In this document: in pieces, positions 1-64,000 of the stretch
How positions within the stretch are numbered: the stretch's first letter is position 1
How the letters are laid out: every line of letters starts with the position of its first letter
Origin: an uncultured Dehalococcoidales bacterium
Lineage (GTDB): Bacteria; Chloroflexota; Dehalococcoidia; E44-bin15
Length of the DNA stretch: 64,000 bases
Assembly: GCA_964428725.1 (NCBI GenBank)
Contig: CAYRYW010000001.1
Coordinates: forward strand, 73,238-137,237
Direction of reading: 5' to 3'
The notes under the pieces: model-generated
What the model saw: the letters and a program-made list of their open reading frames with translations, nothing else
Databases searched by the model: none
What the model was told of the DNA's origin: nothing
Program-made: the position numbers and the translations under genes

Positions 1-872
1 AGGCAGGCGGTGAATATGTGGCTTCTCGATGCCAGCCAGAAGATGGGGCCCTCGCTGGAGAAGATGTCATAGCAGAAGACGCCGACGCCGATATTGAACA
101 TGTTGCTGCCCAGTATATCGGCAATGGCCATGTCCGGTGCCCCGATGCGCAGTGCGGTGGCGGCGACCACGAGCTCCGGCAGGGAGGTGGTGATCGCCAG
201 CAGCAGGCTGCCCACGAAGCTGGCATCCAGCCCGTATGTGGTGGAGATCTCGTCGCCGATGATGGCCAGCCATGTCCCCGCGGAGACGATAGCCACGGCG
301 GAGATGGCGAACATGACATAGGCCTTTTTCCTGCTGACCGATGCATATCTCTGGTGGATGGCTTCCGCTTCATATGGCGGTAGCCTCTCACGCTTAAATA
401 TGATCCTTGAGCCTATGATGTATACGATGACAAGGAGCAAACCATATAAGCCCAGGCGACCGATAGCCCCGTCCCACAGATTTGCGCTGACGAAGATAAT
501 GATGCCGGCAATCGATATCAGGGCAATGCCCAGGGCCGCCGATAATATGTGGCCAGTTCGAGCGTAGCCGATGGTGAGCAATGGCCCGTCCCGGCTCACT
601 GTGTCGAGGACAGCCAGGAGGAATAGATTCAGCGCATTGCTTCCAAAGATGGTCCCCAGCGCCAGGTCTGCACCCTCGTGTCCCCCGACAATTGATACGG
701 CGCTGATGCCGGTGATGATCTCCGGCAGGGAGGTGATGATTGCCAGGAGCAGCAGACCCGCCCATACACGGCCCAGCCCTGTCTTCTCGGCGATAACATC
801 TCCGTAGCGTGAGAGTAGAGAGCCAAAGAATAAGATGATCGCTGCGCAGAGGATAAAATAAAACCAGAGCAA
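1..872 (-). CDS. Sodium:calcium antiporter (CaCA/YrbG family), 3' end runs off the window
   Basis: Not in the ORF track because it has no stop in the window. Manual translation from TTG at 872 gives MLWFYFILCAAIILFFGSLLSRYGDVIAEKTGLG. Two alpha-repeats are present: TSLPE...DLALGTIFGSNALN and DMAIADILGSNMFN. Confidence 0.85.
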   Translation of the reverse strand, partial: MLWFYFILCAAIILFFGSLLSRYGDVIAEKTGLGRVWAGLLLLAIITSLPEIITGISAVSIVGGHEGADLALGTIFGSNALNLFLLAVLDTVSRDGPLLTIGYARTGHILSAALGIALISIAGIIIFVSANLWDGAIGRLGLYGLLLVIVYIIGSRIIFKRERLPPYEAEAIHQRYASVSRKKAYVMFAISAVAIVSAGTWLAIIGDEISTTYGLDASFVGSLLLAITTSLPELVVAATALRIGAPDMAIADILGSNMFNIGVGVFCYDIFSSEGPIFWLASRSHIFTAC

Positions 873-1075
873 TTCAGATCAACGCTTTCCCGGGGCATAA
901 GGCCAGTGCCATCTGAATAGCGATTATATCACAGCCATAGCGTTATTCAAACACAGGGCTTTCGTTATCGAGGTCGAAGGGGGTGTGGCGGGGTAAAATA
1001 AGGCGACAGGGATATCGATGCCTGGCAGCATCGGTCTTCTTGTCCCGCCGCCGTGCCGGGCGTATCATATAGGCG

Positions 1076-2194
1076 ATGTCAGGGATAAAGACTCCAGCCG
1101 CTGCTGCATGCCTCACCGATATGACCGGCACCCGGATGCAGGCGCTGGTATCCGGGCTGGGCGAGCCGGGCTACCGGGCGAAACAGCTCCAGCACTGGAT
1201 ATACCAGCGGCTCGCCGTCTCGTTCGATGAGATGACTGACCTGCCGAAGGCCTTTCGCAGCAGGCTGGCGCAGGGAGCGCAGCTGCACAGCCTGACGCCG
1301 GCGCACCAGGCAGTGGGGCGGGACGGCACGGTCAAGGCGCTGTTTGCCCTGAGCGACGGCAAAACTATCGAGTCCGCGCTCATGCCTCACCCCGCCGCTG
1401 GAGGGGGAACCCGCCATACCATCTGCCTCTCCACACAGGTGGGCTGCCCCATCGGCTGCCCCTTCTGCGCCACCGGCCAGCAGGGCTTCGAGCGCAACCT
1501 CACGCCGGGCGAGATCATCGACCAGGTGCTGTACTTCGCCCGCCGCCTCCGCGATCGCAGCGACGAAGCGGATATGGAGCCGCACGCTCCGGCAGGCCGC
1601 ATCGGCAACCTGGCCTTCATGGGCATGGGCGAGCCGCTGGCCAACTACGATGCCGTCCTGCAGGCAGTCGGGATGCTCAACTCGCCGCAGGGTTTCGGCC
1701 TGGGCGCGCGCAGCATGACCATCTCCACCGCCGGGCTCATCCCCGGGATAAAGCGCCTGGGCCGGGAAAAGCTGCAGCTCGGGCTGGCCGTCTCGCTCCA
1801 CGCCGGCGATGACGCCTTGAGGGACGAGCTGGTGCCTGTCAACAGGAGATACCCCTTGAGGCAGCTCATCGACGCCTGCCGCCAGTACTGCGAAACGTCG
1901 GGGCGCCGCATCAGCTTCGAGTATGCGCTTTTCGCGGGCATCAACGACTCGACAGGTCAGGCTCGCTCGCTGGCCGGGCTGCTGTCCGGGCTGAACTGCC
2001 ACGTCAATCTCATCCCGTCGAACCTGACCGGAAGCCAGCGCTTCCGGCCCCCCGACCACAGCACCATCCTCGCCTTCCAGCGAGAGCTCAAGCGCCAGGG
2101 CATCGCCTGCACGCTGCGCCAGAAAAAGGGGCTGGATATCGATGCAGGCTGCGGACAGATGCGCAGCCGGCTGGCGAAGGCGCTGCCGAAATAA
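1076..2194 (+). CDS. rlmN: 23S rRNA/tRNA m2A methyltransferase RlmN (radical SAM)
   Basis: CLSTQVGCPIGCPFC, FMGMGEPLANY and C-terminal IDAGCGQ motifs; start codon uncertain. Confidence 0.95.
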   Translation: MSGIKTPAAAACLTDMTGTRMQALVSGLGEPGYRAKQLQHWIYQRLAVSFDEMTDLPKAFRSRLAQGAQLHSLTPAHQAVGRDGTVKALFALSDGKTIESALMPHPAAGGGTRHTICLSTQVGCPIGCPFCATGQQGFERNLTPGEIIDQVLYFARRLRDRSDEADMEPHAPAGRIGNLAFMGMGEPLANYDAVLQAVGMLNSPQGFGLGARSMTISTAGLIPGIKRLGREKLQLGLAVSLHAGDDALRDELVPVNRRYPLRQLIDACRQYCETSGRRISFEYALFAGINDSTGQARSLAGLLSGLNCHVNLIPSNLTGSQRFRPPDHSTILAFQRELKRQGIACTLRQKKGLDIDAGCGQMRSRLAKALPK

Positions 2195-2287
2195 GCGGGA
2201 GGAACCACATCCACGGAAAGGACAGGTTCGTTTTAAGAAGGACATCGAGGCCAGGGCTCGAATGATTTCCGGATTCATCTCGATAGA

Positions 2288-3139
2288 ATGAAGGCGACAA
2301 CCGGCATCTTCTTCCATTATCAGGACGGTGACAGGCTGCGGGATTTCCCCGAAGCCCTAGAGGGCATCCTGTCGCGGGATAACGTGCTGTACTACGACGC
2401 GTTCTATCCGGGGAAACCCCCCTCATCGTTCGATATCGAGCCCGTCCCCCTCGATGAGGTCTGCGCCGTCCACAGCCACGACATGGTCGGTCGCATAAGT
2501 CGAAGCCCGGACTTCGAGGGGGCGCTGCTCTCGGCTTCAGGCACCGTGGCGGCAGCCACCAGCATATGGCGCGGAGAGATCGACAACGCCTTCGTGTTCA
2601 CCGGCTACGGCGACCACCACGCCGGCAGGGACTTCTTCGGCGGGGGCTGCTACCTCAACGGGGTGGCCATCGCCATACACCACCTGCGCCGGCGATTCGG
2701 CGCCAGAAGGTTCGCCATCATCGACACGGATGCCCACCACGGCGACGGGACGTGGGACATATTCCGTGACGACCCTGACGTCCTGTATATGTGTCTGTGT
2801 CACGGTGGCGATCTCGAGGAGAACAACAATGTGAACGTCAGCGTGCCGTGGCGGGTAAGCGACGCGCAATATATCGAGCTGATAAGAAAAAAGTTCGCTC
2901 CGCGTGTCGCCGAGTTTGAACCCGAAGCCATCTTCTGGAACTGGGGCTACGACGGCACGCAGGGCGAGTACGGCGACATGGGGCTGTCGCCGGCTTTGCA
3001 TGCCAGCCTCGCCCGCCAGATCAGGCGCACCGCCGAAAAAGTATGTCGCGGCAGGCTCATCGTCGTCCTATGCGGCGGCAGCCGTCGCGACCTGGCGCGG
3101 CTGATCATTCCGCAGGTCATACGGGCGCTTTCAGATTAA
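2288..3139 (+). CDS. Histone deacetylase/AcuC-family Zn-dependent amidohydrolase
   Basis: DHHAG, GCYLN, IIDTDAHHGDGT and GYD metal and catalytic motifs. Confidence 0.85.
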   Translation: MKATTGIFFHYQDGDRLRDFPEALEGILSRDNVLYYDAFYPGKPPSSFDIEPVPLDEVCAVHSHDMVGRISRSPDFEGALLSASGTVAAATSIWRGEIDNAFVFTGYGDHHAGRDFFGGGCYLNGVAIAIHHLRRRFGARRFAIIDTDAHHGDGTWDIFRDDPDVLYMCLCHGGDLEENNNVNVSVPWRVSDAQYIELIRKKFAPRVAEFEPEAIFWNWGYDGTQGEYGDMGLSPALHASLARQIRRTAEKVCRGRLIVVLCGGSRRDLARLIIPQVIRALSD

Positions 3140-3293
3140 TACAGAATTAGTCTGCTGCTCAAAAATATTGAAGCTGCTTAAAAATACGGGATATTCACTA
3201 TATACTCATGTAACCCCGCAATCGATCGTTAAATACCGAGCCCTGGTTTTAGAGATCTTCATATATTTAAGGTCTAACTATCCTGATGCGATA

Positions 3294-3347
3294 TTGACAC
3301 TTACCAGGGGAGGTGTTATCATACAAATGATAATGAGAATCATTCGC
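3294..3347 (+). promoter_or_regulatory. Sigma70-type promoter with overlapping Fur box
   Basis: TTGACA (3294-3299), 17 bp spacer, TGn-TATCAT (3317-3322). GATAATGAGAATCATTCGC (3329-3347) matches the Fur consensus GATAATGATAATCATTATC at 16 of 19 positions. Confidence 0.7.
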
Positions 3348-3770
3348 AATCAATATTCAACTCTGCAGGACCGTCCTGCTACGGCACAGCGCAGGTTAAT
3401 TCTTGATGTCCTGCGTGAATCTGGATGCCATCTTAGCGCTAAAGAGATTTATCTCAGGTCTGTTGAGAAAGATCCCCACATCAGCATGGCTACTGTGTAT
3501 CGTAATTTGCGTTTGTTTAAGGAATTGGGGCTGGTAGATGAACAGCGCCTGGACGAAGTGCAATGTTACTACGAGATTAAAAAGTCAACCGATCATTATC
3601 ATCTCGTCTGCAGGGGATGTGGCGATGTTATGGAGTTTGCCAGCCCGTCCATCTCTAAGTTACTGGAAGATGTGCAGCGTAACAGTGACTTCACCGTGAG
3701 TAAAGCCGTTCTGTATTTGGAAGGATATTGTAATAAGTGTAAAGGTGAATCCGAGCCGGGGCAAACCTGA
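3327..3770 (+). CDS. Fur-family transcriptional regulator
   Basis: TAQRRLILDVL, ISMATVYRNL, HYHLVCRGCG and terminal CNKC motifs. Start is probably ATG 3327 or 3333, not 3168. Confidence 0.9.
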   Translation: MIMRIIRNQYSTLQDRPATAQRRLILDVLRESGCHLSAKEIYLRSVEKDPHISMATVYRNLRLFKELGLVDEQRLDEVQCYYEIKKSTDHYHLVCRGCGDVMEFASPSISKLLEDVQRNSDFTVSKAVLYLEGYCNKCKGESEPGQT

Positions 3771-3965
3771 ACGTGGAGGATGTGGCAATAGGTCGAAGAG
3801 TGTTGCGCTTGGTTGTTAATAGATATAGGTGCGGCAGGATATTGGATTCCGCTCTCTCTGGCTTGGATGGATGGTGAGCATTGTTTTAAGCGCGGGTTGG
3901 TTATGACTGGCATTCAAGTTGATACTATGTGCAGGGATTGGATCGAGCTAAATTATGGTGGGGTA

Positions 3966-4190
3966 ATGGCTTCTAGGTATACAAGATACTCGCTGGTAAT
4001 GCCGACGTATAACGATGATGAACTTAATGAAGCATTGGATGATCTGATAGAAGTCCTGTGTATATTATTTGGTCCTGATGAGACATTTGAATCTACTGAC
4101 TATTATGAAGCGAGAGCGCGGCTGGGTTTATCCATCGATAAATCGCCAATACCAGACGTTTATCTAAAGGTGTTTGACCATGGGATATAA
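3966..4190 (+). CDS. Small acidic hypothetical protein
   Basis: ORF 3813..4190. ATG 3966 follows a G-rich stretch. No recognisable motif. Confidence 0.4.
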   Translation: MASRYTRYSLVMPTYNDDELNEALDDLIEVLCILFGPDETFESTDYYEARARLGLSIDKSPIPDVYLKVFDHGI

Positions 4191-4243
4191 ATATGGAGAT
4201 ATGCTGGGATGAGTCAATATAGCTTGTCTGATGGTAGGGTTAT

Positions 4244-4591
4244 ATGGAAGCAGAAACAGTGAAGCATAATTTTAACCAGACGGTACTGGAATCCGAATTG
4301 CCGGTGCTGGCTTTTTTCATGTCAGCTAAATGCAGCACGTGCTTTGCCCTCAGCCTGATAATCAATGAACTGGCTGAGGAGTACGATGGTAAGATTAAGT
4401 TCGTTAAGTTAAATGTAGAAGAGAATATCGAATCAGCAGAATTATATGGCATTAAAGCTCTACCGTCCGTGCTTCTATTCGATAAGTCAATACTGGTACA
4501 GAAATCACTGGGGTTCCATTACAAGAATGCGCTGAAGACTTGGCTGGAAGAATCTATAAAAAGTATTGGCGACCTAAGCGAATCTGATTAA
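4244..4591 (+). CDS. Thioredoxin-like protein with atypical CSTC site
   Basis: Thioredoxin-fold pattern (KFVKLNVEEN, YGIKALPS) with AKCSTC in place of WCGPC. Confidence 0.8.
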   Translation: MEAETVKHNFNQTVLESELPVLAFFMSAKCSTCFALSLIINELAEEYDGKIKFVKLNVEENIESAELYGIKALPSVLLFDKSILVQKSLGFHYKNALKTWLEESIKSIGDLSESD

Positions 4592-4605
4592 AGGAGAATG
4601 ATGCA

Positions 4606-4926
4606 ATGGTAGAGGAAGTTGCAGATCAGGATTTTGAGGAAAAAGTATTGAGGGCGGACATACCTGTTGTAGTGGATTTCTGGGCGCCATGGTGTGGTCC
4701 CTGTAAAAGGATTGCGCCCATAACGGAAAGGTTGGCGGAGGAGTTTAGGGGGAGAATCAAGTTCTGCAAGCTGAACGTGGATGAGAACTACGAGACGGCT
4801 ATGAAATACAATATTATGAGCATACCGCTGTTGCTGTTTTTCAACGCGGGGCAGAAAGTAGACGAAAGCCTGGGTGCTGTTCCGGAAGATGTGCTCCGTC
4901 CCAAGATCGAAGCCATAATATCATGA
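4606..4926 (+). CDS. trxA: Thioredoxin
   Basis: DFWAPWCGPC and IMSIP motifs. Confidence 0.95.
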   Translation: MVEEVADQDFEEKVLRADIPVVVDFWAPWCGPCKRIAPITERLAEEFRGRIKFCKLNVDENYETAMKYNIMSIPLLLFFNAGQKVDESLGAVPEDVLRPKIEAIIS

Positions 4927-4954
4927 CACTCTCGTATGTGAGAGGAGGATAAGC

Positions 4955-5251
4955 ATGTCAACATTTGAGGAGATCGACGAAGCTCGGAAGGTTCTGGGAT
5001 TGCTGGACTCCGCAAGCATGCGTGATATTAAGGGTGCTTACCGCAGGCTGTCTTTCCAGTATCACCCTGACCAGAGCGGGAGTGGACAGGGGGGAGATGA
5101 GATGATGAAAAAGGTGAACTGGGCTTACAAAGTGATCATGGACTACTGTGCCAAATACAGGTATGCCTTCCGGGAGGAAGATGTTGCCAGGGCATATCCG
5201 GAGGAATGGAACATGAAGCGATATATGGAAGGCTGGTTCCACGGTGTTTAG
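4955..5251 (+). CDS. Small J-domain protein
   Basis: IKGAYRRLSFQYHPD: intact HPD motif in a 98-aa protein. Confidence 0.85.
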   Translation: MSTFEEIDEARKVLGLLDSASMRDIKGAYRRLSFQYHPDQSGSGQGGDEMMKKVNWAYKVIMDYCAKYRYAFREEDVARAYPEEWNMKRYMEGWFHGV

Positions 5252-5265
5252 CTGAGGTTTATGCG

Positions 5266-5421
5266 ATGAGTTCTGATGAGATCAGGGAAATCGAGAGGAA
5301 GATTGAGGAATTGAATCGCCGAATGCCGCCTCACTCTATACCTCCGGCGCTGATCGATGAGCTCGATAGATTGCACGAGCAACTGCGTGAAGCAAAGTGG
5401 GCCGAAGGAGGGAGTGACTAG
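5266..5421 (+). CDS. Small helical hypothetical protein (51 aa)
   Basis: ATG 5266 after GAGG; heptad-like EIREIERKIEELNRR...LDRLHEQLRE. Confidence 0.55.
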   Translation: MSSDEIREIERKIEELNRRMPPHSIPPALIDELDRLHEQLREAKWAEGGSD

Positions 5422-5732
5422 CGTTTGCAACAACTGAGTGTTGTGAGGCGTGAGAGGGACGGTTCATATGCGGTGCTCCAGTATTTCTAAGTTCCAGATT
5501 GCAGGATTTTTATCTGTTGGCTACCGGATGTCAGGGAAATCAGTATTCAATCGTGGAGCTTAAGGGTTAATTGTTGCATTTATGGAGGGTTGTTCGAGCG
5601 ACTGTAGAGATGGTATTTCCTCCCCCGGAGCGGAGATGATCAGGTCGATTTGAATAAACCGGTTGCATGCACTTTATAATGGCCGGTCGCTTTTCGTAAC
5701 TTAGCATCGGCAGATATTAAAGGGGGATTGTT

Positions 5733-6725
5733 ATGGAAGAAAGGGACGTTTTTATCATCGGTGCTGGACCGGCAGGCCTGTCGGCGGCGATCTTCACACA
5801 GCTTGATGGATGGTCCACACTGGTTCTGGAAAGCGATTGGATAGGTGGACAGGCTGCCATCGCCTATACCGTGATTAACTATCCCGGCTTCCCTCCTGGA
5901 GATGGAGCTATCCTGATCGAGAATATGAGAAAACAGGTTACTTCTCTACCTCCAGCCGGTGTTGGAGCGGAGATCAGGCAAGAGAAGGTTCTGGGTATAG
6001 ATACTGGGGAGTTGGTTGTTCGCACAGATACCACTCGATACAAGGCGAAAGCAGTTATTCTGGCTACCGGCAGTAAAATGCAAAGGCTGGGAATACCCGG
6101 CGAAGACAAATTCTCAGGTAAGGGCGTTTCTTACTACGCCAGGCTCGATTCAGATAAGTTCGCTGATAATAAGGTCCTCATAGTGGGCGGTGGTAATACC
6201 ACTGCCAAGAGTGCGCTGCTGGTAAAGAGTAAAGCCAGTAGCGTTACCCTGATCCACCGCAGAGAATCGCTGAGGGCATATCCTGCTATGGTAAAGAAGT
6301 TAAAAGATCAAGGTATCAAAATACTGTATGACACTGAGGTCAAGGAGTTGAAAGGCGATAACAAGCTTGAAACAGCTATCATATTTAACAATAGAACAGG
6401 TGAAGTGAGCCAGCTTAAGGCCGATTATCTCGTCGTGTGTGTGGGAACTGAGCCGGATTTGCAGCTGGCCAGCGATGCAGGCCTGGAGGTTGAGGGAGGT
6501 TTTGTGAAAGTAGATGCAAGGATGAAGACCAGCAAGAGGGGTGTTTTTGCCTGCGGAGAGATTACCGGTTGCGACAGGCACATCATATCGTCTGCGGCGC
6601 AGGGAGCGATGACGGGCATGGCTGCCAGCGAGTACTTGGCGCTGGAGATGGTTAAGCGGGGAGAGATCTTTGAAGGGGCAAAGAATGGGAAATATGCCGA
6701 TGAATATCTGGCAATGCTAAAATAG
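5733..6725 (+). CDS. Thioredoxin-reductase-fold FAD/NAD(P) oxidoreductase lacking the CxxC (FNR-like)
   Basis: IIGAGPAGLSAA, IVGGGN and HRRESLRA motifs; GVSYYARLD in place of GVSYCATCD. Confidence 0.85.
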   Translation: MEERDVFIIGAGPAGLSAAIFTQLDGWSTLVLESDWIGGQAAIAYTVINYPGFPPGDGAILIENMRKQVTSLPPAGVGAEIRQEKVLGIDTGELVVRTDTTRYKAKAVILATGSKMQRLGIPGEDKFSGKGVSYYARLDSDKFADNKVLIVGGGNTTAKSALLVKSKASSVTLIHRRESLRAYPAMVKKLKDQGIKILYDTEVKELKGDNKLETAIIFNNRTGEVSQLKADYLVVCVGTEPDLQLASDAGLEVEGGFVKVDARMKTSKRGVFACGEITGCDRHIISSAAQGAMTGMAASEYLALEMVKRGEIFEGAKNGKYADEYLAMLK

Positions 6726-6836
6726 CCCCCGTTTTCCCTGAATTAACAGATACGGTATCCGGGAGGATTTGCGGACCTTAATCTGATAAGTATTCTGGTA
6801 TATGAAATTAATATAGACTACTTTAGGAGGTAGGAA

Positions 6837-7103
6837 ATGGCATATAAGATAACGGAGGATTGTATCGCATGTGGCGCATGCGAATTGGAGTGCGTCAACG
6901 AAGCAATCACGGAGGGAGAAGTAATATACGTGATAGATCCCGATAAATGCACGGAGTGCGTGGGCAACTTCAGCTCGCCTAAGTGTGTTGAGATGTGTCC
7001 GGCAGGTGCTTGCGTTCCCGACCCAGAGCATGAGGAAACTCGCGAGGAGCTTCTGGATAAATGGCGCAAGCTGCATCCAAATAAGATTCCCAGCGCTACC
7101 TAA
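6837..7103 (+). CDS. 2x[4Fe-4S] ferredoxin (YfhL-like)
   Basis: CIACGACELEC and CTECVGNFSSPKCVEMCP. Confidence 0.9.
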   Translation: MAYKITEDCIACGACELECVNEAITEGEVIYVIDPDKCTECVGNFSSPKCVEMCPAGACVPDPEHEETREELLDKWRKLHPNKIPSAT

Positions 7104-7186
7104 TTTGGGGGAAAGGGGATAGTTTAGAGGAAAAATTTATACTGAAAGGGTATTCCGCCTAGAGCTGTATCCGGGGAGGTGAGTTC

Positions 7187-7822
7187 ATGAGCCATCCTTC
7201 TTCCTTCGCCGATTGGTCTATAGTGGCATGCGGTACGCTGAGCTTGGAGCTGAATTATCTTAGAGATGAAGGCTTTCTGGATGCTAAGAAGATTCTGTAT
7301 ACTAAACCAGGCAGGCACGAAGTTCCGAGAGAGCTTGAAGAACAATTGATAAGGCAAATCGGTAATGCAAAGAGGTATTCTGATAAGATAATCGTGGTCT
7401 ATGGAGGGAAGTTCTGCTATATCAATGCCGACGATCCATACAGAACTATCGATAAAATCATCGAAGAGCAGGGACCCGGGGTGACTCGCATAAGAGCCTC
7501 ACATTGTATCGATATGCTTGCTGGTGAGGAGGAGCGGGATCGGATGAGCAATGGGGAGGATGTTTACTGGCTCACGCCGGGATGGTTCAAATACAGAAAG
7601 CATGTGTTTCAGGATTGGGACAAGGGAATGGCGAATGAAAACTTTCCCAAACACAGCGGCGGAGCGATGATCCTAGATGCGGTGGGTTTCTGGGATGAAT
7701 ATATTGAGAAGGCACCCGAAGAGATCCTGGAATTCTCAGACTGGATGGGCATTCCTATTGAATCAAAGACAATATCTCTGGATAGATTAAAGGGTTTGCT
7801 ACGGGAAACGATCGGGCATTAG
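7187..7822 (+). CDS. DUF1638-like protein (family often near corrinoid methyltransferase genes)
   Basis: IVACGTL, IIVVYGGKFC, HCIDML and YWLTPGW pattern; family assigned from recall. Confidence 0.65.
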   Translation: MSHPSSFADWSIVACGTLSLELNYLRDEGFLDAKKILYTKPGRHEVPRELEEQLIRQIGNAKRYSDKIIVVYGGKFCYINADDPYRTIDKIIEEQGPGVTRIRASHCIDMLAGEEERDRMSNGEDVYWLTPGWFKYRKHVFQDWDKGMANENFPKHSGGAMILDAVGFWDEYIEKAPEEILEFSDWMGIPIESKTISLDRLKGLLRETIGH

Positions 7823-7931
7823 ATTAGGGCTTGAATGTCAAGGAAGTGGATGGTCGCAGGATCGTGTGCAGCTTGAGGATCTATATCCTGGCAGATGCCG
7901 GTATGGCCTCTGAAGATCGCTGGGGGCAACT

Positions 7932-8594
7932 ATGATTACCTCAGACACAGTGTTCGATGCGTTAGCCCGCGAATATGACTCGTGGTTCGATGAAGAGGGG
8001 AGGCTCATATTCAAAATAGAGGTCAGGGCCTTTCGGGACACGCTGCCCCTGCTGCCCAAACCGTGGCTCGAGGTAGGGGTAGGCAGCGGCCGCTTTGCCC
8101 GGTCTCTGGGAATAGATACCGGGATTGATCCCTCAGGCAATCTTTTAAAGATAGCCAGGCGTCGAGGCATAAACGTATTCCACGCCAGTGGGGAAGAATC
8201 GTCATTCGAGAAGAACACCTTTGGCACGGTGTTCCTGATCGTAACGCTTTGCTTTGTCGAGTCTCCGGCGGATGTTCTGAGAGAGTCATATCGCATATTG
8301 AGAGGAGATGGTAAATTAGTCGCCGGCCTGGTGCTCAGGGAAAGCCCCTGGGGGCAGTATTACCAGGGCAAGAAGCGGCAAGGCCATCGCTTTTACCGGT
8401 ACGCCAACTTCTACAGTTTCGACGAGATCAAGGGTTTGCTGGAGAACGCGGGCTTCGTTGTCGAGGATATTATTTCTACGCTGTTCCAGAAGCCGGGTGA
8501 AGTTAAACGGATGGAAAAACCTCTGAGAAATCTGTATGCAGATGCAGGTTTCGTTATAATCGTGGCTGGCAAGGGGAATGATAGACGTAGGTAG
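7932..8594 (+). CDS. Class I SAM-dependent methyltransferase
   Basis: LEVGVGSGRF motif I, GIDPS, and VTLCFV. Confidence 0.9.
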   Translation: MITSDTVFDALAREYDSWFDEEGRLIFKIEVRAFRDTLPLLPKPWLEVGVGSGRFARSLGIDTGIDPSGNLLKIARRRGINVFHASGEESSFEKNTFGTVFLIVTLCFVESPADVLRESYRILRGDGKLVAGLVLRESPWGQYYQGKKRQGHRFYRYANFYSFDEIKGLLENAGFVVEDIISTLFQKPGEVKRMEKPLRNLYADAGFVIIVAGKGNDRRR

Positions 8595-8602
8595 AGAGGT
8601 GA

Positions 8603-9448
8603 ATGCGAATGGCATTACGTATAATTACCCTCAGCGAGAACACGGCCGGCATGCCCGGGGTCATCGCCGAATGGGGGCTCAGCGTGCTGGTGGAGTGCGG
8701 CGATGTCAGGGTGTTGTTCGATACCGGCGCCACTGCCTCCGTGCCACACAATGTCCGCATGTTCGGGCTGGATCTGTCGACCATCGATAAGATCGTGCTG
8801 AGCCATGGCCATTACGATCACACGGGTGGCCTCAAGGGGGTGCTGCAGCAGGTGGGCAAGAAGGTCGACGTCATCGCCGATGATGATGTGTTCGACGACA
8901 AGTGGATCTGCGTGGGAGACTACAGGCGCTACATCGGGGTGCCCTTCACCAGGGAAGAGCTGGAGGCGGAGGGGGCCTCGTTCGTTTTCAGCCGCTCTCC
9001 TGCCTGGATAACGGATGAGATCGTGGCCACAGGGGAGGTCCCCATGGTGACCGGCTATGAGGCCATAGAGCCCAGCATGCGGCTCAAAAGGGGTGACGAT
9101 TTCGCCCCCGACCCGTTCAACGATGACCAGGGGCTGGTTGTGAAGACTGAGCTTGGACTGGTAGTGATACTGGGCTGTGCCCACAGGGGCGCCATCAACA
9201 CCATAAAACATGCGCAGAAGATAACCGGCGTGGAGCAGGTTCACACGGTGATCGGCGGGACGCACCTGCTGGGCGCCAGCGAGGAGCGCATACTGCTCAC
9301 CGCGGCTGCATTGCAGGAGATGGGCGTCAGGCGCGTCGGCGTCTCCCACTGCACCGGGCTCAACTCATCGGTGCTGCTGGCGCAGCAGCTGGGGGAAACC
9401 TTCTTCTTCAACAACACCGGCACCGTGATAACCATCCCCCAGGTTTAA
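8603..9448 (+). CDS. MBL-fold metallo-hydrolase
   Basis: LFDTG, SHGHYDHTGG, GCAH, GGTHL and HCTG motifs. Confidence 0.9.
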   Translation: MRMALRIITLSENTAGMPGVIAEWGLSVLVECGDVRVLFDTGATASVPHNVRMFGLDLSTIDKIVLSHGHYDHTGGLKGVLQQVGKKVDVIADDDVFDDKWICVGDYRRYIGVPFTREELEAEGASFVFSRSPAWITDEIVATGEVPMVTGYEAIEPSMRLKRGDDFAPDPFNDDQGLVVKTELGLVVILGCAHRGAINTIKHAQKITGVEQVHTVIGGTHLLGASEERILLTAAALQEMGVRRVGVSHCTGLNSSVLLAQQLGETFFFNNTGTVITIPQV

Positions 9449-9451
9449 CCA

Positions 9452-10219
9452 ATGGAGAGAATCATTTACGGCCCTGTGTCCTCGTGGCGGCTGGGAAGGT
9501 CGCTGGGCATAGATCTCCTGTCCAACCCCGGGTGCACCTGCTCCTTCGACTGCGTATATTGCCAGCTGGGTAAAACCGCCGATCCGCTGGTCGAGCCCAG
9601 GGCGTTCGTTACCCTGCCCGGCTTGTCGAAGGAGCTGTCAGCGGTGCGAGATATACCGGCCGACTACGCGACCTTTTCGGGCATGGGCGAGCCGACCCTC
9701 GCTTCCAATCTGGGCGAGGCCATCGAGCTGGCGAGATCGATCCTGAAGCTGCCGGTTGCGGTGCTCACCAACTCCTCGCTGATGCCGGTAGATGCAGTGC
9801 GCAAAAGGCTGGCCCTGGCCGATGTGGTGGTGGCCAAGGTTGACGCGCCGGACGATCGCAGGTTCAGGGCTATCAACCGGCCATTCGTTAAATACACCCT
9901 GGATGAGATACTTCAGGGCTTGAAGCGTTTCAGAGCCGAATACGGCGGCAGGATAGCCTTGCAGATGATGTTTGTCGCCGAAAACAGGGGCTGTGCCGCC
10001 GAGATGGCTGCCCTGGCTGCAAGGCTGTCCCCCGACGAGGTGCAGATCAATACCCCTCTGCGTCCCTGCGGCGTCAGTCCGCTGACCCCCGATGAGATCC
10101 TGTCCATAAAAGGTGAGTTCGCTGGCATCAGGCAAGTATTCTCGGTATATGAGGCATCAAAGCCTGAGATTAAGCCTTTGCATCTCAAACAGACCCTCAG
10201 ACGAAGGCCAAAGCTTTAA
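9452..10219 (+). CDS. Radical SAM protein of unknown function
   Basis: GPVSSWRLGRSLGI, CSFDCVYC, FSGMGEPTL. Confidence 0.85.
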   Translation: MERIIYGPVSSWRLGRSLGIDLLSNPGCTCSFDCVYCQLGKTADPLVEPRAFVTLPGLSKELSAVRDIPADYATFSGMGEPTLASNLGEAIELARSILKLPVAVLTNSSLMPVDAVRKRLALADVVVAKVDAPDDRRFRAINRPFVKYTLDEILQGLKRFRAEYGGRIALQMMFVAENRGCAAEMAALAARLSPDEVQINTPLRPCGVSPLTPDEILSIKGEFAGIRQVFSVYEASKPEIKPLHLKQTLRRRPKL

Positions 10220-10480
10220 GCGGGGAACGACCTCAAATAGGGTAGCGGGATTAGCATGATGCGGTGGCCAGTCCGGTAGCCTGCCTGTCGGGCATTACGC
10301 TTGTATGCTGATATGGCTGTCATAAAACTTTCAGGTAGGGTCAGCTTACGATTTGACCGTTTGCCTGACGTTCGTGCTGAGACTCCACCTGATTCAGCTA
10401 CCGTTAAGTACAAAGGTTATTACAGTTATCGCCTGAGCCATGATACAGTGGTACAATTGTCTGAGGCATTCAGGGAAATC

Positions 10481-11821
10481 ATGGCGACGGATAATAATCA
10501 AAAACCATTAGCTGCTTCAGCGGATCAGTCCGAGGGGCAGCCGCAGGCGCCGTTTCTGTTCAAGACCAGCAAGGAGGTGCAGTTCCTCAGGGAGGTGGTC
10601 GAGCGCAGCCTGCCCCCCAGCACCAGGTTCCTGACCACCATCCCGTACAAGAACCTCACCGTTTTCGTGATAGCCACCGATTCCAAGATGGTGATGGTGG
10701 ATGACGGTTTCCTGCCCCTGGGCGTGGTGATACTCAACGTGGGCAAGCCCAAGGGCCTGCTGCTCACCCGTGAGGAGTACGAGGTGCCCTACGAGTTCTC
10801 CAGCAGCGAGGTTTACAGGAGCTACGGCATATCGGACAACTACCGCATGTCGGAACTGAACGGGTTGAGACTGCTGGGCGTGGGGCAGCCGTACAGGGGG
10901 CCCATGCTGACCGGGCATGGCGATGCCAAAAGCGCCGTCCACTCCATCGAGGGGGTGCCCGTCTCGGAACTGGTCAACTACCTCGTGGGCGTGACTACCA
11001 AGAGGTACGGCCTGGTCCTGCGCAAGATCCTCGCCACGAGCTGCAATTCTCGCATCGGAAAGCTGGGGGAGGTGAGGATACCGGTGGTCTATGCGCTGGA
11101 GGATGTGAGGCCCTTCTCCTTCCTCGATACGCGGACCAGTCCCAGGGGTATGGGTTCGGTGGATCTTTTCGTGACCTGGGGGGACAGGTGGATGGTCAAG
11201 CGTCCGGGCAGGGAGCCGGTAGTATATCGCCCCAAACCGGAGGATGTTGCCGCCCACCCGCCGCTGACCCCCGATGAGATACAATTCCTGCTGCAGAAGG
11301 ATGCCGAGGAGAGGGAGAGGGCGCAGGATGAGGCCCTGCGGTCTGCAGAGGAGGCCCAACCGGTGAACAGGTCACGGCAGGTTGCGGATTACCTGTCGAT
11401 GGTGAGATCCAGCCTCGTCTCCATGAAGCACATGGTCGTGCGCCGCCCGCACGAGGCCGTTCCCTCTGCCTATAAGTCGTATGAGGTGCCGGGCTCTATC
11501 GATGACAGGGAGGGCGTTGAGGGCACCATCTACGGGATCGATAGCGATGTTGAGGGGGTGATAGCCTCTTTCTTCGAGGGGGACCTGAGCGAGGAGGAGT
11601 ATACCTCCTACATGGAGGAGAAGGCGAGCGAGCTGAGGCAGAAGTGGGGCCCCTTCATCGAGGCCGCCAAGGGCGATGCCAGGGCGCGGCATGATGCCAT
11701 AAAGATACTGGATTCACTCCTGTCGAACATGCCGGAGACGCATACTATCAGGCCGTTCCGCAGCCTGCTGGAAGGCTGGTGGATGGAGCTGAAGGCCGCC
11801 GCTGCCCACAAGGGGAAGTGA
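10481..11821 (+). CDS. Hypothetical protein (about 446 aa)
   Basis: Long ORF with coding-like GC-rich third positions from ATG 10481. The upstream part of ORF 10301 looks non-coding. No motif recognised. Confidence 0.7.
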   Translation: MATDNNQKPLAASADQSEGQPQAPFLFKTSKEVQFLREVVERSLPPSTRFLTTIPYKNLTVFVIATDSKMVMVDDGFLPLGVVILNVGKPKGLLLTREEYEVPYEFSSSEVYRSYGISDNYRMSELNGLRLLGVGQPYRGPMLTGHGDAKSAVHSIEGVPVSELVNYLVGVTTKRYGLVLRKILATSCNSRIGKLGEVRIPVVYALEDVRPFSFLDTRTSPRGMGSVDLFVTWGDRWMVKRPGREPVVYRPKPEDVAAHPPLTPDEIQFLLQKDAEERERAQDEALRSAEEAQPVNRSRQVADYLSMVRSSLVSMKHMVVRRPHEAVPSAYKSYEVPGSIDDREGVEGTIYGIDSDVEGVIASFFEGDLSEEEYTSYMEEKASELRQKWGPFIEAAKGDARARHDAIKILDSLLSNMPETHTIRPFRSLLEGWWMELKAAAAHKGK

Positions 11822-11982
11822 AGGTTTGTGGGGGGATGCGGTCAGGCGATGGGACGGAGTGTTGAGTGTTGCACAAAAGACTAGATTGTTCAATCAGCTG
11901 CTATTACACAATCTGACGAATTGTCGATATAGTTATATATAGGGGTTTTATGGTATCATAACCGCCATTAGGAGGTGTAGAT

Positions 11983-13335
11983 ATGGGTAGGTTGTTCTGG
12001 GAGATAGTTGATAGAACTATGACTGGACCTTTGATGAAGGAAGATGAGTTCGAGAACGAGTTCTTCCCCACGAAGATAGCCGAGATCGTGGCCCGGCATA
12101 AGTTCGAGTTCGACCCGGCCGAGCCCATAATGTACGACCCGGACATGGCGGATGAAATCTTTCAGGCAGGCTTGGAGCTGCTGCTGGAGGTCGGACTGTA
12201 CTGCAAGGACACAAAACGCATAGTAAAGTTCACCGAACAGGAGATCAGAGATGTTATCGCTACCAGGAAGAGCGAGGTCACATTCGGACAAGACAGGGAT
12301 GCGGTCGCACTGAAACCCAGGGCCCCGGAGGATAAGCAACATCCATACACCTTCTTTCCCGCCGGGATCCTGACAAGAGACGTTAACAAGTATAAACTAT
12401 ATGCATTGACCACCGCGCAGGAACCGACGTGTGATGGATTAATCCCTTTGCCTCTGGCTGGAATAGGAGAGATTAGGCCGGCATCCGGGACACCGACTGA
12501 AACGCTTATAGCCCTGACTGAAGCCCAGATAATAAATGAAGTAGCAACCTGGGTTGGCAGGCCAGGCTTGTTCCGCGGGATTCCCATGAGTGCCACAACC
12601 CCGGTCGCTTTAATAAGTGTCTTCACCTCCGGCCTGTACAACAAACACAATTGCTGCATGTCCACACAGATACTGCAGGACCTGAGAATCAACTATGACA
12701 GACTTAATCTAGCCCACTTCGCCCAGCAAAACGGCATAGTACCCTGGCAGAGCAGCTGTGCCGTAATGCATGCCTATCTCACCGGTCCGGAGCAGGCGGC
12801 AGTCGAACTAATCGCGCATACACTGGGAATGATGGCGTTTGCGGACGGCTCATTTACACAGGCTATGTCTATGACGATTGATGGTTGCTATATGGGCCCT
12901 GAGATATGGTGGTGCAATTCGGCAGCCGCCTTGGCCGCAGAGAGAAACCTGAAAGTACCCTGGATCAGCTTCGGAGGTCAGGGACAGCAGGTGGGGCCTC
13001 TAACCGATGAGTCCTGGTATGCGATAGCTGCCGCATGCATAACCGCCTGCATATCAGGCATGGAAGGGATGTGGCTGTGTGGTGGGCCCACCGGCTTGGA
13101 AGCCAGATGGGGTGGGGAAATAACGAGGGCTGCCGCAGGCATCAAGGTCAGCGATGGCATCGCCATGATCAAGGAAATCGCCAAAAAGTGCAAGGAGCCC
13201 AAACACGAGCCGGTTTCCCTGAAAGAGCTCTACGACCTGAAGACCCTGAGGCCTAGCGATAAATTCCTCGGCCACTACAAGAAATTCACCAGGATATTCA
13301 AGGGCATGGGCCTTGACTATCCCACTTGGGACTAG
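11983..13335 (+). CDS. Monomethylamine:corrinoid methyltransferase (MtmB) family protein, without pyrrolysine
   Basis: GLYCKDTKRIVKFTEQEI, GRPG and GLEARWGGEITRAAAG resemble MtmB; strong RBS GGAGGTG; no internal TAG. Confidence 0.8.
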   Translation: MGRLFWEIVDRTMTGPLMKEDEFENEFFPTKIAEIVARHKFEFDPAEPIMYDPDMADEIFQAGLELLLEVGLYCKDTKRIVKFTEQEIRDVIATRKSEVTFGQDRDAVALKPRAPEDKQHPYTFFPAGILTRDVNKYKLYALTTAQEPTCDGLIPLPLAGIGEIRPASGTPTETLIALTEAQIINEVATWVGRPGLFRGIPMSATTPVALISVFTSGLYNKHNCCMSTQILQDLRINYDRLNLAHFAQQNGIVPWQSSCAVMHAYLTGPEQAAVELIAHTLGMMAFADGSFTQAMSMTIDGCYMGPEIWWCNSAAALAAERNLKVPWISFGGQGQQVGPLTDESWYAIAAACITACISGMEGMWLCGGPTGLEARWGGEITRAAAGIKVSDGIAMIKEIAKKCKEPKHEPVSLKELYDLKTLRPSDKFLGHYKKFTRIFKGMGLDYPTWD

Positions 13336-13404
13336 CAAGGGGCTGCTGAAGAGGGACATAGAGGTCTTTCTGAACAATCTCAACAAATTAAGAGAGGTGA
13401 GACA

Positions 13405-14049
13405 ATGACGGATATAGCTGACCTGAGGAAAGTGGTAGGCGAGCTGAGGCAGAAAGAAGCTGAGCAGATCACTAAGGAACTCCTGGCCCAGGGTCTCGAT
13501 CCACTCAAGGTGTTAGAGGATGGCATTGTTAAAGGTCTCAGCGATGTGGGAGCAAGATTTGAAGCCAAGAAGGCCATCATCCCCGATCTGGTGAAAGGAG
13601 GTATAGTAGCCAAGGCCTGTATCCCCCACGTGGAGGCGGCCTTGCCTAAGGGAGGAGAGCATGGAGCCACGAAAGGGAAGAAGATACTGATAGGGACGAT
13701 GTTAAGCCAGCACAATATTGGTAAGAATCTGGTCAGTACTTTCCTTTCGATCAATGGTTTCGAGGTCGTCGATATAGGTTCAGAGAACCAGCCGTGGGAC
13801 TTCTATGAAAAGGCCGAGGCGGCGGGCGCAGATATGATCGCAGTCTCGGTAATGTTCATTCCCGCCCTGGAGAAATTCGCTGAGCTGACAGACATGCTGA
13901 AACAGATGGGAGTGCGTGGAAAGTACAAGCTTATAGTAGGCGGAGCTATAACCACAAAGAAGTGGGCAGACAGTGTGGGTGCGGATGGATGGGGAGCCCA
14001 AGCAAAGGATGGGGTGGACCTGGCTAAGGAGTTGCTGGGTGTAGCCTAG
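13405..14049 (+). CDS. Corrinoid (cobalamin-binding) protein, MtmC/MttC-like
   Basis: N-terminal helical cap; SQHNIGKNLV (DxHxxG-like), NGFEVVDIG and IVGGA. Confidence 0.85.
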   Translation: MTDIADLRKVVGELRQKEAEQITKELLAQGLDPLKVLEDGIVKGLSDVGARFEAKKAIIPDLVKGGIVAKACIPHVEAALPKGGEHGATKGKKILIGTMLSQHNIGKNLVSTFLSINGFEVVDIGSENQPWDFYEKAEAAGADMIAVSVMFIPALEKFAELTDMLKQMGVRGKYKLIVGGAITTKKWADSVGADGWGAQAKDGVDLAKELLGVA

Positions 14050-14059
14050 ATCGGCATTA

Positions 14060-14962
14060 CTACCCCTGCTCGTAGGGCACACCTTGCGTCAAGGCCAGGG
14101 TTAACTTGGCAGCTTCCTGCCCCAAATATCTTATATGCTGGGCTGTCAGCCAGGGCATGGTATCAACAATATACCGGACCAGATCCTCTGGATCAGCAGA
14201 TTCCCCTTCCCACAACACCGTATTGGCTTCAGAATCGACGAACAGGGCTCTAGTCCGACCATTCTCTACGCCAAAGAAGAACAGGCCCGAGGGGTCAGGC
14301 TGGAGTGGCAGAGGCCGCTTGAACCACTTATCCAGCTTGGCTCTGGCCTTTCCCCAATCCCTTTCATAGATATGGGCTGAGTGGGAAATAAAGGTAGCAG
14401 AATCTACCGCTACGCCCACTTGCTTGGATACCTCCCGCTGCAGTCGCGTCAGGGAAAGGGCATCAAATGGCCACATATTATAAGTGTCATCGCTACGCAG
14501 GACATAGGTCCCATAAAGCCGCTCATCAACGATGTTGAACGTGATTAAGACGACGCAGGGAGCTTTCGCCATCTTGTCGAGGTCAGTGGGTCCAAGCAGA
14601 ACCATAGTACCCCTTTTAGTGTCATGTGACCCTTGCAGCCTTTCGATAGTTCTGTCCAGCTGTCTCACCCCTTGGACAGAGGAAATGGGGAAAGAGCGCT
14701 TGTAATACACCTCAAGTTTCTCGGTACCGATGTCGAAGCAGGCAGGGAGTTCTTCCTCAGCGGCTAGCTTTATGGTGACTATAGCATTTAGGACCTCTGT
14801 CAGCCGCTCGCCTTTTCTGGTGCTCTTCACCGTGCCACAATGCATAATCAGATTCAGAAGCTGCAACCAGCCATCACCCATATCTTCGGCAAACAGAGTA
14901 AAGGTAGTCTTACGCGAGGGGAAAGTGGTGTATTCATGTCTTTCTTCAGCATTCATAGTCAT
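14060..14962 (-). CDS. Thymidylate-synthase-fold protein with C-terminal DUF4346-like domain
   Basis: APC, RSDD..WPFD and SAHIYERD motifs; C-terminal DPSGLF...HIRYLGQE...YEQG. Confidence 0.75.
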   Translation of the reverse strand: MTMNAEERHEYTTFPSRKTTFTLFAEDMGDGWLQLLNLIMHCGTVKSTRKGERLTEVLNAIVTIKLAAEEELPACFDIGTEKLEVYYKRSFPISSVQGVRQLDRTIERLQGSHDTKRGTMVLLGPTDLDKMAKAPCVVLITFNIVDERLYGTYVLRSDDTYNMWPFDALSLTRLQREVSKQVGVAVDSATFISHSAHIYERDWGKARAKLDKWFKRPLPLQPDPSGLFFFGVENGRTRALFVDSEANTVLWEGESADPEDLVRYIVDTMPWLTAQHIRYLGQEAAKLTLALTQGVPYEQG

Positions 14963-15456
14963 TCACCTATTCAGATCCATTTTGCCGATTTTGGTTCCAT
15001 GTGAGACGCCTCTGGGAATCGAAAGTCGTAACCATGCTTAATACTCTCGATTTACCATTTTCACAGAGGTTTGTCAATTCAGGACTTCGGCTATATCGAA
15101 GGGGCGACTGATCAACTATAACGCGACTTGCTTTATAAAATTTCCAGGCCAACTATTCTATTATAATGGGGGTTAAACAATTCGCCATATTGGTGTCATC
15201 AAGTTATATGGCAGCCCCTGTAAAGAAGTTGTCGAGGTTTTTTTATTTTACTAAAAATGGGAGGGCTTTGTTATTCAAACATCGGCCTGCCACTAATAAT
15301 TGCACCACTCTATAAGTCAGTGTCATTGGTACGATGATCCTAGCATTCTGATAGGATTTAAAATTCCTCCGTTTTCTTCAACCAAGTAACAGATGCCTAT
15401 TTTTGTTGAACGAAAACTTATCTGTGGACCCAAACTGCACAATATAGCGTTCTGTG

Positions 15457-16119
15457 TCACCCGCTCGTCTCGCCGCCCGCTTCCCTTATCTGCCTCAGCA
15501 CCTCGTTGATCCTGCCGAAGGTCTCGCTCCTGCCCTCGCGGAACCTCCTCCGCGCCTGCCTCTCCCGTGCCCACTCGTCGAACGAGGCCAGCCTGAGGTA
15601 TGGCACCTGTCCGTCGGCATCAACCATCGCTTTGCGCTCCAGCGGTATGCCCATCGCCAGCAGGCCGCGCTCCAGCGGCGTGTCGCGGCTGGGGTCGCAG
15701 GCGACCCACTGGCCCAGCCATGCCTCGCAGTCCACGTGGTCCTGTGCCATCGGTGAGTCGCCGAGGGTGCTGCCCATGTCCTGCAGCGCGGCGATCTTCT
15801 CCCACAATCTGTGCTCGGCCTCGATGGCGTATATCCGGTAGCGCGACGGTATGCCGCAGCAGCGCAGCATGGCTACCAGCAGGTTGGCCTTGCCGGAGCA
15901 CATGCCCCAGCCCTTCTCCAGCGTGAGCGAGGCGGGCACGTCCCAGTCGTCGAGGCCGTAGGGGAGCTCCTTGACGAAGGAGGAGATGCGCCTGAACTTC
16001 TCTTCATTCGACTTGCATACCGAGGATAGTTCGCGGGACTTCTCCCGGATGGCGGGGCAGCGGTCGAAGTCGCACAGCGCGCTAGGCTGGAGATATGGGC
16101 CTTTGTCTTCCTTCGCCAT
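15457..16119 (-). CDS. Transglutaminase-like domain protein
   Basis: GMCSGKANLLVAMLRCCGIPSR, with H (QDHV) and D (CDPS) completing the catalytic triad. Confidence 0.85.
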   Translation of the reverse strand: MAKEDKGPYLQPSALCDFDRCPAIREKSRELSSVCKSNEEKFRRISSFVKELPYGLDDWDVPASLTLEKGWGMCSGKANLLVAMLRCCGIPSRYRIYAIEAEHRLWEKIAALQDMGSTLGDSPMAQDHVDCEAWLGQWVACDPSRDTPLERGLLAMGIPLERKAMVDADGQVPYLRLASFDEWARERQARRRFREGRSETFGRINEVLRQIREAGGETSG

Positions 16120-16414
16120 TTCGCTGACCTATTGTGGCAAGGGCCGTGGCGGATGTCAAACTTGCGCACCTGGACCTTCGACCGTCGACGCCGCCTGGGG
16201 GATGGGAACGGTTACAGGCCGATCCCATCTGCCGTTCAGGATATCGGCAGGCTGGCTCCGAACCTGTCTGCGGGCGGCGGCCCGCGTACGAAAAGCCGCA
16301 GGGGATACCGCAGGCAGGCGGCTAAAAGGTGTTATTAATTGCCTACCGACAGGGCGGCGGGAAAGTTGCCGCAGCGCGGGGTGAACAGCCATTAAATCGG
16401 TCGAAAGAGGGGTA

Positions 16415-16443
16415 TTGACAAGGGCGAAAGACGGTGCTATAGT
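16415..16443 (+). promoter_or_regulatory. Sigma70-type promoter of the glutamate synthase/his cluster
   Basis: TTGACA (16415-16420), 17 bp spacer, TGn-TATAGT (16438-16443), about 30 bp before ATG 16473. Confidence 0.75.
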
Positions 16444-16472
16444 ATTGGAGCAATAGGAAACCGATTGCCGTT

Positions 16473-16925
16473 ATGAACAAATGTATAGTGATCAAGGAGG
16501 AATGCTGTATCGGGTGCGGGCTGTGCACGGTCTACTGCCGGGCGGAGCACTCCGTCTCCAAGGACGTCATCAAGGCGTTCAAGAGGGAGGTCCCCCGTCC
16601 CGTGTCGCGCGCCCGGATAGAGAAGGATGGACAGACGTGCTTCTCCATACAGTGCCGCCACTGCGACGAGCCGTGGTGCGTCTACTCCTGCATCACCGGC
16701 GCCATGCACCGGGAATCGCCCGGCGGGCCCGTTACAGTCGACGCGGACAGGTGCGTGGGTTGCTGGACCTGCATCCTGGCCTGTCCCTTCGGGGCCATAG
16801 CGAAGGATGACGCCAGCAAGGTCGCTGCCAAGTGCGACCTGTGCCCGGACCGGGAGGTGCCGGCCTGTGTGGCCAACTGTCCCAACGAGGCGCTGGTTCT
16901 CAGCGAAGCGGGGGCGCCACGATGA
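16473..16925 (+). CDS. 4Fe-4S dicluster electron-transfer protein
   Basis: CIGCGLC, CRHCDEPWCVYSC, CVGCWTCILACP, CDLC...CVANCP. Confidence 0.9.
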   Translation: MNKCIVIKEECCIGCGLCTVYCRAEHSVSKDVIKAFKREVPRPVSRARIEKDGQTCFSIQCRHCDEPWCVYSCITGAMHRESPGGPVTVDADRCVGCWTCILACPFGAIAKDDASKVAAKCDLCPDREVPACVANCPNEALVLSEAGAPR

Positions 16926-17536
16926 TAGCGATAGTCGATTACGGGGCGGGCAACCTGCGCAGCGTGTGCAACGCCCTGAAGGCGCTGGACTGCGGTCACA
17001 CCGTGACCGGCAACCCGGATGACCTGAAGGGGGCTGCGGCCGTCATCTTCCCCGGCGTCGGCGCCGCGGCGGAGGCGATGGGCGAGCTGAAACGACTTGG
17101 GCTCGACCGGGCCATCAGCGATTGTGTTCGGCGGGGGACGCCCCTTTTCGCCATCTGCATAGGCATGCAGCTCCTGTTCACCTCCACCGAGGAGGACGGC
17201 GGGGGCGAGTGCCTGGGCATACTGCCGGGGCGCGTCAGGCGGCTGCCCGCCGGGCTCAAGGTGCCGCACATGGGATGGAACCAGGTGAAGCAGATGGCGA
17301 AGCACCCCGTATTCGACGGCATCCCCGACGATGAGAACTTCTATTTCGTGCACAGCTACTACGCAGCGCCGGAGGACCCGTCGGTGGTCGCAGGGGTGAC
17401 GGAGTACGGGGTACCACTGTGCAGCATGGTGATACAGGGCAGCATCATCGCCACCCAGTTCCATCCGGAGAAGAGCGGCGAGGTGGGGCTTCGGATGTAC
17501 CAGAATTTTGTAAACATGGTCGGTAGAGAGAGATAA
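16922..17536 (+). CDS. hisH: Imidazole glycerol phosphate synthase glutaminase subunit
   Basis: MIAIVDYGAGN, PGVG, ICIGMQ, PHMGWN, YFVHSY, QFHPEKS; ATGA overlap with the upstream gene. Confidence 0.95.
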   Translation: MIAIVDYGAGNLRSVCNALKALDCGHTVTGNPDDLKGAAAVIFPGVGAAAEAMGELKRLGLDRAISDCVRRGTPLFAICIGMQLLFTSTEEDGGGECLGILPGRVRRLPAGLKVPHMGWNQVKQMAKHPVFDGIPDDENFYFVHSYYAAPEDPSVVAGVTEYGVPLCSMVIQGSIIATQFHPEKSGEVGLRMYQNFVNMVGRER

Positions 17537-17541
17537 GGACA

Positions 17542-18885
17542 ATGACTCGAAAACGTGGCACTGAAACCGAATACCTGATCATCGGCAACTCAGCCGGGGC
17601 AATCGGCGCGGCGGAAGCCATACGCGAGGCGGATGCCGCAGGGACGCTGACGATGGTCTCCGATGAGCCCTACCCGGCCTACTCGCGGCCGCTGATAGCC
17701 AAGTACCTGGCGGGGGAGCGCGGCTTCGACCGCATGCTGTACCGGCCGGCGGATTTCTACGAGCGCAACGCCATCCGTTTACTGCCCGGGAAGAGGGCGA
17801 CGGGTTTGGATTTGGATGACCACGTCGTCACGCTGGAGGGCGGCGAGCGTATACGCTGGAAGAGGCTGCTGATAGCCAGCGGCGGCAGGCCCATAGTCCC
17901 GCAGGTGAGCGGCATGGATAAGAGGGGCGTGTTCAACTTCATCACCTTCGATGATGCCCGGGCCATCGACGGCTTCCTGGGGAACGCCACCTCAGCGGTC
18001 GTCATCGGCGGCGGCCTGATCGGGATCAGTGCCAGCGAGGCCCTGGCCCGGCGGGGGATAGCGGTCACCATAGTCGAGATGAAGGAGGGGATACTCAACA
18101 CCATACTGGATGCGGAGGCCTCGGCGATGGCCGCGGCGGCAGTGGAAAGTGCCGGCGTCCGGATTATCGTCGGGCATACGGTAGCGGAGGTCAAGGGCAG
18201 GGAGCTGGTTACCAGCGTCGTTCTGGATAACGGAGAAACCATAGCCTGCAGTCTCGTAGTGGTGGCTATCGGCGTCCTGCCGCGCATCGACCTGGCACAG
18301 GGCTCAGGTATCGCCGTCAACCGGGGCATCGTGGTCGACCGCAGGATGGCCACCAGCCACCCGGACGTTTTCGCCTGCGGCGACGCGGCCGAATCGTACG
18401 ATTTCGTCATCGGCGGCAATCGTCTTACGCCCGTATGGCCCAACGCCCACATCGGCGGGAGGATAGCCGGTTTCAACATGGCGGGCGTCGAAAAGGAGTA
18501 TGGCGGCGGCACGGCCATGAACTCGCTGACCTATTTCGGCACCAGCATAGTCTCCGCCGGGTCGGTGACAGGGACAGGCGATGAGGGTTGCGAGGTGCTG
18601 GTGCGCCGGGGGAATGGGACGTATAAAAAAGTCATATTGAGGGACGATGTCATGGTGGGGCTGATCTGCATCGGCGATATCGAAAAATCGGGGATGCTTT
18701 ACGGCCTCATGCGGGACAGGGTGAACGTGCGCGATTTCAAGGGCAAACTCCTCGATGACGACTTCGGGCTGGTGCACCTGCCGCGCGAGCTGTGGCAGCG
18801 GAAGCTGGGGATGTCTCCGTCTGCCGATGCCGCCTCGCCGGGCGTATCGCCGGAGGAAGGGGTTACGGCCCGTGCCGGGGAATGA
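17542..18885 (+). CDS. FAD/NAD(P)-dependent pyridine nucleotide-disulfide oxidoreductase (probable electron-input subunit of the split glutamate synthase)
   Basis: IIGNSAGAIGAA, YSRP, VIGGGLIG and FACGD motifs. Confidence 0.85.
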   Translation: MTRKRGTETEYLIIGNSAGAIGAAEAIREADAAGTLTMVSDEPYPAYSRPLIAKYLAGERGFDRMLYRPADFYERNAIRLLPGKRATGLDLDDHVVTLEGGERIRWKRLLIASGGRPIVPQVSGMDKRGVFNFITFDDARAIDGFLGNATSAVVIGGGLIGISASEALARRGIAVTIVEMKEGILNTILDAEASAMAAAAVESAGVRIIVGHTVAEVKGRELVTSVVLDNGETIACSLVVVAIGVLPRIDLAQGSGIAVNRGIVVDRRMATSHPDVFACGDAAESYDFVIGGNRLTPVWPNAHIGGRIAGFNMAGVEKEYGGGTAMNSLTYFGTSIVSAGSVTGTGDEGCEVLVRRGNGTYKKVILRDDVMVGLICIGDIEKSGMLYGLMRDRVNVRDFKGKLLDDDFGLVHLPRELWQRKLGMSPSADAASPGVSPEEGVTARAGE

Positions 18886-18909
18886 GTGTCGTATGTGCGA
18901 GGGACAATC

Positions 18910-20049
18910 ATGAGGGATCTGCGAGCGATAAATAATCCGTACGGCGACGATAAGGTCATCGACGCCTGCTCCATATTCGGGGCGATGGATACCTGCGGGC
19001 GCCGCTTCAGGGGCACCGGCGTGATACGGGCCATCGCCAACATGCACTTCCGGGGCAACGGTCTGGGTGGCGGCTTCGCCGTCTACGGGCTGTATCCGGA
19101 TTATGCCGAACATTACGCCTTCCACGTCATGTACCTGGACGCGGGAGCCAGGGCCGGGGTCGAGACATACCTGCGGCAACATTTTGTCGTCGACATGGCG
19201 GAGGAGGTCCCCACCAGGCCGACGCCGGCGATAAAAGATCCCCCGCTGGTCTGGCGTTATTTCCTGCGGGTCGACCCGTGCAGGTGCGAGCCGGCCTCCG
19301 CCGATGATTTCGTCGTATCACGGGTCATGGAGATCAACGCCGGCTTCGATGGCTCGTTCGTATTCTCCAGCGGGAAGGACATGGCCGTGTTCAAGGGGGT
19401 GGGCTATCCGGAGGAGATCGCCGAGTTCTTCTGCCTGGAGCAGTACGAGGGGTACCTGTGGACCGCGCATGGTAGGTTCCCCACCAACACGCCCGGATGG
19501 TGGGGCGGGGCGCACCCGTTCAACATACTCGATTGGACCGTGGTGCACAACGGCGAGATATCGTCCTACGGTACCAACCGGCGTTTCCTCGAGGAGTACG
19601 GCTACCGGTGCACCCTGCAGACCGATACCGAGGTGGTGGCCTACGCCGTCGACCTGCTCGTGCGGAGACACGGATTGCCGGTCGAAGCGGTGGCCAAAGT
19701 GCTGGCGGCGCCGTTCTGGGACGATATCGAGCGCGCGCCCGCCGCGCAGCGGGAGCTGTGGCTGGCGTTGCGGCAGGCGTACGGCGGCCTCCTGCTCAAC
19801 GGGCCGTTCACCGTGATAATCGCCCACCACGGCGAGATGATCGGGCTGACCGACAGGATACGTCTGCGCCCGCTGACCGTGGGCACCAGCGGCAGCATGT
19901 TATACCTGTCGTCCGAGGAGTCGGCCATCTGGCTCATATGCCCGGAGCTCGACCGATCCTGGAGTCCCGTGGGGGGAGAGCCGGTGGTGGGCAGCCTGAA
20001 ACAGCCGCTGACGCAGCAGCCGGTGCCGTCGGCCGGAAGGGAGGCATGA
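18910..20049 (+). CDS. Class II glutamine amidotransferase (glutamate synthase domain 1, GltB1-type)
   Basis: [26 protein letters not shown] and TDTE motifs; alternative GTG start at 18886. Confidence 0.85.
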
Positions 20050-20050
20050 T

Positions 20051-20854
20051 ATGTTGACCCGGAGGATAATACCCTGTCTGGACGTTACCGGCGGCCGCGT
20101 GGTCAAAGGGACGAGCTTCACCAGCCTGCGCGATGCGGGAGACCCGGTGGAGCTGGCGTCTCTGTACTATCGCGAGGGGGCCGATGAGTTGGTGTTCCTG
20201 GATATCGGGGCTACGCCGGAGGGGCGCGACATCATGGCGGACGTGGTGGAACGCGTATCGGAGCGGGTCTTCATCCCGCTGACCGTCGGCGGCGGGCTGC
20301 GCAGCGCGGGCGACATGCGCCATATGCTTGAGGCCGGCGCGGACAAGGTGAGCGTCAACACCGGGGCGGTGCTCGATCCCGGTCTAATCTCGCAGGGCGC
20401 CAGGCGTTTCGGCTCCCAGTGCATCGTGCTGGCAATCGACGCCCGCCGCACTGTCGGCAGCGACGCCGTGCGCTGGGAGGTGCTGACGCACGGGGGGCGG
20501 AAACCCACCGGGATCGACGCCGTGCGCTGGGCCATTCAGGCCGTCGGGCTGGGGGCGGGCGAGATACTGCTCACCAGCTGGGACGCCGATGGACAGCAGC
20601 GGGGCTATGACATCGAGCTGACGCGGGCTATCAGCGAGGGGGTGCCGGTGCCGGTCATCGCCAGCGGAGGCGCCGGCAGCCTGGAGCACCTGTACGAGGT
20701 GCTCGTGAACGGCAAAGCGGACGCGGTCCTTGCCGCCAGCATATTCCATTATCGCACATACTCGATCGAACAGGTGAAGGGATACCTCGCAGGGAGGGGG
20801 ATACCCGTGCGCCGGGTCGAAGCGGATGGAAGGATCGAGGAGGTTCGAAGGTGA
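20051..20854 (+). CDS. hisF: Imidazole glycerol phosphate synthase cyclase subunit
   Basis: [32 protein letters not shown] and IASGGAG motifs. Confidence 0.95.
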
Positions 20855-22356
20855 AGACATATCTGCCTCCCAAGTTCATAGTCGAGCGGGACGCGGAGCG
20901 CTGCATACAGTGCCAGGTGTGCGTCAACCAGTGCTCCTTCGATGCGCACTATTACGACGCCGACGATGACCAGGTGAAGAGCCGCGAGGGTGCCTGCGTG
21001 GGGTGTCACCGCTGCGTCCTGTTCTGCCCGACCTATGCCTTGAATGTGAAGAAGGTGCCGCTGGACTACCGCGATAACTACAACTGGCGGCCCGAGTACG
21101 TCGAGGACATAATAAAGCAGGCCGAGACCGGCGGCGTGCTGCTCACCGGCATGGGCAACGACAAATCCTATCGCATTTACTGGGATCACCTGGTGCTCAA
21201 TGCCAGCCAGGTCACCAACCCCTCCATCGACCCGCTGCGTGAGCCCATGGAGCTCACGACGTACATCGGCAAGAAACCGGATCGAGTGGAGTTGAGCCCC
21301 GATGGGAAGAGCCTGAAGACGCGGATCGCGCCGCAGGTAAAGCTGGACATACCCGTCATGTTCTCCGCCATGTCCTACGGGGCGGTAAGCCTGAACGTGC
21401 AGGAGTCGCTGGCGCGCGCCGCCACCGCGTCCGGTACGCTGTGGAACACGGGCGAGGGCGGACTGCATCCCAGCCTGTATAAATATGCCGACAACACCAT
21501 CGTGCAGGTGGCATCGGGGCGCTTCGGCGTCCACGCAGGTTATCTGGATGCCGGACGGATAGTCGAGATCAAGATAGGGCAGGGCGCCAAGCCCGGAATC
21601 GGGGGGCACCTGCCGGGCGAGAAGGTGAGCGCCGACGTATCCTCCACCAGGATGATACCCCGGGGAACCGATGCCCTGTCACCGGCGCCCCAGCACGATA
21701 TCTATTCCATCGAGGACCTGGCGCAGCTGGTGCATGCGCTGAAGGAGGCCACCAATTACACCAAGCCGATATCGGTCAAGATAGCCGCCGTGCACAACTC
21801 GGCGGCCATCGCCAGCGGCATGGTGCGGGCCGGCGCCGACATGATAGTGCTGGACGGCCTGCGCGGCTCGACCGGGGCGGCGCCCAAGATCATACGCGAC
21901 AACGTGGGCATACCCATCGAGATGGCGCTGGCCGCGGTGGACACACGGTTGCGAAAGGAAGGCATCCGCAGCCAGGCCTCCCTCGTCATCGCCGGCGGCA
22001 TCAGGAACAGCGGCGATGTGGCCAAGGCCATCGCACTGGGCGCCGATGCGGTTTACATCGGCACGGCGGCGCTGGTGGCCCTTGGCTGCTGCCTGTGCCA
22101 GCAGTGCCACACCGGCAAATGCGCCTGGGGCATATGCACCACCGACCTTGCGCTCACCAGGCGCATAAACCCCGATATCGGCGCCAGGCGGCTGACCAAC
22201 CTGCTCCGCGGCTGGAGCCTGGAGCTCAAGGAGATACTCGGCGGCATGGGGATCAACGCCCTGGAGAGCATGCGCGGCAACCGGCTGCACCTCAGGGGAG
22301 TCGGCCTGACCGATACCGAGATGGAAATACTGGGCGTAAGGATGGCAGGTGATTGA
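20851..22356 (+). CDS. Glutamate synthase FMN-binding subunit with N-terminal ferredoxin domain (GltB2-type)
   Basis: Two CxxCxxC clusters; [42 protein letters not shown]. Confidence 0.9.
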
Positions 22357-23131
22357 AATGGTTAACCAGTTGATGGACAAAAAAGTTATCTGTACAGGCA
22401 GGATCGATGCTGAGGGCCTCGGCCACCGCGAGCTGAACGCCGCGATGCGCGATGCCGTTGCCGGTGGGGCCCGCAGGCTGGAGCTGTTCAACGTTTACGG
22501 GCAGCGGTACATCGGCACCGATATCGATGGCCCTGTCGAGATCGACATACACGGCGTCCCCGGCAACGACCTGGGGGCGTTCATGGACGGGCCGCGGATC
22601 ACGGTGCACGGCAATGCCCAGGACGGCTGCGGCAACACCATGAACGCGGGCGAGATAGTCGTGCACGGACACGCCGGCGACATAACCGGGCTGGCGGCCC
22701 GCGGCGGGAAGATCTTCGTGAAAGAGGACGTTGGCTACCGCGCCGCGATACACATGAAGGAGTACGGGGACCAGAGACCTGTCCTGGTGATCGGGGGCAC
22801 CGCTCAGGATTTCTTCGGCGAGTATATGGCCGGAGGCGTCGTCGTCCTGCTGGGGCTCAACCTGTCGGAAGGGCAGAAGCACCGTGCCAGGTTCATCGGC
22901 ACCGGGATGCACGGCGGCGTCATATACCTCAGGGGCGAGGTGGAAAGCTATCAACTGGGCAAAGAGGTGGGCGTCGCAGAGCTCAACGACGACGATGTCC
23001 GAACCCTGAAGCGGCTCGTGGAGGAGTTCGCATCTCACTTCGGATACGCTGCCGGCACGATAATGGATCGCAAGTTTATCAAGCTATTCCCGCTGTGGCT
23101 CAGGCCATACGGCAGGCTGTATGCCTATTAG
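22349..23131 (+). CDS. Glutamate synthase GXGXG-domain subunit (GltB3-type)
   Basis: GNDLGAFMDG, GNTMNAG, GEYMAGG and GTGMHGG repeats. Confidence 0.9.
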   Translation: MIEMVNQLMDKKVICTGRIDAEGLGHRELNAAMRDAVAGGARRLELFNVYGQRYIGTDIDGPVEIDIHGVPGNDLGAFMDGPRITVHGNAQDGCGNTMNAGEIVVHGHAGDITGLAARGGKIFVKEDVGYRAAIHMKEYGDQRPVLVIGGTAQDFFGEYMAGGVVVLLGLNLSEGQKHRARFIGTGMHGGVIYLRGEVESYQLGKEVGVAELNDDDVRTLKRLVEEFASHFGYAAGTIMDRKFIKLFPLWLRPYGRLYAY

Positions 23132-23142
23132 GGAGGTCGATC

Positions 23143-23811
23143 TTGCTCACCGCCATAGTGGTATCGCAAAAACCGGAGCAGTTCAGGGAATTAAATTCCA
23201 GCCTGACTTCTCTGGGTTTGAATTGTTCGCTAATACAGAGTGCCAATGGTGACATAGATGACATGCCGGGACGGGACCCCGACCTGGTGCTCATCGCTAT
23301 CAATGGTGCCTCGCCAGGTTCGGCATTCTTCAACCTTCCGTCGAAGATTAAAAAGGAAAGGCGGCTGCCGGTTATCGCTCTCCTTTCGAGGGAGGCCATG
23401 GCCAATGCGGGCTCGCTCGCAGGCATCGACGACTTCGTTTTAGAGCCGTGGGACGCCGCCGAAGTTGCCGCCAGGGCCGGGATGACCCTGCGCCGCCTGC
23501 GCAACGTGGACAGCGAGAGACTGGTAAAGGTCGGCGACCTTGAGATCGATCTCGACAATTGCGAGGTGACGGTGGGCGGCAGGACGATCGACCTGACATT
23601 CAAAGAATACGAGCTGCTGCGGTTTCTCGCCACCAACAGGGGCAGAGCCTTCACCCGCGATGTGCTGCTGGACAAGGTGTGGGGATACGACTACTTCGGC
23701 GGGGACAGGACGGTGGATGTCCACATCAGGCGCCTGCGGGGCAAGATCGAGGACGCCAGCCATACCTTCATCGAGACCGTGCGAAATATCGGCTACAGGT
23801 TTGTGAGGTAA
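23143..23811 (+). CDS. OmpR-family regulator with atypical receiver domain, GlnR-like
   Basis: TTG start after GGAGG; winged helix LTFKEYELL...VWGYDYFGGDRTVDVHIRRLR; PDLVLIAI has Ala where the phospho-Asp is expected. Confidence 0.85.
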   Translation: MLTAIVVSQKPEQFRELNSSLTSLGLNCSLIQSANGDIDDMPGRDPDLVLIAINGASPGSAFFNLPSKIKKERRLPVIALLSREAMANAGSLAGIDDFVLEPWDAAEVAARAGMTLRRLRNVDSERLVKVGDLEIDLDNCEVTVGGRTIDLTFKEYELLRFLATNRGRAFTRDVLLDKVWGYDYFGGDRTVDVHIRRLRGKIEDASHTFIETVRNIGYRFVR

Positions 23812-23891
23812 GAACAATCTCCCTCCAAGCTGCCATATATGTTATTGTAATTCCAATCGCTACCGGCACATTTCCGTTATCTACAATCTAT

Positions 23892-23924
23892 CTGTAGAAC
23901 GCTTGTAATATTCCTGTAACAAAT
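23892..23924 (+). promoter_or_regulatory. Three 11-bp-period direct repeats, candidate OmpR/GlnR-type operator
   Basis: ctgtagaacgc / ttgtaatattc / ctgtaacaaat, upstream of the 24009-amtB-P-II-glnA run. Confidence 0.5.
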
Positions 23925-24008
23925 ATCTTTTATCATTCAGATGACAGTAAATAGTAATCGGTAATTATTCAGTCAGGGGAATGCTACAAATAAGTGAGGT
24001 GAAGCGAC

Positions 24009-24389
24009 ATGTCTTATAATTGGGGACCGCATTTTATCGTTCCATCAGAGGTATCCAGAGTCTTCTCGTCAGGCGTAGTCCAGCTAAGGGAACGCTTCGA
24101 TGACCAGCTGTTGCAGGATGAACTGAAAGCCTTGGGCCTGCCCACTACAATAGTGCGTGTAACCAACCCGTGGTACTATCGAAAAAAGAGGGCCGATACC
24201 TGGATAAGGATCGGAGAATCGGATGATATACACGATAACTTCCCCGTGACCTGGGACACGTCACAATTGGAAGATGGACAGTACGAGGTCCTGGGGTTGA
24301 TGCACATTTTCGTGAAGAAAGGTGACATTGAGGGGGCGATAGCCAGACAGAATATCGTGGAGGTCACGGTAAAGAATACCAGGAACTGA
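24009..24389 (+). CDS. Hypothetical protein (126 aa) in the nitrogen cluster
   Basis: Good RBS (GAGGTG); C-terminal WDTSQLEDGQYEV resembles Ig-like domain strands. Confidence 0.75.
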   Translation: MSYNWGPHFIVPSEVSRVFSSGVVQLRERFDDQLLQDELKALGLPTTIVRVTNPWYYRKKRADTWIRIGESDDIHDNFPVTWDTSQLEDGQYEVLGLMHIFVKKGDIEGAIARQNIVEVTVKNTRN

Positions 24390-24483
24390 CAGCCATATCA
24401 TTATCGTTTTCGTACAGGCTGATCCTTATTTGTCGATACAATCGCTCTAATTAACGCAGTAAACGTTTCGGAAGATTTGTGAG

Positions 24484-26045
<1,562 letters not shown>

Positions 26046-26057
26046 GAAGGAGGATAA

Positions 26058-27401
26058 ATGGCAGAGAAAAGTAAAAGTGAAAGCAAGGAATATGTGCTGA
26101 AGAAAGCCAAGGAACATAATGTTAAGTTCATACGATTGTGGTTTACCGATATACTGGGCATGCTCAAGAGCTTTACTATCACTGTAAGTGAACTGGAGGG
26201 CGCGCTGGGAAACGGCATGGGCTTCGATGGCTCATCCATTGAGGGATTTGCCCGTATAGATGAGAGCGATATGGTAGCCATGCCGGACCCGGACACATTT
26301 CAGCTGATTCCATGGCGACCCAAGGAATATCACGCTGTAGCGCGCATGTTCTGCGATGTGCTGCGGCCCGGCGGCCAGCCGTTCGAAGGCGATCCGCGCT
26401 ACGTTTTGAAGACTAACCTTGAACGCGCTGCCAGCAAGGGATACACATTTTATGTGGGCCCGGAGCTGGAATACTTCTATTTCAAGGATGCCAAGAGCAC
26501 CGAGCCGCTGGATAGGGGAGGCTACTTCGATATCACACCTCTGGACACCGCTTCCGATCTGCGGCGGGAAACCGTGCTCACGCTGGAGCAGGTCGGCATA
26601 GGCGTAGAGTATTCACACCATGAGGTAGCCTACAGCCAGCACGAGATCGACATGCGCTATACCGATGCATTGACTATGGCCGATAACGTTATGACCTACC
26701 GCCTGGTAGTCAAGCAGGTCGCCCTGAATCAGGGTGTGTACGCCACCTTCATGCCCAAGCCTGTTTCCGGCATGAATGGCAGCGGCATGCATGTGCATCA
26801 GTCCCTGTTTAAAAATGGTCGGAATGCATTCTTTGATGTCAAGGATTCTTACAACCTGTCGAAGATAGCCAAGTGCTATATAGCTGGATTGCTCAAGCAT
26901 GCGCCGGAGATCACTGCGGTCACCAACCAGTGGGTTAACTCGTACAAGAGGCTGATACCGGGATATGAGGCGCCGGTCTACATCTCATGGGCCAGGCGCA
27001 ACCGCTCGGACCTGATCCGTGTACCGGAGTACCAGCCGGGCAAGGAGAATTCCACCAGGATAGAGCTGCGGTCGCCGGACCCGGCCTGCAATCCATACCT
27101 GGCCTTCAGCGTAATGCTGGCCGCCGGGCTGGAAGGGATAGAGAAGGGTTACGAGATACCGGAACCGATAGAGGAGAACGTCTACGAGATGGGCTGTGAG
27201 GAGCGCGAGAATCGAGGCATCGGAACGCTGCCCGGGAGCCTGATAGAGGCGCTACAGCTTGCGGAGAAGAGCGATATCGTGCGCAAGGCCCTCGGAGAGC
27301 ACGTATTCAAGTCCTTTATCCAGAATAAGAAGATAGAGTGGGACCTTTATCGTTCTCAGGTAACCAACTACGAGCTGGACAGATATCTGCCGATATTGTG
27401 A
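26058..27401 (+). CDS. glnA: Glutamine synthetase type I
   Basis: FDGSSIEG, GPELEYF, HHEVA, FMPKP...NGSGMHVH, RIELRSPD. Confidence 0.97.
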   Translation: MAEKSKSESKEYVLKKAKEHNVKFIRLWFTDILGMLKSFTITVSELEGALGNGMGFDGSSIEGFARIDESDMVAMPDPDTFQLIPWRPKEYHAVARMFCDVLRPGGQPFEGDPRYVLKTNLERAASKGYTFYVGPELEYFYFKDAKSTEPLDRGGYFDITPLDTASDLRRETVLTLEQVGIGVEYSHHEVAYSQHEIDMRYTDALTMADNVMTYRLVVKQVALNQGVYATFMPKPVSGMNGSGMHVHQSLFKNGRNAFFDVKDSYNLSKIAKCYIAGLLKHAPEITAVTNQWVNSYKRLIPGYEAPVYISWARRNRSDLIRVPEYQPGKENSTRIELRSPDPACNPYLAFSVMLAAGLEGIEKGYEIPEPIEENVYEMGCEERENRGIGTLPGSLIEALQLAEKSDIVRKALGEHVFKSFIQNKKIEWDLYRSQVTNYELDRYLPIL

Positions 27402-27438
27402 TCGATGGTGGGGGACTGATACCTTCGGGGTGTTTCCT

Positions 27439-29172
27439 ATGCGCCGCTTGCGCGTCGGCATCGGACAGATGAACACCATTGTCGGCGATTTCGCCGGCAA
27501 CGCAGAGAAGATCGTGGAGATCGTCTCTCAGTCTAAAGCGCTGGGGGTCGACCTCTTGACATTCCCCGAACTCGCCACCTGCGGCTACCCGCCGGAAGAC
27601 CTGCTGTTCAAGCCCCGATTCATTGAGGAAAACCTCAACTGCCTTGAAGCGGTAGTCAAATCCTCAGCCGGGATAAATATTGTCGTAGGTTTCGTCGATC
27701 AGCATGATGGTCTATACAATGCTGCGGCCGTAATAGTCGATGGCAAACTTGCCGGCGTATATCATAAGATATTCCTGCCCAACTACGGTGTCTTCGATGA
27801 ACACCGCTACTTCAGGCCCGGCGGTGAATGCTCCGTGTTTGTGATCGCCGGCGTGTCTGTCGGCGTCACCATCTGCGAAGACATCTGGTTCGATGCGGGG
27901 CCACACGTAGTGCAGGCCGATTCGGGTGCAGAGGTCCTGGTTAATATCAGCGCATCCCCCTACCATTTCGGTAAAAGCGACAAGAGAACGGAAATGCTGC
28001 AGGAACGGGCACGCGATAACCAGTCCGCTGTGGTCTACTGTAACCTCGTGGGAGGACAGGACGAGCTGGTGTTCGATGGCAACGGATTGGTTCTGGATCA
28101 CGACGGCCGGCTTATCGCCATGGGGAAGCAGTTCGAAGAAGACTTGGTGGTGGCTGATATCGATGTAAACGCCATAGCTGAGGCGCGGCGATCGAACGCC
28201 AGGCGGCACAAGGCTGCATTGCCACCAGAGGCCATCCATTGGCGAAAGAGAAAGGTGTTGATTTCCAGGTTCGCATACGATGTTGACAAACCCACTCTGC
28301 CTGCAAGGTCGTTCCAGACAAAAGGCTCGCTGGCCGAGGTCTATGATGCGCTGGTGCTGGGCACTCGCGATTACGTGTTAAAGAATGGCTTTAATATGGC
28401 GGCTATCGGACTCTCAGGCGGTATAGATTCCAGCATGGTGGCAACCATTGCCACCGACGCGATCGGGCCGACAAATGTAATCGGCGTGACCATGCCATCG
28501 CGATACTCCTCCCCTGGAAGTGTGGTCGACTCTGAATCCCTGGCGTTGAATCTGGGCATCAGGTTATTGAATATCCCTATAGAGACGATATTTGAAAATT
28601 ACCTCGAGACACTGGAACCGCATTTCGGGGATACCGCATCGGGGGTGGCGGAGGAGAACCTTCAGGCGCGCATCAGGGGTAACCTGATGATGGCGCTGTC
28701 GAACAAGTTCGGTTGGCTGGTGCTTACCACGGGCAACAAGAGCGAAATGGCCACAGGCTACGCCACTTTATATGGCGATATGGCCGGGGGCTTTGCCGTG
28801 ATCAAAGATGTAACCAAAACGCTCGTATATCAACTGTGTCGTTATCGCAATTCGCTGTCGGCTTCGCCAATCATCCCCGATAGCGTAATGCTTAAGCCAC
28901 CTTCGGCGGAGCTGCGGCCCAATCAGAGAGATATCGATAGTCTGCCGCCGTATGACATCCTCGACCCGATACTGATAGCTTATGTAGAAGAGGATAAAGA
29001 CGTACGTCAAATTGCGAAGATGGGTTATTCGGAAGATATAGTTAAGCGTGTTGCTCAACTGGTTGACCGCAGCGAGTACAAGCGCAGGCAATCACCACCA
29101 GGGATCAAGATAACCCCGCGGGCTTTTGGCAGAGACAGGCGTTTGCCGATAACAAACCGTTTTGCAGGTTGA
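27439..29172 (+). CDS. nadE: Glutamine-dependent NAD+ synthetase
   Basis: Nitrilase domain (FPEL, K, ICED) fused to SGGIDS, ENLQARIRG and TGNKSE synthetase motifs. Confidence 0.95.
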   Translation: MRRLRVGIGQMNTIVGDFAGNAEKIVEIVSQSKALGVDLLTFPELATCGYPPEDLLFKPRFIEENLNCLEAVVKSSAGINIVVGFVDQHDGLYNAAAVIVDGKLAGVYHKIFLPNYGVFDEHRYFRPGGECSVFVIAGVSVGVTICEDIWFDAGPHVVQADSGAEVLVNISASPYHFGKSDKRTEMLQERARDNQSAVVYCNLVGGQDELVFDGNGLVLDHDGRLIAMGKQFEEDLVVADIDVNAIAEARRSNARRHKAALPPEAIHWRKRKVLISRFAYDVDKPTLPARSFQTKGSLAEVYDALVLGTRDYVLKNGFNMAAIGLSGGIDSSMVATIATDAIGPTNVIGVTMPSRYSSPGSVVDSESLALNLGIRLLNIPIETIFENYLETLEPHFGDTASGVAEENLQARIRGNLMMALSNKFGWLVLTTGNKSEMATGYATLYGDMAGGFAVIKDVTKTLVYQLCRYRNSLSASPIIPDSVMLKPPSAELRPNQRDIDSLPPYDILDPILIAYVEEDKDVRQIAKMGYSEDIVKRVAQLVDRSEYKRRQSPPGIKITPRAFGRDRRLPITNRFAG

Positions 29173-29329
29173 ATATTTTAGCATCTTTTATCCTAAATTA
29201 TATTTTGTTATTACCAAAAAAAGCTTTGATGCGGGTCAATGACATCGGTTCAATGGATGGATACCGCATTTTCCGTATAACACACATTAAAATAAATGAA
29301 AATACTTATAAAAATACGGGTCATTTTGC

Positions 29330-29358
29330 TTGACAGATGACCCAATTTCGTGTATAGT
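29330..29358 (+). promoter_or_regulatory. Sigma70-type promoter with no obvious downstream CDS
   Basis: TTGACA (29330-29335), 17 bp spacer, TATAGT (29353-29358). Confidence 0.55.
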
Positions 29359-29774
29359 CAGGCTGGATATGCGATAAGTGTTGTGGTTATGCTTGTGGAT
29401 ATAGGACAAGTTTCAGGAACTGGCAACAGGGCATATCGCCACCTTATTCCGCATGTAAAGAAGCAAACAAGAACCTAGTTTAATATTAGCTGAATCTACT
29501 TCTGGCATTCTCAATACATATGTTGTTCAGGGGAGGGAGTCAACCAACAGGCAAACCTCACCGATTTGCCGCCACCATGGCTCTGCCAGCCTCTCCCTCC
29601 CCTAAATAAACAACACAGGTCCCCCCGGTCCGCAATTAGTTTCGCCATATCTATCGCAGTGTCACCGGATTTTTAAGGTAATGAGCATATTTATCAGGGC
29701 TCATGTCGAATTCGATGCAAGGCTGATTGCATATTTTGCCTGAGCGGTATGTTTTAGGTTATAATTCGCATCTG

Positions 29775-29863
29775 GGAGAGGTGTCCGAGTGGTTCATGGT
29801 GCCGCTCTCGAAAAGCGGTCTCGCCTCTGGCGAGCGTGGGTTCGAATCCCACCCTCTCCGCCA
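29775..29863 (+). tRNA. tRNA-Ser(CGA)
   Basis: GGAGAGG/CCTCTCC acceptor stem, anticodon arm ccgct-CTCGAAA-agcgg, long variable arm, GGTTCGAATCC, encoded CCA; TATAAT at 29760-29765. Confidence 0.97.
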
Positions 29864-29888
29864 TAGCGATAATTCTCAGAAGGGCTGG

Positions 29889-30395
29889 ATGTATAAAGCT
29901 TCTACCAAACTGATGTCGATGTCCGAGGAGGTGTGGTGGAGACACGCCAACCCCTGGAGCGGGTGGACTAGAGTAGCGACTGTCCCGTTTTTGGTCGTGG
30001 CGTTCTGGAGCCGTGACTGGCTGGGGATATATTTCCTTATTCCGGTAGCAGTTATCTTACTCTGGGCTTGGCTCAATCCACGTGTCTTCCCGAAGCCGGT
30101 GTCGACCGACCACTGGATGAGTAAAGGTGTCTTCGGCGAGAAGATATTCACCAGTCGCAAGAAAGGCAAGACCGAAGTACCTCAGCGTCATGTAATCGCC
30201 GCGAATTTGACCACAGCGATTTCGATCATCGGAGTGCTTATTCTGGTTTATGGCCTGTATGCATTGGAGGTCTGGCCCACGTTATTGGGGACAGCACTGG
30301 CCGTCCTCGGTAAAATGTGGTTTGTGGACAGGATGGTGTGGCTCTACGAGGATATGTGCGGTATCGATGAGGGATACAGGCAATGGGTAAAATAG
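29889..30395 (+). CDS. Membrane protein, DUF6653-like
   Basis: WWRHANPWSGWTR, NPRVFPKP and GEKIF pattern; hydrophobic segments; ATG 29889 lies downstream of the tRNA. Confidence 0.7.
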   Translation: MYKASTKLMSMSEEVWWRHANPWSGWTRVATVPFLVVAFWSRDWLGIYFLIPVAVILLWAWLNPRVFPKPVSTDHWMSKGVFGEKIFTSRKKGKTEVPQRHVIAANLTTAISIIGVLILVYGLYALEVWPTLLGTALAVLGKMWFVDRMVWLYEDMCGIDEGYRQWVK

Positions 30396-30410
30396 TCTGA
30401 GGGAGACGGC

Positions 30411-30893
30411 ATGGCTAAAAAAACCAGGCCGCCCGACTACTGGCGGGGCAAACTGGCCGACAGCAAGGGGCTGCCCAGGGTGGTAACCATCAGCGAAAAG
30501 ATGAGCCAGCGCTGGGGCGCGGGCACGGTCGTCATACCGGCGCCGGTGGAGGTCGATGAGATCATGAGGGGGGTGCCTCGTGGGAAGCTCATCACCATAA
30601 ACGAGATTCGGGGGGTGCTTGCCGGCAGGCATGGCGCCACCATCGGGTGCCCGATGACTACCGGGATTTTTGCGTGGATAGCTGCGAATGCGGCAGAGGA
30701 GGAGCGGGCGGAAGGCAAGAGCGATATAACACCTTACTGGCGCACGTTGAAAACGGGTGGCATCATCAACGAGAAGTATCCCGGCGGCGTCGAGGCGCAG
30801 AGGGGATTGCTGAAGCAGGAAGGGCACAGGGTGATCCAGAAGGGCAGGAGATACCTCGTCGCCGACTTTGAGAAGTGCCTGGCTTCGTCATAA
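30411..30893 (+). CDS. MGMT/alkyltransferase-like DNA-binding domain protein
   Basis: VPRGKLIT, PYWR in place of PCHR, QRGLLKQEG. Confidence 0.7.
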   Translation: MAKKTRPPDYWRGKLADSKGLPRVVTISEKMSQRWGAGTVVIPAPVEVDEIMRGVPRGKLITINEIRGVLAGRHGATIGCPMTTGIFAWIAANAAEEERAEGKSDITPYWRTLKTGGIINEKYPGGVEAQRGLLKQEGHRVIQKGRRYLVADFEKCLASS

Positions 30894-30980
30894 GATCGTT
30901 ACGAGCTACCGCCATCGCATCGCACATCGGCATATGTAGAGACGAGCGGCAAGCGCTCATTAATAGTTTTGCAGTTGCAC

Positions 30981-31070
<90 letters not shown>

Positions 31071-31244
31071 CTCAATAGAGGAAACCGCTATTTCGATTCC
31101 AATGGATTCTAGTCGATAGGGCCATGGTTCTGAAAAACCGGCGAAACGAGTTACTGTACTAACTATTTTTGATACGCGAAATCATACGCTGGAAATTATG
31201 CTGTACTTGCTGTACTTATAGTATAAATCGGCTGAGGGGGATGT

Positions 31245-31562
31245 ATGAGCGCGATAGTACTGGGAGTGATTTGCGGCCTAGCTTTCGGGGTGATCGATGC
31301 GCTGGTGATGATCCCGCTGAAATACGAGAATCGGCGAAAAAGGATAGAGGCGATATCAGCCGCTTTCCTTGAAAGATTCATGATCGGTTTCCTGATCCCC
31401 AATATGGAACTTGGGATTCATATGGCAATCGTCGGAACAATTGTAGGACTGGGGCTGAGCCTGCCATCGGCGATTATCACCAGGGCGTATGCCCCGATAG
31501 TTGGAATCGGAGCGATCGGTGGGATGATAATCGGCTTTGTGGCAAACGCCGTTTTGTTTTAA
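31245..31562 (+). CDS. Small Gly-rich membrane protein
   Basis: About four hydrophobic Gly/Ile-rich helices; RBS GAGGGG. Confidence 0.7.
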   Translation: MSAIVLGVICGLAFGVIDALVMIPLKYENRRKRIEAISAAFLERFMIGFLIPNMELGIHMAIVGTIVGLGLSLPSAIITRAYAPIVGIGAIGGMIIGFVANAVLF

Positions 31563-31607
31563 AAATGCTCCGCCGCGCTGTCACCAGTACTGCTAGGAAG
31601 CCGGTAT

Positions 31608-31635
31608 TTGACACGGTTTACATCCGTGCTATAAT
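31608..31635 (+). promoter_or_regulatory. Sigma70-type promoter
   Basis: TTGACA (31608-31613), 16 bp spacer, TGn-TATAAT (31630-31635); a CACGG/CCGTG inverted repeat overlaps the -35/spacer. Confidence 0.6.
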
Positions 31636-31698
31636 TACGTAAAGGTATCCTCGCATCAGCTTCCGGGTCGGCCTGCGAGGGTCTGGAGGACGTAGCCC

Positions 31699-33033
31699 AT
31701 GAAAATATCGATAATAGAGCCAAAGACACCCTTCTATAATTTCTACAGCGCACTGATAAAGTATTTCCCCCTGCTGGGACCGATATATATCGGCACCATG
31801 CTGAAGAACGGGGGCCACGATGTCACTGTCTATAATGAGAACATGGGTCCGATCGACTACAATCGCATTAAGGACTCGGACGTGCTGGGCCTGTCCATGA
31901 TGACCTCCACAGCTCCCCGGGGTTATGAGATCGCACAGAAATTCAGGGAGCTGAATCCTGATGGCAGGATAATCATCGGCGGAAGCCATGCCACCTTCGT
32001 CCCCGATGAAGCGGCGGAATTCGCTGACCACGTGGTAACCGGCGAAGGAGAAAGCGTCATCTGCGATCTGGTCAATCACGGCAGCAGCGAGAAGATCATC
32101 GCCGGGAGCCCTGTGGAGAAACTCGACGAATTGCCTTTCCCCGATTTCGGCATTGTTGATGGAATCAAGAACAAGAGCCGCATGCAGTTCACCCCGATAT
32201 CGACATCCCGTGGCTGCCCGTTCGACTGCACGTTCTGCTCGGTAACGGCGATGTTCGGCAGGAAGTACCGCTTTCGCTCCACCGACAGCGTCATCGAGGA
32301 GCTATCTCGCTATAAGCATCGCCGCATATTCTTCTACGATGATAACTTCGACGCCAACAAGAAGAGGACTGCAGACCTGCTGGAGAAGATGATCGAGCAC
32401 AAGATAACGCCCAAATGGATCGCCCAGACCAGGGCAAATGTGGCGAAGGACGAGGAGTTCGTCAAGCTGATGGCGCGCGCCAATTGCTTTCAGCTGTGCA
32501 TCGGGTTCGAGTCGCTCAAGCCGGAAGTTCTGGAAAGCTACAATAAAAAACAAACCCCGGATGACATTAGAAATTGCATAAAGGTGCTCCACAAGCATGG
32601 CATCAAGGTACACGGCATGTTTATATCGGATGGGTACACCGATGCTTACCACAGGCTGGGAGTGGACAGCCTTCAGCTCTGCATACTGGTACCGATACTG
32701 GGCAGCAAACTCTATAGCGCCATGAAAAGTAAAGGGCAGCTCATCACCGACAGGTTTCCCACAGACTGGCGCCTGTTCGACGGGGGGCATGTGGTTCACT
32801 GGCCGGATAACATTTCACCACACGAGATGCAGCGTGAGACAGTACAGGCAATCAAGAGCTACTATTCCAGGATCAATGTGGTCAAACTGTTGCTCAGAGG
32901 CAAGTGGGTTAACTTCCGGATAAGAATTATGGGCCACAGCATTATCAATAAATTCGAGGCACAGAACCGGGAGTACGTTGAGCAATTAAGGAAAATACGA
33001 AGCCTTAATAAGAAGACTCCGGGCTTCGTATAA
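31699..33033 (+). CDS. B12-binding domain radical SAM protein
   Basis: N-terminal cobalamin-binding-like domain (IIIGGSHATF), SRGCPFDCTFC, FYDDNF, IGFES. Confidence 0.9.
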   Translation: MKISIIEPKTPFYNFYSALIKYFPLLGPIYIGTMLKNGGHDVTVYNENMGPIDYNRIKDSDVLGLSMMTSTAPRGYEIAQKFRELNPDGRIIIGGSHATFVPDEAAEFADHVVTGEGESVICDLVNHGSSEKIIAGSPVEKLDELPFPDFGIVDGIKNKSRMQFTPISTSRGCPFDCTFCSVTAMFGRKYRFRSTDSVIEELSRYKHRRIFFYDDNFDANKKRTADLLEKMIEHKITPKWIAQTRANVAKDEEFVKLMARANCFQLCIGFESLKPEVLESYNKKQTPDDIRNCIKVLHKHGIKVHGMFISDGYTDAYHRLGVDSLQLCILVPILGSKLYSAMKSKGQLITDRFPTDWRLFDGGHVVHWPDNISPHEMQRETVQAIKSYYSRINVVKLLLRGKWVNFRIRIMGHSIINKFEAQNREYVEQLRKIRSLNKKTPGFV

Positions 33034-33060
33034 TACAAAACAAAATGAGCCAGACTTGAC

Positions 33061-33093
33061 AGAATACCCCTGCTCTGCGGGCAGGGGTATTCT
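33061..33093. terminator. Perfect 13-bp hairpin, probable terminator
   Basis: AGAATACCCCTGC-7 nt-GCAGGGGTATTCT between the radical SAM gene and dprA. Confidence 0.55.
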
Positions 33094-33127
33094 CTGATAT
33101 TGAGCCCTGTGATAGAATAGGCTATCC

Positions 33128-34252
33128 ATGAGTGACACCAAATATCGAGTAGGGTTAACACTTATTCCGGGAATAGGGCCATCCCGCTTCTCCAGGCTTG
33201 AGCAATACTTCGGGGATATGGAACATGCATGGAATGCCAGCGCCGGTGAACTGGAGGCTGCCGGCATGGATCCGAAGGCTGTCAGGTCGATCGTACACAA
33301 TCGTGATAGCATCTCTCTGGATGTGGAGATGGAGAAGCTGGATAGGCACGGGATATCAGCGGTCTCTATCAGGGATAGATCCTACCCTGCCCGCCTCAGG
33401 GAAATATACGATCCACCGCCCGTTCTGTATATCAAGGGACAGCTGTCGCCAGACGACGAGTGGTTACTGGCGGTGGTCGGGACGCGCCGTCCGACTTATT
33501 ACGGTCGGGAAGTGACGGAGGCTATGGTCAGCGATCTCGCGCGGAACCGGATAACCATTGTCAGCGGGCTGGCAAAGGGCATAGATGCAGTGGCCCACCG
33601 TGCCGCGCTTCAGGCCGGCGGGCGCACCGTCGCCGTTCTCGGGTGCGGCCTTGACCGTGTATACCCGCAGGAACATATCAAACTGGCGAGCGAGATCAGC
33701 CGGCACGGCGCGCTGGTGAGCGAGCAGCCCGTAGGCACACCCCCGCGGCGGGAGAATTTTCCGCTGAGAAACCGCATCATGAGCGGCATAAGCCTTGGCG
33801 TGCTGGTTATCGAGGCTGACCAGAAGAGCGGCGCCCGCATCACCGCCTACCGGGCGCTGGAGCAGGGGCGCGACGTTTTCGCCGTGCCCGGCAGCATACT
33901 CTCCCCGATGAGCCGTCTCCCCAACCAGCTGATACGTGAAGGGGCCAGCCTGGTGACCGGCGCCCATGACATCATGGAGGAACTGAATCTCACCATGGCG
34001 GTGCAGCATGCCGAGGTAAAACAACTGATGCCGGCCACTGAGACCGAATCCGCCATACTGGACATCCTGCGAAATGCATCCCCGGAACCAATCCATATCG
34101 ACGAGTTGAGACGCCACTCGAATATGCCAATAGCCGCTGTATCCAGCTCTCTTTCCCTGATGGAGTTGAAAGGCATGGTGAAGCAGGTGGGAGGCATGAA
34201 TTATATCATCGCCCGTGAGGCTAAAGAAATGTATCGTGTAAAGGTGGAATGA
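33128..34252 (+). CDS. dprA: DNA-processing protein DprA
   Basis: YDPPPVLY, AVVGTR, VSGLAKGIDA and FPLRNRIMSG motifs. Confidence 0.95.
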   Translation: MSDTKYRVGLTLIPGIGPSRFSRLEQYFGDMEHAWNASAGELEAAGMDPKAVRSIVHNRDSISLDVEMEKLDRHGISAVSIRDRSYPARLREIYDPPPVLYIKGQLSPDDEWLLAVVGTRRPTYYGREVTEAMVSDLARNRITIVSGLAKGIDAVAHRAALQAGGRTVAVLGCGLDRVYPQEHIKLASEISRHGALVSEQPVGTPPRRENFPLRNRIMSGISLGVLVIEADQKSGARITAYRALEQGRDVFAVPGSILSPMSRLPNQLIREGASLVTGAHDIMEELNLTMAVQHAEVKQLMPATETESAILDILRNASPEPIHIDELRRHSNMPIAAVSSSLSLMELKGMVKQVGGMNYIIAREAKEMYRVKVE

Positions 34253-36642
34253 TGGCACAGGCGCGCAAGAAACGCAATGCAAGAACGGTAGCCAAAAAGT
34301 CGAAGGCGGCGGAGGCAAAAAAATCCAGGCGCACTACTGGTGCTGCCCAAAAAGGGTCAAAAAAAGCGCAGAGGAAATCGACCGGTCATGCAGGCCGGAG
34401 CCTGGTCATCGTAGAATCGCCGGCGAAGGCACGCACCGTGGGCAAGATGCTCGATCGCGCACACTCAATCAAAGCGTCGGTGGGCCATATCCGCGACCTG
34501 CCGACGAAGTGGCTGGGCGTATATCTCGATAGAGGTTTCACCCCCAAATATGAGATCCCACAGGATAAGAAGTCGGTGGTGGAGGCGATAGAAGAGGCAG
34601 CCGGGAATGCCTCTGCCGTGTACCTGGCCACTGACCCCGACAGGGAAGGCGAGGCCATAGCCTGGCACCTTGTCGAAGCGGCACATCTGGATCGGTTGCC
34701 GGTTAAACGGGTGGTATTTCACGAGCTCACAAAAGATGCGGTGACAGAGGCGTTCAAGCATCCGCGCGACATCGACATGGACCTGGTGAATGCGCAGCAG
34801 GCGAGGCGCATCCTCGACAGGCTGGTGGGTTACAAGCTGAGCCCCTTGCTGTGCCAGAAGATCAGGCGGGGGCTTTCCGCCGGCAGGGTTCAATCGGTAG
34901 CGCTCAAACTGGTGGTAAATAGGGAGCGAGAGATCCAGCATTTCATTCCGCAGGAGTACTGGTCCATCGATGCGCTGCTGGAGAAACCGGCCACCAAAGA
35001 ACGATTTTCTGCCGGTTTCATCGGCGATATGAACGGAGATAAGATCGACATAAACAGCGAAGAGGCGGCATCGACACTGATACAGAAACTGAAAACCGCC
35101 GCTTACCGTGTCGCCGATATACGCAGGAAGGACGTGCTGCGCCAGCCGGCGGCGCCGTTCACCACCAGCACTTTGCAGCAGGAGGCGTGGCGCAAGCTGC
35201 GTTTCAACGCGCAGCGCACCATGTCCATAGCCCAGCAGCTGTATGAGGGGTTGTCCATGGGTAAAGAGGGCGCGGTGGGTCTCATCACATACATGCGCAC
35301 CGACTCCATCAGGGTAGCCCCGTCAGCCATTGAGGAGACGCGTGCATACATCCGGGACAGGTTCGGCGGGGCGTTTTTACCGAAAAGCGCGCGCGCGTTC
35401 CGCAAGAAGGCGAAAGGGGCGCAGGAGGCCCACGAGGCCATCCGCCCGACTTCCGTCGCGCGGGAGCCGATATCGGTCAAGTCTCACCTGACTCAGGACC
35501 AGTTTCGCCTGTATGAACTGATCTGGAAGCGCATGGTGTCGAGCCAGATGTCGGCCGCGATAATCGACACCACCACAGCCGATATCGAGGCGAAGCCGAA
35601 AAAGGCGAACACCTCTTACCTGTTGCGTGCCACCAGCTCAGCGGTGAAATTCCAGGGCTTCACCATCCTGTACAGTGAAGGCAAGGATGAAACCGACGAT
35701 GAAAATGGCAGGACGCCGCTACCGGCTTTGTCTGAAGGTGACCCTCTGATTCTGATAGACCTTGAGCCCGAGCAGCATTTCACGCAGCCGCCCACCCGCT
35801 ATACCCAGGCGACGCTGATAAAGGCGCTGGAGGAGTGGGGCATCGGGCGGCCTTCAACCTATGCACCTACCCTTGCTGTTATCCAGGACAGGGATTATAT
35901 AGTTCAAGACAGCGGACGTTTCCGTCCGACCGATCTGGGGATGACCGTAAGTGATTTGCTCAGCGAGCATTTCCCCAATATTGTCGACTTCGGATTCACC
36001 GCAAAGATGGAGGAGGGACTGGACCTCATCGCTCAGGGAAAGAGAGAGTGGGTCCCCTTCCTCGACGATTTCTACGGGCCGTTCGAGGAGACGCTTCGCG
36101 CAGCTAAGTCGAAAGTGGAAAAAGTGCCGGATGAACAGACTGATGAGCTTTGTGAAAAATGCGGCAAGCCGATGGTCATAAAGAACGGTCGCTACGGCAG
36201 GTTCCTGGCGTGTTCGGGATACCCCGCATGTAAGAACGCGAAACCGATCGATAAGGTGGAGCAGGCGGAGGAGCGGACCGGCGAGTCCTGTCCCACATGC
36301 GGCAAGCCTATGGTCATCAAGTCAGGGCGCTTCGGTAAATTCATCGCATGTACCGATTATCCCAGATGCAAGACAACCAAAAAAATACTCAAGAAGATCG
36401 GTGTCGCCTGCCCCAAATGCGGCCGCGACCTGGTGCAGCGCAGGAGCAAGAAGAAACGCAACTTTTACGGCTGCTCGGGATACCCCGATTGCGATTTCGC
36501 CATCAGCTATAAGCCGGTGTCGCAGCCGTGTCCTGAATGCGGCGGACTTATGGTTGTCGCAGGTAAGGGCACGGTGAAATGCACCCGCTGTAACCTCAGC
36601 CGAAAGGCTGAAGAGCCGAGCAGGGAGAAGATAGAGGCATGA
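34249..36642 (+). CDS. topA: DNA topoisomerase I with C-terminal Zn ribbons and basic N-terminal extension
   Basis: LVIVESPAKA, ATDPDREGE, SAGRVQS, ITYMRTD; repeated CxxC ribbons. Confidence 0.97.
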   Translation: MMAQARKKRNARTVAKKSKAAEAKKSRRTTGAAQKGSKKAQRKSTGHAGRSLVIVESPAKARTVGKMLDRAHSIKASVGHIRDLPTKWLGVYLDRGFTPKYEIPQDKKSVVEAIEEAAGNASAVYLATDPDREGEAIAWHLVEAAHLDRLPVKRVVFHELTKDAVTEAFKHPRDIDMDLVNAQQARRILDRLVGYKLSPLLCQKIRRGLSAGRVQSVALKLVVNREREIQHFIPQEYWSIDALLEKPATKERFSAGFIGDMNGDKIDINSEEAASTLIQKLKTAAYRVADIRRKDVLRQPAAPFTTSTLQQEAWRKLRFNAQRTMSIAQQLYEGLSMGKEGAVGLITYMRTDSIRVAPSAIEETRAYIRDRFGGAFLPKSARAFRKKAKGAQEAHEAIRPTSVAREPISVKSHLTQDQFRLYELIWKRMVSSQMSAAIIDTTTADIEAKPKKANTSYLLRATSSAVKFQGFTILYSEGKDETDDENGRTPLPALSEGDPLILIDLEPEQHFTQPPTRYTQATLIKALEEWGIGRPSTYAPTLAVIQDRDYIVQDSGRFRPTDLGMTVSDLLSEHFPNIVDFGFTAKMEEGLDLIAQGKREWVPFLDDFYGPFEETLRAAKSKVEKVPDEQTDELCEKCGKPMVIKNGRYGRFLACSGYPACKNAKPIDKVEQAEERTGESCPTCGKPMVIKSGRFGKFIACTDYPRCKTTKKILKKIGVACPKCGRDLVQRRSKKKRNFYGCSGYPDCDFAISYKPVSQPCPECGGLMVVAGKGTVKCTRCNLSRKAEEPSREKIEA

Positions 36643-37601
36643 TACCATTCATCCAGAGCAAGGAGGGCGCAGCGGAAGTCATCCGTGATTATATCCGCTA
36701 CCTTGATGCCGAGCGCCATTCGTCTCGCTACACCATAAGGAATTACACCAGGGACCTGCGCCATTTCCTCGATTTCCTGTATAAGGAAAACGTGGCTACG
36801 CTGGACGAGGTGGAACGGCAATTGCTGCGCCAGTATATCGCCAGCTTGCAGGAACAGGGATTCGAGAAGTCCAGCATATCCCGTAAGCTCAGCGCTATCC
36901 GCTCCTTTTACAATTACCTCATGGAGCGTGATATGCTATCGGCCAATCCGCTGGACACCGTTTCCTCGCCGAAAATAGACAAGAGGCTGCCCTCGTTTCT
37001 ATCGGCTGAGGAGATGACCCGGCTCGTCGATATGCCGGATGCATCCACTCCGCTGGGACAGCGGGATAAGGCCATGCTTGAGCTGCTGTACGCTTCCGGC
37101 TTGCGTGTCAGCGAACTGGCCAGCCTCGATATAGGCAATATTAATCTGGAATCGCGTGAGATTCGAATTCGCGGCAAGGGCTCCAAGGAGCGCATGGTGC
37201 TCATGGGCATGCCGGCGGCATCGGCGCTGGAGCGTTATATTAGCGAGGGGCGCAGACAGCTTATGAGCGGACCTGCGACCACGGCGCTGCTGCTCAACCG
37301 ATACGGGAGGCGGCTTACCGAACGTTCCATCCAGAAGATCGTGTCCAGGTATGCTGTCGCTGCCGGCCTGGGTAAGCGGGTCTTCCCGCACATGGTGCGC
37401 CACAGCTTCGCCACGCACCTCCTCGACGGCGGCGCCGACCTGCGTGTCGTACAGGAGCTGCTGGGGCACTCTGACCTTTCCACCACGCAGATATACACGC
37501 ATGTGACACAGGACCAGGCGCGCAAGGTCTATCTTGCGGCACACCCCAGAGCCAAAAAGACGGAGGTACAGGATGAGGATACTGCTGATCCACGGACCTA
37601 A
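36639..37601 (+). CDS. xerC: XerC/XerD-type chromosomal tyrosine recombinase
   Basis: RDKAMLELLYASGLRVSEL, GKGSKER, HMVRHSFATHLL...LLGH...TQIY; dprA-topA-xerC synteny. Confidence 0.9.
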   Translation: MIPFIQSKEGAAEVIRDYIRYLDAERHSSRYTIRNYTRDLRHFLDFLYKENVATLDEVERQLLRQYIASLQEQGFEKSSISRKLSAIRSFYNYLMERDMLSANPLDTVSSPKIDKRLPSFLSAEEMTRLVDMPDASTPLGQRDKAMLELLYASGLRVSELASLDIGNINLESREIRIRGKGSKERMVLMGMPAASALERYISEGRRQLMSGPATTALLLNRYGRRLTERSIQKIVSRYAVAAGLGKRVFPHMVRHSFATHLLDGGADLRVVQELLGHSDLSTTQIYTHVTQDQARKVYLAAHPRAKKTEVQDEDTADPRT

Positions 37602-38013
37602 CCTGAACATGCTGGGCAAGAGGGACCCGGATATCTATGGGGACCAGACGCTGGCCCAGATAGAAGCCCTGGTGGTAAAACGGGCCAAGGAGCTTGGCGC
37701 CAGCATCTTCTCCTTCCAGTCCAATCATGAGGGCGCCCTCATCGATTTCATCCAGGTGGAATCGCCCAAGTCGTCGGCAATCATAATCAACCCGGGCGCG
37801 CTCACCCATTATGGCTACTCCCTCCGCGATGCCCTGTCCGACAGCATGCTGCCGGTGGTGGAGGTGCATCTATCCAATATACATGCGCGTGAGCGCTGGC
37901 GGCACAAATCGGTAATTAAAGATGTCGCTGTCGAGCAGATCAGCGGCAAGGGATGGAAGGGGTATATCGAAGCGCTGGAGATGCTCGTCGATCGGGCGAA
38001 CGAAGTCAAATGA
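37573..38013 (+). CDS. aroQ: Type II 3-dehydroquinate dehydratase
   Basis: HGPNLNMLGKRDPDIYG, QSNHEG, INPGA and EVHLSN motifs. Confidence 0.95.
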   Translation: MRILLIHGPNLNMLGKRDPDIYGDQTLAQIEALVVKRAKELGASIFSFQSNHEGALIDFIQVESPKSSAIIINPGALTHYGYSLRDALSDSMLPVVEVHLSNIHARERWRHKSVIKDVAVEQISGKGWKGYIEALEMLVDRANEVK

Positions 38014-39065
38014 GCGGTCGCATCCACGAACTGCGCCTGCGGTTTCAGCAGGCGAACCTCGACGCCATACTCGTATCTCAGGCGGAGAACCGACGATATT
38101 TAAGCGGCTTTACTGGATCCGCCGGCTTTTTACTCATAACTCAGGCCAGCGCCCTGCTGGCGACCGATTTTCGCTATATTGAGCAGGCGCAGCAGCAGGC
38201 ACCGGATTTTGATATCTTCCCGATTTCAGGCGGCGTGGCGAACTGGTTCCCCGAACTAATATCCCGCGATGACATTAAAAGGTTGGGCGTTGAGGCTCAT
38301 GACATGTCGCAGGCAACATATCAGCATCTGACAGGCATCGTGGGCAAGGGGCAGGTCGTACCTACAACCGATATTGTTGAATCGCTGCGCGCGGTGAAGG
38401 ATCCCGGTGAGCTCGAGCGTATCCGGCGGGCGGTCGAGATCGCCGACGCCGCTTTCGCAAGCATAGTCGATCGCATAAAGCCGGGCATGACCGAGAGGCA
38501 GGTGGCCTGGGATCTGGAGAAGGCGCTGCGCGAGGGAGGCAGCGAGAGCCTGCCCTTCGATATCATCGTGGCTTCCGGACCCAACTCGGCGCTGCCGCAC
38601 CACAGGCCTGGAGACCGGGTGGTACAGGCTGGCGAGCCGGTGATCATCGATATGGGGGCGCGCGTTGAGGGTTATTGCAGTGACCTTTCCAGGACCATCC
38701 GCGTTGGCGGCAGAGAGGATGAGAAATTTGGTAAAATATATGATCTGGTGCTTGGTGCCCAGCTCACTGCAATGGCTACCATCGCCGGTGGCATGAGCGG
38801 AGAGCAGGCGGATGGATTGGCGCGGGGGGTGATCGAACTGGGAGGCTACGGAGAGCAGTTCGGGCATGGGCTGGGGCATGGTGTGGGGCTGGCGCCCCAT
38901 GAGCTGCCGCGCCTGGGCAAAGGATCTGCCGATGTGCTGGTGGATGGAATGGTATTCACCATAGAGCCGGGAATCTATATGACCGGATGGGGTGGGGTTA
39001 GAATAGAGGATACGGTTGTGCTGGAGCAGGGCAGGGTAAAAGCCCTGTCGAGAGCGCGCAAGTAA
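38010..39065 (+). CDS. Xaa-Pro aminopeptidase (M24B)
   Basis: YLSGFTGS, DMGA...YCSDLSRT, HGLGHGVG, EPGIY and GVRIED motifs. Confidence 0.9.
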   Translation: MSGRIHELRLRFQQANLDAILVSQAENRRYLSGFTGSAGFLLITQASALLATDFRYIEQAQQQAPDFDIFPISGGVANWFPELISRDDIKRLGVEAHDMSQATYQHLTGIVGKGQVVPTTDIVESLRAVKDPGELERIRRAVEIADAAFASIVDRIKPGMTERQVAWDLEKALREGGSESLPFDIIVASGPNSALPHHRPGDRVVQAGEPVIIDMGARVEGYCSDLSRTIRVGGREDEKFGKIYDLVLGAQLTAMATIAGGMSGEQADGLARGVIELGGYGEQFGHGLGHGVGLAPHELPRLGKGSADVLVDGMVFTIEPGIYMTGWGGVRIEDTVVLEQGRVKALSRARK

Positions 39066-39114
39066 TATTTAGTGTTTTGCAGCACATAAAGGCTGGCAAA
39101 AAAGGAGAACGTGA

Positions 39115-39675
39115 ATGATCGGGACAGGTGACCTTAAGAAGGGCGTGACCATCGAGATGGACGGGGTGATCTACCAGATTGTAGACTGGCAGCATATAAA
39201 GATGGGGCGGGGCAGCGCCCAGGTCAGGTTGAAGCTGCGTGACATCATCGGGGGGCACAACATAGAGCGCACATTCCAGGCAGGTGAGAAGTTCACACGG
39301 GCGCGCCTTGAGCGGGTCAGCATGCAGTACATGTACAATGACGGCGATCTGTATTACTTCATGGATTCGAAGAGCTACGAGCAGATAATGCTGAACCGGG
39401 ACCTTCTCGGTGATGCCACAGATTACCTGAAAGAAGGCCTGTCGATCGATATCATGTATTATAAAGAAAAACCGATAAGTGTCGAGCTTCCCAATTCCGT
39501 CGAGCTGGAGGTGCTGGAAACCGATCCCGGCTTCAGGGGGGACACGGCAACTAATGTAAACAAGCCCGCTAAGCTCGAGACCGGCATTACCATTCAGATA
39601 CCCCTGTTCGTAAACGTGGGGGATGTGATCAGGGTGGATACGCGCACCGGACAGTACCTGGAAAGGGTGAGCTAG
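39115..39675 (+). CDS. efp: Elongation factor P
   Basis: HIKMGRGSA, PGFRGDTA and DTRTGQY motifs. Confidence 0.97.
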   Translation: MIGTGDLKKGVTIEMDGVIYQIVDWQHIKMGRGSAQVRLKLRDIIGGHNIERTFQAGEKFTRARLERVSMQYMYNDGDLYYFMDSKSYEQIMLNRDLLGDATDYLKEGLSIDIMYYKEKPISVELPNSVELEVLETDPGFRGDTATNVNKPAKLETGITIQIPLFVNVGDVIRVDTRTGQYLERVS

Positions 39676-40794
39676 TTGGATATACATTCAGTATCCGATG
39701 TAACAGGATATATCCGTGATTTACTGGATGAAGACGATTTGCTCTCAGACATATGGGTCAGCGGGGAGGTGTCCAACCTGTCTGAGTCGGCGGCAGGGCA
39801 CATGTATTTCACCCTCAAGGACGAGTCCAGCCAGCTCCGGTGTGTCCTGTTCAATTCCTCTCGGTTGGCCGTCTCGATAAGCAACGGCATGGCGGCTGTG
39901 GCACACGGGCATATCTCCATCTACGAGGTGTCTGGCGCGCTGCAATTGTATGTCGACGTTGTCCAGCCGGAAGGCGTTGGTGCCCTCCACCTAGAGTTCG
40001 AGCGACTCAAGACCAGGCTGGAGGGCGAGGGGCTTTTCGATCCATCGCGCAAGAGGCCGCTGCCGGCATTTCCACGGCGCATCGCGGTGATCACCTCGCC
40101 CGATGGGGCAGCGTTACGTGACATAATTAACGTTGTCGGCAGGCGCTATCCGCTGGCGGAGCTGCTGGTGTGTCCCACGCCGGTACAGGGCGATATGGCG
40201 GTTCCGGGCATCGTCCGTGCATTCGAAGCGCTAAATCGCGCCGATAGCGTCGATGTGGTGATCCTGGCACGAGGGGGCGGTTCGCTGGAAGACCTGTGGG
40301 CCTTCAACGATGAGGCGGTGGCGCGCGCCATCTATGCCTGCAGGGCGCCGGTGGTCAGCGGGGTGGGACACGAGACCGATTACACCATAGCAGACTTCGT
40401 CGCCGACATGCGCGCACCCACGCCATCGGCGGCTGCCGAGCTGGCCGTGCCCAGCAGCAGCGAGCTGCAGGCACACCTCAGGTCGCTGGCGAGATCGCTG
40501 GAGTCCTTGCTCTCGGGCAGGATCGAACGCTTCCGTCAGCGAATCGACGAATTGAACCGCGCTGCAGCCACTTATTTAACCAGTCGATTGGCCATCGCCA
40601 AAGAGAAATTCCGCGCCGTGGAGCTTGAACTGATGACTTTGAGTCCGCTGGCCACTCTCGAGCGGGGGTATGCCATAGTGCAGCGCGCCGACAGTGGAGA
40701 AGTCGTATCGCGAATTGAACAGGTCAGCAGCGGGGATTGCGTGCAGGTCATGGTCAGCGATGGCCGGTTTGCCGGACAGGTTACTGAGGTATAA
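39676..40794 (+). CDS. xseA: Exodeoxyribonuclease VII large subunit
   Basis: GEVSN...HMYFTLKD, ARGGGSLEDLWAF, GHETD and APTPSAAAE motifs. Confidence 0.95.
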   Translation: MDIHSVSDVTGYIRDLLDEDDLLSDIWVSGEVSNLSESAAGHMYFTLKDESSQLRCVLFNSSRLAVSISNGMAAVAHGHISIYEVSGALQLYVDVVQPEGVGALHLEFERLKTRLEGEGLFDPSRKRPLPAFPRRIAVITSPDGAALRDIINVVGRRYPLAELLVCPTPVQGDMAVPGIVRAFEALNRADSVDVVILARGGGSLEDLWAFNDEAVARAIYACRAPVVSGVGHETDYTIADFVADMRAPTPSAAAELAVPSSSELQAHLRSLARSLESLLSGRIERFRQRIDELNRAAATYLTSRLAIAKEKFRAVELELMTLSPLATLERGYAIVQRADSGEVVSRIEQVSSGDCVQVMVSDGRFAGQVTEV

Positions 40795-40807
40795 AGGGGG
40801 TTACGGG

Positions 40808-41023
40808 ATGGATGACGGGCTTTCCTTCGAAGAAGCGTTAGCGCGGCTGGAGAAGATAACACAGACCCTGGAACAGGGGGGGCTGAAGCTGGACGAGTCC
40901 CTGGCGCTGTTCGAGGAGGGCGTGCAGCTTGCCAGGATATGCAATGAGCGTTTGAACAGTGCCGAGCTAAAGGTAAACCAGCTCTATACCCTGGTCGATC
41001 AGGATGAGGAAAGCGAAGGCTGA
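40808..41023 (+). CDS. xseB: Exodeoxyribonuclease VII small subunit
   Basis: SFEEALARLEKI...LDESLALFEEG. Confidence 0.95.
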   Translation: MDDGLSFEEALARLEKITQTLEQGGLKLDESLALFEEGVQLARICNERLNSAELKVNQLYTLVDQDEESEG

Positions 41024-41028
41024 TCCGC

Positions 41029-41670
41029 TTGGTAAAGGCCGACCTTCACATCCACACCATTCACTCCGGCGACTCCAGGATACAGCCGGAGCAGCTGGTA
41101 GAATGCTGCACGCGCTGCGGGATCGACTGTGTAGCCGTCACCGATCATAATACTATCGCCGGGGCGCTGGAGGTACGCAAGATAGCGCCGTTCAAGGTGA
41201 TCGTGAGCGAGGAGATACATACTGACGATGGAGAGGTCATCGGTTACTTCATCGAGGAGGAGATACCCAAACGCCTTCCCGTCAAAGAGACGGTTGCCCG
41301 CATAAAAGGCCAGGGGGGACTGGTGGCGGTGCCGCACCCTTTCGACCGGTTGCGGGGCTCAGCCATCAGGCGAAGGGCGCTGGAGGAGATCCTGCCCGAG
41401 ATCGACATCATTGAAGTGCTGAACGCGCGCTCTTTCATGAAGCGCTATAATACCATGGCGGAACGTTTCGCGCAAAGGCACGGGCTGCTGGCCAGCGCTG
41501 GCAGCGATGCTCACACGCCGGGCGAGATCGGCAGGGCATATGTGGAGATGCCGGATTTCGATGGCAGGGACAGCTTCCTCATGGCCCTGGCGCAGGGTAA
41601 GATCATGGGACAGGTGTCGCCACGTCTGGTCCACTTGAAGAGCACCTGGGCCAGGCTGAAGGGGTTGTAA
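41029..41670 (+). CDS. PHP-domain protein
   Basis: DLHIHT, VTDHN, HPF and GSDAH motifs. Confidence 0.9.
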   Translation: MVKADLHIHTIHSGDSRIQPEQLVECCTRCGIDCVAVTDHNTIAGALEVRKIAPFKVIVSEEIHTDDGEVIGYFIEEEIPKRLPVKETVARIKGQGGLVAVPHPFDRLRGSAIRRRALEEILPEIDIIEVLNARSFMKRYNTMAERFAQRHGLLASAGSDAHTPGEIGRAYVEMPDFDGRDSFLMALAQGKIMGQVSPRLVHLKSTWARLKGL

Positions 41671-41671
41671 G

Positions 41672-42478
41672 GTGCGCGGCGGGTATCGACTCGGCTGGTT
41701 CTCCACAGGGCGCGGCGAAGGCTCGCGCAACCTGCTGCGCGCGGTATGGGACAGCATCACCTCGGGTGAGATAAAGGCGGACATATCCTTCGTCTTCTGC
41801 AACCGTGAATACGGCCAGGCCGAGGGCAGCGACGCATTTATCGATCAGGTTAAAGGCTACAGCATACCACTCGTCTGCGTATCGTCAAAGAAGTTCAGGG
41901 ACAAATACGGCGACCAGTGGCGGCCCAGGTTCGAGGAGGCGGCGATAGAGAGCCTCGCGGGATACGATGCAGACCTCGTCGTCCTCGCCGGCTACATGCT
42001 GGTCGTCGGCGCCGATATGTGTCGGCGCTACCCCATGCTGAACCTGCACCCCGCCCTTCCCGGCGGGCCGAAGGGGACGTGGAAAGAGGTCATCTGGGAG
42101 CTGATGGACAGGGGCGCGGTCGATACCGGCGTGATGATGCACCGCGCCACGCCGGTGCTGGACGAGGGCCCGGCGGTGACCTACTGCAGGTTCTCCATAC
42201 GCGGCGAGCCTTTCGATAAGCTATGGGACGACATACAGGATCGTTCCGTCGCCGATATACAAAATCAGGAAGGCGAGGAGAATGCGCTGTTCAGGGAGAT
42301 ACGTCGGCATGGTGCGTCGCGCGAGCTGCCGCTGATCGTCGCCACCATCAAGGCCTTCAGCCAGGGGCGTGTGCGCATCGAGGGCAATGGCATCGTCGAT
42401 AGCAGGGGTAAACCGATAGAGGCGTACGACCTGAGCATGGAGGTGGATAAGGCGGTTCAGTCGTCATTATCCGCCTGA
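41672..42478 (+). CDS. Formyltransferase-family protein (PurN-like)
   Basis: WFSTGRG, LAGYML, NLHPALPGGP, H...DEGP motifs. Confidence 0.8.
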   Translation: MRGGYRLGWFSTGRGEGSRNLLRAVWDSITSGEIKADISFVFCNREYGQAEGSDAFIDQVKGYSIPLVCVSSKKFRDKYGDQWRPRFEEAAIESLAGYDADLVVLAGYMLVVGADMCRRYPMLNLHPALPGGPKGTWKEVIWELMDRGAVDTGVMMHRATPVLDEGPAVTYCRFSIRGEPFDKLWDDIQDRSVADIQNQEGEENALFREIRRHGASRELPLIVATIKAFSQGRVRIEGNGIVDSRGKPIEAYDLSMEVDKAVQSSLSA

Positions 42479-42865
42479 GGCGAATGATCCAGATGTAGGG
42501 GCGAATGACTATTCGCCCTTCTAGATTGCCCGATCAAGTCAGGAAATGACGATTATGAGTGGGGTGATCACAGGAGTGTCGCCGGTGTCGTTGCGAGGAG
42601 TGGAGCGACGAAGCAATCCCGGTGGTGTGTGGCAGGGTGATGACGGGTGTGAAGGCGGGCGATGAGATTGCTTCGCCTCCGCCTGAGGCGGGCGGATGGG
42701 CTCGCAATGACAGAAGGTGAATGTGGGCGTTGAGATTGCCGCGCTCGCTTCGCTCGCTCGCAATGACAGAGGGAGATTGCGTTTGCCTGCAGTGGTGTGA
42801 CGAATGTTGTGTCTTACGTGTCATTGCGAGGAGTTCGCCTCTGGCGAAACGACGAAGCAATCTCT
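42462..42865. repeat. Cluster of REP-like palindromes: four TGTC-tagged units, one GTAG-tagged hairpin and one CGTC-tagged hairpin
   Basis: TGTCRTTGCGAG...GCAATC units at 42586-42620 (+), 42664-42712 (-), 42732-42768 (-) and 42819-42865 (+); GTAG-GGGCGAAT-gact-ATTCGCCC at 42495-42518; CGTC-tagged hairpin at 42462-42487. Confidence 0.85.
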
Positions 42866-42911
42866 AGGTTAGTCGTAACATGAGCAGAAGGTTGATGGGA
42901 GTGAGCAGCAG

Positions 42912-43883
42912 ATGAACCTCATCTTCTTCGACATGGAAGGACCCCTGTCGATGCAGGACAACGCCTGCGAGATGATGAAGCTGTTCCCCCGCGGCGGCGA
43001 GATATTCGACGTCATCAAACGCTACGATAGCCTGCTCGCTGCTGAAGGCGGCGACCACTACGACCCCGGGTACGGCGTGGCGCTCATAGTCCCGTTCCTG
43101 ATCCACCACGGCATCACGGTCGATGACATGAGCCGCCTTGCCGACAGGGCGGTCATCATTGATGGCGCCCGCGAGCTCATCGCCAGCCTCAAGCGATGGC
43201 AGGTTTTCTGCGTTACCACCAGCTACGAGCAGTACGTCGCCCGCATCATGCAGCGCGTGGGCATCGATCGGCATAACGTCGCCTGCACCCGTTTCCCCCT
43301 GCAGCGCTACCGCAGCCTGGCGTGTGAAAATGACCATGCGCTGGTGCACCGTATCGAGGAGGAGATGCTCTCCCTGAGTCGCGAGGACGTCGCTGGCATT
43401 AAGTCGTGCCTTGACCGCTTCTTCAAGGTGGAGCTGCCCCGCACCAGCTTCGGTGTAGCCATCGCGGAGATGAAGCCCATGGGCGGGCGACCGAAAGCGG
43501 CGGCCCTGCGGAATTTCGCCCGCATCCGCGGCCAGTTCCCTGAACAGGTGGTGGCTGTCGGCGATAGCATCACCGATTCGCGCATGCTGGAGACCGTCGA
43601 CCGCGAGGGAGGGCTGGCCATCGCCTTCAACGCCAGCGAGCACGCACTGTACTACGCCACCGTCGGTCTTGCCTCGACCAGCATCGCTGACCTCAAACCG
43701 ATCCTGGACATTTGGGAGAAAGGTGGACGGGAAGCGGTCAAACAGGCAATCGAACGAGAGTCGAAAAAACAGACTGAGAGTTCGAAGTTCCAGTGGCTCG
43801 CCGACCGCTGCAATTTGGATGAAGCACTCCAGCTACACCGCAAAGCCCGACAGCGGGTGCGGCAGACGGCCGGGCTTGGTTGA
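42912..43883 (+). CDS. HAD-superfamily hydrolase (EhaR-like)
   Basis: FFDMEGPLSMQDNA motif I, VTTSY, VGDSITD motif III/IV. Confidence 0.75.
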   Translation: MNLIFFDMEGPLSMQDNACEMMKLFPRGGEIFDVIKRYDSLLAAEGGDHYDPGYGVALIVPFLIHHGITVDDMSRLADRAVIIDGARELIASLKRWQVFCVTTSYEQYVARIMQRVGIDRHNVACTRFPLQRYRSLACENDHALVHRIEEEMLSLSREDVAGIKSCLDRFFKVELPRTSFGVAIAEMKPMGGRPKAAALRNFARIRGQFPEQVVAVGDSITDSRMLETVDREGGLAIAFNASEHALYYATVGLASTSIADLKPILDIWEKGGREAVKQAIERESKKQTESSKFQWLADRCNLDEALQLHRKARQRVRQTAGLG

Positions 43884-44016
43884 CACCGTCGCAAGGTAGA
43901 TGTCCCGTCAGAATGGATGTTGCGGCATCGAGCGCCACAGGCTATAATTTACGTTTGAATGATGATTTAAAATATGATGAGCAACAATCGCAATAATATC
44001 TTAAGGAGGTAAGTCG

Positions 44017-44913
44017 TTGAAACTGGAAGACATAAAAACTGTGGCAGTCATTGGAGGGGGAACGATGGGCTCGCAGATAGCCGAGCTGCTGTCCAAGGTC
44101 GGCGGGTATCAGGTGGTCCTGTGGTCGCGCAAGGACGAGACGGTAAAGCGGGGGGTTGACGCCATAAACGACAGGCTGCAGAAGTTTTTCGTCGACAAGC
44201 AGAAGATGACGGCGGCGGAAAAAGACGAGATCATGGGTCGCATCACCGGCACCACCGACATGGCCGCCGCAGTGAAGAACGCCGACTACGTGATTGAGTC
44301 CGCCGTCGAGGTGCTCGATATCAAGAAGGAGATATTCAAGGTGCTGGATGAGAACGCGCCGGCGGAGACCATCCTCGCCTCGAACTCCTCCCAGTTGAAT
44401 ATAACGGACATGGCCAGCGTCACCGGGCGGCCGGAAAAGGTGCTGGGGATGCACTTCGCTAATCCTGTCGGTGTGATGAAGCTGGTGGAGGTGGTCCGCG
44501 GCTCGCTGACCTCGGACGAGGCGGTGGAGCTGACGTCAGCGCTGGCCGAGAAGCTGGGGAAAGAGCCCATCGGGTGCAAGGACTTCAGCTTCGGCTTCAT
44601 CGGCAACCGGGTGTACCGCGCGCTGAGGTGGGAGGCGCTGCAGATGGTATGGGAGCGGGTGGCCTCGCCGCAGGACATCGATAGGGCGCTGAAGCTGGGT
44701 TTCAACTTCCCCATGGGCCCGTTCGAGCTGGGGGACTACAGCGGGGCGTGGGGCACCTACGCCATATCGGAGGCGGACGCCATCCGCGAGCTGGGGCCGG
44801 AGAAGGGGCACCTTCATCCGCTGATCCGGGTCATGGTGAGGGCGGGCTACACCGGCGGGCGGCACGGCAAGGGCATCTACGCCTTCTGGGACGAAGTCAT
44901 GTCCAAGTGGTAA
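44017..44913 (+). CDS. 3-hydroxyacyl-CoA dehydrogenase family protein
   Basis: VIGGGTMGSQIA, ESAVE, SNSS, GMHFANP and PMGPFEL motifs. Confidence 0.9.
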   Translation: MKLEDIKTVAVIGGGTMGSQIAELLSKVGGYQVVLWSRKDETVKRGVDAINDRLQKFFVDKQKMTAAEKDEIMGRITGTTDMAAAVKNADYVIESAVEVLDIKKEIFKVLDENAPAETILASNSSQLNITDMASVTGRPEKVLGMHFANPVGVMKLVEVVRGSLTSDEAVELTSALAEKLGKEPIGCKDFSFGFIGNRVYRALRWEALQMVWERVASPQDIDRALKLGFNFPMGPFELGDYSGAWGTYAISEADAIRELGPEKGHLHPLIRVMVRAGYTGGRHGKGIYAFWDEVMSKW

Positions 44914-44942
44914 AAAGGATTAATCGAAAATCGCCAAACGAA

Positions 44943-44975
44943 AAGGGCGCGGGATGAAACCTGCGCCCTTGTTTA
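44943..44975. terminator. Probable bidirectional terminator between convergent genes
   Basis: AAGGGCGCGGG-atgaaa-CCTGCGCCCTT hairpin with A-tract before and T-rich tract after. Confidence 0.6.
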
Positions 44976-44992
44976 TTCTTGATTCCTGTCGC

Positions 44993-45766
44993 TTACCGAC
45001 CCTTGAAGACCGGCTTCCGCTTCTCGGCGAAGGCCTTGGGGCCCTCCTTGGCATCCTCGGTGTCCAGCAGCTTGTCCACCAGGTCCAGCTCCAGCTGCAT
45101 ACCATCATCCAGCGGCATACTGGTGCCCCGTATCATGGCCTCCTTGGCGGCTCTCACCGCCAGCGGGCCGTTCTGGGCGATACGTTCGGCGTAGGCCTCA
45201 GCCGTCGGCATCAGCTCCTCAGAGGGAACCACCTTATTCACCAGACCGACGCGGTAGGCTTCATCCGCATCGATGGAAGCGCCGGTCAGCAGCATCTCGG
45301 CGGCGATGGCCCGGGGGATCACACGCGGCAGCCGCTGCGTGCCGCCCCAGCCCGGGATCAGGTTCCACTTCACTTCAGGGACGCTGAGCTTGATACCTCT
45401 GGCGGCGATCCTGATATCGCAGGCCAGTGCCAGCTCCAGCCCCCCGCCCATGGCGAAACCGTTGATGGCAGCGATGAACGGCTTCCATACGTCCAGCCCC
45501 CGCTGGATAAGGGGCGGCGCGCCCTCTCCCGGCGAGGGCAGTTTGTCCGCTCCGGGGACCAGCGCCTTAAGGTCGAAACCGGCCGAGAACGCCTTGTCGC
45601 CGGCTCCGGTAACGATGGCCACCCACGCATCGGGGTCATCCCTGAACGCCAGAGTGGCATCGCTGAACTCCTTGATGGTCGGCGGATCGAAGGCATTCAT
45701 CGCATCCGGTCGGTTGATGGTGAAGTAGGCGACATGGCCCCTCTTCTCATACAGGATATTCGGCAT
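44993..45766 (-). CDS. Enoyl-CoA hydratase/isomerase family protein
   Basis: INRPDAMNA, FSAGFDL, AINGFAMGGGLELALACD, PE and PGWGG motifs. Confidence 0.92.
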   Translation of the reverse strand: MPNILYEKRGHVAYFTINRPDAMNAFDPPTIKEFSDATLAFRDDPDAWVAIVTGAGDKAFSAGFDLKALVPGADKLPSPGEGAPPLIQRGLDVWKPFIAAINGFAMGGGLELALACDIRIAARGIKLSVPEVKWNLIPGWGGTQRLPRVIPRAIAAEMLLTGASIDADEAYRVGLVNKVVPSEELMPTAEAYAERIAQNGPLAVRAAKEAMIRGTSMPLDDGMQLELDLVDKLLDTEDAKEGPKAFAEKRKPVFKGR

Positions 45767-45799
45767 TTAGTTTGCTTCCTCCTTTAAATCGTTCTTTCA

Positions 45800-46393
45800 C
45801 TACTTGTTGACAGCGAGGATCTCATCCACGATGCCGTATTCTACCGCCTGCTCCGCGCTGAGGTAAAAATCGCGGTCGGTATCCTTGGCAACCTTATCCA
45901 GTGGCTGTCCGGTGTGATTCGCTATGATGGTGCGCAGCTTCTCCTGCATCCTGATTATCTCCTTGGCGGCGATGGCGATATCCGCCGCCTGCCCCTGGGC
46001 GCCCCCCATCGGCTGGTGCATGTGTATGGTGGAATTGGGTAAGGCATAGCGTTTGCCCTTTGCCCCCGCGCACAGGAGCACCGTGCCGAAACTGGCTGCC
46101 AGACCGACGCAGATGGTAGAGACATCACATTTAATCAACTGCATCGTATCATATATGGCGAACCCGGCGCTGATGACCCCGCCGGGGCAGTGTATATACA
46201 TGCTTATATCCTTGTCCGGATCCTCGCGCTCCAGATACAGCAGCTGTGCAACGATTAGATTCGCTATCTGGTCGGATATCGGCGTCCCCAGGAACACTAT
46301 CCGTTCCTTGAGGAGCAGTGAATAAATATCCATGGTGCGCTCTCCTCGCGCGCTGGTCTCGGTAACGAATGGTATTATGTTTGATGGATTCAT
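45800..46393 (-). CDS. clpP: ATP-dependent Clp protease proteolytic subunit
   Basis: [18 protein letters not shown] (Ser), HQP (His) and DRD motifs. Confidence 0.97.
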
Positions 46394-46424
46394 GTTTATC
46401 CTCCCCTATACTTCTGTGTGGCTG

Positions 46425-47843
46425 TTAACCCTGAGGCTGAGCCTCGTCAGCCTGCCCCTCTGTTGCAGATGTTTCAGCTTTAGCATTCGTCTCCCCTGAG
46501 CCTTCGGAGACTACTGTTGCTGGATCACCATCTGCCGTCTGCGGTTTATCCTCTGAGGCTGGCTTGTTGCCCAGTGCCATCTCTACCAGGCACCCTATTG
46601 TCTTTCTGGTTATCAATGTGCCTCTCAGTGTATTGCGGGTTCCCGGGGATTGAAATAGCTTCCTGAGGCTATCGCCATTCTTGCCGGCGTTCTGCGCCAT
46701 GATTTCGATCTCAGCGTCCAATTCTTCATCGCTTATCACAATACTCTGTGCCTCGGCCAGTTTTGACAGAACCATAGAACGCGTTATCTGCCTGCTGGCT
46801 ATGGGGCGGAGTTCATCTCGCAGCTCCTGGCCGCTCTTTTTTTGGTTCTTCAGGTAATCCTCCAAGCTTATCCTTTGAGCCCGCAGCTCGTTCTCCTGCA
46901 TCGAGATGAGACGGTCTATCTCCCTCTCCACCATGACTGTGGGGAACTCGACGCGGGACATATCCGCCAGGGCATCGATCACACGGTTCTCGTGGGTTCT
47001 CCGGGCGTTGTCCTCTGCCATTGCCTGCAGGTGTGTGGTCACATCCTGCCTCAGATCTTCCACGGTCTCAAATCCCTGCCCCAGGCTCCTGGCAAATTCG
47101 TCATCCAGTTCGGGAAGCTTCTGCTGCTTGATTTCCTCAATCCTGACATTGAAGAGGCAGTCCTTCCCCGCGATTTCCTTATCGGAAAAATCTGCAGGGA
47201 GGGCGATGTTCAATTCCCTGGCCTGTCCTATTTCAGCGCCGATCAGCCCCTCGGGGAAACCGGGAGCCGGGACGGGCATGCCCTCGATAACCTGGTACTG
47301 CAGGCCTTTCCTGTCCAGTATGCTCTTGCCTTCCACCTGAGCGGTGACGTCGATGGTAGTCAGATCGCCGAACTGCACCGGCCGTTCCACTGGCTCCCAT
47401 GTGCTGTGCTGCAACCTGAGCTGCTCGATAACACTGCTGGCGTCTTCGTCAGTGACATTTGCCGGTTCCCGGGGGATGCTCAGACCGCCGTAATCGCCCA
47501 GCTCGACCACGGGCATAAGCGGGACGGTGGCTTTGAAGGTTACCGGTTCGATACCGGTGATCTCGATCTCAGGCTGTGCTACAGGTTCAACCTGCCTCTC
47601 ATCGATCGCCTGGTTAATCAACTGAGGCACCAGATTTTTCAGCGCCTCCTCAAGCAGCGCCCCCCTGCCGATGTAGCGCTCCAGCATGTCGCGGGGGGCC
47701 TTGCCCTTGCGGAACCCGGGCACCTGATGCCGCTGCACCAATCGGCGATAGGCCCAATCCAGCGAGCGCTCGACCTCTTCGGGCTCAGCCTCGACCTCGA
47801 ACACTATCTCTCTGTTTTCGGTCTTCTCTGATGCTATCTTCAA
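46425..47843 (-). CDS. tig: Trigger factor
   Basis: PGFRKGKAP ribosome-binding loop, FKBP-like middle domain; tig-clpP order. Confidence 0.95.
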   Translation of the reverse strand: MKIASEKTENREIVFEVEAEPEEVERSLDWAYRRLVQRHQVPGFRKGKAPRDMLERYIGRGALLEEALKNLVPQLINQAIDERQVEPVAQPEIEITGIEPVTFKATVPLMPVVELGDYGGLSIPREPANVTDEDASSVIEQLRLQHSTWEPVERPVQFGDLTTIDVTAQVEGKSILDRKGLQYQVIEGMPVPAPGFPEGLIGAEIGQARELNIALPADFSDKEIAGKDCLFNVRIEEIKQQKLPELDDEFARSLGQGFETVEDLRQDVTTHLQAMAEDNARRTHENRVIDALADMSRVEFPTVMVEREIDRLISMQENELRAQRISLEDYLKNQKKSGQELRDELRPIASRQITRSMVLSKLAEAQSIVISDEELDAEIEIMAQNAGKNGDSLRKLFQSPGTRNTLRGTLITRKTIGCLVEMALGNKPASEDKPQTADGDPATVVSEGSGETNAKAETSATEGQADEAQPQG

Positions 47844-47896
47844 CGGAATGTTCTCACACAGATTATATCATGGAAGGGGTACCGATGCTATAAAAT

Positions 47897-49480
47897 TCAC
47901 CGCTCGATCCATACATCAATGAGCACCGGTATTATCACGGATGAAGGCGAGAAGCCCTTTACGTAAGGCTTCACCAGGTAATATGTCCGGGGGTAGTATA
48001 TGGGAAGCCAGACCGCTTCATTAACCAGAATATACTCGATGTCCCGGTACAGAGATAGCCGTGCATCGCTATCGGTTTCCACGCGGGCCTCCTCCAGCAG
48101 CCGATCCATCTCGCTATTGTTATATCCGATGTGGTTCACTACACTATCGCTATGAAACAGTACGTCGAGGAAGTTCTCCGGGTCCGGGTAGTCCGCTATC
48201 CAGCCGATCTCGAACGCCGTCAGTTCCCGTTGTTGCAGCTCAGTGTAGAAGGTCTGTGGCTCGACGCACTGGATAGACACGTTGGCGCCCAGATTCTCCT
48301 GCCACATCCAGGCGATGGCGCTGCTGATGGCGGACACGCCGACGCACCATCCCGCGGTTGATAATACAATAGATGGCAGCCCGCCGCTGTAACTGGATTC
48401 GTTGAGGAGTTGCCGGGCCAGCGTCACATCGTACCTGAGCCCCTCCAAACTATCGTTGTACCCCGGCATCCCGGGCGGGAGTATGCCGTATGCCGTGGTC
48501 ACAATCCCTTTGGCCAGCACCTCTACCAGCTTTTCCTTGTCGACCGCGTGGCACAGTGCCTGACGCACCCTGACATCATCCAGTGGCGGTGTGCTGACAT
48601 TGAAACCTATGTAGTAGACGGATAGTTCGGAGGCGACTACCAGTTCCCTGTTCAACGGGTTGCTGGTGTCCAGCGCCCTGTCGACATCTGAAGCGCCGAT
48701 AGCAACGATGTCGATCTGGCCATTCTCATACATCATCATGGGGCTTCCCCGCAGGTTGTAGGTAACGCTGTTCAGCCGGGCCTTCCCCCGGTAGAAATCG
48801 TCATTGCGGTGTAGTACGATGATCTGCCCCTCAGCCCAGTAGTGCAGCTTGAAGGGGCCGGTGCCGTCGGGCTGTCGCCACCACTCATCGCCGCTGGCCA
48901 CATTTGCGCTGTTCACCACGAAGGATGTGGGATGGGTCAGCTTGGACAGGAAATACGCCTTGGGGGCATCGATGGTGATCTCCAACGTCCGGTTGTCTAC
49001 AACCTGCACCCCGCTGACCTCTTCTGCCTCGCCGCGGATCTTCTCCCTGAAGCCGACGATATCGCCCAGATACGCCTCGGCCACCGATGAGCCGGTCTGC
49101 GGGTCGGCAGCCCGTTCGATGGAGTACTTGAAATCCGCTGCGGTCAACTCCCTGCCGCTGTGAAACTTTACACCGTCGCGAAGATGGAACGTGTATGTCC
49201 TGCCGTCGGCGCTGACCTCCCAGCTCTCAGCTATATCACCGATGACTTCGAGTTCGCGGTCCAGCGTGACCAGCCCGCTGAAGACATTGACTATGTAGCT
49301 GGCCGAGGACGAATCCGAGCACATGGCCGGATCCAGCGATGAGGGCGATGTGTCGAAAAGGCTCAGGTCACCTGAGCCGGCGGGTGCGCTGCAGCCCGGC
49401 ACTGGCAGGATGGATGCCAGCACCAGCAATGCGGCGACCGCTCGCATCAGTGCTGAGGGTGTGATTCTAATCCAGCGCAT
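47897..49480 (-). CDS. ABC transporter peptide/nickel-binding lipoprotein (OppA/DppA family)
   Basis: Lipobox-like PGC, SLDPA, LRDGVKFHSG, GTGPFKL and WIADYPDP motifs. Confidence 0.9.
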   Translation of the reverse strand: MRWIRITPSALMRAVAALLVLASILPVPGCSAPAGSGDLSLFDTSPSSLDPAMCSDSSSASYIVNVFSGLVTLDRELEVIGDIAESWEVSADGRTYTFHLRDGVKFHSGRELTAADFKYSIERAADPQTGSSVAEAYLGDIVGFREKIRGEAEEVSGVQVVDNRTLEITIDAPKAYFLSKLTHPTSFVVNSANVASGDEWWRQPDGTGPFKLHYWAEGQIIVLHRNDDFYRGKARLNSVTYNLRGSPMMMYENGQIDIVAIGASDVDRALDTSNPLNRELVVASELSVYYIGFNVSTPPLDDVRVRQALCHAVDKEKLVEVLAKGIVTTAYGILPPGMPGYNDSLEGLRYDVTLARQLLNESSYSGGLPSIVLSTAGWCVGVSAISSAIAWMWQENLGANVSIQCVEPQTFYTELQQRELTAFEIGWIADYPDPENFLDVLFHSDSVVNHIGYNNSEMDRLLEEARVETDSDARLSLYRDIEYILVNEAVWLPIYYPRTYYLVKPYVKGFSPSSVIIPVLIDVWIER

Positions 49481-49495
49481 GGCTAACCTGCGGCG

Positions 49496-51262
49496 TCAAT
49501 CGAGCCTCAGTTTGAGGTGGAGCTCCTTGAGCTGCTCCTCAGACACATCTGACGGGGCGTCGAACATCATATCCACCGCGCTCTTGTTCTTGGGGAAAGC
49601 GATCACTTCCCTGATGCTCTCCTCTCCGGCGAGCAGCATCACCACGCGGTCGATGCCGGGGGCGATGCCGCCGTGTGGCGGGGCACCGTATTCAAAGGCC
49701 TCGGTAAGCTGCCCGAACCGCTGCCTTATCTGCTCAGCGCTATATCCCAGCAGCCCGAATATTTTCTCCTGAAGCCCCCTGTCATGTATCCTGATGCTGC
49801 CGCTGGAAAGCTCGGAGCCGTTGCATACCAGGTCGTAGTGCTTCGAGTGAACCGCCGCCGGGTTGCTGTCCAAGAGCGGGATGTCTGCGTCCTTCGGTGC
49901 CGTGAACGGATGGTGCATCGGTTGCCACTGTTCCCCCGTTCCCTTCTCCAGGAGCAGAAAATCGACGACAAAACAGAAGACCAGCAGGTGTGGGTCGATG
50001 AGGTTCAGGCGGCGCGCCATCTCCTGGCGCAGCGCGCCCAGCGAAACCGCCACTGCCATCGTCTCGCCGGCAATGATGAGGATGAGGTCGCCCTGCTTCG
50101 CTCCGAAACGGTTGGCGATATCATTACGCTGTTCATCGTTGAGGTATTTGGCGAGGACGGAGCTTGCTGTCTCATCGCCGATGGGCAGGGTGAGCAGTCC
50201 CTTGGCGCCATATACTTTAACCAGCTCGGTCAATTCTTCAATCTGCTTTCGAGAGTACTTTGCGCAGCCAGTGGCGCAGATGCCCCTGACGCTGCCCCCG
50301 GCGTCGAGGGATGAGCGGAACAGGCCGAACTCGGTGCTCTCTGCGATATCGGATATGTCCCTGATCTCCAGCCCGTAGCGCAGGTCTGGCTTGTCCGTGC
50401 CGTATCTCAGCATGGCATCATCATATTTAAGGCGGGGGAACGGCTTGACGAGATGCAAGTGCGGAGTGATGGTTTCCACCAGCGATGTGAACATGTCCTC
50501 CATGAGGGAAAGGATATCTTCTTCCTCGACGAAGCTCATCTCCAGGTCAAGCTGGGTGAATTCCGGTTGCCGGTCGGCACGCAGGTCCTCATCGCGGAAG
50601 CACCTCGCCACCTGAAAGTATTTCTCGAATCCGGACACCATGAGCAGCTGTTTTAACATCTGTGGAGACTGCGGCAGGGCATAGAATTTGCCGGCATGGA
50701 CCCGGCTGGGTACCAGATAGTCACGCGCCCCCTCCGGCGTGCTCTTTATCATTATCGGGGTCTCGATCTCAAGGAAGCCGCGCTCGTCCAGGAAATCGCG
50801 CATGAACTTGATCACGCGATGTCTCAGGATCATGTTATGCTGCATGCGCTCGCGGCGGAGGTCCAGGTAGCGATATCGCAGGCGCAGGTTCTCATCGATA
50901 TCGGCTTCCTCGCCGATCTCGAACGGCGGCGTCTTTGCCGGATTGAGCAATGACGCCCGCTCAACGATAACCTCGACCTCGCCCGTGGGCAGCCTGGGGT
51001 TCTCGGTGCCGGCGGGTCGCCTCGAAACTTCACCTGTAACTTGCAGTACGTACTCATTGCGCAATCTTGCAGCCAGCTCGTGGTTCTCGCGTGATACCTC
51101 CGGGTTGAACACCACCTGCACCAGCCCTGAACGATCCCTCAGGTCGATGAATATCAGCCCGCCGTGGTCCCGCCGCCTATGCACCCAGCCAGCCAGCGTG
51201 ACCCGGTTGCCCGTGTGGCTGGCGTTCAGCTCCCCGCAGTTTCTATCCTTGAACATGTTCAC
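49496..51262 (-). CDS. aspS: Aspartate-tRNA ligase, probably non-discriminating (Asp/Asn)
   Basis: GWVHRRRDHG, LPQSPQ, CFRDEDLRADRQPEF, GAPPHGG; His in the WVHRR motif is typical of ND-AspRS. Confidence 0.97.
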   Translation of the reverse strand: MNMFKDRNCGELNASHTGNRVTLAGWVHRRRDHGGLIFIDLRDRSGLVQVVFNPEVSRENHELAARLRNEYVLQVTGEVSRRPAGTENPRLPTGEVEVIVERASLLNPAKTPPFEIGEEADIDENLRLRYRYLDLRRERMQHNMILRHRVIKFMRDFLDERGFLEIETPIMIKSTPEGARDYLVPSRVHAGKFYALPQSPQMLKQLLMVSGFEKYFQVARCFRDEDLRADRQPEFTQLDLEMSFVEEEDILSLMEDMFTSLVETITPHLHLVKPFPRLKYDDAMLRYGTDKPDLRYGLEIRDISDIAESTEFGLFRSSLDAGGSVRGICATGCAKYSRKQIEELTELVKVYGAKGLLTLPIGDETASSVLAKYLNDEQRNDIANRFGAKQGDLILIIAGETMAVAVSLGALRQEMARRLNLIDPHLLVFCFVVDFLLLEKGTGEQWQPMHHPFTAPKDADIPLLDSNPAAVHSKHYDLVCNGSELSSGSIRIHDRGLQEKIFGLLGYSAEQIRQRFGQLTEAFEYGAPPHGGIAPGIDRVVMLLAGEESIREVIAFPKNKSAVDMMFDAPSDVSEEQLKELHLKLRLD

Positions 51263-51529
51263 ACCTCAAAACCCGATTATATATTATGGTATTCGCCTTT
51301 TCAATCCAGAGAATATGCGACCGCTCGCGGCGCTGCAGTGTCAGCAGGGTGTTTGACTTTTTTCTCCGCATGGATTAATATGCCACAATGCCCATTTTAA
51401 GCGGGGCACTGTTAAAATAAATTTGCTTAAGGATATATAAAATTTGACATTTGCTGTTAAATATGATAAATATATCATGTATAAGAATAGTCAGCAGTTT
51501 GTCCCTGTAATGTGGAGAGTGGAATTTCT

Positions 51530-53155
51530 ATGGCGGATGATAAGCGCGCAGCGGTGAACAAGGCCAAAGAGGTCGAGCGCGTTGTCAGGTTCGGCAACGT
51601 GCCTACCGTCGATCTGCATCAGGTGCAGCCCCAGAATGAAGCCCTGGCCCTGATACCGGAGACGGCGGCGTTGAGGTACAACATACTGCCCCTGACCCTG
51701 AACGATGATACCTTAACTGTGGTCACAGATTACCCGGATGATTTCCAGCTCATCGATACCATCTCCCGGTTGACCAGCAAAAAGGTCACCATGGTCACGC
51801 CCATCAGGGGGAACCTCCGCGATTCCATAACAGGGCATTACAAGAAGTACACCGAGGAAGGGTTCGACCAGACCGTGCTCGATGAGGCGATGGATGAGTC
51901 CTACATGGACGAATCGGTGCTGGACATCATCGCCCCCATGGAGCTGGTCAAAGAGGAAGATGTTGACCAGGATGTCGTTAAGGCGGCGCAGGACGCCCCC
52001 ATAATCAAGGCGGTCGACATGATCCTGACGCAGGCGGTGAGGGAGCGCGCCTCAGATATCCACATTGCCCCCGAGGAGAAGGTGCTGAAGATACGCTACC
52101 GCATAGACGGTGTGCTGCATGATGCCCTCAATCTGCCCCCGGAGATATTGTCGCCGATAGTTACCCGTATCAAGATCCTGGCCAATATGAATATTGCCGA
52201 GCGCCGCCGTCCACAGGACGGCTCTTTCTCCGGCAAGATATCCGGAAAGGTGATCGACTTCCGCGTCGGCACCATCGGCACCAACTGGGGCGAGTATGTC
52301 GTCATGCGCGTGCTGGAGAAGAACTTCAGCCTGTTCGAGCTGGACGGTATCGGCATGCCGCCGTATATAAAGGAGACATACGAGCAGTGTCTGGCGGCGC
52401 CGTTCGGCATGATCATCATCAGCGGGCCCACCGGCTCGGGGAAGACGACCACCCTGTATGCATCCCTGCTGAAGCTCAATTCAGATGAGCTCAATATCAT
52501 GAGCATCGAGGACCCGGTGGAGTACAAGTTCAAGGGCGTGCGACAGATACAGGTGAACCGGGCAGCCAATATCACCTTCGCTGCCGGGCTGCGGGCCGCC
52601 ATGCGCATGGACCCCGACGTGATACTCGTAGGTGAGATCCGCGACCAGGAGACCGCGGAGGTAGCCGTCAACGCCGCGCTTACCGGTCACCTCGTGCTGA
52701 CATCGCTGCATGCCAACGACTCAGTGGGCGCGCTGGTCCGCCTGATAGACCTCGGCGTGGAGCCGTTCCTGGTGACTTCTGCTGTTATTGCCACTGCATC
52801 GCAGCGACTGCTCAGAAGGACCTGCCCCAAGTGTGCCGAAACCAAGAAGGCTGCCATGGCGGATGTCCTGGCTTATAAACAGGTCACCGGCAAGGAGCGG
52901 GAGGAGTTCACTTACGGGGCTGGCTGTGCCAACTGTAATTTCAAGGGATACCGGGGCAGGATAGGCGCATTTGAACTGTTGCCCATCACCGACTCGATAC
53001 GGAGCCTGGTCGCCAGGAGCGCCGGTGCCCCGGAGATCAAGGCGCAGGCGTTGAAAGAGGGAATGCTGCCCATGCGCCATCACGGCATGATGCTGGCCAA
53101 GGAGGGTGTGACCACGCCCAGCGAGGTGGCGCGTCACGTGTTCACCATAGGTTAA
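51530..53155 (+). CDS. pilB: Type IV pilus assembly ATPase PilB/GspE
   Basis: ASDIH, RRPQDG, GPTGSGKTTT, SIEDPVE, DPDVILVGEIRD, tetra-Cys motif. Confidence 0.93.
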   Translation: MADDKRAAVNKAKEVERVVRFGNVPTVDLHQVQPQNEALALIPETAALRYNILPLTLNDDTLTVVTDYPDDFQLIDTISRLTSKKVTMVTPIRGNLRDSITGHYKKYTEEGFDQTVLDEAMDESYMDESVLDIIAPMELVKEEDVDQDVVKAAQDAPIIKAVDMILTQAVRERASDIHIAPEEKVLKIRYRIDGVLHDALNLPPEILSPIVTRIKILANMNIAERRRPQDGSFSGKISGKVIDFRVGTIGTNWGEYVVMRVLEKNFSLFELDGIGMPPYIKETYEQCLAAPFGMIIISGPTGSGKTTTLYASLLKLNSDELNIMSIEDPVEYKFKGVRQIQVNRAANITFAAGLRAAMRMDPDVILVGEIRDQETAEVAVNAALTGHLVLTSLHANDSVGALVRLIDLGVEPFLVTSAVIATASQRLLRRTCPKCAETKKAAMADVLAYKQVTGKEREEFTYGAGCANCNFKGYRGRIGAFELLPITDSIRSLVARSAGAPEIKAQALKEGMLPMRHHGMMLAKEGVTTPSEVARHVFTIG

Positions 53156-53321
53156 CGGATATCTGGCAAGTCCGATATGACGTAGATATACAGGGTCGAT
53201 GGGGGCTGCTCCCCTTTGTTGATTCGGACTTGACCGAATCATTTTTATTATTAATATAGTAAGTGGGATACAGGCGATGCGATATTTTACCCGGCAAAAA
53301 GGTGAAAGGGGGAAGGCATAG

Positions 53322-54536
53322 ATGAAATTCACCTACGTGGGAAAGAAGCCCAAAGGGCAGACGGTGAAGGGCGTCATGGAGGCTGAATCGGTAGAGAAGG
53401 CCGAAGAGACATTGTGGAAAGCAGAAATAACCATTGTGTCTCTCAAACAGAAGAAAGCTTTCCCCACCATGCAGGAACTGTTCCCCACTATGTACGGCAT
53501 CAAGCGTCAGGAGATCGTGACCTTCACGCGCGACCTGCATACGCTCCTCAGCGCCGGCATCGGCATCTACCCATCGCTGCAGATGCTGCACGAGCGTTCC
53601 GCCAAGCCCAGCCTTAAATCCATGATACGTGACGTTCTGCTGTCCGTGGAAGGCGGCAACTCTTTCTCCGATGCCTGCGCCAAGCACCCCAAGGTATTCT
53701 CTCCTTTTTATCTCAGGATGACCAAGGTGGGTGAGGAGATCGGTAACCTGGAGCAGATGCTGGGACAGATCACCGTGCAGATGACCAAGGAAGCGGCTAT
53801 CGTGAAGAAGGTCAAGGGCGCGCTGACCATACCCGCGATCACGTTTAGCGTAGCCATCGTGGCCATCATCGCCCTGGTCACCTTCGTCGTGCCGGCGATG
53901 AAAGGCCTGTTCGAGCAGATGGGCGGCGAGCTTCCCATGATAACCAAGATAATGGTTGCTGTATCCGAGGTTTTCACCGGATACTCGTACATCATCTTCC
54001 CGGCGATTATTATCGCAATTGTAGGCAGTATCTTCTATTTCAGGACGAAACGCGGCAAGAGAACCATGGACACCATCAAGCTGAAGATACCCATACTCAA
54101 GGATGTACAGGTCAAGGGGGGCATGGCGCGCACCGCCCGCAATATGTCCATCCTTCTGGGCGGCGGCATACCCATAACCGAGGCGCTGGACCTCATCGTC
54201 CAGACCAGCGATAACGTACATTTCAAGGAAGCTTTCGTAAAGGTGAGAAGCGACGTGTCCGAGGGCCAATTGCTGTCGCAGGCGATGGCCGGCCAGCGTA
54301 TCTTCCCCAAGCTGCTGACGCAGGTGATAAGCGTGGGTGAGCTTACCGGACGGCTGGAGCCCAACCTTGAGTCCGCCGCTGACTTCTACGAGATGGAGAC
54401 CGATGACGCGGTGGCGCGGGCGACCTCCCTGCTGACGCCTATCATGACCGTGTTCCTGGGAGGATTCGTGGCGCTGATAGCCCTGTCCATGTATCAGCCG
54501 ATATACGGCATAGCGGGTGGCCTGGGAGGCAAATAG
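53322..54536 (+). CDS. pilC: Type IV pilus platform protein PilC/GspF
   Basis: FTRDL..LL.AG, GEEIGNL and GELTGRL repeats; terminal MYQPIY. Confidence 0.93.
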   Translation: MKFTYVGKKPKGQTVKGVMEAESVEKAEETLWKAEITIVSLKQKKAFPTMQELFPTMYGIKRQEIVTFTRDLHTLLSAGIGIYPSLQMLHERSAKPSLKSMIRDVLLSVEGGNSFSDACAKHPKVFSPFYLRMTKVGEEIGNLEQMLGQITVQMTKEAAIVKKVKGALTIPAITFSVAIVAIIALVTFVVPAMKGLFEQMGGELPMITKIMVAVSEVFTGYSYIIFPAIIIAIVGSIFYFRTKRGKRTMDTIKLKIPILKDVQVKGGMARTARNMSILLGGGIPITEALDLIVQTSDNVHFKEAFVKVRSDVSEGQLLSQAMAGQRIFPKLLTQVISVGELTGRLEPNLESAADFYEMETDDAVARATSLLTPIMTVFLGGFVALIALSMYQPIYGIAGGLGGK

Positions 54537-54575
54537 AAAATATGTATCAAATCAATTAAAAATGACTAAAACATA

Positions 54576-54604
54576 TTGATATTTATAAAAAAACATGATA
54601 TAAT
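54576..54604 (+). promoter_or_regulatory. Sigma70-type promoter upstream of the pilin genes
   Basis: TTGATA (54576-54581), 17 bp spacer, TGn-TATAAT (54599-54604) in an AT-rich gap. Confidence 0.65.
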
Positions 54605-54631
54605 TTAACACTTTAAGGACAGCGATCGGGG

Positions 54632-55537
54632 GTGAGGCACATGATACGGGGTTTTACTCTGCTGGAGGTGATTATCGCCATGGCCCTGCTGTCAATGTGC
54701 GTTATAGGCTTCCTGCAGGCGCTCAACGTCAGCATGGTGGGCACGGACAGGGTGAGGCAGACCAACTACGCCGTGGAGTTGACGCGCTCACAGATGGAAT
54801 ACATACAGCAGCAGGACTTCATACTGCACAACGACAGCGAGCCCAGCAAATACGGCAACGTCTCAGAGATTCCCCCGGGATGGAACGCATCCGCCATATC
54901 CACCACGATCTATAACGTAACCGATGCCAACGGCTCGCCGATGGACCACCGCGTGCTGCAGGAGGTGGTGGTGGAAGTGACATACAGCGGTGGTAAAACC
55001 CTTGAGATGAGGGACTACAAGTCCCCGCGCGAGGGGAGCTTTGTGACATCCGGCTCCGGCTGGCTGGTGACCAGCGTGATAGATATACCCTTGCTGCCGT
55101 CTGCCTTCCAGTTTCTCTGGTGGGGTGGCGAGTACTGGGGATACTACTACACCTTCGAGACGGGGACGACCACGTCTGAGCAAGGCATGATAAGCGGCCT
55201 GTGGCAGTTCACCGCATCAGCCTGGTTTATCTTCGGCGTGGTTGGCAACCCGGCTTCGGTCTACCTGTACAGACACTCCGATGTGGTTGACGAGTTCCCC
55301 GGCGAGCGCGGGATGATTGCGCTGAAGCCAGCGGACGTCCCCTCGGGTTATCTGGTAAAGGCAACGAGCCATCTCTGGGGCACCGGCGACAGGGAGGTGA
55401 CCGCCCTCGAGTCGGACCCTGTGGATCCCGGCGAGTATACCCTATTCTTCTATAATGAGGGTATCAGCATTTTGGGCCTTTTAGGATGGAGCCGGGACAT
55501 ATACCCGTCGACGGCGACCATCACCTACTACAAGTAA
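54632..55537 (+). CDS. Prepilin-type protein (PilV/GspI-like) with extra C-terminal domain
   Basis: Class III signal peptide RG|FTLLEVIIAMALL. Confidence 0.85.
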   Translation: MRHMIRGFTLLEVIIAMALLSMCVIGFLQALNVSMVGTDRVRQTNYAVELTRSQMEYIQQQDFILHNDSEPSKYGNVSEIPPGWNASAISTTIYNVTDANGSPMDHRVLQEVVVEVTYSGGKTLEMRDYKSPREGSFVTSGSGWLVTSVIDIPLLPSAFQFLWWGGEYWGYYYTFETGTTTSEQGMISGLWQFTASAWFIFGVVGNPASVYLYRHSDVVDEFPGERGMIALKPADVPSGYLVKATSHLWGTGDREVTALESDPVDPGEYTLFFYNEGISILGLLGWSRDIYPSTATITYYK

Positions 55538-55558
55538 CCCGCACTTAGAGAGAGGGAC

Positions 55559-58500
55559 ATGCTGAAAGGCAAAAGAGGTTTCACCTTACTGGAGATACTG
55601 ATGGTCATGATCATCACCGGCATGACGCTGCCGGTGGTGGGCATGGCGCTGTACATGCTGCTCCACGTGCCCGCCAAGGAAACCGGCAAGCTGACAGTCA
55701 TCAATGACGTGAACCTGGTGCTAAGCTGGGTGCATGAGGATATCAACCGCGGGCAGTTCTTCTCCGGCTCCCCCGGCTGGCTCAAGGGGGTGCACACCCT
55801 GGATTTCAACACCAGCGCCGGCACGGACCAGCAGGCGTGGCAAGCGCTGGGCATACCCGCCAGCCCCAGCGCCGGCGGCACCGAATGCTCCGACTACGGG
55901 CTTATCAATGCCTCTGACAACCAGCGGTGGACCACCTCTCTGGCGACCGCGGACAAGGAGATAAATGCGCAGTGGTTCCAGTTCACCGTGCCGGAGGGCA
56001 ACGAGGGGATAGAGCTGGATGAAATAGAGACGATGGTGGTCTCCTGGAAGGGCTACGGTGAATCGCGCGACGAGTATAATACGGAGATAAAGCTGTGGAA
56101 CGTGACCAGCAGCGCGTGGGAGGAGTTCAAGCCCCGGGCTTACCGCGCGGCCATGGGCACCGAGGGCTGGCTCAGCGGCAGGAGAACCAACGTCATGGAT
56201 TACATCGACGGCAACCGGCGCATATACGTATTGGCCACCAGCGAGCATTACGTAGAGGGCTGCCCGTTCCTGTTCGGGTGGGACGGCCAGCGCTACCGCT
56301 ACATAGATGCCACGCTGATGCACGCCTTCTTCAGGAGGTATGAGACCACCACGTATCACCAGACAGCGGACCTGGAGCCGGAGAACGGCTGTTACGACCT
56401 GATGCTGTTCCAGGGGCTGCCGGAGACGAGCTACGTCAATGAACTGGGGCTGTGGGCGGTGGACCATCCGCAGGGGACATCCATAGTGCTGGAGCGCAAC
56501 GACCCGCCCGGTGGACTGGGCGTCATACATACGATAAGCCATCCGCAGGCGGTTGCCGCCGTGGACCGGGAGGGCAACGATGTCACAGAATTGCTGGCAC
56601 GTCAGGACGGAGCATACTGGGAATCCAATCTCTCCGGGAAGGACTTCAGCAAGACTGAGAACCTTAATGACTGGCTGGTACTGACCCTGCCCGAGGGGCG
56701 CGATAGCGGAATCGCCAGGCTACTCATAGATGTCAGGCAATCCCCTCTGGGCGAGTACTACCACTGGTACTTCCTGCACTACATACTGGGCACGCCCAAT
56801 GTGGATTACATCAGGGACCTCATCGAGAACGACCGGGATTTCATACCGCACTTTGACCTGCAGATGTGGCTGTCCACCGCCTTCCTGGTCCAGTACTGGG
56901 ACGGCTCGGCGTGGGTGGATTACGCCTCGCTGCCCGGCCTCGATATGCATTTCGGCAATCCCCAGGTGGTGCCCATAGACCTGAGCAAGATAGAAGGCAA
57001 CCGGATAAGGCTGTATACCCCCTTGGGACTGCGCGAGATAGACTACATCGCGGTGGACTACTCCCCGGACGAAGCGTTTGCTGTGACCGAAATGACGCCT
57101 GCGGCGGCAACCCAGCACATGCTCGACGGTTCCACGGCGGACATCCTGCAGGACATCGCCTCCCCCGATGACGCATATGCGGTACTGGAGCAGGGGGGCT
57201 ACATCAATTACAGGTTCGGCGAGCTTGCGCCGCCCGCCGCGGGGATGCAGCGGACGTTCGTGCTGCCGGTGGGGGGCTACTACTACCTCGACGGGCCGGA
57301 GGTGCCCGAGGACAAGATGGGCAACCTGGGCCTGTGGGAAGAGCTGGCATACGTCCCCTATGCCTATTTGAAGTGGGTGCTGCCCCGATATGCCAACCTG
57401 CAGGCGGACCCGTCATGGGAATACTACCGCTTCAACACGGCCAGTCCGCCGTTCGACACGGATAAGGAATTCTATTCCCTGCACACGAACTATATCAAGC
57501 TCACCTTCATCACCGAGGGCACCGAGCTGGGCTACGTATCGGAGAATTATCCGGGGAACACCTACGGCGGTTTCCACTGGGTGGATCGTACCGCCGCAGA
57601 GAGTACAACATATACTTCACATTACTACTGGGTCAACGAGAGCAGTCAGATGATACGTCAGGAATGGCAGAACAACGATTTGGTCTCCACCACGGTCCTG
57701 GCGCGCAACATCCCGAACTACGATGATATCACCTTCGAGTATTTCACCGCGGGGGCCGAGCTGGGAGGCGCGCTCCTGCCTTATCTGGTAGTAAACGTAC
57801 TGGCAAGTGCGGGTACGGGGGATTTGTATGTGGAAGCATACGGTTCCTCCCATATTGCTTTGAGGAGCACTACACTCAGCCGGGGCATGGCCGTGATTGC
57901 CACCGAGGGTCTGGTGCCGAATGCCAGCTCGATAAACGTGACGGGGAGCGGGCTGATAGTCGACGGCCGCGTGCGCTCGTTCGGCAACATCTCGGTGACC
58001 GGCGAGGACGTGATCTTCACCGGCAGGACGGAGGCGGCGGGTTACATAATCGATAGCGCCAGCTCAATCATAGAGCCGGATCAGTTTGCCATCCTGCAGG
58101 CAACGGACTGGGCTCTGGTAGCGGATGATTTCGTGAAGGAGTGGTGGAACCCGGCCTCCAACGAGTATATCTGGGCCGCCGGCGATGTGGATCTGGATAG
58201 CGAGTCGCAGGACGATAACGGTAAGCTTATATGGGATACGACGGATGCGGCAAAACCTGTCCTGAAGCCGGGGGTGTACTATGCCGTGAACGGAAACATC
58301 AGCCTGGGAACAACTAACGTCACCGGCATGGTGACCCTCATGGGCGACAGGGTTAAGGTGGACGCCGATAATTCCACCCTGTCACCTTTCTGCAGCGGCG
58401 TTTTGCTGTATGCCACCGGCAGCCACGATGATGCGATCGAGTTCTCCGGCGACGGCGGCGCCTGGTGCGGCAACCTGTTTGCCCCCGAAGGCGGCGTGCT

Positions 58501-58606
58501 GGTGACCGGGGACAGGGATGAGGATTTCTACCTGTTCGGTGCCATCGCGGCGAAGAAGTTCAGATACGAGGGCATCGGCACTAAAATCTTCCGTATAAGG
58601 TTCTAA
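55559..58606 (+). CDS. Giant (1015 aa) prepilin-type protein (PilW/GspJ-like) with inserted domains
   Basis: KRG|FTLLEILMVMII; large internal insert; C-terminal beta-helix-like repeats. Confidence 0.85.
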   Translation: MLKGKRGFTLLEILMVMIITGMTLPVVGMALYMLLHVPAKETGKLTVINDVNLVLSWVHEDINRGQFFSGSPGWLKGVHTLDFNTSAGTDQQAWQALGIPASPSAGGTECSDYGLINASDNQRWTTSLATADKEINAQWFQFTVPEGNEGIELDEIETMVVSWKGYGESRDEYNTEIKLWNVTSSAWEEFKPRAYRAAMGTEGWLSGRRTNVMDYIDGNRRIYVLATSEHYVEGCPFLFGWDGQRYRYIDATLMHAFFRRYETTTYHQTADLEPENGCYDLMLFQGLPETSYVNELGLWAVDHPQGTSIVLERNDPPGGLGVIHTISHPQAVAAVDREGNDVTELLARQDGAYWESNLSGKDFSKTENLNDWLVLTLPEGRDSGIARLLIDVRQSPLGEYYHWYFLHYILGTPNVDYIRDLIENDRDFIPHFDLQMWLSTAFLVQYWDGSAWVDYASLPGLDMHFGNPQVVPIDLSKIEGNRIRLYTPLGLREIDYIAVDYSPDEAFAVTEMTPAAATQHMLDGSTADILQDIASPDDAYAVLEQGGYINYRFGELAPPAAGMQRTFVLPVGGYYYLDGPEVPEDKMGNLGLWEELAYVPYAYLKWVLPRYANLQADPSWEYYRFNTASPPFDTDKEFYSLHTNYIKLTFITEGTELGYVSENYPGNTYGGFHWVDRTAAESTTYTSHYYWVNESSQMIRQEWQNNDLVSTTVLARNIPNYDDITFEYFTAGAELGGALLPYLVVNVLASAGTGDLYVEAYGSSHIALRSTTLSRGMAVIATEGLVPNASSINVTGSGLIVDGRVRSFGNISVTGEDVIFTGRTEAAGYIIDSASSIIEPDQFAILQATDWALVADDFVKEWWNPASNEYIWAAGDVDLDSESQDDNGKLIWDTTDAAKPVLKPGVYYAVNGNISLGTTNVTGMVTLMGDRVKVDADNSTLSPFCSGVLLYATGSHDDAIEFSGDGGAWCGNLFAPEGGVLVTGDRDEDFYLFGAIAAKKFRYEGIGTKIFRIRF

Positions 58607-58628
58607 GGTCAGCGGAGGTGAAACCCTA

Positions 58629-60335
58629 ATGAAACTAGCGAGGCGCGGGGGCAAGGGTCAACTGCTTATACTGGTGCTGGGCATCATGGCAATAGGGATG
58701 CTGGTTATCGCTCCGCTGCTGGCATACGTAGACCTCAGCCTGCGCCTGAGCCTGAGGTCCCACGGCAAGACCGCCGGATACTATGCCGCCGAGGCCGGAG
58801 TTCATATGGCCATCGGTGACCTGTACGTGGGGCAGGACATCATGGACAAAACGTACACCGGGGAGATGAATAACTATAAGTTCATATCGAATGTCAGCCC
58901 GGCTTATGGCACCGCACCGCAGGATGTCACCGAGGCTTACTTCGACCCGGGCGTATCCATGGCACTGCGCCCCCTGGCATCGGGTGATACTCATGAATAC
59001 TCATTGGTAGCGCTCAAGGGAAAGGCGTTGAAGATAAGCTGGGCGGCATACACCAACAAGGACGCTACCAATAAATCCGCCTGGGATTTCAATTCCGGCA
59101 CCACCGAGGACCTCAATACGCTTATAGAGCTGTTCGACAGCGACGGAAACCCCGTGGCATCCAAGAGGGCCAGCACGGACGAGCGCCATGCCAGCGATCA
59201 GGCGCGGCTCATAGCCAACACCCTGTACGTGCCGGGAGAAGATATCGAAGGCGGCACATATACTGTGAGATTCACCAACGAGGCTACAAGGGCAGGCAAT
59301 CCCGCATACAGCTGCTCGCAGCACTTCTCCCGTGACGCCGATGAGTTGTTCGTTTTCAACGGTACCATCAAGAACACCTTTACCGGCGGCGCGTGGCACA
59401 ACTGCAGCGATTTCTTCAGCGCAGGCGGCGAGGTCACCCTCCTTGCCATAAATGAGGACCAGGGCGACGCGACAGGTCAGGTGAACACCTTCTCATTCTT
59501 CTGCGATTTCGTGCAACTGAATGTGACCTCCCTGGTGGAAGGGAACACCACCGTCACCACATACAACTACTCGCAGGCGGAGTCCGGCATGGGCGGCAAC
59601 CGGAGCTATACCGGCGCGCTGAACGTGAGCAGCGGCGGTACTCTGGGACAGCCCGGCAATGCGATCTATCACAGCCCGTCGTGGTACGGTGGCGAATACT
59701 TCGGCGATGATGAGGACAGGTATGCCACTAATGTAAAGGACAGGATCCCATTCGTTACCGGATTCACCCACCCCAGCGCCAATTTCTCTGAAATGACCAA
59801 CGACCAGTATTTGAACATTTCAGCAGCGGACGGCGCGCGCGTCATGGCTACAGACCCCCGTCCGGTGAACAAGAAGAACGCTTGTACGTGGCACGTGTTC
59901 ACCATAGATGAGAACCCCAGCGATGTTATTCAGTTAGACATCCACTGGGAAGGCTACCAGACCAGGGCGGCGCCGGCGTTTCTGTGGTATGGCACCGTTG
60001 AGATTCAAGACGATGACGACCTGTATCTGCTCATGTGGAATTACGCCGAGGACGCGAATAGCGACGGACTGGACGGCAAGTATCACATACTGGATAAAAA
60101 GCAGGCGAACGCCGGGTTCACCTGGATCAAGATTGCGCAGGGCGGATACGCGGATTACCTGATCACGTCAACATCATATAAGGATGAGAATGACAACGAT
60201 GCGATAGACGAGGGCGAGGAAGTGGTGATGGTTACCTGTTACCTGATACAGGTGCCCGGACCTTCTATCTGGTGGGAAGAGCAGTATATCGACATAGTAT
60301 CATGGAACGTGCATCTGTATCCCGGAAGGCAATAA
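58629..60335 (+). CDS. PilX/GspK-like minor pilin with inserted domains
   Basis: RRGGKG|QLLILVL with no Glu5, followed by GYYAAEAG, typical of PilX-like proteins. Confidence 0.75.
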   Translation: MKLARRGGKGQLLILVLGIMAIGMLVIAPLLAYVDLSLRLSLRSHGKTAGYYAAEAGVHMAIGDLYVGQDIMDKTYTGEMNNYKFISNVSPAYGTAPQDVTEAYFDPGVSMALRPLASGDTHEYSLVALKGKALKISWAAYTNKDATNKSAWDFNSGTTEDLNTLIELFDSDGNPVASKRASTDERHASDQARLIANTLYVPGEDIEGGTYTVRFTNEATRAGNPAYSCSQHFSRDADELFVFNGTIKNTFTGGAWHNCSDFFSAGGEVTLLAINEDQGDATGQVNTFSFFCDFVQLNVTSLVEGNTTVTTYNYSQAESGMGGNRSYTGALNVSSGGTLGQPGNAIYHSPSWYGGEYFGDDEDRYATNVKDRIPFVTGFTHPSANFSEMTNDQYLNISAADGARVMATDPRPVNKKNACTWHVFTIDENPSDVIQLDIHWEGYQTRAAPAFLWYGTVEIQDDDDLYLLMWNYAEDANSDGLDGKYHILDKKQANAGFTWIKIAQGGYADYLITSTSYKDENDNDAIDEGEEVVMVTCYLIQVPGPSIWWEEQYIDIVSWNVHLYPGRQ

Positions 60336-60350
60336 AACCATCTCAACCTA

Positions 60351-60379
60351 TTGACATTTATCGCCATTCATAGTAAAGT
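60351..60379 (+). promoter_or_regulatory. Sigma70-type promoter upstream of the pilN/O/M-like genes
   Basis: TTGACA (60351-60356), 17 bp spacer, TAAAGT (60374-60379). Confidence 0.5.
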
Positions 60380-60416
60380 CTACTAACGCTTTAAACGGAC
60401 ACGAAAGAGGTCCTTC

Positions 60417-61022
60417 ATGACAATGCAGCCGGCGCCGGAACGGCGTCCTAAGAAGATAGATCTAAATCTACTGCCGCCAGAGTATCTCCCCAAAAAGGCG
60501 TCTCGTTTAACTATCGGTTTGATCGTTGCTGCCATCATCCTTGCCTGCGTGCCGTGGCCTTTCCTGGTCATGCAGATGGGCGTCAAAAACGACAACAGCG
60601 TGCTCGATACGCAGCTGAAAGCCCTGAAACAACAGCTCGCTGTGATAAACAACGAGATAAACCAGTGCAATGCTGTACAGGCTGATATCGATGCGTGCGA
60701 GGAGCAATATGGCAGCATGTGGGATGACCTCGAGACGGTACAGGATATGGTATACGTCTGGTCCCAGATAATGGCGGATGTGCAGGAGGTGCCCAGGGGT
60801 GCTGGCGGCTCGCTGGGGGATATAAGGCAGACCGGCGATACCATCACTGTTAAAGGGGAGTTCGCCAGAGAGAAGTATGTTTATGAATATTCCATCATGC
60901 TTTCCGAGACAGGGCATTTCTCCTCGGTCACCATAAAGTCGATGTCACTCCAGGAAGGTGAATCCGGCAATGTTTACAATTTCGACATTGAGGCGAAGCT
61001 GAAAGAGGGTGGCAGCCAGTGA
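60417..61022 (+). CDS. PilN-like alignment protein
   Basis: IDLNLLPPEY, single TM segment, coiled coil, ferredoxin-like C-terminal domain. Confidence 0.75.
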   Translation: MTMQPAPERRPKKIDLNLLPPEYLPKKASRLTIGLIVAAIILACVPWPFLVMQMGVKNDNSVLDTQLKALKQQLAVINNEINQCNAVQADIDACEEQYGSMWDDLETVQDMVYVWSQIMADVQEVPRGAGGSLGDIRQTGDTITVKGEFAREKYVYEYSIMLSETGHFSSVTIKSMSLQEGESGNVYNFDIEAKLKEGGSQ

Positions 61023-61567
61023 AGAAATTTGAGCGCATTCAGCTTATACTGTCGGGGGTTTGCCTGCTGCTTCTGGGGCTGGCCATCTTCTTTGCTGTGG
61101 GTCTGTTGCAGGAGAAAGGCCGGACATCCAAGCTGGAGAAGGACATTGCCACTACAGAGAACCAGATCGATAATATCGAGGGCACATGCGTACTTATCGA
61201 GAAGCAGCTCCAGCTCGAGGAATGTCAGAATAAGCTGCAAACGGAGTCCCCGTTCCCTGCAGACGTCATCGATAATAAAGAGGTTACCAATGCCGTAATA
61301 GCCGTGGTGAGTGATGCCCGCCTGAATATGGACCGGCTGGATTACCGGGGGACATCGTCATACCAAATAGGGGACACGCAATATACAAAGGCGACATACG
61401 CCTTGCAGTGCAGCAGCCAGATAGGTAAGGAGAGCAGGTTCCTGACCTTGCTGGAGCTTTTCGAGGAGATGAGGGAAGAGAAATATCCTACGCTCTTAGT
61501 CGATAATATAAATCTGCCCGACGGGGATCCGAGGATTACGCTGGATATTATCATTATTACCCAGTAG
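61019..61567 (+). CDS. PilO-like alignment protein
   Basis: N-terminal TM segment plus coiled coil; positioned between pilN-like and pilM-like genes. Confidence 0.6.
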   Translation: MKKFERIQLILSGVCLLLLGLAIFFAVGLLQEKGRTSKLEKDIATTENQIDNIEGTCVLIEKQLQLEECQNKLQTESPFPADVIDNKEVTNAVIAVVSDARLNMDRLDYRGTSSYQIGDTQYTKATYALQCSSQIGKESRFLTLLELFEEMREEKYPTLLVDNINLPDGDPRITLDIIIITQ

Positions 61568-61593
61568 TGCATGCATTTGTGTTCTAGTCAGGA

Positions 61594-62718
61594 GTGATGG
61601 CGATGGCGGAAGACAGAGAGCTAACCAGGGCGGAGAAGCGGGCCGCAGCGCGCGCGGAGAAGGCACGGGCACAGGAGGAAGCCAGGGCTAAGAAAGAGGA
61701 GGAGAAAAGAGCCAGAGAGGAAGCGCGCAAGGCCCGGGCGGAAGAGCGCAAGGCTAAGAAGGGTGAGGAGAAGCCCGGGGAGGCTGAGAAAGCGGATACC
61801 GCTAAAAAGGAAAAGAAAGCCAAGCCCCCCAAAGCTGGTAAGGGGGAGAAGCGCATCGTGACCATGAGCATAGAGGGCAACGACCTGCGGTTGCTGTATT
61901 TCTCCGGCAAGGAAATTGAATCCTGGGACAGCGTGGCCTTCGCCCCCAATCTGTTGAAGGTCGGGCAGGTGTCCGAGCCTGAGGGGCTGTCGGCGGTGAT
62001 AAAGAGTGCGCTTGAGGGCAGGGATATAACCCGCGCCCAGTTCCTGTGTTCCCTGCCGGGGCTCAGGTCCGTATCCCGGGTGTTGACCATACCCAGGACC
62101 GGTAAAAAAGAGATGGCGGATGTGGTTCAGCGCGAGGTAAACAAGCTGATGACCGTTTCTATGGAAGATAACTATCTTCACTGGCAACCCCTGACCGCTG
62201 AGAAGTCGGAGCAGATGGAGGTCTTTGTCCTGGCAGTTCCCAAGGAGCCCTTCGATATATTCATGGAAGCCCTCCGCATGGCCGAAATCAAGCCTGCGGC
62301 AATAGATTTGAAACCGCTTGCCCTGGCGCGGGCGGTGAATCAGAGGGATGCCATAATAGCCAGCGGCGAGAGTAACAGCATGGAGCTCGTTATAATTGTC
62401 GATGATACGCCGGTGCTGATACGCAGCGTGTTCCTCGGGGAGGGGATCGTGACGCAGGACTACGCCGTGGGCCGCATCAGCGACGAGCTGGGACGTACCA
62501 TACTGACCTATAACGAGATCAACAAGGATAAGCCTCTGGATCCGGAGGTTCCCATTTATCTCTGCGGTGGCTCCGCCGGAGGCGTTCCCTTCGCCCTGAA
62601 CGTGGCGGCGCTTACCGGGCGCACCGTGCAGCCGCTGGAGCCGCCGATACCGTATCCTGACGATTTTCCCGTCGCTGACTTCATGGTCAACATCGGTCTC
62701 CTGCTCAAGGTCTTATGA
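61594..62718 (+). CDS. pilM: PilM-like actin-fold protein with charged N-terminal extension
   Basis: AIDLKPLALAR, IYLCGGSA and terminal VNIGLLLK, typical of PilM. Confidence 0.75.
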   Translation: MMAMAEDRELTRAEKRAAARAEKARAQEEARAKKEEEKRAREEARKARAEERKAKKGEEKPGEAEKADTAKKEKKAKPPKAGKGEKRIVTMSIEGNDLRLLYFSGKEIESWDSVAFAPNLLKVGQVSEPEGLSAVIKSALEGRDITRAQFLCSLPGLRSVSRVLTIPRTGKKEMADVVQREVNKLMTVSMEDNYLHWQPLTAEKSEQMEVFVLAVPKEPFDIFMEALRMAEIKPAAIDLKPLALARAVNQRDAIIASGESNSMELVIIVDDTPVLIRSVFLGEGIVTQDYAVGRISDELGRTILTYNEINKDKPLDPEVPIYLCGGSAGGVPFALNVAALTGRTVQPLEPPIPYPDDFPVADFMVNIGLLLKVL

Positions 62719-63533
62719 CAGATTGCCTTATCATCCTTGGCTTTGCCTTCTTCGGTATGGCGGTTGGCAGTTTCCTCAACGTCTGCATCGATCGCCTGCC
62801 CGCTGGAGAGTCAATCATACGTTTGCCATCGCATTGCGAATCGTGCAAGCGCAGGATACGGTGGCGCGATCTCGTTCCCGTGTTCAGCTACATGTGGCTG
62901 CGCGGACGCTGCCGCCACTGCGGGGAGCGCATCCCCCTGCGCCTGCCGCTGGTGGAGCTGGCGACGGGCGTAATCTTCGGGTTGCTGGCGTGGCACTACG
63001 GCCTCAATCCTCAGCTGATAATGGCACTGGTTTACGTCTGCCTGTTCCTGCTCATCTTCGTCATCGATCTGGAGCAGCAAATGGTGCTCTACGCAGTGGT
63101 GCTCCCGGCGATAGCCCTGGCATTCATTTTCTCCTTTTTCTGGGGAGGGTTCGGCGACTACTGGCCGCAATCGGGAATCGCCAATACCTACCTCGACGGG
63201 CTAGCCTGCGCCTTCTTCGGGGGAGCCGTGGGTTTCGTCTTCATGATAGTTCCGTATATCATCGCGCGAATGCACTACGGAGAAGAGGGCATGGGGCAGG
63301 GCGATATCTACCTTGCCGTCCTTATCGGCATGGCAACCGGCTTTCCTCTGGTCATAATGGCATTGATCATGGGCATCATTGCCGGTGGCATCGCGGCGGT
63401 GGCGTTGATAGCGTTGAAAATCAGGAAGAGGAAGGATCCCATAGCGTTCGGGCCTTTCCTGGCCGCTGCGGCGATGCTGATCCTCGTCTGGGGCGCTCCG
63501 ATAATGGAGTGGTACTCCGGGCTCGTCTATTAA
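62715..63533 (+). CDS. pilD: Prepilin peptidase (A24)
   Basis: GSFLNVCIDRLP, SHCESC...GRCRHC, FVID, MGQGD and AFGPFL motifs. Confidence 0.95.
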   Translation: MTDCLIILGFAFFGMAVGSFLNVCIDRLPAGESIIRLPSHCESCKRRIRWRDLVPVFSYMWLRGRCRHCGERIPLRLPLVELATGVIFGLLAWHYGLNPQLIMALVYVCLFLLIFVIDLEQQMVLYAVVLPAIALAFIFSFFWGGFGDYWPQSGIANTYLDGLACAFFGGAVGFVFMIVPYIIARMHYGEEGMGQGDIYLAVLIGMATGFPLVIMALIMGIIAGGIAAVALIALKIRKRKDPIAFGPFLAAAAMLILVWGAPIMEWYSGLVY

Positions 63534-63553
63534 GCCTCTACTGCGTGTCTCCC

Positions 63554-63699
63554 TTGTCATTGCAATTAGTTGGGGCGGGTTGTAAACCCGCCCTGCGCGT
63601 ATGGGGCGGACGCATGATTTCGTGAGGGATGTCGTATTTCCAGTGTCATTGCGAGGAGTCCGCCTTTGGCGGGCGACGAAGCAATCCCGGTGGTGTGTG
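63554..63699. repeat. REP-like cluster upstream of the GIY-YIG gene
   Basis: Truncated TGTCATTGC (63555-63563); GTTG-tagged GGGCGGGTT/AACCCGCCC hairpin (63569-63593); full TGTCATTGCGAGGAG...CGACGAAGCAATCCC unit (63644-63688). Confidence 0.85.
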
Positions 63700-63703
63700 T
63701 AAT

Positions 63704-63991
63704 ATGAAACGCAACTACTACGTATACATCATGGCAAATAAGGGAAACACCGTTCTATACACAGGTGTCACCAATGATCTGCAAAGGCGGGTATACGAAC
63801 ACGGGGAGAAGCTGGCTGAAGGCTTCACAAAGCGGTACAACGTGTGCAAGCTGGTGTATTATGAGGCCTTCGACGACGCTGATAGCGCCATTTCAAGGGA
63901 GAAGCAGATTAAGAGTGGCTCCAAGCAGAAGAAGAACGAGCTTGTTGAGGGTATGAATGCCTCGTGGGATGATCTGTACGGCGAATTGTAG
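63704..63991 (+). CDS. Small stand-alone GIY-YIG nuclease (95 aa)
   Basis: YYVYIM...LYTGVT, RRVYEH and REKQIK motifs; ATG 63704 lies immediately after the REP unit. Confidence 0.9.
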   Translation: MKRNYYVYIMANKGNTVLYTGVTNDLQRRVYEHGEKLAEGFTKRYNVCKLVYYEAFDDADSAISREKQIKSGSKQKKNELVEGMNASWDDLYGEL

Positions 63992-64000
63992 GGATTATCG

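Follow-up and report, generated by a model that had tools for sequence, protein, structure and literature searches.

Gene neighborhood of the repeat cluster

In the 64,000-nucleotide stretch of DNA analyzed here (the window), a formyltransferase gene and a HAD hydrolase gene lie in the same direction and are separated by a gap of 433 nt (Table 1). The gap holds a CGTC-tagged doublet followed by four TGTC-tagged units (A to D) in the order +,-,-,+, the first two facing each other across 43 nt; the four units, their order and this distance are as an earlier sequence-only reading had described. Besides the classic CGTC doublet, the array contains a complete TGTC doublet formed by A and B, and C and D are half-doublets. 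The formyltransferase takes its last five codons and its stop codon from the left arm of the CGTC doublet, whose TGA loop is the stop codon itself; this detail, like the perfect 8-bp stem of the neighboring GTAG hairpin, had been read correctly. Spurious ORFs are also created by the repeats, for example at 42534-42860 (-), and pollute the annotation.

Table 1 Coordinates of genes and repeat features at the cluster and at the nuclease locus
Feature	Position	Strand	Description
Formyltransferase gene	41672-42478	+	PF00551
CGTC-tagged REP doublet, family 2	42462-42551		two arms with a GTAG hairpin as spacer
Left arm of family-2 doublet	42462-42492	+	CGTC tag 42462-42465; stem TCATT/AATGA plus CGCC/GGCG; tail CCAG
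TGA loop, formyltransferase stop codon	42476-42478	+	
GTAG-tagged hairpin, central spacer	42495-42518	+	GTAG at 42495-42498; 8-bp stem GGGCGAAT/ATTCGCCC
Right arm of family-2 doublet, degenerate	42521-42551	-	CGTCATTTCCTGACTTGATCGGGCAATCTAGA on the minus strand
TGTC unit A, short class-A form	42586-42620	+	TGTCGTTGCGAGGAGTGGAGCGACGAAGCAATCCC; inner TGGAG
A-B doublet spacer	42621-42663	.	43 nt; first 11 nt GGTGGTGTGTG
TGTC unit B, class B	42664-42712	-	inner hairpin CCGCC-GGCGG, loop TGA/TCA
TGTC unit C, class B without inner hairpin	42732-42768	-	half-doublet, preceded by a spacer-like fragment
TGTC unit D, class A	42819-42864	+	inner hairpin TTCGCC-TCT-GGCGAA; without right-hand partner here
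HAD hydrolase gene	42912-43883	+	
Left arm at nuclease gene, class-A TGTC unit	63644-63688	+	TTT loop
Single-domain GIY-YIG nuclease gene, candidate cognate enzyme	63704-63991	+	95 aa; SsnA homologue; PF01541 sole domain
Right arm of nuclease element, short, degenerate	63992-64000 (window end)	-	begins directly after the stop codon; cut off by the window end; GGATTATCGCGCAATGACA, G000:C1:137229-137247

Comparison with related genomes indicates how the cluster came to lie here. The formyltransferase and HAD genes abut or overlap in 10 of 15 informative relatives, with a stop/start overlap (ATGA) in most, and no units were found at the orthologous junction in any relative examined; the cluster is therefore an insertion, and not a static feature of the junction. 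Presence or absence of the element was seen among family-level relatives and in genus g117. The empty-site comparison proposed by the sequence-only reading thus yielded unit-free junctions, but no exact insertion boundaries, the intergenic DNA of the relatives being too diverged.

Two families of one repeat superfamily

The CGTC doublet belongs to a family, here termed family 2, that has the shape of a CGTC REP, with the stem ATTGCCCGA/TCGGGCAAT, the loop CTTGA and the tail CCAG. Its degenerate minus-strand arm, overlooked in the sequence-only reading, pairs with the CGTC hairpin as a doublet; at other sites, intact copies of this arm have the sequence GTCATTGCCCGACTTGATCGGGCAATCCAG, whose stem is 9 bp long and whose loop is 5 nt. 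About 13 family-2 doublets are present in the genome, five of which carry the GTAG hairpin as spacer. One family-2 spacer may have picked up a hairpin of the GTAG type.

The TGTC units A to D are built differently, from a 5-bp ATTGC/GCAAT clamp, a modular inner part of 9-32 nt and a CYC tail. All units start with [CT]GTC-AT, and the frame [CT]GTCAT...ATC is common to family 2 and the TGTC units, which are therefore two families of one superfamily. The proposal that the cluster mixes two REP classes was accordingly rejected: the GTAG hairpin serves as spacer within a CGTC doublet and is not a separate second class at this site. A further co-location of GTAG and TGTC units, claimed for 63.55-63.70 kb, was not confirmed; the hairpin at 63.57 kb reads GTTGGGGCGGG and has no GTAG tag.

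The inner parts are as had been described (TGGAG, or hairpins with loops TGA, TCT or, in the unit at 63644, TTT), and the module CCGCC-TSA-GGCGG was found in three different outer contexts. The inner part is thus variable, but modular exchange as suggested is not supported, exchange being not separated from indels plus compensatory change. When folded, A and B form one long hairpin (DNA, -28 kcal/mol, z -3.45), and it is the doublet, not the single unit, that gives a stable fold. The partner that unit D lacks is present in a paralogous array (G000:C1:139076-139492).

About 52 units of the TGTC family occur in the genome, mostly as tail-to-tail inverted doublets. A full-unit pattern gave 45 exact matches in the genome, against none for a reversed-pattern control, and the units are therefore not due to chance. 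Rather than occurring only singly, they are predominantly arranged as inverted pairs (17 of 29 adjacent unit pairs being +/-). The A-B doublet recurs with its spacer (42586-42712) on contig C36 (91% over 126 nt), at C1:139108 (80%) and on C34 (81%); since the closest dispersed copy is only 91% identical, the cluster gives no indication of having moved recently. No target-site duplication was detected in 86 doublets (k = 2-5, offsets 0-4; observed = expected), in contrast to a MITE derived from a DDE transposon.

Beyond this genome, the exact unit termini TGTCATTGCGAGGAG...CGACGAAGCAATC are present in many phyla, and genomes of one genus carry anywhere from 0 to 428 units. In the plasmid collection, just two Methylosinus records contain a unit. 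The repeat-rich relative G377 carries doublets with non-coding spacers of about 380 nt, plus tandem arrays, and was too irregular for placing boundaries; tandem arrays with a regular period occur in L155. A literature search by literal unit sequence returned only chance primer matches.

An Ssn-type nuclease gene embedded in the same repeats

The sequence-only reading called the cluster nuclease-free. This is correct for the 400 bp concerned, but a nuclease gene lies within the same repeat type 21 kb away and is the only copy found in the 70%-complete genome. The gene sits inside an inverted doublet, with a full unit on one side and a short, degenerate arm on the other. A run of 27 nt, comprising the arm tail and the start of the spacer, is identical between the nuclease element and unit A; the spacer start GGTGGTGTGTG is the same as 63689-63699, the stretch that separates the start codon of the nuclease gene from the left arm.

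Ssn nucleases have been reported to pair with NTS/SRM repeats (Chenal et al. 2025, Nat Commun 16:2388, PMC11893778). SsnA, with the catalytic residues Y6, Y17 and E64, binds and cuts NTS only as single-stranded DNA, upstream of the repeat; the role demonstrated in Neisseria is modulation of transformation, not repeat mobility, and an IS-like architecture of Ssn and repeats was put forward as a hypothesis only (PMC11893778). The 95-aa protein encoded here shares 49% identity over 89 aa with the 94-aa gonococcal SsnA orthologue (E 2e-32), well within the published homologue threshold of E < 1e-10 (PMC11893778), and its Y8, Y19 and E66 align gap-free with Y6, Y17 and E64, residues which the gonococcal orthologue, located among 12 NTS repeats, possesses.

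The association extends to other genomes. Among Chloroflexota, the gene is bracketed by outward heads at 12 of 30 loci compared with 0 of 30 control windows (strict count), and head variants co-vary with ssn locus and lineage. Homologues inside the same doublet were found at 5 of 120 loci from other phyla. An ssn gene is present in 27 of 50 genomes with at least five units and in 47 of 351 others (odds ratio 7.6, p 8e-10, phylogeny ignored).

The published SRM motif, HGTCWYN(0-2)YYVSBRHN(0-5)WNVSBRGN(0-2)RNCYNB, was also searched. The expression was validated on the gonococcal locus, where it gave seven matches. It has no match in the window, leaving units A to D and the arms of the nuclease gene all unmatched; its 17 matches in the genome are at background level (15-24 in shuffles), and it matches at just 3 of 30 Chloroflexota ssn loci. 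Because the unit architecture goes undetected by the SRM motif, motif-based surveys undercount Ssn-repeat pairs.

Origin and spread of the array

Taken together, the cluster is probably a gene-less array of CGTC/TGTC-tagged REP superfamily repeats of the kind that pairs with Ssn. The earlier proposal of a non-autonomous array is thereby upheld, the array being a gene-less member of a dispersed repeat family. Several observations count against this explanation: the SRM motif misses the units; 23 of the 50 unit-rich genomes lack an Ssn match at E<=1e-8; the closest dispersed A-B copy is only 91% identical; the ssn module keeps to one locus in most g117 genomes; the role demonstrated in Neisseria is not repeat mobility; and the arms of the nuclease element are tail-first, whereas those of the gonococcal locus are head-first to the gene.

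Judging from experiments on homologues, single-stranded DNA would arise during replication, repair or DNA uptake, and each unit would then fold. The Ssn homologue (63704-63991) would bind the folded unit through the conserved frame of GTC, stem and C, and would cut on the 5' side of the tag, a few nucleotides away. If such cuts were repaired or copied, doublets could spread without target duplication, and the gene-less doublets might be internal-deletion derivatives of an arm-ssn-arm module.

We tentatively raise the possibility that Ssn also multiplies the repeats, which would make this a second, non-HUH REPIN-like system, in which a 95-aa GIY-YIG single-strand nickase and an arm-gene-arm module produce doublets lacking the gene through cut-and-copy, leaving no target duplication. 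In that case the long-armed TGTC family, with its free inner hairpin and near letter-perfect across more than 10 phyla, would be a widespread, as yet uncounted branch of it.

Alternatively, the repeats might spread by recombination, replication slippage or another enzyme, with the cluster a passive target array and Ssn either a selfish gene homing into doublet spacers or a host factor for which the repeats serve as marks, one possible purpose being the restriction of single-stranded DNA entering the cell, as in Neisseria. The position of the gene, exactly at that of a doublet spacer with 11 nt of spacer start shared, fits homing too, and the unit-rich genomes without an Ssn match point the same way. 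In genus g117, the ssn module occupies one orthologous locus in 9 of 11 genomes and therefore behaves as a vertically inherited resident, not as a jumping gene. The regular-period arrays of L155 resemble local amplification, and a transformation-modulating role is the one reported by Chenal et al. (PMC11893778). Against a passive array, the range of 0 to 428 units within one genus calls for active copying, and no other candidate enzyme was found next to units; the co-variation of head variants with ssn lineage fits enzyme-repeat co-evolution, although it is no proof of mobilisation. On balance, we regard a passive array as unlikely.

Movement of classical REPINs by RAYT-like Y1 transposases (G000:C1:36994-37569, C3:23870-24652 and C72:4660-5562) is highly improbable. 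REP_Tyr_transpos (NF047646) is the best match of these three ORFs, in each case below the curated cut-off; the inverted doublets are REPIN-like, and the missing target duplication would also fit HUH enzymes. However, the surroundings of all four Y1 genes of the genome are free of units to a distance of 1 kb, with neither a TGTC head nor a GTAGGGGCG hairpin, and even a weak RAYT-like match occurs at just 1 of 120 cross-phylum repeat loci. The ORF motifs NHIH / WQ / YIxNNP and NHFH / YIDLNP are those of subclasses 2.4 and 2.1 of Quentin 2018, which pair with GTAG REPs or none, and CGTC REPs showed no Y1 association in the survey of Di Nocera, De Gregorio and Rocco (2013, BMC Genomics 14:522, PMC3733652). 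A RAYT link was thus rejected, and the cluster is not a REPIN in the RAYT sense that the sequence-only reading had implied; its candidate partner is the Ssn-type GIY-YIG nuclease, no Y1/RAYT gene being flanked by units.

It is scarcely credible that the cluster is a host-selected structured element regulating a formyltransferase-HAD operon: although its neighboring genes are co-directional, the RNA of the gap folds more favorably than shuffled sequence (z -3.87), and REPs in E. coli can act as terminator, attenuator, mRNA stabiliser or protein-binding site, the ATGA overlap without a spacer in most relatives means that no regulatory element is needed, a scan of 42300-43000 found no terminator-like or promoter-like site, Rfam at gathering thresholds matched just two tRNAs in the 64-kb window and nothing at the cluster, and the same units are scattered over about 50 unrelated sites.

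Significance and comparison with known systems

Both the repeat class (2013) and the nuclease (2025) have been published before, and the system is therefore not new in kind. What is added is modest: a long-armed, modular TGTC family that the published SRM motif fails to capture. With it, the Ssn-repeat pairing is extended to Chloroflexota (Dehalococcoidia-like genomes) and many other phyla, in a unit architecture that the motif misses, and the TGTC units are further candidates for the sequences recognized by an enzyme family that has been proposed as a tool for single-strand DNA. The locus also illustrates the effects of repeats on genes, here a split stop/start junction, a rewritten protein C-terminus and stop codon, and spurious ORFs. 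The absent target duplication, the spacer common with the ssn module and the copy range of 0-428 make mobilisation of repeats by Ssn a testable question.

CGTC-tagged REPs form a superfamily that includes Neisseria dRS3 and Rickettsia RPE-4/6, defined by an unpaired CGTC tag or TGTC variant and A-T at stem positions 1 and 2; the four published families have a stem of 8-9 bp, a loop of 4-5 nt and a tail close to CCA (PMC3733652). Both families at the cluster agree with this in the tag (CGTC or TGTC), in A-T at the start of the stem (positions 1 and 2) and in a short tail left unpaired; they also occur as dimers and heterodimers whose spacers are structured, and no Y1 transposase is associated with them. 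Family 2 fits the description in full, whereas TGTC units A to D lack the 8-9-bp stem and 4-5-nt loop, and the TGTC-family sequence was not found in the text or supplements searched of that study (PMC3733652).

REPIN-RAYT systems and E. coli BIMEs (Bertels and Rainey 2011, PMC3116915; Ton-Hoang 2012) offer a second comparison. Like them, the present repeats form clustered arrays, their inverted doublets have a conserved spacer and fold into long hairpins, a low-copy nuclease gene is bracketed by its own repeats, and target duplication is absent. The enzyme, however, is a GIY-YIG nuclease instead of an HUH-Y1 transposase, the tag is CGTC/TGTC instead of GTAG, and the repeat sequence is conserved across phyla, in contrast to the lineage-specific repeats of REPIN-RAYT systems.

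The closest comparison is with Ssn and its NTS/SRM repeats, whose known biochemistry and biological role come from Neisseria and Wolbachia. Although the TGTC units enclose an inner part of 9-32 nt within a 5-bp ATTGC/GCAAT clamp, in contrast to the single 8-9-bp stem of SRM, the two systems share a 94-95-aa single-domain GIY-YIG protein with aligned catalytic Y, Y and E, a gene embedded among tagged hairpin repeats in the frame [CT]GTCAT-stem...stem-ATC, copies without the gene that number tens to hundreds in a genome, and a spread across many phyla.

Organization of the cluster and its hairpin units

The cluster at about 42462-42865, between the formyltransferase and HAD-family hydrolase genes, can be recognized on sequence evidence as a gene-less array of CGTC/TGTC hairpin doublets related to Ssn, a single-domain GIY-YIG ssDNA nuclease. 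The repeats of this system have been known since 2013 and its enzyme since 2025, and the pairing of Ssn with repeats is already published (Chenal et al. 2025); what is new here is structural. The observation made in the sequence-only reading is confirmed as a whole, every element that it named being recovered in place. The stop codon of the formyltransferase gene is the TGA loop (42476-42478) of a CGTC-tagged hairpin, and a gap of 43 nt separates TGTC units A and B. Two minus-strand ORFs in the array, 42534-42860 (108 aa) and 42539-42763 (74 aa), are repeat artefacts. On translation, units of the TGTC family give VIARSEATKQS, ...LAMT and similar motifs, a possible source of spurious "hypothetical proteins".

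Features of the window, and RAYT-like genes of its genome (G000; C, contig)
Feature	Position	Strand	Remark
tRNA gene	29775-29860		one of the two sole Rfam matches in the window
tRNA gene	30981-31067		one of the two sole Rfam matches in the window
Formyltransferase gene	41672-42478	+	PF00551
GTAG hairpin	42495-42518		perfect 8-bp stem
TGTC unit A	42586-42620	+	
TGTC unit B	42664-42712	-	
TGTC unit C	42732-42768	-	
TGTC unit D	42819-42864	+	
HAD-family hydrolase gene	42912-43883	+	
GIY-YIG ORF (95 aa)	63704-63991		PF01541
RAYT-like Y1 ORFs	G000:C1:36994-37569; C3:23870-24652; C72:4660-5562	-	best NCBIfam match REP_Tyr_transpos, below cut-off

TGTC units follow the consensus [TC]GTCATTGCGAG, variable inner part, CG[AT][AG]GCAATC[TC]C, in which a 5-bp ATTGC/GCAAT clamp encloses an inner part of 9-32 nt. 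The units fall into class A, which has an inner GAG...CGA, and class B, which lacks it; a class-A unit on one strand is usually paired with a class-B unit on the opposite strand. The inner sequence is nearly free (42 distinct versions in 45 units); a perfect stem of at least 5 bp occurs within it in 69% of units in this genome versus 9% in shuffles. In descriptive terms the inner part is modular, a CCGCC-TSA-GGCGG module being present in class A units, class B units and the arms of the CGTC-tagged doublets (family 2); either the proposed exchange or indel plus compensatory change may have produced this pattern.

A dispersed family with the doublet as its unit

The dispersed family is real, and the doublet is its unit. 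The genome assembly (2.6 Mb, 141 contigs, ~70% complete, 54.5% G+C) holds about 52 units, and the full-unit pattern gives 45 matches versus none with a reversed control. Among 29 adjacent unit pairs, 17 have the +/- arrangement, in which heads point outward and tails inward, and their spacers measure 17-67 nt. As ssDNA, the A-B doublet forms a single long hairpin (-28 kcal/mol, z -3.45), with an outer stem of 12 bp built from both heads and an inner stem of 9-13 bp built from both tails; folding of single units is weak (z +0.2 to -2.6).

The pair at 42586-42712 was found again with its spacer at three sites, C36:14045-14170 (91% over 126 nt), C1:139108-139233 (80%) and C34:12481-12588 (81%), and C1:139076-139408 carries a second copy of the entire A-B-C-D composite (72% over 339 nt). 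Because the best dispersed A-B copy is only 91% identical, there is no evidence for recent movement at the cluster. No target duplication was detected across the 86 doublets tested, which argues against DDE-type transposition and is compatible with single-strand or repair-based copying. Downstream of the Ssn gene, a 2.3-kb stretch (G000:C1:137296-139492) is crowded with TGTC units and includes the A-B-C-D paralogue with a fifth unit; it terminates in a series of undetermined bases (N), and the assembly therefore probably breaks at these repeats.

The first 90 nt of the cluster (42462-42551) are similar to four other loci, and alignment combined with motif search places about 13 doublets in family 2. 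They take the form CGTCAT-stem-loop-stem-ATCCAG, spacer, CTGGAT-stem-loop-stem-ATGACG (stems 9-10 bp, loops 3-5 nt), which is the CGTC REP exactly as in Di Nocera et al. 2013. A GTAGGGGCGAAT...ATTCGCCC hairpin occupies the spacer in five copies, the spacer being unstructured in the remainder. A degenerate minus-strand arm at 42521-42551 had previously been overlooked. The right arm of family 2 (GTCATTGCCCGAC...GGGCAATCC) and the TGTC units have GTCATTGC...GCAATCC in common, so the two families are related and form one superfamily. The cluster does not, therefore, mix two REP classes as first proposed: its GTAG hairpin is the spacer of a family-2 doublet, and both families belong to the same superfamily.

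Insertion at the formyltransferase-HAD junction

A HAD-protein search of 40 relatives at family to class level yielded 15 loci with both genes on one contig. The genes abut or overlap in 10 of these, typically with stop and start in a common ATGA (...GCCAAATGAACC...), while the other five show gaps of ~30-620 nt of unrelated sequence, one with a small ORF. The TGTCATTGCGAG head is absent from all 15 relatives' junctions, including that of G012, a genome with 57 units elsewhere. The cluster is thus an insertion, the genes overlapping at this junction in most relatives. The formyltransferase C-terminus is unchanged in length (EVDKAVQSSLSA versus EIDEKVKGALAK, each followed by the stop), and the CGTC unit now provides the gene's final five codons together with its stop. 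In one relative (L131, G014:C127), the formyltransferase and HAD frames are continuous without a stop codon, giving a 419-aa open frame that is possibly a natural fusion of the two genes.

The probable partner enzyme

The REPIN/MITE-like interpretation was right in form (inverted doublets, gene-less array) but wrong in partner, which is probably an Ssn-type nuclease with no RAYT link. The Y1 genes of the genome comprise one IS200 TnpA and three RAYT-like ORFs, and no TGTC head or GTAG hairpin lies within 1 kb of any of them. By motif, the RAYT-like ORFs fall into subclasses 2.4 and 2.1, which are paired with GTAG REPs or occur without REPs (Quentin 2018); on both counts, a RAYT was rejected as partner. 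Free-standing perfect "double-foot" GTAG palindromes (GTAGGGGCGATTAATTAATCGCCCCTAC) at C29:18607-18634 and C52:6179-6206 belong to a small set of GTAG hairpins, possibly the REPs cognate to the genome's subclass 2.4 RAYTs.

The GIY-YIG ORF of the window is bracketed: a complete class-A unit (63644-63688) precedes it, and a short inverted arm immediately follows its stop codon. In this element, 27 nt (arm tail and first 11 nt beyond) are identical to unit A and the start of the A-B spacer. At 5 of the 120 listed cross-phylum loci, homologues (54-63% identity) are enclosed by a doublet of this type; at L108 and L120, the arms around the gene are near-perfect 33-nt inverted repeats. Within the window's phylum, the gene occurs in 74 of 401 genomes, in 1-4 copies, some with internal stops. 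It is strictly bracketed by outward heads at 12 of 30 loci, compared with none of the 30 control windows, the head varying by locus (GCGAG, CCGAG, CTGAG, CCGAA).

Gene carriage reaches 27 of 50 genomes with at least five units versus 47 of 351 others (odds ratio 7.6, p 8e-10, uncorrected for phylogeny); ssn was not detected in the other 23 unit-rich genomes. In genus g117, 9 of 11 genomes have the ssn module at a single orthologous locus and the other two lack it; the module thus behaves as a resident, vertically inherited gene, as RAYTs likewise do. At L201 (G180:C1:583300-583720), a different CGTC-type hairpin, CGTCACTCCCGCGAAAGCGGGAGTCC, is found where sister species have the ssn module.

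Distribution across phyla

The exact pattern TGTCATTGCGAGGAG-N(4-30)-CGACGAAGCAATC occurs at no fewer than 120 loci, those listed being from Chloroflexota, Patescibacteria, Bacteroidota, Ignavibacteriota, Verrucomicrobiota, Nitrospirota, Planctomycetota, Desulfobacterota, Gemmatimonadota, Bacillota and Campylobacterota, as well as Alphaproteobacteria, including one complete Bradyrhizobium genome. The usual form among these listed loci is a +/- doublet of 75-130 nt. Units are present in 68 of 401 genomes of the window's phylum, with counts from 0 to 428 in a single genus. In the genome with 428 units (G377), L178:10000-11080 holds a tandem pair of ~455-nt elements bounded by TGTC heads of the same kind, each with a ~380-nt non-coding spacer containing other repeats.

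Relation to the Ssn system

SsnA of Neisseria meningitidis (94 aa, family cd10448) consists of a single GIY-YIG domain. Its target is the NTS repeat (CGTCATTCCCGCGMAVGCGGGAATCYRG; the dRS3 repeat, CGTC-1 of Di Nocera's scheme), which it binds as single-stranded DNA only, the cut lying a few nucleotides upstream (Chenal et al. 2025, PMC11893778). Cutting is set by the three bases before the palindrome and binding by the C after it; related motifs (SRM) occur in 71% of ssnA homologue regions, on both sides in 42%, and the IS-like NTS-ssnA-NTS layout was remarked by the same authors (PMC11893778).

Membership was tested by tblastn against a plasmid collection, which led to NZ_CP119140.1 and NZ_CP119142.1 (L203, hits H12 and H14), two 2.17-Mb Neisseria gonorrhoeae chromosomes filed as plasmids and barely annotated there. 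The gonococcal match is a 94-aa ORF with Y6, Y17 and E64 and with 12 NTS copies within 1.5 kb. The window's 95-aa protein aligns with it gap-free at 49% identity (E 2e-32), its Y8, Y19 and E66 matching these three residues.

The published SRM regex, implemented here and validated on the gonococcal locus (7 hits), gave no hit in the window, 17 in the genome versus 15-24 in shuffles, and hits in just 3 of 30 Chloroflexota ssn loci. The published motif thus does not fit TGTC units, with their 5-bp clamp and 9-32-nt inner part. The positions conserved in the window's units, a GTC preceding the stem and a C following it, coincide with those important to SsnA.

Follow-up and report, generated by a model that had tools for sequence, protein, structure and literature searches.

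The functional diversity of the simple type IV filaments is currently explained by modular pilins and, to our knowledge, nearly all of those described are end-to-end fusions. The closest described counterparts of the protein presented here, P0001, are PilB and PilC of S. sanguinis, which carry a vWA module and a lectin module, respectively (Raynaud et al. 2021, PMC8179133). P0001 resembles them in its class III signal peptide, small pilin module and bulky non-pilus domain for display, in its predicted tip location and in coming from an organism without an outer-membrane secretin, and it combines, as modular pilins do, a pilin signature with domains that are not specific to pilus biology. It differs in the placement and nature of the module: that of PilB and PilC follows the pilin module via a short linker, an arrangement that P0001 does not have, whereas the module of P0001 is placed between α1 and β1 and is itself a predicted domain within a domain, with a β-helix after the sheet and an uncharacterised cargo. 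GspK (T2SS) and ComZ (Thermus) are tip-complex members that also have an extra domain inside the pilin fold, but their insertion lies within the β-sheet (PMC8179133) and has no second level of nesting; no similarity of P0001 to either protein was found by sequence or profile search.

P0001 is encoded in a stretch of 64,000 nucleotides (hereafter the window) from an uncultured Dehalococcoidales bacterium, whose source genome is a fragmented metagenome assembly of 141 contigs. The pilus cluster around it comprises the following genes:

51512–53155, + strand: PilB assembly ATPase (Pfam T2SSE, 1e-121)
53322–54536, + strand: PilC platform protein (Pfam T2SSF, 4e-51)
54632–55537, + strand: P0018, a 301-aa minor pilin with a GspI/PilV-like N terminus (N_methyl, 27.9 bits)
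55559–58606, + strand: P0001, whole gene, putative modular minor pilin of 1015 aa (ORF list and translation)
58629–60335, + strand: P0017, a 568-aa PilX-like protein, downstream of P0001 (translation)
60417–61022, + strand: PilN (Pfam PilN)
61019–61567, + strand: PilO-position protein, 182 aa (place in the cluster)
61594–62718, + strand: PilM (Pfam PilM_2)
62715–63533, + strand: PilD prepilin peptidase (Pfam A24_N_bact, Peptidase_A24)

The gene order is therefore pilB-pilC-pilin-X-pilX-like-pilN-pilO-like-pilM-pilD, with P0001 as X, and two major-pilin genes, encoding 185 aa each, are located just beyond the end of the window. P0001 is encoded together with a prepilin peptidase and assembly machinery (PilB, PilC, PilM, PilN and PilD), between two minor-pilin-like genes, and this arrangement is kept in all orthologous loci seen. 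The upstream neighbour, P0018, matches the gspI and PilV HMMs, both below threshold. The downstream neighbour, P0017, has a hydrophobic N terminus without Glu5 in its translation and contains, at aa 380–444, a weak sandwich-like segment with a borderline match to our own sandwich HMM (i-E 1e-3) and a BLAST match to the P0001 sandwich at E = 0.13 only. The order GspI/PilV-like, P0001, PilX-like agrees with the PilW-like position given to the gene in a preliminary description of this DNA and, on gene order alone, fits a GspJ/PilW identity; HMMs of GspJ/PilW-type families matched P0001 only at the N terminus and below threshold, and a PDB profile search with the alignment of short pilins matched only α1 of other pilins. 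The genome, which is 70% complete, yielded no secretin, in line with the monoderm pilus that had been proposed. A search for PilY1, the absence of which was part of that proposal, gave no signal in any control genome.

Within P0001, six regions were distinguished:

55559–55765, + strand: class III signal peptide and helix α1, aa 1–69 (TIGR02532, N_methyl, AF2)
55784–56257, + strand: N-terminal part of a β-sandwich, Pfam PF27237 AF_1625_C, aa 76–233 (precomputed match, AF2)
56258–57433, + strand: NEST, ~400 aa, aa 234–625 (CRTAC1-like C-terminal homology, AF2)
57473–57514, + strand: return strand YSLHTNYIKLTFIT, aa 639–652, the putative displaced last strand of the sandwich (AF2, P0022, HMM)
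57551–57868, + strand: pilin β-sheet, aa 665–770, beginning YGGFHWVDRT (short-orthologue alignment, AF2 strands)
57869–58603, + strand: C-terminal β-helix-like tail, aa 771–1015 (carried by all short orthologues)

The N terminus, MLKGKRG↓FTLLE, is a prepilin cleavage/methylation motif, with cleavage after G7, F at +1 and E at +5. It scored 19.3 bits against TIGR02532 (cut-off 16.3) and, at aa 3–22, 19.8 bits against Pfam N_methyl, slightly below the cut-off of 21.2; with a reading frame that is open from end to end, the TIGR02532 score upholds the initial identification of a 1015-aa pilin with a class III signal peptide. Helices were modelled by AF2 at aa 10–64, and aa 1–69 are 36% identical to the same residues of the short orthologue P0016. 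The pilin sheet (AF2 strands at aa 666–676, 683–692, 697–704, 707–715, 742–751 and 758–767) aligns directly after α1 of the short orthologues. The tail is all-β at aa 779–1014 in the AF2 model; it scored 12.7 bits against DUF7305 (PF23981), and that of P0016 scored 18 bits, both under the gathering score of 27, and a Foldseek search matched it to β-helices of ice-binding proteins (DUF3494; probability 0.9, TMt 0.37). A β-helix-like tail had been anticipated and is indeed predicted, but not as an added element: it is found in all short orthologues and, judged from their alignment, is an ancestral part of the pilin family. The full-length AF2 model has a pTM of 0.46, and searches with the whole protein against Pfam, NCBIfam and PDB sequences matched nothing beyond the N-terminal pilin motif.

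The short orthologues (397–465 aa, one of them syntenic) align with P0001 residues 1–69 and 665–1015. The syntenic 465-aa P0016 covers aa 1–69 and 669–1005, in the 397-aa P0037 only ~5 residues separate the helix from the first strand, and the helix-to-sheet junction of the short orthologues measures 5–44 aa. Because the short orthologues align to both flanks, a cassette of ~600 aa is placed, by alignment, exactly between α1 and the first sheet strand of P0001. The insertion points could thus be mapped in the way the preliminary description had suggested, and its split pilin head is borne out, with all four landmarks that it quoted found in place: GSPGWLKG at aa 70–77 (nt 55766–55789), CPFLFGWDG from aa 235 (nt 56261), YSLHTNYIKLTF at aa 639–650 (nt 57473) and PGNTYGGFHWVDRT from aa 665 (nt 57551). 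The base composition of the insert gives no clear sign of a foreign origin (GC 57–63% versus 54–60% in the flanks).

The cassette begins with a region that is all-β at aa 77–229 and was modelled moderately well (pLDDT 55–85); Pfam PF27237 (AF_1625_C) is listed here, as a precomputed match without a score, for P0001 and its orthologues, and, of 185 proteins gathered, 41 contain the N-terminal part of the sandwich according to our own HMM. The return strand was modelled at aa 641–652 with low-confidence linkers on both sides. In the syntenic 623-aa P0022, whose locus reads aspS, pilB, pilC, pilin, X (P0022), a 575-aa protein, pilN ... pilM, pilD, the sandwich and its last strand are contiguous (...RKIYFLVETPYHKDPGSKIKVTLCTNYIKLML...) and NEST is absent. 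A return-strand HMM found this strand in 26 of the 41 sandwich proteins but in only 1 of the 132 proteins that have NEST without the sandwich (p = 3e-19). In giant multihaem proteins, two FN3 domains and NEST lie between the same two sandwich strands, with P0142 having no detectable NEST at this place; these proteins also contain permuted copies, where the N-terminal part of the sandwich comes immediately after the return strand. Collectively, NEST is predicted to separate the last strand of the AF_1625_C sandwich from the penultimate one, and P0001 to be nested at three levels, with NEST inside the sandwich and the sandwich inside the pilin. A β-sandwich interrupted before its last strand by a domain of ~400 aa had been suspected at the outset, and the contiguous form in P0022 and the return-strand HMM substantiate it.

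NEST modelled alone (aa 234–640) reached a pLDDT of 91.9 and a pTM of 0.90, consistent with an autonomous folding unit. Searches returned 1711 matches at E ≤ 1e-3 and 717 at E ≤ 1e-10, and residues C235, P236, E289, D302, H303, D350, W354, W452, D537, R565 and Y575 are conserved in an alignment of 101 sequences. NEST had no match in Pfam, where no model covers it, and no relative in the PDB by sequence, structure or profile search with the 101-sequence alignment. When the full-length and NEST models were compared with the PDB and BFVD by Foldseek, all matches were weak and partial, to jelly rolls or β-helices (TMq ≤ 0.26 for NEST); the fold types matched were limited to jelly-roll, CBM (CBM35), Eph ligand-binding domain, reelin and phage tail protein, with further matches to β-sandwich parts of glycoside hydrolases. 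Assignment to a known fold family was dropped on account of these weak and partial matches. A Hint/intein autoprocessing domain was also considered, in view of the invariant N-terminal Cys of NEST, and was rejected because no Hint fold was found among the Foldseek matches, although the PDB holds many inteins. NEST is now defined as a large uncharacterised family, for which the fold is predicted with confidence and a set of conserved residues is available. A scan of genome contigs with a single-protein query gave no match; an alignment-based scan keyed on NEST motifs returned mostly CRTAC1-like loci and also named the nearest archaeal relatives.

Proteins with FG-GAP and UnbV_ASPIC domains match P0001 at aa 227–580, beginning right after their own UnbV_ASPIC match, and the link to the C-terminal region of CRTAC1/ASPIC-UnbV proteins, which the preliminary description had drawn, proved correct. 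NEST and this uncharacterised region are homologous over ~350–400 residues (BLASTP E = 2e-13 to 4e-15, 22–36% identity, with phmmer matches as well), and the order of sandwich, SCPF...NEST and a final YHTRYI-type strand looks as it does in P0001. The CRTAC1-like proteins differ in having FG-GAP/VCBS repeats and UnbV_ASPIC (PF07593), neither of which was found in P0001 with Pfam, whereas the host sandwich in P0001 is AF_1625_C. Among the distant matches, P0009 and P0013 have both FG-GAP and UnbV_ASPIC. In the NEST tree, which does not include CRTAC1-like versions, the NEST of P0001 groups with archaeal versions, whereas the sampled NEST-only proteins of ~500 aa form a branch elsewhere; identity to the P0001 NEST is 39–42% for the archaeal versions and ~25% for CRTAC1-like proteins of the Acidobacteriaceae type.

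The nearest relatives of NEST are archaeal, some of them located on pilins: archaeal pilin-like proteins carry the same domain at 37–45% identity. P0024 combines it with a Pfam archaeal Pilin_N domain, a Thermococci protein has a pilin-like N terminus, a PKD domain and NEST, and P0172 (Methanomicrobia) and P0023, both with DUF7288 N termini, have the whole sandwich-NEST-strand cassette (37–41% identity) joined to an N-terminal helix of type IV style. Unlike P0001, the archaeal proteins have archaeal N termini, lack the bacterial pilin sheet and β-helix tail, and carry the cassette after the helix or after Ig/PKD/B-repeat spacers, with no split pilin head. Two bacterial pilins, P0028 and P0032, have the cassette appended after the pilin sheet. 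Many proteins other than pilins contain the sandwich, and many contain NEST; the ready-made sandwich-NEST-strand unit was found outside pilins in, among others, P0019, P0023, P0172, P0026, P0031, P0040, P0044, P0080, P0159 and P0166. Of these, the free-standing relative P0019 is clearly exposed at the cell surface, having both a signal sequence and a C-terminal membrane anchor; in P0039, NEST adjoins a pectate-lyase-like β-helix. The cassette looks like a shared way to put an uncharacterised binding domain on pilus tips, bacterial and archaeal.

Taken together, these data make it likely that P0001 belongs, as a modular minor pilin, to a type IV pilus that works without a secretin, with a nested cassette that was captured once and with NEST as a probable adhesin at the tip. 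From what is known of T4P and T2SS, PilD from the same cluster would cleave the class III signal peptide, and α1 together with the 4–7-stranded sheet would form an ordinary pilin module. The GspI/PilV-like and PilX-like neighbours and this module would jointly prime the fibre, and the major pilins would polymerise beneath it and leave P0001 at the tip, a location that has been argued for bulky modular pilins in the case of S. sanguinis PilB (PMC8179133). The sandwich would probably act as a stalk, the two ends of which lie close together and so fit in a loop, and NEST, judged from its fold class, is most probably a ligand-binding (adhesin) module made up of jelly-roll-type sandwiches.

The architecture of P0001 could in principle be an artefact, the ORF being an assembly chimera or a pseudogene fusion, a doubt already voiced in the preliminary description. 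The fragmented state of the metagenome assembly was the sole ground for considering it, and nothing was found in its favour. We give this practically no credence: the frame has 0 internal stops (ORF list and translation), the identical protein occurs on 4 contigs from several sources, a near-identical variant of 1016 aa exists, and full-length orthologues form at least 9 clusters (41–60% identity); the chimera reading is refuted because these orthologues share the length, architecture and locus of P0001. The architecture could instead have been built up stepwise in the pilin lineage, with the sandwich inserted first and NEST later. One syntenic position indeed holds a natural series of empty (397–465 aa), sandwich-only (623 aa) and sandwich-plus-NEST (1015–1033 aa) pilins, and P0022 has exactly the intermediate state predicted, at the same locus. 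Nesting by successive insertions in this pilin, one way to read the nested insertions first described, nevertheless gives way to the scaffold tree, in which the insert-bearing pilins are monophyletic (99/98) with the short P0037 as sister, pointing to one acquisition. P0022 is placed inside the P0001–P0004 clade (100/100), and loss of NEST in P0022 is favoured because it sits inside an otherwise full-length clade, the sister clade being full-length as well (100/100, 99/98). Moreover, proteins other than pilins, such as P0019, P0023 and P0172, already possess the complete sandwich-NEST-strand unit, and CRTAC1-like proteins share the order of sandwich, NEST and YHTRYI-type strand, which leaves two successive insertions with P0022 as the surviving intermediate a rather improbable course. 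On the trees, the cassette would have been captured once, already nested, and NEST would then have behaved as a separable unit that was lost in one lineage (P0022) and exchanged between alleles; the NEST tree conflicts with the scaffold tree within the P0005 clade, and the non-pilin proteins P0021 and P0171 fall among pilin NESTs. Together, the natural series, the sister lineage with the appended cassette and the archaeal pilins with the same cargo indicate that a pre-assembled domain-in-domain cassette can enter the core of a pilin head, be lost and be swapped between alleles, and that it has moved between Bacteria and Archaea.

As to the function of NEST, the near invariance of C235, E289, D302, H303, D350, D537 and R565 in 101 diverse homologues would also fit a catalytic or metal centre, that is, a tip enzyme brought to its substrate by the pilus, such as a metalloenzyme or an enzyme that degrades or modifies glycans or other polymers. 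The presence of NEST in giant multihaem proteins and beside pectate-lyase-like β-helices (P0039) also speaks for this, as do the modular pilins with peptidase modules that have been reported (PMC8179133). This we regard as unlikely, if less so than the stepwise insertion: no enzyme fold or family was matched in Pfam, by PDB sequence or profile search or by Foldseek, the closest structural counterparts are jelly rolls without catalytic function (CBM35, Eph ligand-binding domain, reelin, β-sandwich parts of glycoside hydrolases), and sites that bind sugars in a Ca2+-dependent manner just as typically have conserved acidic and aromatic residues. P0001 might also be no fibre subunit at all. Archaeal pilin-like anchored proteins have been described as displayed without polymerisation, and the bulk of P0001, with its 600-aa insert and 245-aa β-helix, as well as the free-standing P0019 with its signal sequence and C-terminal membrane anchor, would suit a surface protein that is processed like a prepilin, stays anchored in the membrane and exposes the cassette unpolymerised. 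The gene, however, lies between two minor-pilin-like genes in a complete and conserved assembly cluster, P0001 keeps Glu5 and a normal pilin sheet, and its short orthologues are ordinary minor pilins, making such an anchor very improbable and an adhesin on a polymerised tip the reading that we prefer.

A broader and decidedly speculative proposal, which we doubt as a whole, is that NEST, a widespread and as yet unnamed extracellular domain, is exchanged among anoxic-sediment bacteria and archaea, which would display it on type IV filaments and on giant multihaem cytochromes and use it in each case for the same kind of contact. The shared partner would be the surface of a syntrophic partner, a mineral or a redox-active substrate, the invariant Cys, His, Asp and Glu residues would form a metal or reactive centre, and the AF_1625_C sandwich would be an insertion-tolerant adaptor that holds cargo in the loops of unrelated hosts. 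Apart from this proposal, the function of NEST, once established, would also account for the C-terminal half of the bacterial CRTAC1-like proteins, which so far lacks an explanation.

P0001, a minor pilin of 1015 residues, is encoded by an intact open reading frame (55559-58606, + strand, from the ORF list and translation) and begins with a canonical prepilin leader, MLKGKRG/FTLLEILMVMIITG, with Gly-1, Phe+1, and Glu+5. Its score exceeds the cut-off for NCBIfam TIGR02532 and is slightly under that for Pfam N_methyl. A whole-genome search of relatives located the short orthologue P0016, a 465-aa gene of a same-family genome at the same position as P0001 (after pilC and the first pilin), which aligns to P0001 residues 1-69 and 669-1005, with nothing between them matched. 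In the short pilin P0037 (397 aa) the helix runs straight into the first strand (...RAQDFSLAPEPLYGSFYWMDRT), and the helix-sheet-β-helix layout is also found in six further short forms. Residues ~70-664 of P0001 are therefore an insertion at the junction of the N-terminal helix (α1) and the first sheet strand (β1), and the pilin head is indeed split, as the preliminary description had proposed. AF2 modeling of full-length P0001 (27-sequence alignment; mean pLDDT 76.8) predicted the following elements:

aa 10-64, helix
aa 77-229, all-β region
aa 234-625, confident domain (hereafter NEST)
aa 641-652, 12-residue strand between two low-confidence linkers
aa 666-767, sheet
C-terminal, after the sheet, all-β tail

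The β-helix-like tail noted earlier is thus present, but its assignment changes: residues 771-1015 are, by comparison with the short forms that share this layout, part of the ancestral pilin.

Residues 76-233 are a precomputed Pfam match to PF27237 (AF_1625_C). Three lines of sequence comparison indicate that the strand at 639-652 (YSLHTNYIKLTF) is the last strand of this sandwich, with NEST inserted ahead of it. The 623-aa orthologue P0022, from an identical locus (aspS / pilB, pilC, pilin, [X], 575-aa, pilN ... pilM, pilD), reads ...RKIYFLVETPYHKDPGSKIKVTLCTNYIKLML... and then enters the pilin sheet, such that sandwich and strand are contiguous without NEST. When a small HMM was made for each segment and scanned against the 185 proteins collected, the strand HMM matched 26 of 41 sandwich-bearing proteins, as compared with 1 of 132 with NEST but without the sandwich (Fisher p = 3e-19); the lone match falls inside NEST and is spurious. 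Finally, in giant multihaem (CxxCH-rich) proteins the same two strands, ...IYILARAKHDG and HYSLNTDYVELEV, flank two FN3 domains and NEST. The displacement of the last sandwich strand by a ~400-aa domain, suspected from the P0001 sequence alone, is supported by these comparisons.

Second sandwich copies in the giant proteins are permuted, with the return strand immediately ahead of the sandwich N-part, as expected of a domain in which the last strand neighbors the first and the two ends lie close together. We infer that close ends would also explain how AF_1625_C can occupy a host loop. Five such proteins from the representatives search (P0088, P0091, P0095, P0142, and P0156; 2000-2550 aa, rich in CxxCH haem motifs) each carry one normal and one circularly permuted sandwich, most of which host FN3 domains and NEST at the same insertion point, and they resemble extracellular multihaem proteins into which binding cassettes have been built. 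In the first sandwich of P0142, about 260 residues separate the same two strands and NEST is not detectable there. P0017, the PilX-like neighbor of P0001, has a borderline match to the AF_1625_C N-part at aa 380-444 (own HMM i-E 1e-3; BLAST E = 0.13) and a return-strand-like segment, FSFFCDFVQLNV, ahead of it at aa 286-305, the permuted order of the giant proteins.

Modeled alone (residues 234-640, 101-sequence alignment), NEST gave a pLDDT of 91.9 and a pTM of 0.90 and is thus predicted to be an autonomous compact fold, comprised of two β-sandwich halves with helical hairpins. Exhaustive phmmer searching yielded 1711 relatives at E <= 1e-3, of which 717 reach E <= 1e-10; most are proteins of about 500-650 aa in which NEST is C-terminal. 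They include the stretch immediately C-terminal to the UnbV_ASPIC match of FG-GAP/TPR CRTAC1-like proteins, and the CRTAC1-type C-terminal region suggested earlier for the insert is confirmed by these phmmer and BLASTP matches. NEST has no model in the Pfam copy searched, no precomputed family, and no relative in the PDB by sequence or profile search. Fold matches are weak and partial (TMq <= 0.26): reelin subrepeats, CBM35 of Xyn30D, Eph ligand-binding domains, discoidins, and phage tail/minor structural proteins. The residues C235, P236, G243, E289, D302, H303, G321, D350, W354, W452, D537, R565, G573, and Y575 are each conserved in 88% or more of the 101 sequences.

How the insert arose was addressed with a maximum likelihood scaffold tree built from the α1, sheet, and tail of the pilins only. 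All insert-bearing pilins form a single clade (99/98) with the short P0037 as its sister. The sandwich-only P0022 lies within the subclade of P0001-P0004 (100/100), to which another full-length subclade is sister. This placement of P0022 among full-length pilins argues against two successive insertions; the simplest reading is that an already nested cassette (sandwich, NEST, and return strand) was captured once and NEST then cleanly lost in the P0022 lineage. This reading fits the independent existence of the cassette elsewhere. It is found in the archaeal P0172 (Methanomicrobia) and P0023, which match 96-97% of the insert with 37-41% identity, and in several other architectures. P0019 (678 aa; L011 2174-4207, G022:C22), from a same-family genome, is free-standing, with a signal sequence, sandwich, NEST, return strand, and C-terminal TM anchor ending LRRLKAR, and is, as predicted from its sequence, the cassette as a cell-surface protein.

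In the NEST tree, pilin NESTs group with archaeal ones, namely those of Hadarchaeota, MSBL1, Thermococci, Methanomicrobia, and a protein bearing the archaeal Pilin_N domain of Pfam (100/99), and a long branch sets this clade apart from the NEST-only proteins of ~500 aa. Within the pilins the two topologies conflict, P0169 grouping with P0006 by NEST and with P0005 by scaffold, and the NESTs of the non-pilins P0021 and P0171 (WGxxxxxVG-type repeats) nest among pilin NESTs at 56-58% identity; together these suggest recent cassette exchange by recombination. The conflict concerns the orthologues P0005, P0169, P0006, P0020, and P0170. In a second bacterial pilin lineage (P0028 and P0032; 1242-1560 aa) the α1/β1 junction is empty and the cassette, with InlB B-repeats, is placed after the pilin sheet, which we read as an independent capture.

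The P0001 gene sits within a type IV pilus cluster:

51512-53155, pilB
53322-54536, pilC
54632-55537, 301-aa pilin, directly before P0001
58629-60335, P0017, 568-aa PilX-like protein with a hydrophobic N terminus, after P0001
following P0017 in order, pilN, a 182-aa gene that takes the place of pilO, and pilM
62715-63533, pilD (prepilin peptidase), after pilM

Candidate major pilins are also present, since a tandem pair of major-pilin-like genes, each encoding 185 aa (KGKRGFTLIELLIVMVILAILAGVVV...), is located 0.4-1.8 kb past the window end (L094 1175-1732 and 1961-2518; G000:C1 137674-138231 and 138460-139017); the orthologous locus L097 likewise has two N_methyl genes after pilD, downstream of the P0001 orthologue. 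A search of the 70%-complete genome for a secretin gave no hit, and the same search did give hits in control genomes. A P0001 orthologue from the same family is labeled Chloroflexota at NCBI. Runs of X/N, representing withheld or masked sequence, break ORFs beside the G015 orthologue (L002) and, in the genome that contains the window, downstream of the major-pilin genes (L094).

PilD would process the P0001 prepilin, which could then join its GspI/PilV-like and PilX-like neighbors in a priming complex that remains at the tip; tip retention has been argued for bulky modular pilins (PMC8179133). NEST would then be a putative ligand-binding head and the sandwich its stalk. The invariant Cys, His, and acidic residues of NEST make a catalytic or metal-centre domain a possible alternative. 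P0001 is a modular pilin in function, but the modules of such pilins are usually appended via a linker, unlike the insertion in P0001, and in GspK and ComZ the insertions are intra-sheet rather than at the α1/β1 junction. The CRTAC1 family shares its C-terminal domain with P0001, in which neither FG-GAP repeats nor a UnbV_ASPIC domain was found, and P0001 is therefore not a family member. Of the by-products, greatest interest attaches to defining NEST as a domain and AF_1625_C as a host domain that tolerates insertions and is common to type IV filament subunits of bacteria and archaea.

Archaeal pilin-like proteins with NEST at the end are P0024 and the product of L015 7326-9200 (Thermococci MAG), with N termini of the AINPVIAVVMMAIVV or Pfam Pilin_N type and PKD, InlB B-repeat, or Big_5 spacers; the L015 protein is apparently encoded outside any pilus gene cluster.

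Follow-up and report, generated by a model that had tools for sequence, protein, structure and literature searches.

A minimal Slx1-like GIY-YIG nuclease gene set between inverted CGTC/TGTC-tagged REP hairpins, a candidate partner enzyme for this class of repeat

We found a 95-aa GIY-YIG nuclease gene between inverted TGTC-tagged hairpins at the right end of a 64-kb stretch of DNA from an uncultured Dehalococcoidales bacterium (hereafter the window), and this module of gene and repeats recurs across phyla, making the nuclease a first candidate partner enzyme for CGTC/TGTC-tagged REPs. REPs are among the most abundant bacterial non-coding repeats and, to our knowledge, a partner enzyme is known for the GTAG class only (RAYT). 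The CGTC superfamily was described by Di Nocera, De Gregorio and Rocco (2013, BMC Genomics 14:522; PMC3733652) and includes Neisseria dRS3 and Rickettsia RPE-4/RPE-6; its tag has the variants TGTC and CCTC, genomic copy numbers are high, inverted dimers are frequent, and the repeats lie mostly downstream of genes (PMC3733652). That survey tied no enzyme to CGTC REPs and left their mobiliser as its closing question (PMC3733652), in line with the statement, in an earlier note made from this DNA, that no mobiliser is established for the CGTC/TGTC class. Our literature search, which was weak on subscription journals, found nothing linking GIY-YIG proteins to REPs.

The earlier note had placed an intact GIY-YIG gene 15 bp behind a TGTC hairpin, and both were found (Pfam PF01541, E=1e-17; Table 1). 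The forward unit (TGTCATTGCGAGGAGTCCGCCTTTGGCGGGCGACGAAGCAATCCC) ends 15 nt ahead of the ATG, and DNA folding gave a two-stem structure, with ATTGC/GCAAT as stem 1, GAG//CGACGAA as internal loop and TCCGCC-TTTG-GCGGG as the variable stem 2. Within the spacer, the first 11 nt (part of CCGGTGGTGTGTG) are common to gene-less doublets, and TGTAATATG also occurs in the element that relatives carry at the orthologue of the 42.5-42.9 kb REP cluster (site A). A 27-mer (GCGACGAAGCAATCCCGGTGGTGTGTG) that the note had reported as identical at both places proved exact and occurs only twice in the window (42605-42631 and 63673-63699), with none expected by chance and a match in 0 of 100 shuffles. Sequence beyond the window edge was read from locus L001, which opens with an exact copy of the window's final 10,297 nt; past the edge, six independent assemblies give the same sequence. 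The bases running past the GIY-YIG stop, TAG GGATTATCGCGCAATGACAGG, form a reverse unit that begins at the stop codon, so the right-hand REP that the note had suspected from the last bases of the window is indeed present; this copy is degenerate, with 17 nt of its hairpin deleted relative to the homologous element in a relative. Further off-window lie two full units, one forward and one reverse, and another REP cluster. The 64-kb window holds no second GIY-YIG gene, and no sigma-70-type promoter for this one was found by a simple consensus scan.

Table 1. REP units, spacer, linker and nuclease gene in the window, with positions counted from its first letter.
Feature	Position	Strand	Remarks
Two more GTCA-tagged palindromes, other subfamilies	42461-42551		Relative L094 has arrays of these subfamilies
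Forward REP unit, short interior	42586-42620	+	3′ flank CCGGTGGTGTGTG identical to that of the gene-bearing copy
Linker of gene-less doublet	42621-42663		Position held by the GIY-YIG gene in relatives
Reverse REP unit	42664-42712	-	Tags-outward doublet partner of 42586-42620
Reverse REP unit	42732-42768	-	Orthologous to the unit directly 3′ of the GIY-YIG stop in L090, L093 and L094
Forward REP unit	42819-42864	+	Orthologous and near-identical to L090 3451-3497
Forward REP unit	63644-63688	+	TGTC tag, stem 1, internal loop, stem 2, CCC tail; stem-1 covariation
Spacer, 15 nt, unit to ATG	63689-63703	+	GGTGGTGTGTGTAAT
GIY-YIG nuclease gene, 95 aa, minimal Slx1/UPF0213-like domain	63704-63991	+	Family-invariant residues; dN/dS
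Right-hand reverse unit, start	63990-64000	-	(TA)GGGATTATCG; off-window continuation ...CGCAATGACAGG (L001 10287-10309)

The core motif TGTCRTTGCGAG is present in five copies in the window (42586+, 42701-, 42757-, 42819+ and 63644+) against 0.55 expected, and these positions agree with the assignment of the four units at 42.6-42.9 kb to the same family as the unit at 63.6 kb. The first two units of the cluster form a gene-less doublet that folds into one long hairpin (z=-3.3). Just upstream, the palindrome GTCATTATCCGCC..GGCGAATGATCC overlaps the stop of a formyltransferase gene, and the reverse unit among these palindromes is AGATTGCCCGATCAAGTCAGGAAATGAC. The doublet had been proposed to be an internally deleted derivative of the gene-bearing element. 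By manual comparison it matches the left end of that element up to 4 nt before the ATG, in keeping with the proposal, but its linker is not recognisably gene-derived: there was no convincing similarity to the GIY-YIG gene beyond the linker's first bases, nor, by manual alignment, between its right half (GGGTGTGAAGGCGGGCGAT) and the gene's 3′ end. The pair might, at most tentatively, be read as such a derivative.

All five window units bear an unpaired 5′ TGTC tag, of which GTC is conserved across loci, and their first stem is ATTGC/GCAAT with a CCC or CTC tail. The tag, the A-T/T-A stem start and the short unpaired tail are those of the CGTC superfamily, and inverted dimers, frequent there, may be a further likeness. 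Units beside alphaproteobacterial homologues show the superfamily's one stem of 8-9 bp closed by a loop of 4-5 nt. In the window units the first stem measures 5 bp and is separated from a variable second stem by a conserved GAG//CGAA internal loop; the interiors span 7-67 nt. Window-type units occur in Chloroflexota and in many phyla that the 2013 survey does not list (PMC3733652). The window units are a structural variant of the CGTC/TGTC superfamily. When units were picked by their 5′ half alone, their own stem complement was present in 234/253 ATTGC, 35/41 ATCCT, 30/33 ATTCT, 24/26 ATTTC and 22/23 ATTCC units (cross-control ~10%), all covarying stems begin with AT, and the ATTGC units kept hairpin potential through 249 distinct variable interiors. 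Single units folded no better than shuffles (z -0.4 to -2.2), and the support for single-unit hairpins therefore comes from covariation and not from thermodynamics alone; the hairpin is structurally constrained. The window contains five units in its 64 kb; the sampled loci average 0.5-0.9 per kb, and among their pairs the tags-outward arrangement was commonest (81 vs 60 and 62). A generic finder of GTC plus a perfect stem, which gave 35 matches in the window against 25 in shuffles, was dropped. Rfam 15 returned two tRNAs only for the window at gathering threshold, and nothing meaningful over the REP region at E<=5.

The protein belongs to the GIY-YIG nuclease superfamily, and its closest kin in fold and sequence are stand-alone prokaryotic Slx1-like/UPF0213 proteins (PDB 1zg2/1ywl). 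The superfamily's hallmarks, namely the GIY and YIG motifs, a central Arg, a catalytic Glu and the alpha/beta fold, are all present. PF01541 was the sole Pfam match above threshold, with GIY_YIG_2 below the cut-off; an AF2 model (pLDDT 86) resembled 1zg2, Slx1 and UvrC-N, Foldseek ranked 1zg2 first, and profile matching gave E=8e-7 for 1zg2 against no better than 0.008 for UvrC. Like these proteins and eukaryotic Slx1 it is a minimal domain without accessory domains, and its 95 aa leave it without the C-terminal DNA-binding domain of GIY-YIG homing endonucleases. We know of no description of a REP association for UPF0213. The family residues Y6, Y8, Y19, G21, R29, E32, H33, E66 and N85 are all kept, and Y6/Y8, Y19-T-G21, R29, H33 and E66 are invariant across 23 homologues. 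The window protein has only ~31% identity to 1zg2 (UPF0213, BH0048). At sequence level it may also differ from the Slx1 cluster in the family's invariant C-terminal N85: according to a 2006 survey, that cluster lacks the C-terminal Asn by which the UvrC lineage is marked (PMC1564403). Against its closest homologues dN/dS was ~0.1. Searches of NCBIfam, PADLOC and PHROGs returned nothing informative, just 5 relatives of the family turned up in 2.9 million viral contigs, and tblastn against plasmids gave 1-2 copies of the gene per record or complete replicon, a count uninformative on bursts.

We then asked how regularly the gene and the repeat occur together. A strict detector was run on 82 genome loci (about 80 species). 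In 39 of them a forward unit ended no more than 60 nt ahead of the ATG, where 1.4% was expected (P about 1e-49), and in 28 a reverse unit started <=35 nt past the stop (P about 1e-35); ten of the latter start 0-1 nt past it, as TGAGATTGC. Database proteins over-called at the N-terminus contain the translated upstream REP. An independent set of 79 metagenome loci yielded 28 forward and 29 reverse units (P about 1e-24 and 1e-30, respectively). With a relaxed detector applied to 153 homologous loci drawn from genomes and metagenomes, many of them MAGs, a unit lay <=100 nt from the gene in 148 (97%), compared with 14% at pseudo-positions in the same loci; REPs cluster together and so inflate local density, yet this same-locus control still reached only 14%, and the adjacency is far above what REP density predicts. 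The three outcomes that the earlier note had named as counting against its idea on sequence grounds (a missing right-hand REP, homologues mostly without flanking REPs, adjacency explained by REP abundance) were each looked for, and none was found. The canonical order of forward unit, gene and reverse unit was seen in 66/153 loci (43%). Layouts vary, however: in ~10 loci the unit on the upstream side of the gene is a reverse one, and in Anabaena both units are downstream.

The module is conserved across phyla, and its repeat type tracks the protein clade. The ATTGC core flanks the GIY-YIG gene in at least 14 phyla. Protein pairs sharing a repeat type but from different phyla were 60.5% identical, while pairs of different type from the same phylum were 57.5% identical (permutation p<0.0005), a modest effect in a sample selected by similarity to one query. 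In Bacillota, one protein accompanied by an ATTGC REP shared 63% identity with the ATTGC group and 53% with other Bacillota. Classical CGTC REPs flank the homologues in Rhizobium, Novosphingobium, Sphingobium and Azospirillum lipoferum, the last with its cassette inserted between sufB and sufC, and dRS3 units flank the homologue of Neisseria gonorrhoeae.

Close relatives differ in where the cassette lies, which we take as evidence of its mobility. Relatives carry it at site A, the exact intergenic site of the window's gene-less cluster, and a check of their orthologous pilD|pilin sites (site B) for empty sites, as the earlier note had suggested, found these clean or REP-only, with no cassette. 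The difference at site A may reflect either gain or loss. Homology between site-A and site-B cassettes runs from the GTCA tag to past the right-hand units. Two Anabaena species have a ~430 nt block alone in common (96% gene identity) within unrelated ±5 kb flanks, and comparison of L113 with L115 shows the cassette flipped between the units on either side of it. Of cassettes occupying different sites, the two most alike share ~80% nucleotide identity (dS about 1.1), and ancient paralogy followed by differential loss may account for different-site cassettes. A metagenome scan for near-identical cassettes of the window lineage elsewhere recovered the same locus only, all others having <=73% identity; with no near-identical gene-bearing copies in different contexts, there is no sign of a recent burst.

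We think it probable that gene and hairpins form one REPtron-like module in which the nuclease acts on the hairpins and the host completes the copying. The cassette measures ~400-450 bp and comprises a TGTC hairpin, a ~15 nt spacer, the 95-aa Slx1-like GIY-YIG gene and an inverted hairpin at the stop, with hairpins belonging to the CGTC/TGTC-tagged REP superfamily. We infer that the nuclease would recognise the tag and the hairpin, extruded as ssDNA or as a cruciform, and would nick beside the tag; Slx1 cuts branched and stem-loop DNA, a preference that suits hairpin recognition. The GIY-YIG active site catalyses hydrolysis only, leaving ligatable 3′-OH and 5′-P ends, and we know of no GIY-YIG enzyme that catalyses strand transfer. 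Rejoining and copying must therefore fall to host ligase, replication or recombination, and spread would proceed by copying, induced by a break or nick, beside units already present or other hairpins, in place of HUH-type transesterification. On this reading, gene-less units, whether single or paired as in 42586-42712, would serve in trans as non-autonomous substrates. The earlier note had envisaged an autonomous REP-[GIY-YIG]-REP element as an analogue of RAYT/REPIN; its recurrent, REP-flanked module holds up, but with a hydrolysis-only active site the RAYT-like cut-and-rejoin mechanism is not simply transferable.

Alternatively, though we consider this unlikely, the gene could be a stand-alone homing-endonuclease gene living as a parasite on REP dimers already in place, with the REPs as its target and not its ends. 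Gene-less dimers would be cut, repair from an occupied dimer would copy the gene with the flanking units as homology arms, and the REPs themselves would be spread by something else. The GIY-YIG fold is classical among homing endonucleases, and an enzyme that only hydrolyses is well matched to homing by break repair (PMC1564403). The inversion between flanking units, the intergenic site occupied in relatives and gene-less in the window, and the insertion inside the suf operon of A. lipoferum all fit such a gene, and the patchy, selfish distribution, intergenic or intra-operon insertion and plausible spread by host repair recall I-TevI and the T4 Seg proteins. Unlike those enzymes, however, the window protein is a catalytic domain alone, with neither linker nor DNA-binding domain, and its gene is chromosomal, not phage- or intron-borne, and is tied to a dispersed hairpin repeat. 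The near absence of the family from viral contigs also speaks against homing. The gene does occupy the linker position of gene-less tags-outward doublets, but it substitutes for the linker instead of interrupting it. Since the REP core travels with the gene through those 14 or more phyla, repeat type following protein clade, pure parasitism would need identical REPs to pre-exist everywhere. Homing partly overlaps the REPtron-like module because repair-mediated copying figures in both.

Less likely again is a housekeeping role in the host: the protein would be an Slx1-like, structure-specific repair nuclease that mobilises nothing, and REPs would accumulate around its gene or serve as its transcript hairpins in termination, stability or translational control. 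Its Slx1/UPF0213-like fold, low copy number and strong purifying selection are as expected of such an enzyme, and a 2006 phylogenomic study saw prokaryotic Slx1-like proteins as vertically inherited repair enzymes (PMC1564403). Given that no sigma-70-type promoter was found by the consensus scan, the hairpins could be RNA elements, and REPs generally lie downstream of genes (PMC3733652). Such a role sits poorly with the position-specific architecture, one unit ~15 nt before the ATG and one at the stop codon, with the excess of nearby units over control positions, and with a non-coding repeat core that is conserved across phyla only beside the GIY-YIG gene. Congeneric genomes also differ in the locus of the cassette, relatives differ in its presence or absence at a site, and the repeats match no Rfam family. 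A domesticated, RAYT-like status would fit both the housekeeping role and the REPtron-like module. That the adjacency arose by chance from high intergenic REP density is extremely improbable: REPs are clustered (472 strict units in the sampled loci, with several clusters near the window locus), but the strict detector found 35-48% against 1-3% expected in both independent sets, and the relaxed detector gave 97% against 14% at control positions.

Of known systems, REPtrons (RAYT, or TnpA-REP, an HUH-Y1 transposase, with GTAG REPs and REPIN doublets) are closest in layout. In both, one small gene in one or few copies lies between inverted tagged hairpins of a family dispersed in the same genome, the repeat is much commoner away from the gene, in single units and inverted doublets (judged for the cassette by the sampled loci), and repeat type co-varies with protein clade. 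The GIY-YIG cassette nonetheless falls outside the REPtron class, the relation being an analogy of architecture: its enzyme is a 95-aa hydrolytic GIY-YIG protein, its tag is (C/T)GTC in place of GTAG, and, as GIY-YIG chemistry has no covalent intermediate, the joining step must differ. IS200/IS605 elements, which are ssDNA transposons with hairpin ends, resemble it in their very small size and in subterminal hairpins beside a short recognition or cleavage motif; they differ in enzyme class and in their circular ssDNA intermediates, which the cassette is not known to form.

A wider reading, which we hold tentatively and with some doubt, is that the Slx1-like mini GIY-YIG protein could be the dedicated enzyme of the whole CGTC/TGTC superfamily (dRS3/NIME, rhizobial and sphingomonad REPs, possibly Rickettsia RPEs), and that no autonomous mobile element known from bacteria would then be smaller than the ~400 bp cassette, which would need only a nuclease plus host repair or ligation to spread, unlike any prokaryotic transposase class described. 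The conserved, position-specific and co-varying association makes the mobiliser question directly testable with a single small protein and a single hairpin of 45 nt. Should the nuclease act on the hairpins, it would represent a new enzyme class for repeat propagation and could help to explain repeat clusters from Neisseria to cyanobacteria and Dehalococcoidia, and about 13,000 protein clusters (50% identity) annotated only as "GIY-YIG nuclease family protein" would gain a function. It might also provide a very small structure- and sequence-specific nuclease, and gene-caller errors in which ORFs are extended through REPs would be explained.

The window holds a single GIY-YIG gene, with no second one found across its 64 kb, and this 95-aa gene begins 15 nt behind a tagged palindrome, exactly as the earlier note described. 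The 27-mer GCGACGAAGCAATCCCGGTGGTGTGTG occurs exactly twice in the window, identically at 42605-42631 and 63673-63699 (0 in 100 shuffles), and the core TGTCRTTGCGAG occurs five times (42586+, 42701-, 42757-, 42819+, 63644+) against 0.55 expected. We then followed the sequence past the window edge: the final 10,297 nt are identical to the head of contig L001, the next 1 kb agrees across six assemblies with 0-1 mismatch, and the exact protein sequence is encoded on eight public contigs, every one at the pilD|pilin locus. The right-hand inverted unit that had been proposed as a test is present and runs past 64000: from the stop codon on, the sequence is TAG GGATTATCGCGCAATGACAGG, a reverse unit starting at the stop codon, though a degenerate one (17 nt of hairpin missing relative to a relative's homologous element, with folding lost). 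Behind it lie a half unit, then one complete forward and one complete reverse unit. Past two pilin genes there is a further doublet cluster of inverted unit pairs, with the same left linker, CCCGGTGGTGTGTGGCAGGGTG, as in 42586-42712.

Positions of the gene, its units and related features (window coordinates unless a contig is named)
Feature	Position	Remark
GIY-YIG ORF, 95 aa	63704-63991	at window end; Pfam GIY-YIG match, E=1e-17
Forward REP unit, 45 nt, TGTCATTGCGAGGAG-TCCGCCTTTGGCGGG-CGACGAAGCAATCCC	63644-63688	ends 15 nt before the GIY-YIG ORF
120-aa ORF	63629-63991	gene-caller artefact, extended upstream through the REP
Prepilin peptidase gene	62715-63533	upstream neighbour of the GIY-YIG gene
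Orphan 5' half unit TTGTCATTGCAAT	63553-63567	directly behind the pilD stop codon
GC-rich hairpin GGGCGGGTTGTAAACCCGCCC	downstream of 63553-63567	recurs at L001 12107-12127
Type IV pilus-like cluster	60417-63533; L001 10734-12077	genes for PilM/PilN-like proteins, a prepilin peptidase and, behind strong promoters, two N-methyl pilins; closest hits point to a Dehalococcoidia genome
Two tRNA genes	29775-29860; 30981-31067	sole Rfam matches within the window
A. lipoferum 4B plasmid AZO_p3 cassette	L099 2870-3490	CGTC CGTCATCCCCGCGAAGGCGGGGATCCAG dimers both sides; located within the suf operon, separating sufB from sufC
Rhizobium sp. CIAT894 homologue		forward unit 19 nt upstream, reverse unit 31 nt downstream
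N. aromaticivorans homologue		reverse unit begins at stop codon
Sphingobium homologue		reverse unit 5 nt past stop
S. meliloti homologue		CCTC-type units
N. gonorrhoeae homologue		dRS3 units
Half-unit tandem duplications	L054 upstream of 4998; L089 1820-1900; L094 480-560; L022 upstream of 5001	

The protein family comprises at least 7,995 proteins at E<=1e-5 (word-indexed search, 8,000 candidates scored) and 13,184 clusters at 50% identity (E<=1e-3), with 55-80% identity among members across phyla. Across 80 genome loci from ~80 species, the recurrent left side is GTCATTGCGAG, a variable hairpin, CGAAGCAATCTC, a spacer of 2-55 nt (median ~16) and ATG; on the right, the stop is followed by GATTGCTTCG, a variable hairpin and CTCGCAATGACA, the reverse unit often beginning at the stop codon as TGAGATTGC. 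A strict detector placed a forward unit <=60 nt upstream at 39 of 82 genome loci (expected 1.4%, P ~1e-49) and a reverse unit <=35 nt downstream at 28 of 82 (expected ~1%, P ~1e-35); the same two measures gave 28 and 29 of 79 independent metagenome loci (P ~1e-24 and 1e-30), adjacency beyond what REP density would give by chance. With a relaxed detector, a unit lay <=100 nt from the gene at 148/153 loci, versus 14% at pseudo-positions >=900 nt distant within those loci. The canonical forward-gene-reverse order was seen at 66/153; architecture differs between loci, many of which come from MAGs. Over-called N-termini of database proteins also translate the REP (e.g. CHCEES..RRSNL, VIARS..ATKQS, MSLRG...), so a unit lies directly upstream of the gene in many species. 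Gene callers often run these ORFs through the REP into products of 110-169 aa (P0002, P0003, P0008, P0093 and many cluster representatives). The earlier note had held that a missing right-hand unit, homologues mostly free of REPs, or adjacency expected by chance would count against its proposal; the right-hand unit and the detector results therefore speak the other way on all three computational points. We regard the association of gene and units as real with very little doubt.

As DNA, a unit folds into a first stem (ATTGC/GCAAT), an internal loop in which GAG faces CGAA, and a second stem. Single units were no more stable than shuffles, so structural support comes from covariation. Defining units solely by their 5' half (GTCA-N4-GA) and searching downstream for the stem's own complement, we recovered it for ATTGC in 234/253, ATCCT in 35/41, ATTCT in 30/33, ATTTC in 24/26 and ATTCC in 22/23, while complements of other stem types were found in ~10%. 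Among ATTGC units we counted 249 different interiors, 7-67 nt long, that keep hairpin potential; conservation without pairing is seen in the (T/C)GTC tag, in the GAG//CGAA loop and in a tail that reads CTC or CCC. In many loci the shortest interiors are 7-nt GC-NNN-GC mini-hairpins (GCGAAAC, GCGTAGC and others), which resemble d(GCGAAGC), a very stable DNA mini-hairpin, and this likeness would favour structure at the DNA rather than the RNA level. No Rfam family matched the units in searches of the window and the REP region.

The closest homologues, P0002 (82% identity) and P0004 (80%), lie between a formyltransferase and a hydrolase gene, a place orthologous to the intergenic stretch at 42.47-42.91 kb in the window (flanking genes collinear, 71-73% nucleotide identity). 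There, the unit after the stop codon in the relatives has its counterpart in the window's reverse unit 42732-42768, and the window's forward unit 42819-42864 is almost identical to L090 3451-3497. Where relatives hold the cassette (gene plus flanking units), the window thus shows a REP cluster lacking the gene, and its own cassette sits instead at pilD|pilin. Comparison of orthologous pilD-downstream loci, as had been suggested, revealed gene-less sites: a clean, REP-free spacer of 170 nt in a 63%-identical relative and an 800-nt REP cluster in a 72%-identical one. Homology between the cassettes of the two sites begins at the GTCA tag, extends through spacer, ORF, reverse unit and one more half unit, then stops. 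Their ORFs share 80-81% nucleotide identity, above neighbouring housekeeping genes (dN/dS ~0.1), and the divergence is old (dS ~1.1); we found no recent identical cassette copies at different sites. In two Anabaena species, the common block is only ~430 nt, namely the gene (96% identity) and downstream dimer, ending ...CGCAATGACAA, within +/-5 kb flanks that are otherwise unrelated. Two related metagenome contigs (L113 2300-3000, L115 1560-2260) share neighbour genes but carry the cassette in opposite orientations between its flanking inverted units, which suggests a flip via recombination or cleavage at the units. The family is nearly absent from viral contigs (5 relatives in 2.9 million). 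The earlier proposal that 42586-42712 is an internally deleted derivative draws weak support from 14 shared nt at the left; comparison of the remaining linker with the gene gave no convincing similarity.

The ATTGC core accompanies the gene in Chloroflexota, Cyanobacteria, Desulfobacterota, Planctomycetota, Nitrospirota, Atribacterota, WOR-3, Ignavibacteria/Bacteroidota, Patescibacteria, Omnitrophota, Elusimicrobiota, Bacillota, Alphaproteobacteria and Gammaproteobacteria. Protein identity was 60.5% for the same repeat type in different phyla versus 57.5% for different types in the same phylum (permutation p<0.0005), a modest effect in a query-biased sample. One Bacillota protein whose gene has an ATTGC REP shows 63% identity to the ATTGC group but 53% to other Bacillota. 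At one locus, a divergent paralogue lying 2.5 kb away from the main gene copy follows a unit of another type, GTCATTCCGA..TCGGAATC. On Planktothrix agardhii plasmid p1 (L089 1-3264), a defence island contains a homologue that has GTCATTCTGAG-type units, with an MmeI-type restriction-modification gene on one side and DISARM drmA on the other.

The CGTC-tagged REP superfamily was defined by Di Nocera et al. 2013 (PMC3733652); its tag may also be TGTC or CCTC, stems start with AT, tails are short, inverted dimers predominate, and members include Neisseria dRS3 (CGTC-1) and Rickettsia RPE-4 and RPE-6. That survey describes a dedicated transposase as apparently lacking, in agreement with the earlier note, which names no established dedicated mobiliser for this class. 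In complete replicons, precisely this kind of unit borders the genes for homologues of the protein (table), and the A. lipoferum cassette looks like a selfish insertion. In the library searched, no paper contained "GIY-YIG" together with "repetitive extragenic palindromic", and related searches were also negative; a mobiliser role for the nuclease, if true, would fill a gap that the 2013 survey named explicitly.

The AF2 model of the protein (pLDDT 86) is closest to UPF0213 BH0048 (1zg2), then to an Slx1-flap DNA complex (7cq4; TM 0.62, rmsd 2.5 Å) and third to the UvrC N-terminal domain. It is without a DNA-binding extension, and the catalytic residues are invariant in the family. Dunin-Horkawicz et al. 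2006 (PMC1564403) grouped 1zg2 with stand-alone prokaryotic Slx1-like domains of predicted repair role and did not mention repeats. Together, our results demonstrate a hairpin-gene-hairpin module that is conserved, structurally constrained, co-varying and relocating. It has the architecture of a REPtron (a RAYT, or HUH transposase, gene flanked by GTAG-tagged REPs) on a different nuclease fold. Of the RAYT/REPIN-like mobiliser first proposed, this module stands, and action of the nuclease on the hairpins is a step we infer; on balance, we lean towards the nuclease being the mobiliser of the units. It would recognise the tag and hairpin and nick beside them, and because GIY-YIG chemistry is hydrolytic, propagation would need the host's ligation, replication or recombination, a spread less like HUH transposition than like homing. 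The main rival, a homing-type parasite of REP dimers already present, has the repair-copying step in common with this explanation; we disfavour it, as repeat and gene are co-transferred across phyla and the protein has no DNA-binding domain. A purely housekeeping nuclease with coincidental REPs explains neither the positional precision nor the site polymorphism.

The main type is accompanied by two or more other subfamilies of GTCA-tagged palindromes, GTCATTATCCGGC..GCCGGATGATCC and GTCATTGCCCGAC..TCGGGCAA (window 42461-42551; L094 590-950). One at 42461-42551 overlaps the formyltransferase stop codon, and in the relative L094 they make long mixed arrays. Tandem duplications of the tag-proximal half unit alone recur (e.g. 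TTTGTCATCCCGATTTCCAAA x3, GGTGGAGGGTGGTGGACTCGCAATGAC x2; table), a hint that events at the tag or 5' arm, or close by, have happened more than once.
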